Shown: piece by piece, positions 1 through 24,000 of the stretch
How positions within the stretch are numbered: the stretch's first letter is position 1
Layout: the number at the start of each line of letters is the position of its first letter
NCBI GenBank assembly: GCA_045617465.1
Contig: JAZLIQ010000003.1
Coordinates: 15,738-39,737 of the forward strand
From: Mycoplasmoidaceae bacterium
GTDB taxonomy: Bacteria > Bacillota_I > Bacilli_A > Mycoplasmatales > Mycoplasmoidaceae
Direction: 5' to 3'
Length of the DNA stretch: 24,000 bases
Notes under the pieces: generated by a model
The model's input: the letters and a program-made list of their open reading frames with translations, nothing else
Database searches by the model: none
What the model was told of the DNA's origin: nothing
Program-made: the position numbers and the translations under genes

Positions 1-14
1 TTTAACCTCTTTTT

Positions 15-359
15 TTATTCATCATCGTCATCATCAAAGATGGCTGCCTCATCAGAATCAGAACCAAAGAACATGTCTCCTGATCTGATTGTAGTGTCTC
101 CACCTGAACCGAAGAACATATCTCCTGATTTTATAGTTGTTGATCCATCTGAACCAAAATACATATCTCCAGATTTGATGGTTGTTTTACCATCTGATCC
201 AAAAAACATATCACCTGATTTAATAGTAGTAGTTCCATCAGAACTAAAGAACATATCACCAGATCTGATTGTAGTTTTACCATCAGAACCAAAGTACATG
301 TTTCCTGATTTTATAGTTGTAGTACCTTTATGTTTTCCCATAACTACCTCTACTTTCAT
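15..359 (-). CDS. Tandem-repeat protein of unknown function: six 15-aa units G-x-T-T-I-[KR]-S-G-[DN]-M-[FY]-F-[GS]-S-[DG] followed by an acidic tail AAIFDDDDDE
   Basis: 114-codon ORF with genome-typical A/T-ending codons on the - strand. GAGG (347-350) lies 5 nt upstream of an internal ATG (339-341), which is probably the real start because a TATAAT box (358-363, - strand) overlaps the first ATG (357-359). The mirror ORF on the + strand uses atypical codons (ctg, gtg, ccg, aag). Confidence 0.7.
   Translation of the reverse strand: MKVEVVMGKHKGTTTIKSGNMYFGSDGKTTIRSGDMFFSSDGTTTIKSGDMFFGSDGKTTIKSGDMYFGSDGSTTIKSGDMFFGSGGDTTIRSGDMFFGSDSDEAAIFDDDDDE
57..326 (-). repeat. 6 x 45-bp in-frame tandem repeat inside the CDS at 15-359
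   Basis: Residues 12-101 of the - strand protein form six consecutive 15-aa units, and the period is also visible in the + strand shadow ORF. Units are diverged at the DNA level (not identical copies). Confidence 0.9.
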
Positions 360-370
360 TATATCTTATT

Positions 371-408
371 AAAAAAGAAAAAAGAAGGGGTTAACCCTTC
401 TTCTTTTT
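371..408. terminator. Bidirectional rho-independent terminator (stem 382-389 / 395-402, loop 390-394) flanked by an A-run and a T-run
   Basis: AAGAAGGG / CCCTTCTT pair as an 8-bp stem. The T-run is read on the - strand (complement of 371-381), directly downstream of the SWIB gene stop at 423-425. Confidence 0.75.
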
Positions 409-422
409 GAAAGTCAAATTAA

Positions 423-674
423 CTATTTCTTAAGTTCTTTGCTCATACAAGAAGCAAGAGCAAACATACTGATTTGTTTCTTTCCACCAAATAATGGTTT
501 TAATTTTGCATCAGCATTGATCATTCTTTTATTCTTCTTGTCTTGAAGTTTGTGAGCTTTAATGTAAGCTCATACTTTCTTAACTGCTTGTGGTCTAGTA
601 ACTTTACCAGCACCAATAACAGCTGCTAATTTAGCAGTAGGAGTTAATTTTTGTTCAGTAATACTTTTTCCCAT
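423..674 (-). CDS. Stand-alone SWIB/MDM2-domain protein (83 aa)
   Basis: My own reverse translation (this ORF is absent from the track because of an in-frame TGA) gives MGKSITEQKLTPTAKLAAVIGAGKVTRPQAVKKVWAYIKAHKLQDKKNKRMINADAKLKPLFGGKKQISMFALASCMSKELKK. It matches the SWIB pattern L..(i/v)(v/i)G....(p)R.e(v/i).KK(l/m)W.YIK...LQD..NKR.I..D.KL...FG....(i/v).MF, as in the small chlamydial SWIB proteins. The length is 252 nt, in frame. AAAGGA precedes the ATG, and a TATAAT box lies at 695-700 (- strand). Confidence 0.85.
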
Positions 675-797
675 AAGGAATTCCTTTCTTAATAATTATA
701 TACCTAATTCCCTTATAAATAACAATCTGATTTTTAATAAAATTGAAAAAATTTTATCATCGTTTTGTTTAGATTTCATCTACTTTTTAGAAGATTG

Positions 798-846
798 AAA
801 AAATTTTTTTTAAATTTTACAAATTTTTAGGTGAATAAGTATATGG
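798..846 (+). promoter_or_regulatory. Copy 1 of a 49-bp conserved upstream element (A/T tract + TTTTAGGTGAATAAGTATATGG core); candidate non-canonical promoter
   Basis: Gap-free alignment to 22444-22492 gives 46/49 identities. The exact 22-nt core at 825-846 equals 22471-22492. Flanking sequence is unrelated. Confidence 0.6.
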
Positions 847-849
847 GAG

Positions 850-1086
850 GTGATTTATATAAAACTGTTGACTATTAATCAAAAGAAGCAAAAAGCAGGC
901 GGTTCATTTTATGCTATTGCTTTAGGTATTGGTATTCTTGTTTCAACTGTATCTAGTTTAGTAATGAATGCGATCAGCGCCTCAAGACCAGCTGATCAAC
1001 AAACTACAAACTATGGTATGAGAAGAACAACCATTATGCGTTTGTCACCAGTACCAACACGAAGTACGTTATCTATTATTGGCTAA
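850..1086 (+). CDS. Small hypothetical membrane protein (78 codons, GTG start uncertain), with one predicted TM helix FYAIALGIGILVSTVSSLVMNAI
   Basis: ORF directly downstream of the conserved element and of GGGAGG (845-850). It has a hydrophobic core segment. The start codon is ambiguous (GTG 850, ATT 853, TTG 868) and I recognise no homology. Confidence 0.4.
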   Translation: MIYIKLLTINQKKQKAGGSFYAIALGIGILVSTVSSLVMNAISASRPADQQTTNYGMRRTTIMRLSPVPTRSTLSIIG

Positions 1087-1171
1087 AGCTTAAAATTCAA
1101 CCCTCCATACAAATTTTCATTATATTGAGAAAGATAAAAGTAATATATTACTTTTATTTTTCTTTCTTGTG

Positions 1172-1180
1172 TGGTATAAT
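1172..1180 (+). promoter_or_regulatory. Extended -10 promoter (TGgTATAAT) of rpoD
   Basis: TG at 1172-1173 and TATAAT at 1175-1180, 24 nt upstream of the ATG at 1205. Confidence 0.6.
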
Positions 1181-1204
1181 AGTAAAACAAGGACTTATAT
1201 CCAC

Positions 1205-2572
1205 ATGGCTAAAAAACAAACTAAGAAAACAAAAGTAGCAAAGAAACGTGCTACTAAAAAAGTTGCTGTCAAAAAAACAGTTAAAAAAGTAAGTAAAAAG
1301 AAAGTAACTAAAAAAGTTGCTAAAGCTAAAAAAGCCCCTGCTAAACAAAAAATTATTAAAACAACAACCCCTAGAATTCAAATTCTAGAATCTTATTCTA
1401 AACATAAGATGATTTCTGAATTCGAATTTAAAGATATCGAAAAGAAAATCATCCAAACTGTTAAACTTAAAAAACGTAGTAGGAATGTTGTTGTATTAAA
1501 CAAGATCTTTTCTGAATTTGGTAGTTATGCTTTAACCAAAGAATTAACACAAAGATTATTTAATGACATTGTAAAACAAGGCATTACTATCAAAGGATTT
1601 GAAGGAAAGAAGTATTTCTCTCTTGCTGAAGCAGAGAAAATATTATCTACACAAAAATCTCAAAAAGTAAGTAAGATTACTACTCACGGTCCTAAAGGAA
1701 ATGACTATGATGGTGTTAAATCATTTTTAACAACGCTTGGTCAATCTAAAATGCTTTCTGCTGAACAAGAAGTAGAAATTGCAAAGATGTTAAACAGCAA
1801 AAATGAAATCGAAAGAAAATATGCTGTTGACCAATTAGTAACAAGTAACTTACGTCTTGTTACATCTATTGCTAAGAAATTCTTAAACCGTGGAATTGAA
1901 TTTGAAGATCTAATTCAAGAAGGAACAATGGGTTTAATGAAAGCCATTACTAAGTTTGATTACAAACTTGGACACAAGTTCTCAACTTATGCAACATGAT
2001 GAATTAGACAAGCTATCACGAGAGCAATTTCAGATCAATCAAAGATTATTAGAATTCCTGCTCACATGATTGAAACTATTCACCGTGTAACTAATGCAGA
2101 AAAAGAATTAACACAAAGGCTAGGTCGCCAACCAACTGTTGAAGAAATTACTGAAGAACTTGGTGGACAAGCTGCTGGATTTACAACAAGAAAAGTTGCT
2201 AACATTAAACGTATTCACATTGACCCAGTATCTCTAGATAAAACTGTTGGTTCTGATGAAGATAGTCAAATTTCAGACTTTGTTAAAGAAGATGTTTTAA
2301 CTTCCCCAGTTCAATATACAAAGGAGTCTTTATTAAAAGAAGACATTAACCAATTGTTCAAAGTTACTTTAACTCCTGAAGAAGAAAAGATTATGAGAAT
2401 GAGATATGGACTTGCTCCATATACATATGTTCACAGTTTGGATGAAGCTGCAGAGAAATTAAAAATTCCTCGTGAACAAGTCAGACAAATTGAAGCTAAA
2501 GCTACAAGAAAACTTAAACACCCATCAAAATCAAAGAAATTAAGAAGTTACATTTTAGATGAACAGAATTAA
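1205..2572 (+). CDS. rpoD: RNA polymerase primary sigma factor (sigma-70/SigA) with a lysine-rich N-terminal extension
   Basis: ORFs 1169-1999 and 2066-2572 are in the same frame and are joined by TGA TGA (1997-2002), giving [28 protein letters not shown] (regions 2.3-2.4). Also present are region 2.1-2.2 [38 protein letters not shown] and region 4 [29 protein letters not shown]. The ATG at 1205 lies downstream of the -10 box. Confidence 0.95.
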
Positions 2573-3218
2573 ACAAATTAGTAGTTTAATTGACAAATGT
2601 CAATGCGTATATGACGTTGGTTCAGATCATGCATTACTTGCAATTGACCTACTAAAAACAAGAAAAGTTAAACAAGTTGTCAACATTGAAAAAAACTGAC
2701 AACCTCACAATGCCGGTAAGGCTAATTTAGCTAAAAATCACTTAACAACTAAAACCATCAATGTTTTAAACGATGGTTTAAAAAATATCACATCAAAAGT
2801 TTTTGTTCAACCTAATTGTATTGTTATTGCGGGCATGGGAGCAAAAACCATTATTGATATTCTTAAAACAAAAGACCAAAAACTAAATAAGGATATTAAA
2901 TATTACCTTGAAGCTAATTGTGATGTTGATGAATTAAGAAAATATCTTGCTAAAGAAAAATGAGAAATTCTTTGAGAAACAACTTGCTTGGATAGAACAA
3001 AGTTCTACCAAATTATTTGTGCTGAGCAAGCAAATAAATCACACAAACTTACTAACTTCGAGGCAAACTTTGGTTCTTCTTCTAATCAACTAGACAAAAA
3101 AACATGACTACAATATCTAAAAGCAACAATGAAGAAAATTGAAGCTAAAAAATTAGATAAAGTTTCTGATAAATTTAAATCTTTATACAAACAGCTTAAA
3201 CAAAAGGTTAAAAAATAA
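2559..3218 (+). CDS. trmK: tRNA (adenine(22)-N1)-methyltransferase TrmK (YqfN family)
   Basis: Not in the track as one ORF because it has 4 in-frame TGA. Translation is [32 protein letters not shown]...CIVIAGMGAKTIIDIL...YYLEAN...KFYQIICAEQ, matching the TrmK motifs D(I/V)GSDHA(Y/L)L and I(T/V)IAGMGG. It overlaps the rpoD stop. The sigA-trmK-NIF3 order matches Bacillus. Confidence 0.85.
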
Positions 3219-3985
3219 TGACAATTAAAACTATTACAAATTATTTGCTGAAGCAATATCCTATTTCCCTTCAAGAAGAATGAGATGAATCTGGATTTCT
3301 AAATCGAGGTAATTTGAATCAAGAAACAAAAAAAGTTTTTGTGTGTCTAGATTTAAATGAAAAAATTGTTGATGAAGCGATAAAACAAAAAGCTAAATTA
3401 ATTGTTTCTCATCATCCAATCTTTACAAAGAATCCTGATCATGAGTTGTCATCTTTTAATAAGAAACTTATTAAGAAGATTAAAGGAGCAAAAATTACTG
3501 TTTTATCTCTACACACATGTTTTGATAACTCAGATACAGGAATGAATTTTCTTGTTGCAACCAAGCTTCATTTAAACCAAATAGGTTGGTATAAGAAGAA
3601 TAAATTTGTTGTTGGCAATTTCAAGCAACCTTTAACAATTAAACAAATAGCTTCTTTATTTAGAAAAACATTTAAAGTTAGTTTACTAACCACAAATGGA
3701 AATATAAATGACAAATATAAAAAGATTGGTATTTGTGCCGGTGCTGGGTTATCAGTATTTGCAAAAAAATTTGATGAATTACAAAAACAAAAAATCTTGC
3801 TAGTTACTGGAGATATCAAACATCACGGATGACAAGATCTAGCTAATTACAAAATAACTGCTTTAGATGTTGGTCATGATCTTGAAAATTGTTTTAGTGA
3901 TTTCATTGCAAGCCTAATAAAACAAACATTTAAAAACTTATCTGTTTTATCAATTACAACAAGTAAAAAAGAAAGAGCGATTTAA
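3218..3985 (+). CDS. NIF3-family metal-binding protein (YqfO / GTP cyclohydrolase 1 type 2 homologue)
   Basis: The ATG overlaps the trmK stop (TAATG). N-terminus is MTIKTITNYLLKQYPISLQEEWDESGF, followed by ...LIVSHHPIF..., ...TGDIKHHGWQDL... and ...LDVGHDLENCF (NIF3 His clusters). ORF 3314-3832 is extended in frame on both sides across TGA. Confidence 0.85.
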
Positions 3986-3998
3986 TCGTTCTTTTTTT
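3971..3998 (+). terminator. Rho-independent terminator after the sigA-trmK-NIF3 unit
   Basis: Stem 3972-3980 / 3986-3994 (AAAGAGCGA / TCGTTCTTT, one G-U pair) with loop 3981-3985, followed by a T-run to 3998. Confidence 0.7.
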
Positions 3999-4039
3999 GA
4001 TAGTCATCAATATTTAATATTTACATTAAATATTCATTT

Positions 4040-4048
4040 TGTTATAAT
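4040..4048 (+). promoter_or_regulatory. Extended -10 promoter (TGtTATAAT) of the lipoprotein island
   Basis: TG at 4040-4041 and TATAAT at 4043-4048. GAGGA at 4054-4058 precedes the ATG at 4065. Confidence 0.55.
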
Positions 4049-4064
4049 TCTTTGAGGAAATATT

Positions 4065-5519
4065 ATGAAAAGAAAATGAATAACCTTACCTCTAGTTTCA
4101 ATTTTAACGGTATCAACACCATTAGTATCGTTGATAAGTTGTAGCAAACAAGAGGAAGAAGATCCAACAGTAGAAGACATTACTATTGATGAGTCAGAAA
4201 AACAACAAAGTGCTGATTTCATAAACAAAAAAGCAATGTATACATTTAGCTTTTCTGGCGAAGACGAAACAGCTATCCAACTAGAAATTATTGAACCAAC
4301 AAATGGTTCGATCAAATTTGACACTGGATATGACAATGTTGTAGTTAAAGATGGTAAATTTACAACAGTAATTATGTTTGATCAAGCTCCATCAACGACA
4401 ACTGATTGTCCATTTAGTTTAAAATGCAAATATACAGTTGGTGAAGAAACAAAAGAACAAACAATTGAGGATTTACATATTTGATATGTAAAACAAATTG
4501 ATATTGTTAGAAATGTTGCTAACTTTATTAATGATGTCGCAACATTTAACTTCATTTGACGTGGCGATGTTCCGACAGAACTAAAACCTGAATTGTTTTT
4601 AGTCTCACCAGAATCTGGACTTGAATTGGTATCTGATTCAGTTCAAGTAACAGGAGACACTTTTAGTGTAAAAGTTAAACGTACTGATGTAGTTTCACAT
4701 AGATTTGATATCAAATTTTCTTATGAGATACCAAATATCGGATCATTCGATGAAGTTGTTATCGGACTAACTGCTAGTGATGCGGGAGACCCTGCAGTTA
4801 CTTTCACTGGTGAGGATGATATGGATGGAATTACAAGAAATCTAGGTTCATCATATGGATGACAATCTGCTGCAATCTATAGTGGTTTTACAGCTAGCAA
4901 CATTGCTGATGTAAGTAATGACCTAGTTGTTACAGTAGCAGAAAAACCAGATGGCTCTGGGTCAACACATTTAGGTGAAATATATCCATATATTTATGAA
5001 ACTGCAACCAATGTTGATACACCATTTGAATTAGCATTATTCTTTGAAAACTGAAACGTAGTAGAAGGTACATATGAAATGGATGTAAGCATCAGTCTTG
5101 CTGGTACAAATGAACCATTATGGAGTGATACATTTTCTGTAACATTCGAAATGAGTATCACTCAACCAGCTGATGATCAACGTACTGTTTCAACAAGAAG
5201 CCACTTAGAAGAGTATTCTGCTACATTTAAGGGTTTCCAATTCTTACATGTGGATTTATCATATGATGATAAAATAAATAGATTAGTTACTTTATATGAT
5301 GTTGATGAGGGCAAAGACTTAAAAGAAGTTTATGACGATTATTCAATTGATTTTGTCTATGACTCAACTCAAGGTGAAAACCCAGATGTGATCCTCGAAG
5401 TTTATTTTGGTTTTTCACAAATTAAAAAGATGTCAATTAATTGTTCATTAACATTCACTTACCATAGTGAAAAAGTAATTGATGGTTCAACAGGTTACAA
5501 AATAAATAAAGGAATATAA
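4065..5519 (+). CDS. Surface lipoprotein A (484 aa), function unknown
   Basis: Signal peptide plus lipobox: MKRKWITLPLVSILTVSTPLVSLIS|C. ORFs 4131-4484, 4593-4862 and 5079-5519 are all in the frame of the ATG at 4065 and are joined by in-frame TGA. The mature part is acidic, Thr/Val/Asp-rich and looks beta-rich. Confidence 0.85.
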
Positions 5520-5568
5520 TTGTCTAATACATTTATAATAAATAGGTTTTCTTAAATAAGGAGAAATT

Positions 5569-6546
5569 ATGAAAAAAAGAAAAATATTAATGCCACTATT
5601 GTCTATAGCAAGTATTGGTTGTGTTGCACTGCCAATAGCTAGTTGTAGTTGTGGTCAACAAGGAAATGTTGATGTTAAATTAATCACCGAAGTAAAAGGA
5701 ATAACAATTGATAAAACAAAAGCAACTAAAGGTGAAAACTTTAGTGCTACTATTTCATCAGCAGCTACACCACTAATTGATATCAAATCTATTGAATGTA
5801 ATAATGCAGAAATTATTGTTAGAAATTATGATTTCACATTAAGTGATGACAGAATGTCAGGTGTGTTAACTGTTAAAGGTGAAAGCATTACTGGTGATGA
5901 TCTAACAATCACACTAATCACTGATCGCGAAGATGAATATCATTTATCAATAACTGATAATATTGATAATGCTAATTTATACATTCTTGATGAATGATTC
6001 GATAAAAGCCCTGTCCCAGGTGAAGATTTAAAATTGCGTTTTGCATCATACTACGGTGTTAGATGTAATATGGGCGATCCTGGTGAATACTACAAATTAT
6101 TTATTAATGGTAAAGAGTTTACCGGTGCTTATCGTGTAGAAGAATATGACTCACCTGAAGGTGGAACATATATCTTACATATTCCTGCTGCCAGTGTTGG
6201 TTTGATTAATGGAAACTTGAAACTAACAGTTACTCGTTTCACTTACATCATCCCACAAACTATGGATGGCAACGCTTGAGTTCTAAACTTAAAAGCTGAG
6301 GAAGACTTAGAATCTATCATTGCAAGTAGAGGAGAAGATTTATTTCTAGAAGTAGATTGAGATGAGGCACCTATTGCATATACAGGATTTGAAGTTTATG
6401 CAAACGGAATAAAGTTAAATGATGATGACTGATCATTTACAGAAGCTACTGATGAAGAAAGAGCAAAATGACCACAATATGAAGGTTATATTAAAATTCA
6501 TGGCGATTGTGTTCTTGACCCAATCAGTGTAAAAATTTTATATTAA
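5569..6546 (+). CDS. Surface lipoprotein B (325 aa), function unknown; shares an N-terminal module with lipoprotein C
   Basis: AAGGAG (5558-5563) lies 5 nt before the ATG. Signal peptide plus lipobox: MKKRKILMPLLSIASIGCVALPIAS|C. ORFs 5569-5997 and 6034-6279 are in frame, and the frame continues across further TGA codons to TAA at 6544-6546. A TATAAT box at 5534-5539 is a possible internal promoter. Confidence 0.85.
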
Positions 6547-6557
6547 GGAGATAAATT

Positions 6558-7949
6558 ATGAAAACAATTAATAAATTATTAATTTCGCTTGCTGCAGTAC
6601 CAACATTAGTTACTGCTGGTTCATTAGTTGGAAGCTGTGCATCAAATAATGGATCTAAAATTGACGCTGTGATTGTTGCGCCAGAAGATGTTATATTTAG
6701 TAACACTAAATTTGAGATTGGAAAAGATTTTACAACTGAAATTATTTTCCAAAGAGAAGATTACACAGTTGATACATTGTCAATTTCTCAAGATAATATT
6801 CCATTTAGTAGTGATATGTATGAATATACTGAATCTACTCATACATTACTAATCCGTGGTAAGTTTATTACTAAGGACAATTTAAAAATTGTATTAACAC
6901 AAAAACTTGGCAGTGTTAGCATTACTGTAGCACCACAACCAACAACAACTGACCCAATGGGTGATATAAGAAAAATTGATGGTAAATATTATTCTGTTGC
7001 AATTGTTAAAGGGTTCAAATGAAATAATTATGATCCAAATGAAACAATTTCAGCTATAGCATCAATGGGCGAAAACAATGATGCCCAAGTTGAAGCTAGC
7101 GTTGTTGATATGGATGAAAATGGTAACTTTGATGTTGCTTTAAAAATTTTATATCAAGACACTACCCTTATTGCTGCACCTGGGCCTTACAATTTCACTA
7201 TTGGTTTTATCCACCGTGGTAAAGTTGTTCCATTAACTGGGGTTTCAACATATCCTATATATTTCTATACTGGATTTGTTGAACCAGCTGAAGCCCCTAA
7301 GGTAGAAGTTAACTTTGCTGGTGAACCGACATATACTGTGACTTGAAGTGGTTGTGATATCGCACATTATGGTCGAGAATTAAGTACTATTAAAGCTGCT
7401 CTATATTCTCTTCTTGATGATTTTGATGTTTCTATTGATGGTGCCAATGCACATTCATTTAATATAAAAGCTACATCTAAATCAGGAAAAATAAATCTTG
7501 AACCACAAAGCCCTTCAACACGTATGCTATTGGAAAAAACCGATGGTACACTACTAACAGAACCATTTGACTTTAAATTTGACATTGGTCGTTATGTTAA
7601 CCCAGCAGTCGATACTAACCCATGAACAATTTCAAAAACAGCAGGAACTACACAAGTAACATTAGGTGTATTCGACTTACGTGGATGAGCTAACTATAAT
7701 ATTACTGACCCAACTAAATGAGATGTTAAAGTTGCATTCCAACAACTACCAAAAGGTGTTTCAAATCCAAGATTTGAACCTAATGGTGCTGTTGACAACA
7801 TGCATTACAACCTTGTTGTTGACTTCGACGCTACAGAAGCAGAAATTGGAACATCTGATGTATTACAAATGAGAATACATGAAGCTGGTCAAGAATACTG
7901 ATCAAGTACTGAAGCTGGATTAGAATACAAGATTGAAATCACTGAGTAA
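6558..7949 (+). CDS. Surface lipoprotein C (463 aa), function unknown
   Basis: AAGGAG (6545-6550) precedes the ATG. Signal peptide plus lipobox: MKTINKLLISLAAVPTLVTAGSLVGS|C. ORFs 6558-7022 and 7065-7346 are in frame, and the frame continues across several TGA codons to TAA at 7947-7949. Confidence 0.85.
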
Positions 7950-7952
7950 AAA

Positions 7953-7980
7953 AGAAAAATCGGTTTAAACCGATTTTTTT
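7953..7980. terminator. Bidirectional terminator between the convergent lipoprotein C and NifU-like genes
   Basis: Near-perfect palindrome AAAAATCGGTTT/AAACCGATTTTT (7955-7978) with an A-run on the left and a T-run on the right. It overlaps the last codons of the - strand gene. Confidence 0.8.
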
Positions 7981-8216
7981 AATTGGAAAACTACATCTTT
8001 TATTTCAGGATGAACAGCTTTGAAGTTCTCCTTAATTCCAAATGTATAAGTTGCATCAAAACTCATACATCCAATGCAGTGTCCAGATATTTCTAAAGTC
8101 AAAATCCCATTCTCAAAACTAACAAAATTTACATCTCCACCATCAGCTTGAATGTAAATTTTTATACTATCTAGTTCTTTTCTAATTTCTTCAATTAGGG
8201 TTTTTGTATCTTTCAT
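7965..8216 (-). CDS. NifU-like (Nfu-type) Fe-S cluster assembly domain protein
   Basis: The 83-aa ORF reads ...IQADGGDVNFVSFENGILTLEISGHCIGCMSFDATYTFGIKENFKAVHPEI, showing the Nfu/NifU C-terminal pattern (DGGD...G.C.GC). Confidence 0.8.
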   Translation of the reverse strand: MKDTKTLIEEIRKELDSIKIYIQADGGDVNFVSFENGILTLEISGHCIGCMSFDATYTFGIKENFKAVHPEIKDVVFQLKKSV

Positions 8217-8265
8217 AAAATAGTTATAATATTATATATTTAAGTGTAAAAAAGAATAAATTATT

Positions 8266-10674
8266 ATGTACAACCACAACCTAATTGAAAAAACGATCAG
8301 AGAATTTTGGAAACAAAATGATGTTTATCATTTTGATCCAAAGATCAAAAAACCAAAATGTTATGTTTTAGATATGTTTCCTTATCCATCTGGTCAAGGT
8401 TTACATGTGGGCCATCCAAAAGGATACACAGCAACTGATATTTATTCTAGATTCAAAGTTTACAACGGTTTTAACGTTCTTCACCCGATAGGGTGAGATG
8501 CTTTTGGTCTACCTGCAGAACAATATGCCATCCAAACAGGAAACCACCCTGCTAATTTCACAGCTAAAAATATTGAAGTGTTTAGAACACAATTACAATC
8601 ACTAGGTTTTAGTTTTGATTACAAGAAAGAAGTTAATACGACTGATCCTGCTTACTATAAGTGAACACAATGAATCTTTTCAAAATTGTTTGAAAAGGGT
8701 TTAGCAGAAATTAAAGATGTTGATGTTAACTGATGTGAAGAACTAGGAACAGTTTTATCTAACGAAGAAGTTATAGTTGAAAATGGCAAGATGGTTTCTG
8801 AACGTGGTTCTTACCCTGTAGTAAAGAAACCAATGCGTCAATGAGTATTAAAGATTACTAAATATGCAGATAAACTTCTAGAAGGTTTAGATGATCTTGA
8901 TTGACCAGAAAACTTAAAAACAATTCAAAGAACGTGAATCGGTAAATCCATTGGAACAAATATTAACTTTGCTTCTGGCAGTACTAAATTAGTTGTTTTC
9001 ACAACTAGACCAGATACTATTTATGGAGTTACGTTTATAGCAATTGCTCCAGAAAACAAGCTTGTTACAAAATTAACAACTAAAGAAAATATCAATGCAG
9101 TTTTAAAATACATTGATGATGCAAAAGCTAAAACACTTTTACAACGACAAGAAGCTAAAAAGAAAACTGGTGTCTTCACTGGTAGCTATGCTATCAATCC
9201 AATTAACAACAAAAAAGTCCCTATCTTTGTAGCTGATTATGTTTTAAATGATTATGCTAATGGGATAGTAATGGGTGTTGCTTCTGCAGATACTCGTGAC
9301 TATGACTTTGCAAAAACATATAAACTAGAAATCATTCCAGTTATTGAAGGTAAAGAAAAATGCATTACTACAGATGGTAAACATATCAATTCTGATATGT
9401 TAAATGGTCTAAACATTAAACAAGCAACAGACAAAATTAATAAATTCATTGTTGAAAACAAATTGGGTTCAACGACTGTAAATTACAAACTTAAGGATTG
9501 AATCTTCTCTCGTCAACGTTATTGAGGTGAACCATTCCCTATTGCTTTTGATGAGAATGGCAAACCACACTTAATCAAAAAATTACCAGTCAAATTACCT
9601 GATTGTGAAAACTTTAAACCATCTAAAGATGGTCACAGTCCATTAGCTAATTTAACTAAGTGGTTAAAAGTTAATGTTGATGATAAACAATGTATTAGAG
9701 ATACTAACACAATGCCTCAATGAGCAGGAAGCTGCTGATACTACCTTGCCTATTTACTAAAGCAAGATAATGGAAAATATCTTGATTTGGATAGCAAAGA
9801 AGCTAAAGATTTATTTAAAGCATGATTACCAGTTGATTTATATGTTGGTGGTCAAGAACACGCAGTGTTGCACTTATTGTATGCAAGATTCTGACATAGA
9901 TTCTTGTATGACATTGGTGTTGTTCCAACAAAGGAACCATTCCAAAAAGTTGTTAACCAAGGAATGATTCTTGGAACAAATGGTGAAAAGATGTCTAAAT
10001 CTAGGGGTAATGTAATTAACCCTAACACAATTGTTAAAGACTTGGGTGCTGATACTTTAAGATTGTATGAAGCGTTCATGGGACCATTAACTGCAACAAT
10101 GCCATGATCTGATGAAGGATTAATGGGTTGTCGTAAATGATTAGACAGAGTCTACAACTTATTTACTGCTAACAAAAAAATGGTTAGTGAAAAAGAAATA
10201 GATAATGATTTAAATGTTGCTTATCATTCATTTATTAAAGAAGTGACACAAGCAATCAATGAATATAAATTCAATATTGGCATCAGCAAGATGATGGTTT
10301 ATATCAATGCTTGCTACAAAGCTGAAAAACTTTGCAAACAACACTTAATTAGCTTCTTAGTTGTTCTAAGTTGTTTTGCTCCATTTATTGCAGAACACTT
10401 ATATCAACAATTGACTGATAACAAAAAATTATCAATTGTTAAGCAAGAGCAATGACCAAAATTCGATGCTAAATATTTAGTATCTAAAACTTATGTTTTA
10501 CCGATTCAAATTAATGGTAAATTAAGAGATACTCTTGAAGCAGATGTAAATGCTGATCAAGAAACAGTTGTTAAGCAAGCATTAGCAAGTGAAAAGATTA
10601 AAGCACAATTATCTGGCAAGAAAATTAAAAAGACAATCTTTGTTAAAGGTAAAATTCTTAACTTCATTATTTAA
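8266..10674 (+). CDS. leuS: Leucine--tRNA ligase
   Basis: ORF fragments 8266, 9271, 9904 and 10180 share one frame and are joined by TGA (802 aa in total). Features include the HIGH-type motif [21 protein letters not shown] at about 9990, and the class Ia LeuRS N-terminus [15 protein letters not shown]. Confidence 0.97.
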
Positions 10675-10676
10675 TT

Positions 10677-12017
10677 ATGAAATTTACATCACTAACATTA
10701 AAGCAATGGCTTTATACAGCTTTAACTAATAATAATTTTCATGAACTTACACAAGTTCAAGAAAAAACTTTTAAGTTAGTGAACCAAGGAAAAAATATTG
10801 TTATCTCTGCTCCAACTGGATCAGGAAAAACTTTATGTTATTTACTTCCTACATTAAATAATATTGACGAACAAGATAAACATATACAATATGTTGTAAT
10901 TGCACCAACCAAGGAATTGGTGTGACAAATTTACAATAACTTTTTGTCTTTTACAAAATATAACAAGGCAATAAAAATTGTCTTATTAGACAATAATCAA
11001 AAAGTTGACAATTTAATTAACAACCCTAGTCAAATTGTTATTGGGACAGTAGAGAAAATTAACCAAGCTATCTCCAAAGGTGTTAATTTTAAATACCTTA
11101 AACAAATGGTTTTAGATGAAGCAGATATGTTAATAGATTATGGATTTGTTAATTCTATTAACAAAATCTTTGTTGATTTAAATCTTTATACACAAGGTGT
11201 TCAAAAGATTTTCTGTTCTGCCTCAATTCATCAAAACATTGCTAACACATTTAAAAGATCTGTTGATAATTTATTAACTGTTCAACTTGAAAAAAGTATC
11301 TACACCAATAAACAAATTAGTCATGCAATTGTTTATCAAAAAGATAATGCTAATCCATTTAATACATTAGAACAATTACTAAAAGTAATTAATCCTTATA
11401 TGTGTATCATCTTTGCTAATACAAAACAAGATGTGGAAAGAATTTATAAACTTTTGTTTGCTCAAGGATTTAAAGTTGGATTACTCCACAAAGATCTAGA
11501 AACAAGACAAAGAAAACAAATGTTTTCTAAACTAAAGAATAATGAATTTAAATATTTAGTAGCAACTGATTTAGCAAGTCGTGGTTTAGATATTGATGGG
11601 GTAAGTGATGTAATATCGTTTGGTTTACCGTTTGAAGATATTTGGTATCTTCACCGCGCCGGAAGAACTGGTCGGGGAAAATATACTGGTCATAGCTATG
11701 TAATATATGATAAAAAATATGACAAGCAAATTTCTCGTTTAGAAAAGAAGGTTGCTTGAAAATATTATTTGCTAAATAATAATCAACTGATCGAAAAGAG
11801 TCTTAAAGTATATAGACCAAAACAAGTTGTTGATCTAACAATGAGGAAAGAGATAGCAAAGCTATACAATAAGAAAAACCAACGCGTTAAGCCAGGATAC
11901 AAAAAGAAAATTAAAGCACAAATTCGTAAAATGCAACAAAAGGCTAAACATAAATATATTGAAGAAAAATATAACAAAATCAGAAAAGAAAGCTATAAGC
12001 AAAGAAAGGGATATTAA
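10677..12017 (+). CDS. DEAD-box ATP-dependent RNA helicase with a basic C-terminal tail (CshB/YfmL-like)
   Basis: Three ORFs (10677, 10944, 11769) are in one frame. Motifs present are Q (ELTQVQ), I (APTGSGKT), II (VLDEAD), III (SAS) and VI (HRAGRTGRG), followed by a Lys-rich tail. Confidence 0.9.
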
Positions 12018-12018
12018 T

Positions 12019-13359
12019 ATGGAATTTAATAAGAAAATTAACAAAGATGCTTTATTAATTAAAGCAGTAAAAGGAAACAAGTTAGGTGTTACAAACAAAA
12101 ACAATGTAATCACCTTTACTCTTCCTAATAGAGAAATGAACCAAGTATTCTTTAACCGTACTCTATCATCTGTTCTTTTAAAGAACAAAGATAAAGATAT
12201 TACCTTTGATGTTGGTAGCTTTTTAGATAACTACAAAACAAAATGTGGATTTTCTTTAGCAGTAATGATTCTAACAAGAATTGAGGCAATTTGTGGAAAA
12301 GTGTTTAGTTTAAAAACTAAACAAATTAAAAACGATATTAATATTATTTATGATAAAAAATATAAAAATATAGTATTTGGTGCTTACACTACAGCCTTTG
12401 GTTTTGGTTTGGCTAGACATTATCAAACTCTACCTGCAAATTACTTAGGTATCAAAGATTTCTGTGATGAAATCAAAAAGATTATGCCTGCTACAGGTAA
12501 TAAACAATTAAAAGTTAAAATTTTAACTTTGGCTGATCTAAAGAAAGAAAAGATGGGTTTATTACAAGCTGTTAACAAAGGTTCTAATGAACCTGCAGCA
12601 ATGGTTTTAATTGAATATTTAAATAATCCAAAGAGCAAAGATTTAATTGTTTACGTAGGTAAGGGAATTATGTTTGATGCGGGTGGTTATGAAGTAAAAC
12701 CTAACCGTTTCATGGAAAACATGAACCAAGACATGACTGGAGCTGCTACTGTCTTTGGAACAATGTTTGCCCTTGCTTCTACAAAGCAAAAGGTTAATGT
12801 TGTAGGTGTATTACCACTTGCTAAAAACATGGTTTCAGCTGATTCTATGGTTGTTAGCGATGTTTACAAAGCGTGTAACGGTAGATCAGTAGAAATTGTT
12901 TCTCCTGATTCTGAAGGAAGATTGATTTTAGCAGATGCTATTGCTTATGCAAACAAACACTACAAATTAACGCAAATATTTACAATAGCAACCCTTACAG
13001 GGTTATCTGAGCTAGCTTTTGGTGATTTCCTAACTCCATTCTGAGCAACAAATCCAGATACAGCTGTAGAAATCTATAGTGCAGCCAAATTAGCTGGAGA
13101 AGGCGTTATAGCTCAACCACTATTCCCTGAATACTTTGAAGCTGTTGACAAATCAAGCACAATCGCTGATTGTGCTAATGGTGTAAAGGAACGTAATTGT
13201 TCTAATGCTGTTGCAGCTGCTTTTCTAAAGAAATTCAGCGACTGCAATGACTTTGTTCACTTTGATATAGCTGGTACACATTTATTCAAAAAACACCCTA
13301 TTAATCCTCTAGGATTTACCCTATTCTTATATGCTGTAAATCACTTTAAAGATAAATAA
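12019..13359 (+). CDS. pepA: Leucyl aminopeptidase, M17 family
   Basis: The ATG at 12019 is preceded by AAAGAAAGGGA. Motifs are VGKGIMFDAGGYEVKP (M17 GKG(I/L)TFD(S/T)GG) and SPDSEGRLILADA (variant of NTDAEGRL). The frame continues across TGA 13042-13044 to TAA 13357-13359. Confidence 0.9.
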
Positions 13360-13377
13360 TAATCAATAAAATGAATC

Positions 13378-13409
13378 AAGCGTATGCGCACTAAGCATGC
13401 GCTTTTTTT
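13378..13409 (+). terminator. Rho-independent terminator after pepA
   Basis: A 10-bp stem AAGCGTATGC / GCATGCGCTT (13378-13387 / 13395-13404, one G-U pair), a 7-nt loop, and a T-run to 13409. Confidence 0.85.
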
Positions 13410-13416
13410 AATATTT

Positions 13417-13442
13417 TAAATATTTGCTATAGCAAATATTTA
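13417..13442. promoter_or_regulatory. 26-bp perfect palindrome TAAATATTTGCTA|TAGCAAATATTTA upstream of the dcw promoter (candidate operator)
   Basis: I checked the perfect dyad base by base. It lies 42 bp upstream of the TATAAT box (13485-13490) and just after the pepA terminator. Confidence 0.4.
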
Positions 13443-13490
13443 TAAAAAAAATTATATTTTTTTGTTATTTTTAAATATTATGTATATAAT

Positions 13491-13517
13491 AAGTGGGAGA
13501 AAGTGGAGAAAAGTGGG
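13491..13517 (+). promoter_or_regulatory. Three phased MraZ boxes (AAGTGGG / AAGTGGA / AAGTGGG, 10-bp spacing) forming the mraZ operator, next to a TATAAT box at 13485-13490
   Basis: Direct repeats start at 13491, 13501 and 13511. They lie between the -10 box and the mraZ ATG (13520). This matches the described Mollicutes MraZ site (direct AAAGTG[G/T] repeats) and the E. coli arrangement of three repeats at 10-bp spacing. Confidence 0.8.
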
Positions 13518-13519
13518 AA

Positions 13520-13963
13520 ATGCTATTCCTAGGAACTTATAAACATATAATCGATGACAAAAGTCGTTTAAGTTTACCAGCAAAGCTAGTAGACAAATTT
13601 TCTCATCGTGTTGTAGTTGTTTCTAAAGGTTTTGAAGGATGCCTTGAACTTAGAAGTCAAGAAGATTTCCAAGTTTGATCTAGTCAAATTCTATCTTATT
13701 CTCAAAATAAAAAGGACTCACGGATCCTTGCTAGACAAATTCTAGCTAACAGCATGGAACTAGAACTTGACAAGGCAAACCGTATTCTAATCCCTGATGT
13801 TTTAACTAAATTAGCTAAGCTAAACAAAAATGTAATCATTATTGGATTAGGAAACAAACTAGAAGTTTGGGATGCTAAAGCTTATGCTAAGTTCCAAGCT
13901 GAAACTGATAGCAAGTTTGAAGCAGTAGCTGAAAGAATTGACGATGAATCTACAAACAAATAA
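13520..13963 (+). CDS. mraZ: Transcriptional regulator MraZ
   Basis: N-terminus MLFLGTYKHIIDDKSRLSLPAKL, plus a second SpoVT/AbrB-like half with DKANRILIP. ORFs 13493 and 13754 are in frame and joined by TGA. Confidence 0.93.
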
Positions 13964-14867
13964 TATTCATACTCCAGTTCTTTTGCAAGAACTTATAAGT
14001 AATCTCAAGGTTAAGCCAAATGGTTCATATGTTGATTGCACAGCAGGATTTGGCGGACATAGCAAAGCTATTGTCAAGGAACTATCAACTGGTCATCTAA
14101 CATGTATTGACCAAGACATTAATGCAATTAATCACCTAAAGAAATTATTTAAAAATAAAAAGAATGTAACTATTATCAAAGATAACTTCATCAACATTGA
14201 TCAAATCGTCAGTCAACCAGTTGATGGAATCATCATGGACTTAGGTGTAAGCAGCTTGATGTTTGATGATCCTCAAAGAGGATTCAGCTACAAACTAGAT
14301 GGACCACTTGATATGCGTATGGATGGTTCGAACAAGAAAACTGCTAAAGATATCATTAATAATTACACGCGCACACAATTGATGAACCTATTCAAACAAT
14401 ACGCAGATACGCGCGTTATTAATAAGGTTGTAGATGCGATCATCAAGTACAGAGAATTAAAACCAATTGATTCAACCTTAGAACTAGCACAAATCATTAG
14501 TGATTGTTTTCCTGGTTCTTCAATAAGAAAACATCCAGCCAAGGTCTACTTCCAAGCCTTAAGAATAGAAGTTAACAATGAGTTGGAAATACTAGCTAAA
14601 GCTTTAGAAAAAGCTTGCAAGCTACTAAAGAAGAAAGCAAGATTGTGTATTATTACTTTCCATTCTCTAGAAGATCGTATAGTTAAAAACTATTTTAGAG
14701 AAATAACTCAAGTCAAGGACTTATATGGCAAAGATGTTCCGATTGCAAAAATGTCTAAACCAGAATTCAAATTAATAAGTAAAAAACCAATCCTTCCTCA
14801 AGATGAGGAAATCAAAAAGAATAGAAGAAGCCATAGTGCTAAATTAAGAGTAATAGAAAAAATTTAA
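13944..14867 (+). CDS. rsmH: 16S rRNA (cytosine(1402)-N4)-methyltransferase RsmH (MraW)
   Basis: HTPVLLQELI..., the SAM motif VDCTAGFGGHS, DLGVSSLMFDDPQRGFSY and FHSLEDRIVK. The start is either the ATG at 13944 or the TTG at 13938, and it overlaps the mraZ end. Confidence 0.93.
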   Translation: MNLQTNNIHTPVLLQELISNLKVKPNGSYVDCTAGFGGHSKAIVKELSTGHLTCIDQDINAINHLKKLFKNKKNVTIIKDNFINIDQIVSQPVDGIIMDLGVSSLMFDDPQRGFSYKLDGPLDMRMDGSNKKTAKDIINNYTRTQLMNLFKQYADTRVINKVVDAIIKYRELKPIDSTLELAQIISDCFPGSSIRKHPAKVYFQALRIEVNNELEILAKALEKACKLLKKKARLCIITFHSLEDRIVKNYFREITQVKDLYGKDVPIAKMSKPEFKLISKKPILPQDEEIKKNRRSHSAKLRVIEKI

Positions 14868-14869
14868 GT

Positions 14870-15910
14870 ATGAGAGACGCAAAGCAAATAAGAAAGGTAT
14901 TGTATGTAGGTGCAAGTAACATTGCCCTAATTGTTATTAACAATGTTGATAACAACAATGACATTCTTTTTGCTAGTCAAGTTGAAGTTGATAGTTCAAA
15001 CCTTCAACCTAAAATCTCTCAATTATTAACTGATGCAGCAAACTTCTTAGGTTTCAATATCAAAGACGTAGAACTTGTCTTTGACGACAACCAAATTACT
15101 AAGTATAGTTATACTAACCGCGAATTTGTTGATTGCAATAGTGAAGAAGATATAGCAAAGGAAATTTTCAAAGAAGCAAAGATCAACAACTACTTTGTTA
15201 ATGAAATTAACTTCTTTGGAATTAAGTTTGATGAAATTGATAAAGTAGCGACAGTAAACTGTCAAATCTGTGCAAGTGATTACATCACATATAAGAAATA
15301 TGTTAAAGCAGTTAGTGCATGCAATGTTGTTATCACTAATACAACTAACTTATATAAGTTATTAAAACAAAACAAAGAAAACATTGAAATAACAATCAAG
15401 ATTGAAAATGGTGTTGCCATTGTTTGTGAATATTATGGTAGCAAACTAAACAATGTAATTGTTGTTGATTTAAAAATGAATGATATTAAGCAACATATCG
15501 CAGACAAATTCAATGTCAGTCAAGATAAAGTTGACAGTGTCTTAGCTATTGCTAACCAACTTGCTGTTGCAGATCAATTAGATGAATTGGTTATCAACAA
15601 CTACAACTTAAAAACTAAAACATATAACGAAGTTAAGGCTGTTGACTTACTAGCTTTATATCGTGATGAAGTTAAGGTTCAAATCAACAACTATGTTGAC
15701 TTCCGTAACTTCCAAAATGTAGTAGTTGTATCTGATTTAGCAATCAACCAATTAGAAGGTTTTAATTTCATTACAAATGATGAAATTGGTTTTGAAAATA
15801 TTTCAGTTGATAAATTCCTTTGTTTACAAAACATTGATTTGAACAAAGAAATTAACCAATTCAACTTTGAAAACAAAATCAAATCATTTGATTTGGTGGT
15901 TAGGAGTTAG
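14870..15910 (+). CDS. Divergent FtsA-like (actin-fold) cell-division protein; assignment by position and weak motif resemblance
   Basis: The 346-aa ORF sits between rsmH and ftsZ. Its N-terminus KVLYVGASNIALIVINN resembles the FtsA phosphate-1 strand (DIGTSK...). ITIKIENGVAIVCEYYGSKL...LKMNDIKQHIADKFNVSQDKVDSVL resembles the FtsA DxGGGTT...GG..IT.DIA segment, but the Gly-rich ATP loop is lost. Confidence 0.55.
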   Translation: MRDAKQIRKVLYVGASNIALIVINNVDNNNDILFASQVEVDSSNLQPKISQLLTDAANFLGFNIKDVELVFDDNQITKYSYTNREFVDCNSEEDIAKEIFKEAKINNYFVNEINFFGIKFDEIDKVATVNCQICASDYITYKKYVKAVSACNVVITNTTNLYKLLKQNKENIEITIKIENGVAIVCEYYGSKLNNVIVVDLKMNDIKQHIADKFNVSQDKVDSVLAIANQLAVADQLDELVINNYNLKTKTYNEVKAVDLLALYRDEVKVQINNYVDFRNFQNVVVVSDLAINQLEGFNFITNDEIGFENISVDKFLCLQNIDLNKEINQFNFENKIKSFDLVVRS

Positions 15911-15912
15911 TT

Positions 15913-17151
15913 ATGGAAGAAAACAAGCAACTAACAACCAATCTAGAACAACAAGCTCCTGCGCCTAAAGCTAGCTTTAGTAATATCAACTTAGAGGAAG
16001 AAAATAGTAGTTTCAACATCAAAGTAATTGGTATTGGTGGAGCAGGATGCAATGTAATTAATCACATTGCTGCTAACCACAAAGACATTAGTGATGTTGC
16101 TACTTTGTATGCCTTCAATACTGATCTTTGTTCATTAAAGTTAATGAAAAATGTTCCTAACCTTTTCCTTCTTAATAAAGAAGAATTAAAGGGTTATGGT
16201 TCGGGTGGAAACCCTCTTGTTGGTAAACAAGCTGTACAAAAAGATGCACCAGCCATTAAACAAGAATTGGCTGGAACTGATATTTTATTTATTATTGCAG
16301 GTATGGGAAAAGGCGCTGGATCTGGTGGTGCGCCAGAACTTGCACAAATTGCTAAAGAATTAGGAATTCTTACTGTAGCAATTGTTAATATGCCTTCCAT
16401 TGCATGTGAAGGAGAAGTTATCTTCAATAATGCATTCAATGCATTGCAATCTCTATTAGCTAACTCTGACTCAGTTTCAACCATTAGTAATGAAAAGATT
16501 ATTAGTAATAATAAAGATATAAGTTTCTTTGATGCTTACCAATTAGCCAACGAAGAAATTGCCTTCATTATTGAAGACATCATCAATATCATCTTTAAAC
16601 CTACGGTTATGAATGTTGACTTTGCTGATTTAAAATCCTTCTTTAAACATAATAAATATTTCATGGCTAACCATCTAACATTTGATAATGTTAACCTTGG
16701 GCAAATTCAAATAAGAGAGCAAATAGCTAGAAAGATTAAAAATAGTTTGTCTGATGTAAACATCAATGAATCTAAACAAGTTATTGCTAACATTTGTATG
16801 TCACGCGATGCACCTACAACTATCTTAGCAGATATTAACCGATCGTTTGCGGAGATAACCAAGAATGATAAGCTATCGCTGGTGGCAGGTATAAACTATC
16901 GCGAGGACAAGCAAATAATATTATCATATTTAATCGCGGGTAAAAACTTTGCAACTAACTTCGATAATGCATTTGAGGCCTCCAGCGAGTCGTCAGCCTC
17001 GTGGTCCGAGCCAACAGTCAAAGTCGAGCCTATCAACGATTTGGAAGCAAATGAGTACGATAATTTAATGAAAGATATAGAACAGGCCGCCCGGCCAACA
17101 GAAGATATTATTAATCAAAACGAAAAAATAGAAAATAACAAACAGGAGTAA
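15913..17151 (+). CDS. ftsZ: Cell division protein FtsZ (divergent)
   Basis: AGGAG precedes the ATG. Motifs are IKVIGIGGAGCNVINHI, AFNTD, GYGSGGNPLVGKQA and DILFIIAGMGKGAGSGGAPELA (degenerate tubulin signature), followed by a long acidic C-terminal tail. Confidence 0.93.
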   Translation: MEENKQLTTNLEQQAPAPKASFSNINLEEENSSFNIKVIGIGGAGCNVINHIAANHKDISDVATLYAFNTDLCSLKLMKNVPNLFLLNKEELKGYGSGGNPLVGKQAVQKDAPAIKQELAGTDILFIIAGMGKGAGSGGAPELAQIAKELGILTVAIVNMPSIACEGEVIFNNAFNALQSLLANSDSVSTISNEKIISNNKDISFFDAYQLANEEIAFIIEDIINIIFKPTVMNVDFADLKSFFKHNKYFMANHLTFDNVNLGQIQIREQIARKIKNSLSDVNINESKQVIANICMSRDAPTTILADINRSFAEITKNDKLSLVAGINYREDKQIILSYLIAGKNFATNFDNAFEASSESSASWSEPTVKVEPINDLEANEYDNLMKDIEQAARPTEDIINQNEKIENNKQE

Positions 17152-17155
17152 AAAT

Positions 17156-17338
17156 ATGTCTGAAATTGAAAAAATTAAAGTTCAACCAACAGAAAAGATT
17201 GATGTAAAGAGTTATGATAACATTGAACAAGAATTACGTCAATTAACTAAGGATGAGTTGCTTCATAGGTTAACCTATGATGAAACTGATCCAGATGTTA
17301 TCAAGTTAATTAAAAAAATCTTGAAAACTAAAGCTTAA
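17156..17338 (+). CDS. Small acidic hypothetical protein (60 aa) coupled to ftsZ
   Basis: AGGAG (17144-17148) lies 7 nt before the ATG, which is 4 nt after the ftsZ stop. The composition looks helical and charged. No family recognised. Confidence 0.6.
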   Translation: MSEIEKIKVQPTEKIDVKSYDNIEQELRQLTKDELLHRLTYDETDPDVIKLIKKILKTKA

Positions 17339-17368
17339 TCATAGATTAATAATATTGAAAAAGAAAGA

Positions 17369-17395
17369 TTAGCACTTTTTTGTTATGAGTGCTAA
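17369..17395 (+). promoter_or_regulatory. CIRCE element (HrcA operator) TTAGCACTT-N9-GAGTGCTAA upstream of dnaJ
   Basis: It matches the CIRCE consensus TTAGCACTC-N9-GAGTGCTAA at 17/18 arm positions with exact 9-nt spacing. A TATAAT box at 17404-17409 follows, and the dnaJ ATG is at 17431. Confidence 0.9.
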
Positions 17396-17430
17396 TTTTC
17401 TTATATAATATATGTATATTTATTTATATT

Positions 17431-18624
17431 ATGGCAAGCAAACGAGATTATTACGAAGTGTTAGGTCTTAGTAAGGATGCATCAGAACAAGACATCAAAA
17501 AAGCTTTTAGACGTCTTGCTATGCAATACCACCCAGACCGTAACAAAGCACCAGATGCCGAAGAAAAGTTTAAAGAAATTAATGAGGCATATGCGGTATT
17601 ATCAGATAAAGATAAACGTGCTACATATGATAGATTCGGACATGAAGGTCTAAACCAACAAGGCTTCTCTGCGGGAAACCCTTTTGATATTTTCAATGAA
17701 TTCTTTGGTGGAGGTAAAGGTGGAGTTAAGTTCTCCTTTGGAGAAGACTCTGATTTTGACCTAGGTGATATCTTTGGTGGGTTCTTTGGTGGAGGTAGAG
17801 GCCAAAGACGAAGAAGCAACCAAGAAGTTGTGCCATATGAACTTAATATCCAAACAGAAATCAATATTGATTTCTTAGAATCTGTTTTAGGAACCAGCCG
17901 TGATGTAACTTTAAAAATAAAATCTGCATGTGATGAGTGTAATGGTTCTGGTGTTGCTAGAGAAGAAGGGGCTGAAGTAACCTGCAGTCACTGTAAAGGG
18001 ACTGGGGTTTACACTCAAGCTAGACGTACACCATTTGGTGTAATGCAAAGTCAAACAACTTGTCCATACTGTCATGGAACTGGTAAAGTTGTTAAAATAC
18101 CTTGCCCAAAATGTAAAGGCAAGAAATACCACGAAGAACTTAAAACATATGAGATTGCCATTGATCCAGGTATCGAAGATGGACAAGTTGTTAAGATACC
18201 ACAAAAAGGTCATAGCTATCGTAATTACACTGGTGACCTATATGTGCGTATAAATGTAAAAGCAAGTAAGATCTTTAAAAAACAAGATGATAACTTATAT
18301 ACACAAGTAATTGTTGATCCATTGCAAGCAATGGTTGGTGGAGAAATTGATGTTCCAACTCCTTATGGTTGAAAGAAAATGAAACTACCAGCAGGAACTG
18401 CTGATGGTGAAAGAATAGAAATTTCTCAAGCTGGTATTAAAAACATCAAATCTAAAATGTTTGGTGGTAAGAGCAATGGTGACTTAACTGTTATTATTAA
18501 ATATGCACGTCCACAAAAATATGATAAAGACCAAGTCAAAACTTTAAATAAAGTTTTATCAGATGCTGGAGAAAATGATGAAGTTAAAGACTTCATTAAA
18601 CGTGCTAAGAAGGAGATTGAATAA
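17431..18624 (+). CDS. dnaJ: Molecular chaperone DnaJ
   Basis: J-domain DYYEVLGL...YHPDRN, a G/F-rich region, and four zinc-finger motifs ([32 protein letters not shown]). ORFs 17389 and 18379 are in frame across a TGA. Confidence 0.95.
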
Positions 18625-19271
18625 TGAGCAAGAAAGATAAAAAACTTGAGCCAAAGAAAGAACCTAAGAAAGAAAATGCACCGGTTCAAGAAGAATCTCA
18701 AGAATCTAAATTGGCTAAGCAAATCATTGATTTGCAAGCTTCTATTGAACAAAAGAATAAAGATCTAGAAGCAGCAAGAGTAGCTATCGACCAAGCAAGA
18801 AAAAAAGAAATTGCTATGGGTGAAGCTTATAAAGATCTACTAGCTCAAGCCGAGAAAAAAGCAAATGAACTTATTAAGAATAAGATTGATGAAAATGATG
18901 CTAAGTTTAAACGTGAATTGACTGAAGCAAAAAAGTATGCCATCAAAGATGCTGCTTTAGATTTAATTGACATCATTGCCGAATTCTCTGCGGCTATCAA
19001 TCATCCTGTTACTGATCCAAAAATTGCTAATTGACTATCAGGTTTCAAAATGTATTTAACAAAATTTAATAATTTGTTAAATGATTTACATATCCAACAA
19101 ATTGTTGTAAATGAAGGACAAGAATTTGATCCTAACATTATGGAACCTTTTGAAACTGTTGCAGATGCAACAAAACCAGATAATACTGTGGTAACCATTT
19201 TAAAACCAGGTTATAAACTTTACGATCACATTTTAAAACCAGTATTAGTTAAAGTTATTAAGAATAAATAA
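18624..19271 (+). CDS. grpE: Nucleotide exchange factor GrpE
   Basis: The ATG overlaps the dnaJ stop (TAATG). The protein has a charged coiled-coil N-terminus and a C-terminal part with ...GQEFDPNIMEPFETV... (GrpE FDPxxHEA-type motif). ORFs 18624 and 19050 are in frame across a TGA. Confidence 0.88.
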
Positions 19272-19309
19272 TAAATAATATAATAATTGAAACGCGCAAA
19301 GGATAAATT

Positions 19310-20671
19310 ATGAGACATGTAGATATTGCTAAAGCAATTAAAGATCCTAAATTGATTGGACAAGAACTAACAATTGAAGGATGAGTTAAATTTAATCGTG
19401 ATAGTGGCAAAATCGTTTTTTTAGCTATGAACGATGGTACAACTATCAAGAACTTACAAATAGTTTGTAAAGCTGAAGGACTAAAGAATTTTGATAAAAT
19501 CAAAACCTTCCGTTTAGCTTCTGCTGTAAAAGTAAAAGGAGTTTTAAAACAAGGTCGTGAACCAGGAAGTGTAGAATTAGAAGCTAAAGAAGTAAAACTT
19601 CTTAAGCTTGCTGATGAAGACTTCCCTTTACAAAATAAAGAACACTCTAATGAATTTCTAAGAGAAATCGCTCACTTAAAAGCTCGTGCAACTACAACTC
19701 AAGCTATTGCTAGGATTAGAACTGAATTAGCTTATGCTATTCATAATTTCTTCCATACTAAAGGTTTTATTTATCTAGCTAGTCCAATCATTACAAGCAA
19801 TGACTGTGAAGGGGCTGGAGAAAACTTTATCATTAAAGAAGATCCAGCTAACCCATTCTTTGCTGGCATTACTCCTAGTTTAACCGTTTCAGGACAATTA
19901 AATGCTGAAAGCTATGCTTTAGGTATGAAAAAAGTTTATACCTTTGGTCCAACATTCAGAGCTGAAAGAAGTCACACAAATAGACACTTGGCTGAATTCT
20001 GAATGGTTGAACCAGAAATTAACTTCATGAATTTAAGACAATTAACAATGTTAATTGAACAAATGATTAAGAACATTATCACTAAAGTTTTAAATAAATG
20101 TGGTGATGAAATTAAATTCTTGAACCAAAAATATAACAACAATACTTATGAAACTTTAACAAAGTTACTAAATGAAAAATTTGTTCGTTTAGATTATGCT
20201 AAAGCTGTAGATATTCTAAAAGAAGCTGTAGCTAATGGTCATAAGTTTGAAGATGCAAATATCTTCTTTGGAAAAGACTTTGGGGCAGAACATGAAAGAT
20301 ATTTGTGTGAACAACACTTTAAAGCTCCAGTATTCTTAATGAACTTTCCAAAGGAAATTAAAGCTTTCTACATGAAAGCAAATCCGGATGGAAAGACTGT
20401 AGCAGCTTGTGATTTACTTGTTCCAGGAATTGGTGAAATTGTTGGAGGAAGCCAAAGAGAGGATGACTACAATAAAATTGTAAAACGTTGTCAAGAAATG
20501 AACATTGATACAAAAAGTTTACAATGATATCTAGATCTAAGAAAATACGGTTACTACCGTTCATCTGGATTTGGATTAGGCTTTGAACGTTTCTTAATGT
20601 ACATTACTGGTGTAGACAACGTTAAAGACGTTATTCCATTCCCAAGATTTGAAGGAGAACTAAAGTTCTAG
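19310..20671 (+). CDS. asnS: Asparagine--tRNA ligase
   Basis: N-terminus [12 protein letters not shown]...[25 protein letters not shown]. The class IIb motif [21 protein letters not shown] is AsnRS-type, and the C-terminus has GGSQRE...[12 protein letters not shown]. Three fragments are joined by TGA. Confidence 0.93.
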
Positions 20672-20672
20672 T

Positions 20673-21353
20673 ATGAATAACAAAAAGATCTTCTGTAAGG
20701 AAAATATTCCTAACATGTTGCTGGTACTAAGAATGATCTTAGTTCCAGTTATTGTTGGTTTATTGATTGGTGAAAGATATTCAAATATTGAAACCAACCC
20801 AATTGTTTATCACTTAATAACACCTTTTGGCACTGGTTCATATTATTCAACTATCCATTTATATTTCTTGCTAGCTGGAATCTTTTTTGTTCTAGCAGCA
20901 ATCACAGATTGATTAGATGGATTTATTGCTAGAAAGAAGAATTGAGTTTCTGATTTTGGTAAGCTATGGGATCCAATTGCCGATAAAGTACTAGTCAACT
21001 CAACTCTAATCTGTTTAGCTTGACTAACAATGATTCCAGTCTTTATCCCAATCATTATGATTGCTAGAGATGTTTGTGTTGATGCACAAAAGATGGTAGC
21101 AGCAAAGAAGGGTACAGTTGTAGCTGCAAACTACTGAGGAAAATTAAAAACTGTTTTACAAATGGCAGGAATTGTTTTAATATTCTTCTTCTTTAACTGT
21201 AAATATGAATATATCGATCCTGATTTTAAAGGTTTATACTGAGGAATACAAAACCTAGTATTGCTTTTAGCAACAATTATGTCTGTTGCTTCAGGAATTA
21301 TTTACTTTATTGATATTAATAAAGCGCTTAAGAACAATGCAAAACAAAATTAA
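20673..21353 (+). CDS. pgsA: CDP-diacylglycerol--glycerol-3-phosphate 3-phosphatidyltransferase
   Basis: CDP-alcohol phosphatidyltransferase motif [27 protein letters not shown], with multiple TM segments. The frame continues across 5 in-frame TGA to TAA at 21351-21353. Confidence 0.9.
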
Positions 21354-21825
21354 CGAACAAATCATCAAAAAATTAAATGATTTACATTTAACTATTAGTA
21401 CATGTGAATCAATGACTGGTGGAGCTTTAGCTGCTAACCTAGTTTTAGTTGAACATGCTAGTAATAGTTTTTTAGGTTCATTGGTTACTTACCATGCTGA
21501 TGCAAAAAGAAAGTTTGCTAAAGTAGATGATGAAATCATAAAGAACTATGGTACAGTTTCTAAAGAATGTGCTAGAGCAATGGCAGAAGGTTGCCAAAAA
21601 GGTTTTAAATCTGATATTGCTATATCTGTAACAGGCAATGCAAGTACATCTAACCCAATTGAAGGGCAACCTAGTGGTATGGCATACATATGTATTAATT
21701 TGTTTGAAAAACCACATGATTATCAATTTATCTCAAAGTATCATGATCGTACAGATACTATTAATGAATGCGTAGCATTTGTTTTAAATAATCTTTGAGA
21801 TTTGATTAAGGACTTAAGCAAATAG
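21337..21825 (+). CDS. cinA: CinA-family nicotinamide-nucleotide amidohydrolase (PncC domain only)
   Basis: Motifs LTISTCESMTGGALAANLV...SNSFLGSLVTYHADAKRKF...YGTVSKECARAMAEG...ISVTGNAS. The ATG at 21337 overlaps the pgsA end by 17 nt. The gene lies upstream of recA, as in Firmicutes. Confidence 0.88.
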
Positions 21826-21826
21826 T

Positions 21827-22459
21827 ATGTATATTGCTTTATTAGTTGGTTTGTGTTTACTTACAGCACTAGGGCTTGGGGCTAGTGCTTTAGTTTATTC
21901 TTCTTATATTTACTATAGAAATAGAGTATTTAGTAAAACTAAAGTTTCTGTATTATGAATTGTTGTTTGTGGTTTCATGGTCATTTTTATGACTATTGGT
22001 ATAGTTTGTTTTAGTCTGGATGCTAACACATGACATACTTGTTTAGAGTTTGATCCAGCTTACATAGCTTTATCTTCTGTTTGTTTATTTTTAAGCATAG
22101 CTTATCTTGTGTTTTTTAGTCTATTGCCTAAACTAACAAACAAAAATAAGATACCTTATGATCAAATGATGAAGGTTGATTATCAAACAAAGATAAAGCA
22201 AATTCAACAACGTTTGGGTGACCTTAACAAAGTTAAAAATGACTTATTAACCCACCATAAGCACTATTACCAAGACATGCTTTTTTATTACGAAAAGATT
22301 CTAAATCGGCTAAAAGATCAAAAAATTTCTTTGGTTGAAAAAATGGCAGATATTGTAACTTTCAATGATACGTTTACTCACTATTGATGCACTAAAACGA
22401 ATGATTACCAACTTCTATTAACATACCAGTTTTGTGAGGCTCTAAAAAAATTTTTTTAA
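21827..22459 (+). CDS. Hypothetical membrane protein (three predicted N-terminal TM helices plus a charged helical C-terminal half)
   Basis: The ATG lies 1 nt after the cinA stop. Translation MYIALLVGLCLLTALGLGASALVYSSYIYY...VLWIVVCGFMVIFMTIGIVCF...YIALSSVCLFLSIAYLVFFSLL is followed by ...KIKQIQQRLGDLNKVKNDLL.... ORF 22109-22387 is extended in frame on both sides across TGA. Confidence 0.7.
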
Positions 22460-22492
22460 ATTTTCCAAACTTTTAGGTGAATAAGTATATGG
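22444..22492 (+). promoter_or_regulatory. Copy 2 of the 49-bp conserved upstream element, immediately upstream of recA
   Basis: 46/49 identities to 798-846. The core TTTTAGGTGAATAAGTATATGG lies at 22471-22492, and the recA ATG is 16 nt downstream. The 5' A/T tract overlaps the last codons of the preceding ORF. Confidence 0.6.
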
Positions 22493-22507
22493 AGAATATA
22501 AATACAT

Positions 22508-23488
22508 ATGCAAAATCAAAAATTATTTGAAGAAACTATAAAAGAACTAGAAACCCAATTCGGTAAGGGTTCTATTATTAGTTTAGATAACTCTAAAGCT
22601 ATAGCTTGTGAAGTTATCTCATCTGGAAGTATAAATTTAAATAAAGCTATAGGTGTAGGTGGTTATCCTAAAGGAAGAATCATTGAAATCTATGGTAATG
22701 AAAGTAGTGGTAAGACTACATTAGCATTACAAGCTGTTGCTAGCTGTCAAAAGGCAGGTGGCAAATGTGCTTATGTTGATGTAGAACATGCCTTAGACAA
22801 TAAATATTGTCTTGCTAATGGTGTTGACACTAAAAAACTATTATTAGCTCAGCCAGAAACTGGTGAACAATCTTTTGCTATTGTCGAAGCATTAATTAAA
22901 ACAGGAATGATTGATTTAATTATTGTTGACTCAGTAGCTGCCCTAGTTCCTGAAGCTGAACTAAATGGTGAATATGAAGACCAAAACATTGGTCTACATG
23001 CTAGACTGATGTCTAAAGGACTAAGAATCCTACAAACAGTAATGGCTAAATATAACACTACAGTTATCTTTATTAATCAAATTAGAGAAAAGGTTGGTAT
23101 TTTATTTGGTGATAACAAAACCACACCCGGTGGTTGAGCAATGAAGTTCTATTCTAGTTTAAGAATAGATTTGAAACGTATTGAAGCTTTAAAGAGCGGA
23201 ACAAACATTATTGGTATCCGTTCTTTAGCTAGAGTTGTCAAGAATAAAGTTGCACCACCAATGCAATCATGTTATCTTGATATCTACTTTAACAAAGGAT
23301 TTGATAATGTAGCAGAAATAATTGAAAATGCTATTGCAGCTAACATTATTCAAAAATCTGGATCATGATTTTATTTTGGTGAAACAAAACTTGCCCAAGG
23401 TAAGGAAGGAACAATAAAATTCCTAACTGACACTAAAAATAAAAAACTTTTTGGTGAAATAACGAAGTTAGTTTTAAAACCTCAATAG
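22508..23488 (+). CDS. recA: Recombinase RecA
   Basis: Motifs FGKGSII, Walker A GNESSGKTTLAL, AYVDVEHALD, IIVDSVAALVP and FINQIREKVG. Three fragments are joined by TGA (GGWAMKFYSS) to TAG at 23486-23488. Confidence 0.97.
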
Positions 23489-23501
23489 ATAGATAACAGA
23501 T

Positions 23502-23510
23502 TGGTATAAT
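23502..23510 (+). promoter_or_regulatory. Extended -10 promoter (TGgTATAAT) ending 4 nt before the ATG of the coiled-coil gene; probably a leaderless mRNA
   Basis: TG at 23502-23503 and TATAAT at 23505-23510, with the ATG at 23515. No Shine-Dalgarno sequence is possible in that spacing. Confidence 0.5.
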
Positions 23511-23514
23511 AAAA

Positions 23515-23847
23515 ATGACAATTAGAGAAGTAATTGTAATTTTAAATAATCCCAAAATGTTAGATTGTCAATGTAATTTCAAATTAACAGGTAAACCTAG
23601 GATAACCGTTGAGCAACTTGCCTCAAATTTAACAGTACTCAATTCCAAAATGATTGAGCTTAGTGACAAGGTGATTGAACTCAATGATAAGGTAATTGAG
23701 CTTAACACTAAGGTAATTGAGCTTAACACTAAAGTTAATCAGATTAGCACTAAGCTAGATGCTTTTATTATTGAAGTCCGCAATGGTTTTAAAGCTATCA
23801 ACGATAGAATTGATAACCTCGTTAAGAAAAACAATCTAATTGAATAA
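23515..23847 (+). CDS. Coiled-coil protein with heptad (21-bp) tandem repeats KVIELN(D/T); function unknown (Mycoplasma DUF16-like architecture, tentative)
   Basis: The 110-aa ORF contains KMIELSD KVIELND KVIELNT KVIELNT KVNQIST KLDAFII, then ...AINDRIDNLVKKNNLIE. A terminator follows directly. Confidence 0.75.
   Translation: MTIREVIVILNNPKMLDCQCNFKLTGKPRITVEQLASNLTVLNSKMIELSDKVIELNDKVIELNTKVIELNTKVNQISTKLDAFIIEVRNGFKAINDRIDNLVKKNNLIE
23647..23751 (+). repeat. 5 x 21-bp in-frame tandem repeat; units 3 and 4 (23689-23709 and 23710-23730) are identical
   Basis: Units start at 23647, 23668, 23689, 23710 and 23731. AAGGTAATTGAGCTTAACACT occurs twice in tandem. Confidence 0.9.
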
Positions 23848-23875
23848 AAAAATAGGCTTATGCCTATTTTATTTT
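23847..23875. terminator. Bidirectional terminator between convergent genes
   Basis: Stem AAATAGGC / GCCTATTT (23850-23857 / 23862-23869) with loop TTAT, an A-run upstream and T-rich sequence downstream. The stop codon of the - strand gene (23864-23866) lies in the stem. Confidence 0.75.
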
Positions 23876-24000
23876 GCTCATCGCATTTAGCAAGTCAACA
23901 ACATTTAAGATGATCGAATCTTGTGTTGTCTTTGAGTACTTACCAAGGTTGTTGATTGTTTCTTCCACAGATTGGTGAACTAAACCATCACGGTGACAAA
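23864..24000 (-). CDS. 3' end (44 codons) of an unidentified - strand gene that continues beyond the window
   Basis: The open frame on the - strand reads ...CHRDGLVHQSVEETINNLGKYSKTTQDSIILNVVDLLNAMSKIK*. It ends in the terminator hairpin and has genome-typical codon usage. It is too short to assign. Confidence 0.4.
   Translation of the reverse strand, partial: CHRDGLVHQSVEETINNLGKYSKTTQDSIILNVVDLLNAMSKIK

Follow-up and report, generated by a model that had tools for sequence, protein, structure and literature searches.

The question raised by this locus is whether a small open reading frame next to the gene of the housekeeping sigma factor is a gene in its own right and, if so, to which regulatory circuit it belongs. 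The window, which is the whole stretch of 24,000 nucleotides that was analyzed, comes from the genome of a mollicute reading TGA as tryptophan (G000; 647 kb, 5 contigs, ~32% G+C). A preliminary description of the window had placed a frame of 78 codons (850-1086) between a SWIB-domain gene and rpoD, preceded by the motif GGGAGG and by an element that recurs at recA. The motif (845-850) and the open frame are present as described, and both flanking genes were confirmed by their domains (Table 1).

Table 1. Features of the window, genes found behind the promoter cassette and the candidate sigma factor gene. Positions without a prefix are those of the window; C and L numbers denote contigs and loci.
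Feature	Position	Strand	Remark
SWIB-domain gene	423-674	minus	Pfam E 9e-26
Upstream module of the cassette, TTCATCTACTTTTTAGAAGATTG	775-797	+	kept in most of the 13 copies
Regulon promoter cassette, copy 1 (predicted)	798-846	+	A/T tract, then core TTTTAGGTGAATAAGTATATGG at 825-846
Extended Shine-Dalgarno sequence GGGAGGTGAT	845-854	+	GGAGGTGA at equal distance in the 9 species with ATA or ATT start
rrlA-like CDS (cassette target)	859-1086	+	most likely ATA start; 75 codons + TAA
AT-rich hairpin with T run	1127-1164	+	palindrome at 1134-1157; from fold and conservation
rpoD extended -10, TGTGGTATAAT	1170-1180	+	from sequence
rpoD CDS	1205-2572	+	sigma-70 regions 1.2-4
Cassette, copy 2	22444-22492	+	directly upstream of recA
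recA (cassette target)	22508-23488	+	Pfam RecA E 3e-109
ruvA-ruvB (cassette target)
Small gene, then recU (cassette target)
dprA-like gene (cassette target; tentative)	C1:61433-62173 (L021:1034-1774)		247 aa, upstream of a large gene
C39-peptidase ABC transporter, then small membrane protein (cassette target)	C3:203811-206052 (L026:3312-5553)	minus
LRR lipoprotein (cassette target)	C4 near 89637	minus
343-aa gene, then DUF5452 gene (cassette target)
101-aa gene, then flavin-reductase-like gene (cassette target)
Five paralogous genes (cassette targets)	C1:60985, 84243, 113484, 113893; C3:206477	minus for C3:206477	~90-107 aa
Sigma-20 (MG428)-like gene (candidate)	C2:89695-90291 (L132:696-1292)	minus	199 residues, adjoins dnaN and dnaA

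A six-frame search found the frame open in all 12 genomes of the same genus, with identities of 43-76%. These genomes belong to uncultured gut Mycoplasmoidaceae of horse and ruminant, for example Candidatus Hennigella equi and rumen MAGs named 'Ureaplasma sp.'. Interruption of the frame by stop codons in relatives, which the preliminary description had named as an argument against a gene, was thus not seen, and the comparison across genomes that it had proposed showed that the ORF itself is kept, with pairwise dN/dS ratios of 0.07-0.3 and synonymous sites near saturation. When 1.84 billion representative proteins were searched with a profile, only 23 matched, all of them full-length, 77-86 aa long and of the same layout. 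The small ORF is a genuine gene, conserved in the genus, which encodes a membrane protein of 75 residues. Its product contains one hydrophobic stretch (residues 17-35, mean Kyte-Doolittle value 2.04) with a net charge of +4 on either side, in agreement with the single hydrophobic helix and the basic C-terminus described earlier. Since basic residues flank the helix on both sides, the membrane topology is ambiguous. A Pfam scan of the protein returned no family.

As translation starts, GTG 850, ATT 853 and TTG 868 had been put forward. All three are in frame, but the best-supported codon, ATA 859, was not among them. The codon aligned with ATA 859 is ATG (MKKL...) in five distant species and ATA or ATT in nine closer ones, this species included, and in all nine it lies 8 nt after the Shine-Dalgarno sequence. 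Its offset from the cassette equals that of the ATG codons of other regulon genes. Based on this alignment, the Shine-Dalgarno spacing and the cassette offset, the coding sequence was set at 859-1086, with ATA 859 as the most likely start. The other candidates were rejected: GTG 850 lies inside the Shine-Dalgarno sequence, ATT 853 follows GGGAGG by only 2 nt, and TTG 868 is not conserved at this place in the aligned relatives. In general, an extended Shine-Dalgarno sequence pairs with the 3' end of 16S rRNA. The exact protein was not found in a collection of 15 billion sequences under any of three candidate starts, probably because gene callers missed the gene on account of its ATA start.

A well-known non-canonical start is the AUU codon of infC, which is sensed by IF3. 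The present gene shares with infC a conserved AUA/AUU start behind a strong Shine-Dalgarno sequence in a regulatory gene; the likeness is one of analogy only and does not imply a link to IF3, and five species of the genus use ATG. Two other genes behind the cassette, those of the C39 ABC transporter (C3:204172-206052, minus strand) and of the LRR lipoprotein (C4 near 89637, minus strand), likewise have no ATG at the usual cassette offset, with ATT and ATA, respectively, as their apparent starts. A preference for weak starts may hence be typical of the regulon.

The family to which the protein belongs was indicated by the NCBIfam model NF045747 ('MPN313 family'), which matches 12 of 12 genus orthologues at E values of 1e-6 to 1e-8. 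The scores (25.8-28.7 bits for this protein, up to ~35 bits in the genus) do not reach the equivalog cut-off of 100 bits, which is passed only by members from Mycoplasmoides. The same model detected one small ORF each in 58 of 121 Mycoplasmoidaceae genomes, while in a class-wide sample of 151 genomes, composed without close relatives, it matched this genome only. In M. genitalium the matched ORF occupies 266,087-266,356 on the minus strand, a short way downstream of the promoter coordinate that has been published for MG_220 (266,402). In M. pneumoniae, MG_220 corresponds to MPN313 (PMC4446450, table), and MG_220 is rrlA, annotated as 'sigma accessory protein' (PMC6105099, Table 1). When alignments were compared with hhalign, the genus group matched the MG_220/MPN313 group over its full length (97.9%, E 5e-13, 74 columns) and the group of other genera even more closely (99.4%, E 2e-21), with bridging comparisons at 99.4% and 99.1%.

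The members of this family have a common layout. A Lys-rich leader, residues 1-15, ends in Gly-Gly (family pattern M-x-K-L-x4-K-K-x3-G-G) and is followed by a hydrophobic stretch of 22-25 residues, which corresponds to a helix of residues 16-40 here, by a polar linker and by the tail (Y/I)-x-R-(L/F/M)-(S/G)-x-x-P-x-(R/K)-S, which occurs in 49 of 52 distinct family sequences and reads MRLSPVPTRS in this protein (residues 59-68). These comparisons support the assignment of 859-1086 as a predicted genus orthologue of RrlA (MG_220/MPN313 family). The earlier reading of the small ORF as a candidate regulator, which had been drawn from its sharing an element with recA, gains support from this full-length homology to RrlA.

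In M. genitalium, rrlA is the gene most strongly induced upon overexpression of sigma-20 (57-fold), and its deletion abolishes the cells that express sigma-20 and RecA (PMC6105099). Synthesis of RrlA and RrlB is confined to the rare cells in which sigma-20 is active; expression of sigma-20 and RecA requires both proteins, which seem to stabilise the sigma factor (PMC6105099). The protein described here shares with RrlA the 15-residue Lys-rich leader ending in Gly-Gly, the single hydrophobic helix and the tail R-(L/F)-(S/G)-x-x-P, and its gene is likewise the first behind a promoter of the type found at recA and ruvA; both organisms fall into the GTDB family Mycoplasmoidaceae. In contrast to RrlA/MPN313, with ~93-102 aa and an ATG start, it has 75 aa and an ATA start. 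It also differs from RrlA in having rpoD as a neighbour, unlike the MG_220 neighbourhood, and in the missing partner, as no homologue of rrlB was detected by phmmer. The authors of the M. genitalium study likened RrlA to Crl, the sigma-S-binding co-activator of E. coli and Salmonella (PMC6105099). Common to both would be a small protein that makes an alternative sigma factor more active once the latter has been synthesised, which for the protein described here is argued from homology; however, Crl is soluble and unrelated in sequence, whereas the RrlA family carries a hydrophobic helix.

The rrlA-like gene lies directly 5' of rpoD and in the same orientation in 11 of the 12 genus members, while the SWIB gene is its upstream neighbour in only two. 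Together with a frame that lacks an ATG start and a protein that is missing from the collection of 15 billion sequences under three starts, this position would also fit an untranslated frame, that is, a leader or upstream ORF which only modulates the expression of rpoD from the cassette. However, the conservation acts at the level of amino acids, as the dN/dS ratios indicate, and the homology is full-length to a protein family of which the M. genitalium representative has been observed in cells by means of a tag (PMC6105099). Moreover, the conserved hairpin and a promoter of rpoD's own, as judged from the extended -10, lie in between, no match to known RNA families was found with Rfam in 600-1300, and the folding of the transcript as a whole is ordinary (z = -0.45). 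We therefore consider a non-coding leader highly improbable. It may be added that, by its place beside rpoD in these 11 genomes, a gene for a helper of an alternative sigma factor is tightly linked to the gene of the housekeeping sigma factor (window 859-2572, loci L010-L020).

The element described as common to the small ORF and recA proved to be real and to extend well beyond these two genes. Within the window, the direct repeats 784-846 and 22430-22492 share 86% identity across 63 nt, and the second copy stops 15 nt 5' of recA. Genome-wide, the core TTTTAGGYGAATAAGTATATGG of this ~47-nt cassette was found in 13 copies at up to 3 mismatches, compared to none in a control with the reversed pattern. 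A position-weight scan of the genome gave 13 sites at 61-91 bits and none between 25 and 60 bits; the copy in front of the rrlA-like gene (775-846) ranks first with 90.7 bits. Every core is preceded by one A/T-rich block, AAAATATTTTTTAAATTTT, and only a few bases separate it from a downstream ribosome-binding site rich in purines, behind which an open frame lies. An upstream module with the consensus TTmATCnnnTTTTTAGAnGA, ~50 nt upstream of the core, precedes non-paralogous genes as well (the rrlA-like gene, the LRR lipoprotein gene, the 101-aa gene and ruvAB). The module at 775-797 may be a second binding site. Its part TTTTTAGAnGA recurs 40 nt downstream as TTTTTAGGTGA of the core.

The core sequence changes from species to species but is kept within each of them. 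The upstream regions of rrlA and recA carry one species-specific core in each of five genomes (G000, G011, G010, G002 and G008), and the variant of G002 was found five times in that genome. Such sharing within species combined with change between species is the pattern expected of a cis element that co-evolves with its trans factor. The sigma-20 promoter hexamers of M. genitalium, TTGTCA-N18/19-ATTWAT, are not matched by the cassette, whose best fit is TTTACA-N18-TATATG, and neither is the M. pneumoniae variant TTGGCR-N18/19-ATTYAT. The cassette nevertheless resembles the sigma-20 (MG428/MPN626) promoters in being specific to a regulon, in its short, fixed distance to the start codons (of recA, ruvA, the rrlA-like gene and the MG_390 homologue) and in the species-specific sequence, which differs in the same way between M. 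genitalium and M. pneumoniae (PMC4446450). It differs from them in its sequence, in the ~47-nt block with the upstream module and in the variable -35-like hexamer. The candidate -10 hexamers GTGAAT, AAGTAT and TATATG would give 5' leaders of ~15, 8 and 4 nt, respectively. In the sigma-20 promoters of M. genitalium, the -10 hexamer and the start codon are 15-17 nt apart (PMC4446450), and this analogy points to AAGTAT or TATATG, while the conserved Shine-Dalgarno sequence favours GTGAAT as the -10, with transcription starting farther upstream. By its sequence, the element in front of the rrlA-like gene is of the promoter type common to recA and ruvA.

Judged from the genes that follow its copies (Table 1), the cassette defines a predicted regulon of recombination and gene transfer. 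The dprA-like assignment is tentative, as the gene matches DprA models over residues 40-85 only and below the cut-offs; the large gene that follows is read from its N terminus as topA. The C39 ABC transporter matches NF045998 ('Mbov_0121 family') and Pfam C39 (E 3e-19), and its only match in M. genitalium, at 492,575-493,516 (minus strand), is MG_390, for which a sigma-20 promoter is known at 493,564 (PMC4446450). The next gene encodes a membrane protein of 122 aa that matches NF045999 ('MAG1140 family') at E 0.0015. This pair mirrors MG_390-MG_389, and the names of the models stem from ruminant mycoplasmas; on both grounds the transporter module seems widespread in mollicutes. Similarly, the DUF5452 gene follows a 343-aa gene here and a 347-aa gene in M. 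genitalium; by its position, the latter pair would correspond to the sigma-20-induced MG_285/MG_286. In common with the sigma-20 regulon, the genes behind the cassette thus include recA, ruvAB, rrlA, the MG_390/389 pair and a DUF5452 gene, whereas the dprA-like gene, recU and the five small paralogues are additional here. The five paralogues have N termini such as MASPSQEITKTEFKENYNVVK and show weak similarity to DUF16 only; homologues of them stand behind a species-specific cassette in G002 too.

A candidate for the factor that reads the cassette was found in the same genome. Searches of G000 with MG428 itself, Sigma70_r2, r4_2 and GerE returned no sigma-20 match. However, MG428 weakly matches proteins in four other members of the genus, and by this transitive route only, these proteins match an ORF at C2:89695-90291 with E values of 1e-18 to 1e-38. 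Its group aligns with the MG428/MPN626 group in hhalign (96.6%, E 6e-10) over regions 2 and 4, and the protein has a weak full-length match to TIGR02937. This ORF is a candidate sigma-20 (MG428-family) gene, and its divergent product probably reads the regulon. The gene has no cassette upstream. Following the example of M. genitalium, we infer that transcription from the cassette depends on this sigma factor and that the rrlA-like protein acts as its co-activator.

The strong conservation of the cassette also invites another explanation, namely a promoter for the housekeeping sigma factor, with TATAT as its -10, combined with a long operator at which a DNA-binding activator or repressor acts. 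In that case the MG428-like protein, or some other factor, would be a classical transcription factor, and the rrlA-like gene would still be a member of the regulon. In 13 copies, ~47 nt and the upstream module are kept, far beyond two hexamers; while the -35-like hexamer varies among the copies, there is no variation in ~22 nt around the putative -10, and a sigma factor by itself would not usually require so much conservation. In addition, TATATGG is the best-conserved part between species, the motif TTTTTAGRnGA occurs twice at a distance of 40 nt, and the only robust sigma likeness of the candidate runs via MG428, which also scores on HTH models of the LuxR type. MG428, however, has been characterised as a sigma factor with two-hexamer promoters of its own and mapped start sites (PMC4446450), the candidate aligns with it over regions 2 and 4 and thus beyond the HTH, and the cassette keeps a fixed short distance from the start codons as sigma-20 promoters do. 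An operator on a housekeeping promoter is therefore improbable; this explanation and the non-coding rpoD leader are the less likely of the rivals considered here.

Taken together, we consider it likely that the gene is an orthologue of rrlA within a cassette-driven sigma-20 regulon, with a positive loop, a weak start and a hairpin at its end. According to this model, the gene would be transcribed from the strongest of the 13 species-specific cassettes, and, in analogy to M. genitalium, its protein would be made only when the alternative sigma factor is active. The protein would then feed back positively by allowing the sigma factor to accumulate and act, thereby forming a feed-forward loop. 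The weak ATA, 8 nt behind a near-perfect Shine-Dalgarno sequence, could keep the basal output of this feedback component low, and the transcript would most likely end at the hairpin, ahead of the rpoD promoter.

The end of the leader suggests another mode of action for the RrlA family, which would leave the identity of the protein untouched. The protein may be a peptide with a double-glycine leader that is cut after Gly-Gly, so that a hydrophobic/basic peptide of 60 residues is exported by the C39 ABC transporter, which is co-regulated through the same cassette. The site of action of such a peptide would be the cell exterior or the membrane, with a role as pheromone, bacteriocin or fusion-type factor comparable to ComC/ComAB or CibAB in streptococcal competence. 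Residues 14-15 are GG; among 34 aligned family members, G is invariant at -1 and -2 is G in 30 and A or V in the others, and 21 further relatives have GG or AG at the end of the leader. The leader has 15 residues with L or I at -12, M at -15 and, in most family members, I, V or L at -4. The catalytic residues of the ComA peptidase domain (3K8U) are matched in the alignment by Gln, Cys, His and Asp of the transporter's C39 domain. Known double-glycine leaders carry hydrophobic residues at -4, -7, -12 and -15 and have their GG site 15-30 residues from the N terminus. In the RrlA family, by contrast, -7 is a near-invariant Lys, and -4 is Lys in this protein. Neither bacteriocin-leader nor ComC-type models of NCBIfam and Pfam matched at E values up to 10, and no C39 gene adjoins any of the ~50 loci of the rrlA family. 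In M. genitalium, MG_390 is annotated as sunT with a putative role in peptide secretion, yet its deletion does not change how many cells are RecA-positive (0.51% vs. 0.66%), while deletion of rrlA abolishes these cells (PMC6105099, Table 2). Processing by MG_390 is therefore not required for the known function of RrlA, and we regard the exported-peptide mechanism as unlikely.

The comparison with the competence circuit of streptococci bears on the same point. A predicted alternative-sigma regulon with roles in recombination and DNA uptake, comprising recA, dprA and a C39 ABC exporter, is shared with the ComX circuit, as is a leader ending in GG, and the core sequence GCGAATA or GTGAATA appears to resemble the cin-box of ComX, TACGAATA. 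In contrast to ComC/CibAB, there is no detectable sequence homology, and the leader found here lacks the hydrophobic residue at -7. A further difference from streptococcal competence is that mycoplasmas lack a cell wall, and genes of an uptake pilus were not seen here. If the leader were nevertheless used in this way, the rare, cell-specific activation of the regulon would be a circuit of peptide signalling or release similar to ComC/ComAB-ComX and not a purely intracellular loop that stabilises a sigma factor.

With the intracellular RrlA loop as the preferred model, these findings extend a system that has so far been described experimentally in M. genitalium only. A predicted RrlA orthologue, a sigma-20-like factor and a common cassette were all recovered from a gut genus of the Mycoplasmoidaceae that is uncultured. 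The sigma-20 recombination switch would accordingly seem to be ancestral in this family and able to include dprA and recU. The ~50 members that keep the GG leader, the hydrophobic helix and the RLSPxPSRS tail provide concrete residues to mutate. As the gene was missed in a very large protein collection, such helper genes may be under-annotated.

The region between the ORF and rpoD contains the palindrome that had been noted there, and the hairpin proved both real and conserved. The segment folds at -15.8 kcal/mol (z = -5.2), none of 200 shuffled sequences folded as well, and the stem is nearly invariant in eight species (L009-L016). Judged from fold and conservation, the rrlA-like gene probably has its terminator in this hairpin. 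The same description had seen a complement to the GGGAGG motif downstream of the ORF. The sequence CCCTCC is present at 1101-1106, but its pairing with GGGAGG is not conserved, since none of 11 relatives has the motif downstream, and the transcript folds no better than its shuffles; we thus rejected this pairing, which is probably due to chance. The palindrome itself, ATAAAAGTAATATATTACTTTTAT (1134-1157), is almost invariant in eight species despite saturated synonymous sites, and its centre lies ~41-42 nt before the expected start of rpoD. Its exact 20-mer is unique in the genome, and a palindromic near-copy of 18 nt occurs at C4:92198. The palindrome may serve as a protein-binding operator upstream of rpoD as well as a terminator.

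Follow-up and report, generated by a model that had tools for sequence, protein, structure and literature searches.

A rare-codon cluster with flattened codon bias at the 3' end of ftsZ in a Mycoplasmoidaceae genome

Rare-codon clusters were reportedly described by Clarke and Clark in 2008. In Streptomyces, the bldA/TTA system is a known case of control by codon choice: a rare codon and its minor tRNA gate the expression of developmental genes. Position-specific conservation of rare-codon clusters has been described among homologues (PMC5438181). This report presents an analysis of the 3' end of ftsZ, the gene for the division protein FtsZ, in an uncultured gut lineage of the Mycoplasmoidaceae. 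The anomalous patch at this end of the gene is a cluster of rare codons that is inherited, confined to third codon positions, codon-box-dependent, and partly conserved.

The window, the whole stretch of DNA that was analysed (24,000 nucleotides), covers positions 15738-39737 of contig C3; coordinates below are those of the window unless a contig is named. The assembly comprises 647 kb in five contigs with a G+C content of 32%, and its completeness by marker genes is 85.7%. TGA is decoded as tryptophan; translation table 11, for example, splits dnaJ at an in-frame TGA. The closest named records are Mycoplasmoidaceae metagenome-assembled genomes (MAGs), including Candidatus Hennigella equi, the source of which is horse faeces (PMC8957277). 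The gene order is mraZ, mraW, a 346-aa open reading frame (ORF), ftsZ, a 60-aa ORF, dnaJ, and grpE. The 346-aa ORF (14870-15910) occupies the usual ftsA position between mraW and ftsZ; its length is kept at 341-346 aa among genus members, and a Pfam search with it gave no match at E<=0.01. In FtsZ, the Pfam Tubulin/FtsZ GTPase domain covers residues 35-198, and residues 35-331 can be aligned to solved FtsZ structures. The patch therefore starts within the C-terminal subdomain and continues into the tail, which is where the preliminary description of this DNA had placed it. The features of the locus are collected in Table 1.

Table 1. Features of the ftsZ locus, in coordinates of the window
Feature	Position	Strand	Basis
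ftsZ coding sequence, 412 aa, last gene of the mraZ-mraW-(346-aa ORF)-ftsZ block	15913..17151	+	ORF call
Part A of the cluster, rare codons not individually conserved relative to the 93%-identical sister lineage	16798..16992	+	GC3 turnover
CpG-rich stretch, 20 CpG: 10 across codon boundaries, 6 NCG, 4 CGN	16804..17097	+	Counts
Core of the de-biased rare-codon cluster, codons 309-394	16837..17094	+	Maximum-scoring segment, 28.4 nats; alpha 1.1
Part B of the cluster, rare codons conserved	16993..17128	+	Low turnover, genus-wide synonymous identity
Last two sense codons of ftsZ, CAG GAG, both rare (2% and 9% usage)	17143..17148	+	Read from the sequence
60-aa ORF immediately 3' of ftsZ; context, outside the cluster	17156..17338	+	Called as a gene in relatives

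Between 16800 and 17100 there are 20 CpG dinucleotides in 301 nt, an observed/expected ratio (O/E) of 1.38; the ratio for the genome is 0.45, and GpC is not depleted. The earlier hand counts were reproduced: 18 CpG in 16831-17100 plus those at 16804 and 16806, one CpG in the first 270 nt of ftsZ, a G+C of 33/60 in 16951-17010 and of 15/60 in 16501-16560, and, over codons 296-397, a GAG:GAA ratio of 7:3, four TCG codons, and tryptophan written as TGG. When 300-nt windows were scanned across the genome in steps of 30 nt, a scan that scored 18 CpG for the patch, higher counts were found only in a few windows on contig C5 (G+C up to 0.53), which are probably the rRNA operon. Codon usage was scored in 90-codon windows of 529 long ORFs (code 4) against the relative synonymous codon usage (RSCU) of the genome, and the ftsZ tail is the most atypical of the resulting 10,208 windows (z -9.97). 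The runner-up windows (z about -8) belong to two ORFs of ~120 aa that may be spurious; among longer ORFs the next value is about -6.7.

The gain is limited to third codon positions, with GC1 and GC2 the same as in relatives, and the shift is thus synonymous, as had been claimed. Third bases of codons 296-397 number 32 A, 23 C, 24 G, and 23 T, against an expectation of 40, 12.6, 7.1, and 42.3. The patch holds the genome maximum for third-position G (G3, z +8.1) and the genome minimum for third-position T (T3, z -4.5), with C3 at z +3.4. Consecutive 40-codon windows of the cluster core have G3 scores (zG) of 4.4-6.3, and, measured against the codon usage of the genome itself, rare codons are significantly enriched here. 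From the amino-acid sequence and genome codon usage, 7.0±2.3 CpG and 19.6 GC3 positions are predicted, whereas 20 and 47 are observed. Given the observed GC3, the expectation becomes 15.4±2.6 CpG (P about 0.05 for the observed 20); the CpG excess is therefore mostly a by-product of GC3. An overlapping gene was considered as the cause and rejected: alternative frames span 31-44 codons, and the one longer antisense frame is an artefact. No opposite-strand ORF of at least 60 aa exists under table 11, in line with the preliminary description. Under code 4 a 92-codon stop-to-stop antisense frame is present, in which stops can arise only before Tyr codons, and for this reason it carries no weight.

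The underlying signal is lost codon bias, and “GC-rich” is a less accurate label for the patch than “codon bias lost.” A one-parameter flattening model, in which the probability p of a codon is proportional to RSCU^(1-alpha), gains 38.3 log-likelihood units at alpha 0.96; a push toward GC3 gains 21.9 and adds nothing on top of flattening. The enrichment thus tracks codon rarity beyond base composition alone, with the rare isoleucine codon ATA raised as well (five of nine Ile codons). When A/T-ending and G/C-ending codons were scored as separate classes, codon choice in the patch fell in the lowest 0.6% of genome windows for both. Arginine is encoded by CGN in place of AGA, and neither GCT (0/12 Ala codons) nor TCT (0/10 Ser codons) is used. 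The effect also depends on the codon box. In four-fold boxes T gives way to C (11 C-ending codons versus 2.4 expected); the T-ending codons are lost and the A-ending codons, which are Watson-Crick cognates, are retained. In two-fold pyrimidine boxes the fairly common C-ending codons do not rise (8/24 versus 7.7 expected). Across the genome, codon boundaries that read C|G are avoided (GAC makes up 11% before G versus about 30% otherwise), whereas the patch has ten such CpGs; a model that includes the next-base context strengthens the anomaly and does not account for it. The segment is rich in Ala, Ser, Glu, and Asp, and flattened bias in a segment of this composition therefore raises GC3 to 0.46 and lets CpGs appear.

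A 98%-identical FtsZ is encoded on Logan contigs of two other sequencing runs (SRR25429132 and SRR25429271). These contigs represent a sister lineage with unchanged gene order and 6.7% divergence over 9.3 kb, and they carry the CpG/GC-rich stretch, with 20 CpG between 16723 and 17151. The presence of the patch on independent contigs from two other runs rules out an assembly artefact or a MAG chimera, and its presence in both lineages means that it is older than their split. Comparison of the two lineages divides the cluster into two parts. Part A differs at 16 synonymous sites and at no amino acid, and its GC3 turnover (0.27) equals the neutral rate of the flanking genes (0.28). Part B shows one difference in 136 nt, where about nine are expected, and GC3 turnover from 16993 to the gene end is 0.05 (Fisher p=0.001 for the codons tested). 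In nearly every species pair of the genus, codon identity in part B is 0.65-0.9 versus 0.5-0.65 in the core of the gene, with the rare TGG, AGC-GGC, and GCC codons retained across the genus. The cluster of the sister lineage is weaker in part A and reaches about 90 nt further upstream. The direction of GC differences between the two lineages is in no way unusual in the patch.

Within the 9.3-kb comparison, the other stretches of low divergence are gene junctions and regulatory sites. The leader and start of mraZ (13478-13597) and the junction of mraW with the 346-aa ORF (14858-15037) have 0-1 differences per 120 nt, which suggests a regulatory or coupling constraint, or recent exchange. Just 5' of dnaJ-grpE lies a candidate CIRCE heat-shock operator (17369-17395, TTAGCACTT-N9-GAGTGCTAA) with one mismatch to the consensus, overlapped by a promoter-like site, TTGTTA-18-TATAAT (17380-17409). 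The 60-aa ORF that follows ftsZ has no match in a Pfam search. ORFs of equal length are called in the sister lineage and in the genus members L028 and L029; the ORF is missing from L027 and L030, where dnaJ directly follows ftsZ. The final CAG and GAG codons of ftsZ contain an apparent Shine-Dalgarno sequence of the 60-aa ORF, AGGAG (17144-17148), 7 nt before its ATG at 17156. These two codons would have a clear local reason to be rare, because they would form the ribosome-binding site of the next gene.

In genus members with 69-76% amino-acid identity, the protein sequence is conserved through the patch. Every sampled member has 31-33% GC at the locus; their tails have 6-12 CpG per 100 codons and their cores 1.5-5, with GC3 at 0.23-0.32. 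All of the eight closest members (8/8) have mildly rare codons at the position of the patch (z mostly -1 to -4, in bins from codon 301), and this mild layer is absent from the more distant members L006 and L007. The signal in the relatives is a T3 deficit with a C3 excess and normal G3. For one species with a complete genome (G002, CP185406), calibration on 400 kb of its own sequence ranked the ftsZ tail first for T3 deficit, second for C3 excess, and fourth for CpG among 5,667 windows. The strong G3 layer of the ftsZ tail is confined to the present lineage and consists of GAG, AAG, TCG, GCG, CTG, GTG, CAG, and CGG codons. The anomaly therefore has two layers: an old, genus-wide tail that is poor in T3 and rich in C3, and a lineage-specific run of G-ending codons.

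Runs of G-ending codons are found elsewhere in the genome. The threshold zG>=4 is reached by 67 forty-codon windows, which belong to 33 genes; simulations yield 8.5 such windows, distributed over 6 genes. The runs in 33 other genes are 40-80 codons long (e.g., C1:79271-80407, C2:85421-86578, C3:72846-75551, and C2:55714-60864). The longest series of windows at zG>=4, eight, is that of ftsZ, and the next longest is five; the ftsZ tail is the longest and largest of about 30 rare-codon clusters in the genome. A search for comparable patches, which the preliminary description had put forward as a check on how exceptional the island is, thus gives a divided answer: many smaller ones of similar kind exist, but none is equally long. 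The other patches share the box dependence, with 55 C-ending codons in four-fold boxes versus 33 expected and 121 versus 119.7 in two-fold boxes, and ATA is raised in them. They lie in genes of both orientations, and a replication-strand explanation was rejected on this ground, the GC-skew proxy used being a weak one. A general effect of gene 3' ends was also rejected; it amounts to just 1.1-fold over the last 20 codons of genes.

Local third-base deviations in this genome (G000) and in G002 are only modestly correlated (r 0.28-0.38 over 4,109 aligned windows of 248 orthologue pairs), whereas the strong G3 patches are mostly lineage-specific and not shared between the two. G000 genes 104 and 134 lack such patches, whereas their orthologues in G002 have them, in proteins that are 81-92% identical. 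Strong G-ending runs of G002, in proteins with this degree of identity, stand opposite ordinary A-ending codons of the G000 genes at C1:3021-4433 and C1:82622-84166, and one G002 run reads ACG, CAG, TGG, TCG, AAG, GCG, GAG, CCG. Aragorn found 29 tRNAs in the assembly; small as it is, the genome retains the C34 isoacceptors Glu-CTC, Lys-CTT, Trp-CCA, Leu-CAA, and Arg-CCT, which read GAG, AAG, TGG, TTG, and AGG. The expected tRNAs Lys-TTT, Gln, and Leu-TAA are not among the 29 found in this 85.7%-complete assembly.

The leading explanation, which is held tentatively, is that the stretch is a rare-codon cluster that may be partly maintained by selection on the sense strand or on translation. The genome's strong bias toward A/T-ending codons vanishes over about 86-100 codons, leaving synonymous codons near-uniform from the final strands of the globular domain of FtsZ through the linker/tail. 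In the old genus layer, T-ending codons are replaced mainly by C-ending ones with C|G boundaries tolerated, and the lineage-specific run of G-ending codons is superimposed on this layer. Part B and the genus-wide layer would be kept by selection on the mRNA or its decoding, and individual rare codons in part A would be free to turn over. The most likely role would be local tuning of elongation as the C-terminal subdomain exits the ribosome; codons 309-394 would be decoded while the end of the globular domain (near residue 346) emerges, which would suit a part in co-translational folding. Pressure at the level of mRNA or translation is favoured because the effect is box-dependent, occurs in either gene orientation, and is conserved in part B and the genus layer. 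The cluster of the sister lineage, weaker in part A but longer upstream, agrees with selection that acts on the region as a whole and not at individual positions.

Several observations count against selection or against its simplest form. Part A has diverged between the close lineages at a neutral pace, and most strong G3 runs are not shared by G000 and G002. Selection on synonymous changes, when weak, should have little power in a small, host-associated genome. C34 tRNAs exist for GAG, AAG, TGG, TTG, and AGG, so “rare” need not mean “slow,” and a simple slow-codon model does not predict that A-ending codons are retained while T-ending codons are lost in four-fold boxes.

The main rival is the neutral birth and death of strand-specific G3 tracts. 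The patch would then have been left by a bias of mutation or repair that acts locally on the sense strand, with tracts arising and decaying across genes and ftsZ holding the largest current one; we regard this as somewhat unlikely. The excess of G3 windows over simulation, the occurrence of mostly lineage-specific patches in both gene orientations, and the neutral turnover of part A are what such a process would produce, and the losses estimated since the lineages split, about 3 on one side and about 11 on the other, are in keeping with decay driven by AT-biased mutation. At the nucleotide level, however, a change from T to C that depends on the codon box is unexpected, as is the enrichment of ATA. 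Conservation of part B and of the genus-wide layer also speaks against neutrality, and a single mutational burst would have affected non-synonymous sites too.

A mosaic gene, created by recombination with a higher-GC allele, was among the first explanations offered for the island. In the form considered here, recombination or gene conversion would have brought in a tract from an unsampled allele, flat in codon usage and tolerant of CpG, before the two lineages split, and this tract would now be decaying. The near-uniform third bases and the CpG O/E of 1.4 resemble a source with about 50% GC3, the strong form is limited to one lineage, and raised GC3 is associated with bacterial recombination (PMC4450053). 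The separate phylogenies of core and tail that were to expose a recombination breakpoint are congruent, however: in both protein trees the lineage falls with or next to P0004 and P0006. Its stem branch roughly doubles in length from core to tail, as that of P0004 does (about 1.5x for P0006), and the tail brings no relative closer than the core does. No donor appeared among 5.8 billion proteins, phages, plasmids, or JGI metagenomes; a degenerate 56-nt pattern had 0 matches in the JGI metagenomes, and genome collections returned only genus members that were already known. The sampled genus members all have no more than 31-33% GC at the locus, other species of the genus are already anomalous at the site, and the genome contains the patch DNA only once. 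A GC-rich donor would also have shifted two-fold pyrimidine codons to C, which is not seen. A mosaic origin is accordingly improbable. Two related candidates were rejected: repeat or mobile DNA, given a single-copy patch with no DNA match in phages or plasmids, and a tract of GC-biased gene conversion, given that T changes to C in four-fold but not in two-fold boxes and that G3 far exceeds C3 in its deviation.

An embedded nucleic-acid element, the second of the early proposals, is best considered for part B, where codon choice could be constrained by a DNA site to which a protein binds or by an mRNA signal without structure, close to the point where ftsZ meets the downstream ORF. The near-identity of part B in the two lineages argues for such an element, as do the company it keeps with junctions and regulatory sites among low-divergence stretches and the raised synonymous identity across the genus with its conserved TGG, AGC-GGC, and GCC. 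The hairpins and RNA structure first suggested were not borne out: an Rfam search of the patch gave no match, folding z-scores against shuffles on the two strands (+0.95 and -0.09) indicate no unusual stability, and the consensus fold of ten genus sequences has -3 kcal/mol and 0 covarying pairs. No promoter or terminator was found within the patch on the + strand. Neither a further copy nor a complement of the conserved motifs occurs in the genome, and the conserved nucleotides fall on the most conserved amino-acid motifs. The count of Shine-Dalgarno-like motifs is ordinary, and an internal pause cluster of such motifs was rejected as an explanation, with four matches in the patch and at least four in 11% of windows. 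We give this element little credence. The last early proposal, that the patch is an island of CpG methylation or has been shielded from CpG loss caused by methylation, is very improbable. It would suit the high O/E and the boundary CpGs that are avoided genome-wide but not in the patch, but a search of the assembly (85.7% complete by marker genes) for a PF00145 C5-cytosine methyltransferase gave no match, the CpG count barely exceeds its GC3-based expectation, and rare codons without CpG (ATA, GAG, AAG, CTG, GTG) are involved too.

A broader and speculative view, to which we attach a low probability, is that box-specific, de-biased sense-strand tracts (in ftsZ and about 33 other genes here, and in different genes of a sister species) are footprints of an undescribed process. 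Such a process might be decoding-linked gating by minor C34 tRNAs that couples division to tRNA supply, or a localized, transcription-oriented mutation or repair in mismatch-repair-poor gut mollicutes. What looks like a “CpG/GC island” in an AT-rich minimal genome can be no more than codon bias switched off, and the likelihood comparison of flattening with a GC push, together with box-specific tests, offers a practical way to separate this from horizontal transfer. If the cluster tunes the synthesis or folding of FtsZ, it would be a conserved translational feature of a division protein in an uncultured gut lineage. The lineage-specific G-ending runs across the genome are a small puzzle for the evolution of synonymous sites in reduced genomes.

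The ftsZ tail can be set beside known systems. With the bldA/TTA system it has in common the concentration of rare codons in a key cell-cycle gene and the retention of minor tRNAs (Glu-CUC, Lys-CUU, Trp-CCA, Leu-CAA); ftsZ has many rare codons rather than one, and the comparison is an analogy only. Recombination-associated rises of GC3 and GC-biased gene conversion (Lassalle et al. 2015, PMC4450053) likewise raise silent-site GC3 and CpG locally on an AT-biased background. In contrast, the shift in ftsZ is not a symmetric one from weak to strong bases, since two-fold pyrimidines are static and ATA is up, and flattening beats a GC push by 16 log-likelihood units. Unlike the rare-codon clusters described before (Chaney et al. 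2017, PMC5438181), ftsZ has a strongest component, the G-ending codons, that is lineage-specific, and its bias is erased (alpha about 1) rather than turned to a preference for rare codons, with T-ending codons lost from four-fold boxes. Like those clusters, it is a statistically extreme local run of rare synonymous codons within an ordinary gene, it is located toward the end of a folded domain and in the linker, and its position may be partly conserved in orthologues while individual codons turn over. Under either reading, selective or neutral, the ftsZ tail is a known kind of feature that is extreme for this genome.

What the first reader, a model, noticed from the sequence alone, without database searches (positions are those of the whole stretch)
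22444..22510. recA is preceded by a 49-bp non-canonical element that recurs upstream of an unrelated small ORF 21.6 kb away
22444-22492 aligns without gaps to 798-846 at 46/49 positions, including an exact 22-nt core TTTTAGGTGAATAAGTATATGG. The sequences on both sides are unrelated, so this is not a gene duplication. The core has no clean TATAAT box. It has a T-tract followed by GTGAATA, which resembles the T-tract + TACGAATA cin-box read by ComX/SigH-type alternative sigma factors. Those factors classically drive cinA-recA in streptococci. The arrangement also parallels the MG428 (sigma-20) recombination regulon of M. genitalium, where recA is co-regulated with small ORFs. cinA lies two genes upstream here. 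If GAATA is the -10 element, the transcript would start near the conserved ATG-like triplet at 22489 (843 in copy 1). I infer that this is a dedicated promoter or operator marking a small recombination/competence-type regulon.
Basis: partly seen in the sequence, partly recalled or inferred. Interest (0 to 1): 0.78.

Follow-up and report, generated by a model that had tools for sequence, protein, structure and literature searches.

The report
Shared recA / rrlA-like promoter cassette
A roughly 50-base sequence sits just upstream of both recA and a small membrane-protein gene related to rrlA, the sigma-20 helper gene of Mycoplasma genitalium, which suggests that this uncultured gut mycoplasma switches on recombination genes together, much as M. 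genitalium does.

Summary
Positions 798-846 and 22444-22492 match at 46 of 49 bases with an exact 22-nt core. There are no other copies in the window, and none are expected by chance.

The window comes from an uncultured Mycoplasmoidaceae lineage (TGA = Trp) close to 'Candidatus Hennigella equi'. In six related genomes the same two genes, recA and a roughly 75-aa ORF directly upstream of rpoD, carry one shared upstream architecture. It consists of a T-tract, then WKGTNAAK, then 5-6 nt, then ATGG, then GGAG.

In three genomes the two copies are 90-95% identical to each other, while orthologous copies between genomes are only 62-75% identical. This is concerted evolution. The small-ORF copy even carries a remnant of the gene that precedes recA, so the DNA was physically copied.

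The small ORF is a remote homolog of MPN313/MG_220 (rrlA). In M. genitalium, rrlA is the gene most strongly induced by sigma-20, alongside recA.

Neither copy contains a canonical sigma-70 promoter, although other genes in the window have clean TATAAT boxes.

My best reading is that this is the clade's version of the sigma-20-type recombination promoter. The ComX cin-box resemblance is not conserved in relatives. No whole genome, sigma-factor gene or transcription start could be checked.

The parts
798..846 (+). Cassette copy 1, upstream of the rrlA-like small ORF
   Evidence: It matches copy 2 at 46/49 positions. It is the top PWM hit in the window when the matrix is built only from other genomes.
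22444..22492 (+). Cassette copy 2, upstream of recA. Its first 16 nt overlap the 3' end of gene 21827-22459.
   Evidence: It is the second-best PWM hit in the window in the leave-one-genome-out scan.
824..828 (+). T-tract of copy 1 (the equivalent in copy 2 is 22471-22474)
   Evidence: A run of 4-8 T is present in 13 of the 14 related copies examined; GCA_045599065's sORF copy is the partial exception.
831..836 (+). GTGAAT, the candidate non-canonical -10-like hexamer (clade consensus GTNAAK) in copy 1
   Evidence: Alignment of 14 copies. T at the second position and A at the fourth and fifth positions are shared with the sigma-20 -10 box ATTWAT (PMC4446450). This assignment is an inference.
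22477..22482 (+). GTGAAT, the same hexamer in copy 2
   Evidence: for coordinates.
843..846 (+). ATGG, the 3' end of the cassette and the inferred transcription start region in copy 1
   Evidence: ATGG is present in 11 of the 14 copies. It lies 6 nt (5 nt in one lineage) downstream of GTNAAK. The start site itself is inferred, not mapped.
22489..22492 (+). ATGG in copy 2
846..850 (+). Shine-Dalgarno sequence GGAGG of the small ORF
   Evidence: GGAGGTGA is conserved in 5 lineages. It lies 8 nt before codon ATA 859, which is ATG in lineages L028 and L030.
859..1086 (+). rrlA-like small ORF (75 aa). It probably starts at ATA 859; the mechanical ORF call is 850-1086. The protein has a single hydrophobic helix and a C-terminal RLSPVPSRS motif.
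   Evidence: NCBIfam NF045747 'MPN313 family', E=1.3e-6. 25 of 26 family members hit this model, shuffled controls give 0 of 9, and there is no Pfam hit. Synonymous codon changes across lineages show that it is translated.
1136..1155 (+). A+T-only terminator hairpin followed by a T-run, which closes the small-ORF transcription unit ahead of rpoD's own TGTGGTATAAT promoter (1170-1180)
   Evidence: The hairpin is kept in lineage L020 through compensatory changes (CAAAAGTAATTAATTACTTTTG).
22491..22494 (+). GGAG upstream of recA, 13 nt before the ATG, which is an unusually long spacing
   Evidence: Typical Shine-Dalgarno spacing for other genes in this window is 5-8 nt.
22497..22502 (+). TATAAA lying 5 nt before the recA ATG, a possible second sigma-70 promoter that would give a leaderless basal transcript
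   Evidence: TATAAA, TATTAA or CATAAA lies 5-6 nt before the ATG in most lineages examined (L001, L002, L003 and the window). It is absent in L027. This is an inference.
22508..23488 (+). recA
   Evidence: Translation with table 4. Homologs are 94% identical and below. The protein is identical to cluster member P0253.

Best explanation
The 49-bp repeat is a promoter-proximal cassette shared by recA and an rrlA-like small membrane-protein gene. I read it as this clade's counterpart of the sigma-20 (MG428)-dependent recombination promoter of M. genitalium and M. pneumoniae. Inferred mechanism: an alternative sigma-type factor, not RpoD, recognises a T-tract followed by a non-canonical -10-like hexamer GTNAAK (GTGAAT here). 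Transcription then starts about 7 nt downstream, at the conserved ATGG. The resulting 5' leaders are short (16 nt for the small ORF, 19 nt for recA) and begin with the GGAG ribosome-binding sequence. This would switch on recA together with the sigma accessory protein homolog. What is shown: the two copies are real and specific; the architecture is conserved upstream of the same two genes across six genomes; the two copies are kept alike within genomes by physical copying (gene conversion); the small ORF belongs to the RrlA/MPN313 family; and no canonical sigma-70 promoter lies in the cassette. What is inferred: promoter function, the position of the -10 box and of the transcription start, and the identity and existence of the sigma factor.
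For: (1) Specificity: the window holds two copies, with 0 expected by chance. Related genomes hold only two sites each per 37-39 kb, always upstream of recA and the small ORF and always in the same orientation. With a PWM built only from other genomes, the two sites rank 1 and 2 among 48,000-85,000 positions in four genomes, including the distant SRR29688492 lineage, and 1 and 3 in a fifth.
(2) Partner gene: the small ORF and 25 of 26 relatives hit only NCBIfam NF045747 'MPN313 family' (best E=9e-8). None of 9 shuffled, segment-shuffled or reversed controls hit it, and no other small protein of the window does. MPN313 is the M. pneumoniae ortholog of MG_220 = rrlA, which sigma-20 induces 57- to 165-fold alongside recA (PMC4446450 Tables 1 and 3; PMC6105099 Table 1).
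(3) Position: the small ORF is a stand-alone unit made of cassette, Shine-Dalgarno sequence, ORF and terminator. Its upstream neighbour is divergently transcribed, and the whole intergenic space is only about 82 nt in lineages L028 and L030, so its promoter must lie in or directly next to the cassette.
(4) Other genes of the window have clean TATAAT boxes (rpoD, lipoprotein gene, mraZ, dnaJ, ORF 23515). The sigma-70 scan finds none in either cassette copy.
(5) The distance from GTNAAK to the start codon is 17-25 nt, within the 15-26 nt reported for validated sigma-20 promoters. GTTAAT-N17-ATG in L030 compares with ATTAAT-N16-ATG for MG_220.
(6) There is a precedent for the promoter code shifting between species: TTGTCA in M. 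genitalium versus TTGGCR in M. pneumoniae.
Against: The canonical sigma-20 architecture is not met. If GTNAAK is taken as the -10 box, no consistent TTGNCA lies 18-19 nt upstream; only T-rich sequence is found there, with 5/6 matches in just two copies. If the variable hexamer (WKGTNA, for example ATGTCA in L003) is taken as the -35 box, the -10 box would fall after the Shine-Dalgarno sequence and overlap the ATG in L027, L028 and L030. The hexamer itself is poorly conserved (GCGAAG and GACTAG in two lineages). No sigma-20 ortholog, and no third regulon member such as ruvAB, could be sought, because only about 6% of any related genome was reachable. No sigma-like protein is encoded in the regions held. 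The identity between copies extends over 50-70 nt, more than a sigma factor needs, so copying alone could explain it. The match to the MPN313 family is below NCBI's curated cut-off (29 bits against 100).
Confidence: 0.55

Rival explanations
1. The cassette is a shared operator or 5'-leader element. It would bind a non-sigma regulator, such as a repressor, an activator or an RNA-binding factor, or act as an RNA element. Ordinary promoters lying in the A+T-rich 5' part or further upstream would drive transcription.
For: The conserved block abuts the GGAG of both genes. Weak TAWTTT -10-like strings precede the T-tract in several lineages. A small hairpin presenting GGAG in its loop can be drawn in both window copies, and a stronger one in L002 and ERZ recA (z = -2.2, -2.0, -3.8).
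Against: The predicted folds are not shared between the recA and small-ORF copies; the small-ORF copies give z = +0.1 to +1.6. There is no Rfam match and no palindrome typical of a dimeric operator. The candidate upstream -10 strings are neither conserved in position nor found by the sigma-70 scan. No complementary (antisense) third copy occurs in about 250 kb of clade DNA.
Confidence: 0.2
2. The cassette is an ordinary housekeeping (RpoD) promoter and leader that was copied from the recA locus to the small-ORF locus and is kept similar by recurrent gene conversion. No dedicated regulator or regulon exists.
For: Physical copying is demonstrated. The small-ORF copies in ERZ1767561 and CP185406 carry a remnant of the 3' end of the TM gene that precedes recA, and the similarity runs for 54-71 nt. 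Pair identity decays in some lineages (78%, 72%, 66%), as expected if homogenisation is episodic and not enforced by a binding protein.
Against: The cassette has no TATAAT-type box, whereas other promoters in the window do. The association with the same two genes has persisted through divergence down to 72-74% RecA identity. A cross-genome PWM still singles out exactly these two sites, so the motif is under selection at both loci. The partner gene being an rrlA homolog is hard to explain as coincidence.
Confidence: 0.15
3. The match is a generic dispersed repeat, a mobile-element end or att site, or a chance match in A+T-rich DNA.
For: The two copies are direct repeats 21.6 kb apart, and the DNA is A+T-rich (31% GC).
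Against: Shuffles give 0 matches. The 21.6 kb between the copies holds syntenic core genes (rpoD, leuS, mraZ, ftsZ, dnaJ, asnS). The 18-mer and 22-mer cores gave only scattered single chance hits in 596 Gb of genomes and in JGI metagenomes. There are no extra copies in related loci.
Confidence: 0.03

Closest known systems
Sigma-20 (MG428/MPN626)-dependent promoters of the M. genitalium / M. pneumoniae recombination regulon (TTGTCA-N18/19-ATTWAT; PMC4446450, PMC6105099)
   Same: Both occur in the family Mycoplasmoidaceae. The same gene pair is involved: recA plus the small protein gene rrlA (MG_220/MPN313 family). The motif is non-canonical and differs from the housekeeping TATAAT. The distance to the start codon is short (15-26 nt there, 17-25 nt here). 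The motif changes between related species. The -10-like box has T at its second position and A-A/T at its 3' end.
   Different: There is no consistent TTGTCA-type -35 box at 18-19 nt; a T-tract directly precedes the hexamer instead. The hexamer begins with G and is loosely conserved. The two copies are near-identical over 34-54 nt within three of the six genomes, which is not described for M. genitalium. The rrlA-like gene sits next to rpoD. The sigma factor itself has not been seen.
ComX/SigH cin-box (TACGAATA preceded by a T-rich tract) of streptococcal late competence genes, including cinA-recA
   Same: The architecture is a -10-only box preceded by a T-tract. It is linked to recA. In this genome the core GGTGAATA shares GAATA with the cin-box.
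   Different: GAATA is not conserved in sister lineages. The cinA gene here is a PncC-domain gene in a separate upstream operon. No ComX-like gene has been seen, and Mollicutes are not known to use ComX.
RrlA (MG_220 / MPN313), the sigma-20 accessory protein
   Same: The small ORF family matches the NCBIfam MPN313 model, at full length in some members (positions 1-85 of 87). It is of similar small size and is paired with recA through a shared upstream motif.
   Different: The match scores 27-32 bits, far below the equivalog cut-off of 100, so this is a remote relative and not an ortholog by NCBI's rule. The conserved C-terminal RLSPVPSRS motif and the glycine pair after a charged N-terminus were not compared with true RrlA sequences.

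Membership tests
Sigma-20 (MG428)-type promoter | A bipartite consensus: a TTGTCA/TTGGCR -35 box, an 18-19 nt spacer and an ATTWAT/ATTYAT -10 box | tested here: not met
   Register A takes the variable hexamer WKGTNA as the -35 box. The -10 box then falls after the Shine-Dalgarno sequence and overlaps the ATG in L027, L028 and L030. Register B takes GTNAAK as the -10 box (2-5 of 6 matches to ATTWAT). The sequence 17-19 nt upstream is then T-rich, and TTGNCA-like hexamers occur only in L003 recA (CTGTCA) and the G165 small-ORF copy (TTGTGA).
Sigma-20 (MG428)-type promoter | Located upstream of recA and of rrlA (MG_220/MPN313) | tested here: met
   The element precedes recA and a remote MPN313-family gene in all six genomes with both loci available.
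Sigma-20 (MG428)-type promoter | Short distance (15-26 nt) from the -10 box to the start codon of validated targets | tested here: met
   GTNAAK lies 17-25 nt from the start codon (L030 17, L028 19, L027 21, window 22 and 25).
Sigma-20 (MG428)-type promoter | The genome encodes an MG428/MPN626-like sigma factor that is required for initiation | not testable with these tools
   Only about 38 kb per related genome could be fetched. The sole sigma-domain protein there is RpoD, and the proteins without a Pfam hit are lipoprotein-like.
Sigma-20 (MG428)-type promoter | Further regulon members (rrlB-ruvAB, C39-type exporter and others) carry the motif | not tested
   None of those genes lies in the window or in the loci fetched.
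ComX/SigH cin-box promoter | A conserved TACGAATA box at -10 across regulon members and related species | tested here: not met
   The window has GGTGAATA (5 of 8 matches). Relatives have GGTCAAGA, CGCGAAGA, TGACTAGT and TGTTAATA.
RrlA / MPN313 protein family (NCBIfam NF045747) | A score above the curated equivalog cut-off (100 bits) | tested here: not met
   Scores are 27-32 bits with E from 1e-6 to 9e-8. It is the only family hit, for 25 of 26 members, and controls give 0 of 9. This supports remote homology, not equivalog membership.
Dispersed repeat / mobile-element end | Many copies with no fixed orientation or position relative to genes | tested here: not met
   Each genome segment holds two copies, always upstream of the same two genes and on the coding strand. 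The whole genome was not scanned.
Rfam RNA families / structured leader | A match to a covariance model, or a shared stable fold | tested here: not met
   There is no Rfam hit at E<=1 near either copy. The predicted folds are inconsistent between copies.

The most novel reading that the evidence does not exclude
Each species of this gut mycoplasma clade would carry its own 'private' promoter sequence for a recombination regulon. The code would drift quickly between species while its copies (recA, rrlA-like and perhaps others) are re-synchronised within each genome by RecA-dependent gene conversion, co-evolving with a fast-evolving sigma-20-like factor. RecA would then help to maintain the identity of its own regulatory cassette. 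The cassette would use a -35-less architecture of T-tract plus GTNAAK, not described for any mycoplasma sigma factor.
Probability: 0.2. Interest if true: 0.75.

Novelty: new variant of a known kind. Interest (0 to 1): 0.58.

Why it matters
Apart from sigma-20 in M. genitalium and M. pneumoniae, almost nothing is known about how wall-less, LexA-less Mollicutes control recombination. This locus suggests that the recA-rrlA regulatory link is older and more widespread in the Mycoplasmoidaceae than those two pathogens, and that it reaches uncultured gut lineages. It also offers a second, differently built version of the promoter, which would help define what the alternative sigma factor actually reads. 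Finally, it is a clean natural example of two short regulatory regions evolving in concert at loci 16-22 kb apart. Together these give concrete sequences for in vitro transcription or reporter tests, and a specific motif with which to enumerate the regulon once the full genomes are scanned.

Tried and rejected
1. Whole-collection scans. The 18-mer core in genome contigs gave 14 single hits in unrelated phyla, all chance. The 22-mer in JGI metagenomes gave one hit in a 48% GC contig, also chance.

2. Rfam with a relaxed threshold gave nothing relevant.

3. Model with the variable hexamer as -35 box and an ATTWAT-like -10 box after the Shine-Dalgarno sequence. It looked attractive (ATGTCA in L003 equals the M. 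genitalium recA -35 box; ATTTAT and ATTAAT lie at N18/19). I rejected it because the small ORF's start is fixed by an ATG in L028 and L030 and by synonymous codon changes, so the -10 box would overlap the start codon.

4. Model with NTNTAT just before GG as the -10 box. I rejected it because transcription would then start inside or after the Shine-Dalgarno sequence.

5. A conserved RNA hairpin or anti-Shine-Dalgarno pairing. It is present only in some copies.

6. An upstream ORF starting at the conserved ATG. Its reading frame relative to the small ORF varies between lineages.

7. Gram-positive SOS box GAAC-N4-GTTC. It is absent near both copies.

8. A search for an extra sigma factor among unannotated proteins in the fetched loci found only lipoprotein-like or membrane proteins.

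9. Other small proteins of the window (TM protein 21827-22459, coiled-coil ORF 23515-23847) show no link to sigma-20 regulon families.

10. Double-glycine leader idea for the small ORF. The only support is a weak TIGR03949 hit for one remote member (E=0.043), so it remains speculation.
Full report
OBSERVATION. The window is A+T-rich (31.4% GC). Its genes are intact only under translation table 4 (TGA = Trp), so it comes from a mollicute. Positions 798-846 and 22444-22492 align without gaps at 46 of 49 positions, and the flanks are unrelated. The 22-mer TTTTAGGTGAATAAGTATATGG occurs exactly twice, on the same strand, even with three mismatches allowed, while shuffles give none. A local alignment scores 83 against a null maximum of 35. 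Copy 2 ends 15 nt before the recA start codon (22508). Its first 16 nt overlap the last codons of a conserved membrane-protein gene (21827-22459), which follows a PncC-domain cinA gene. Copy 1 ends at the GG that begins the GGAGG ribosome-binding site of a small ORF. That ORF lies directly upstream of rpoD (1205-2572) but is separated from it by an A+T-only terminator hairpin (1136-1155) and by rpoD's own TGTGGTATAAT promoter.

ORGANISM AND RELATIVES. RecA and RpoD searches place the window among uncultured 'Mycoplasmoidaceae bacterium' MAGs, one of which is named Candidatus Hennigella equi. The window's RecA is identical to a protein on a 244-kb NCBI contig. I fetched the recA locus and the small-ORF/rpoD locus from five other genomes of the clade. 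These are CP185406.1, ERZ1767561 NODE_2, GCA_045641165, GCA_045599065 and a Logan contig from SRR29688492. I also fetched extra single loci. Gene order is conserved throughout.

WHAT IS CONSERVED. In every genome both recA and the small ORF are preceded by the same architecture: a run of 4-8 T, then a block of about 14 nt with consensus W-K-G-T-N-A-A-K-R-N-N-T-A-T, then ATGG, then (G)AG. A weight matrix built only from the sites of other genomes ranks the two sites first and second among 48,000-85,000 positions in the window, CP185406, ERZ1767561 and the distant SRR29688492 lineage. It ranks them first and third in GCA_045599065. It fails only in GCA_045641165, whose core is the most divergent. 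No third site appears in about 250 kb of clade DNA. The element is therefore not a dispersed repeat. It is a gene-specific cis element that has stayed with these two unrelated genes through divergence down to 72-74% RecA identity.

CONCERTED EVOLUTION. Over the last 40 nt, the two copies within one genome are 95% (window), 92% (ERZ1767561) and 90% (GCA_045641165) identical. Orthologous copies in different genomes are only 62-75% identical, which is close to the 55-68% seen between unrelated A+T-rich copies. The variable block differs from genome to genome: AGGTGAATAAG here, CGCGAAGAGT in ERZ1767561 and ATGACTAGTAC in GCA_045641165. Within each of those genomes it is the same at both loci. In CP185406, SRR29688492 and GCA_045599065 the pairs have drifted apart (78%, 72% and 66%). 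Gapped alignments show that the similarity runs for 54-71 nt. They also show that the small-ORF copy in ERZ1767561 and CP185406 contains a remnant of the 3' coding end of the membrane-protein gene that precedes recA. This is direct evidence that DNA was physically copied from the recA locus to the small-ORF locus, repeatedly or with continuing gene conversion, and not that the two sites converged independently.

THE SMALL ORF. Codon comparison across lineages shows synonymous changes (ACT/ACG/ACA, TTG/TTA, CAA AAG/CAA AAA) starting from the codon that is ATA here (859), ATT in others and ATG in two distant lineages. In those distant lineages a GGAGG sequence lies 4-5 nt upstream. The protein therefore starts at 859 and reads MKLLTINQKKQKAGG, then one hydrophobic helix, then RLSPVPTRS. 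Its mRNA must begin upstream of 846. The family has 27 members in this clade and 17 remote clusters of proteins about 80 aa long, all unnamed, and it has no Pfam match. Against NCBIfam, 25 of 26 members hit a single model, NF045747 'MPN313 family protein' (window ORF E=1.3e-6, best E=9e-8, some alignments full-length). None of nine shuffled, segment-shuffled or reversed controls hit it, and no other small protein of the window does. MPN313 is the M. pneumoniae ortholog of MG_220 (PMC4446450, Table 1). MG_220 was later named rrlA, a 'sigma accessory protein'. It is the gene most strongly induced by the alternative sigma factor sigma-20, together with recA, ruvAB and rrlB (PMC4446450 Table 3; PMC6105099 Table 1). 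The scores are far below NCBI's equivalog cut-off, so I call this remote homology and not orthology.

HOW IT MOST LIKELY WORKS. The small ORF is a stand-alone unit whose upstream neighbour is divergently transcribed. In two lineages the whole intergenic space is about 82 nt, and that space also contains the neighbour's perfect TATAAT box on the other strand. The small ORF's promoter must therefore lie within or touch the cassette. Housekeeping genes of the window have clean, often TG-extended TATAAT boxes, but a sigma-70 consensus scan finds nothing in either cassette copy.

I tested three promoter registers. First, the -35 box was placed on the variable hexamer. That hexamer resembles the sigma-20 -35 box; L003 has ATGTCA, exactly as in M. 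genitalium recA. This register puts the -10 box after the Shine-Dalgarno sequence and onto the start codon in three loci, so it is excluded. Second, the -10 box was placed on the NTNTAT just before GG. Transcription would then start inside the ribosome-binding site. Third, the -10-like box was placed on GTNAAK (GTGAAT, 831-836 and 22477-22482). The A of the conserved ATGG is then seven bases downstream, the GGAG stays in the transcript, and the distance to the start codon is 17-25 nt. That compares with 15-26 nt for validated sigma-20 promoters (GTTAAT-N17-ATG in L030 against ATTAAT-N16-ATG for MG_220). The second-position T and the A-A/T 3' half are shared with ATTWAT.

It has no consistent -35 box, and the T-tract takes that place. 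The published shift of the sigma-20 -35 box from TTGTCA (M. genitalium) to TTGGCR (M. pneumoniae) shows that this regulon's promoter code does move between species. All of this is inference. No transcription start, no sigma-factor gene and no further regulon member could be examined.

RIVALS. An operator or 5'-leader element remains possible. However, the predicted RNA folds are not shared between the two genes, there is no Rfam hit and there is no operator-like symmetry. A purely neutral copy of an ordinary promoter maintained by gene conversion explains the long identity and its decay in some lineages. It does not explain the absence of a TATAAT box, the persistence of the motif at both loci across the clade, or the fact that the partner gene is an rrlA homolog. 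A chance match, a dispersed repeat or an att site is excluded, and by the core-gene content between the copies.

COMPARISON WITH KNOWN SYSTEMS AND NOVELTY. The system works like the sigma-20 recombination regulon of M. genitalium and M. pneumoniae: same bacterial family, same gene pair, a non-housekeeping motif and short leaders. It fails the defining bipartite consensus, so I do not file the element as a canonical sigma-20 promoter. The cin-box likeness is limited to this one genome. I rate it a new variant of a known kind. The new points are the different promoter build, the extension of the recA-rrlA link to uncultured gut lineages, the placement of the rrlA-like gene next to rpoD, and the concerted evolution of the two cassettes.

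LIMITS. As a result, the genome-wide count of the motif, the search for ruvAB, rrlB or an exporter as further targets, and the search for the sigma factor all remain open.

Noticed in passing
window 22497-22502: A TATAAA box (TATTAA or CATAAA in relatives) lies 5-6 nt before the recA ATG in most lineages examined, and the GGAG upstream is 11-13 nt away, unusually far for a ribosome-binding site. recA may have a second, sigma-70-type promoter that gives a leaderless basal transcript.
   Followed up: partly
window 859-1086 and 1205-2572; L018, L020, L021, L028, L029: The rrlA-like gene lies directly upstream of rpoD in the six genomes with both loci examined (in L030 the two genes are about 1.1 kb apart). 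The two genes are separated by a conserved A+T-only terminator hairpin (1136-1155), which shows compensatory changes in L020. This is a curious placement for a homolog of a 'sigma accessory protein'.
   Followed up: partly
window 859-903 (N-terminus of the small ORF): The N-terminus MKKLTxxQKxxxxGG (GG or AG nearly invariant, followed by the hydrophobic helix) resembles a double-glycine leader of exported peptides. The M. genitalium sigma-20 regulon includes a putative peptide exporter (MG_390). The only support is one weak TIGR03949 hit in a remote member.
   Followed up: partly
L021 9583-9653 vs L025 9915-9985; L018 9573-9626 vs L023 9933-9985: The small-ORF copy of the cassette contains a diverged remnant of the 3' coding end of the membrane-protein gene that precedes recA. 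This shows that copying went from the recA locus to the small-ORF locus.
   Followed up: yes
window 423-674 (- strand): This is a stand-alone SWIB/MDM2-domain protein (Pfam E=8.6e-26), similar to the C-terminal SWIB domain of some topoisomerases. Relatives have ackA at this position, so the locus was rearranged here.
   Followed up: no
window 12-371: At least six tandem 45-nt repeats encode 15-aa units (GDMFFGSDGKTTIKS) in ORF 15-359 on the - strand, which ends in an acidic tail.
   Followed up: no
window 4065-7949: Three consecutive lipoprotein-like genes (signal peptide plus Cys) lie between the NIF3-family gene and nifU. They are absent from most of the relatives examined at this position, though ERZ1767561 carries one lipoprotein-like gene there.
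   Followed up: no
window 13493-13519: A triple direct repeat, GTGGGAGAAA GTGGAGAAAA GTGGGAA, lies immediately upstream of mraZ. It looks like a MraZ-box array.
   Followed up: no
window 17369-17395: A CIRCE-type inverted repeat, TTAGCACT-N11-AGTGCTAA (HrcA operator), lies upstream of dnaJ-grpE and is followed by a TATAAT box and a leader without a Shine-Dalgarno sequence.
   Followed up: no
window 23515-23847: A small coiled-coil ORF downstream of recA has its own TGGTATAAT box (23502-23510) and 21-nt tandem repeats (23637-23720). Its length varies from 53 to 110 aa among relatives.
   Followed up: no
L002 9968-9985: In GCA_045641165 the lineage-specific part of the cassette (TACTCT) is complementary to the GGGAGAG that follows it, forming a 6-9 bp hairpin around the ATGG (z = -2.0). 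This is not seen in other lineages.
   Followed up: partly
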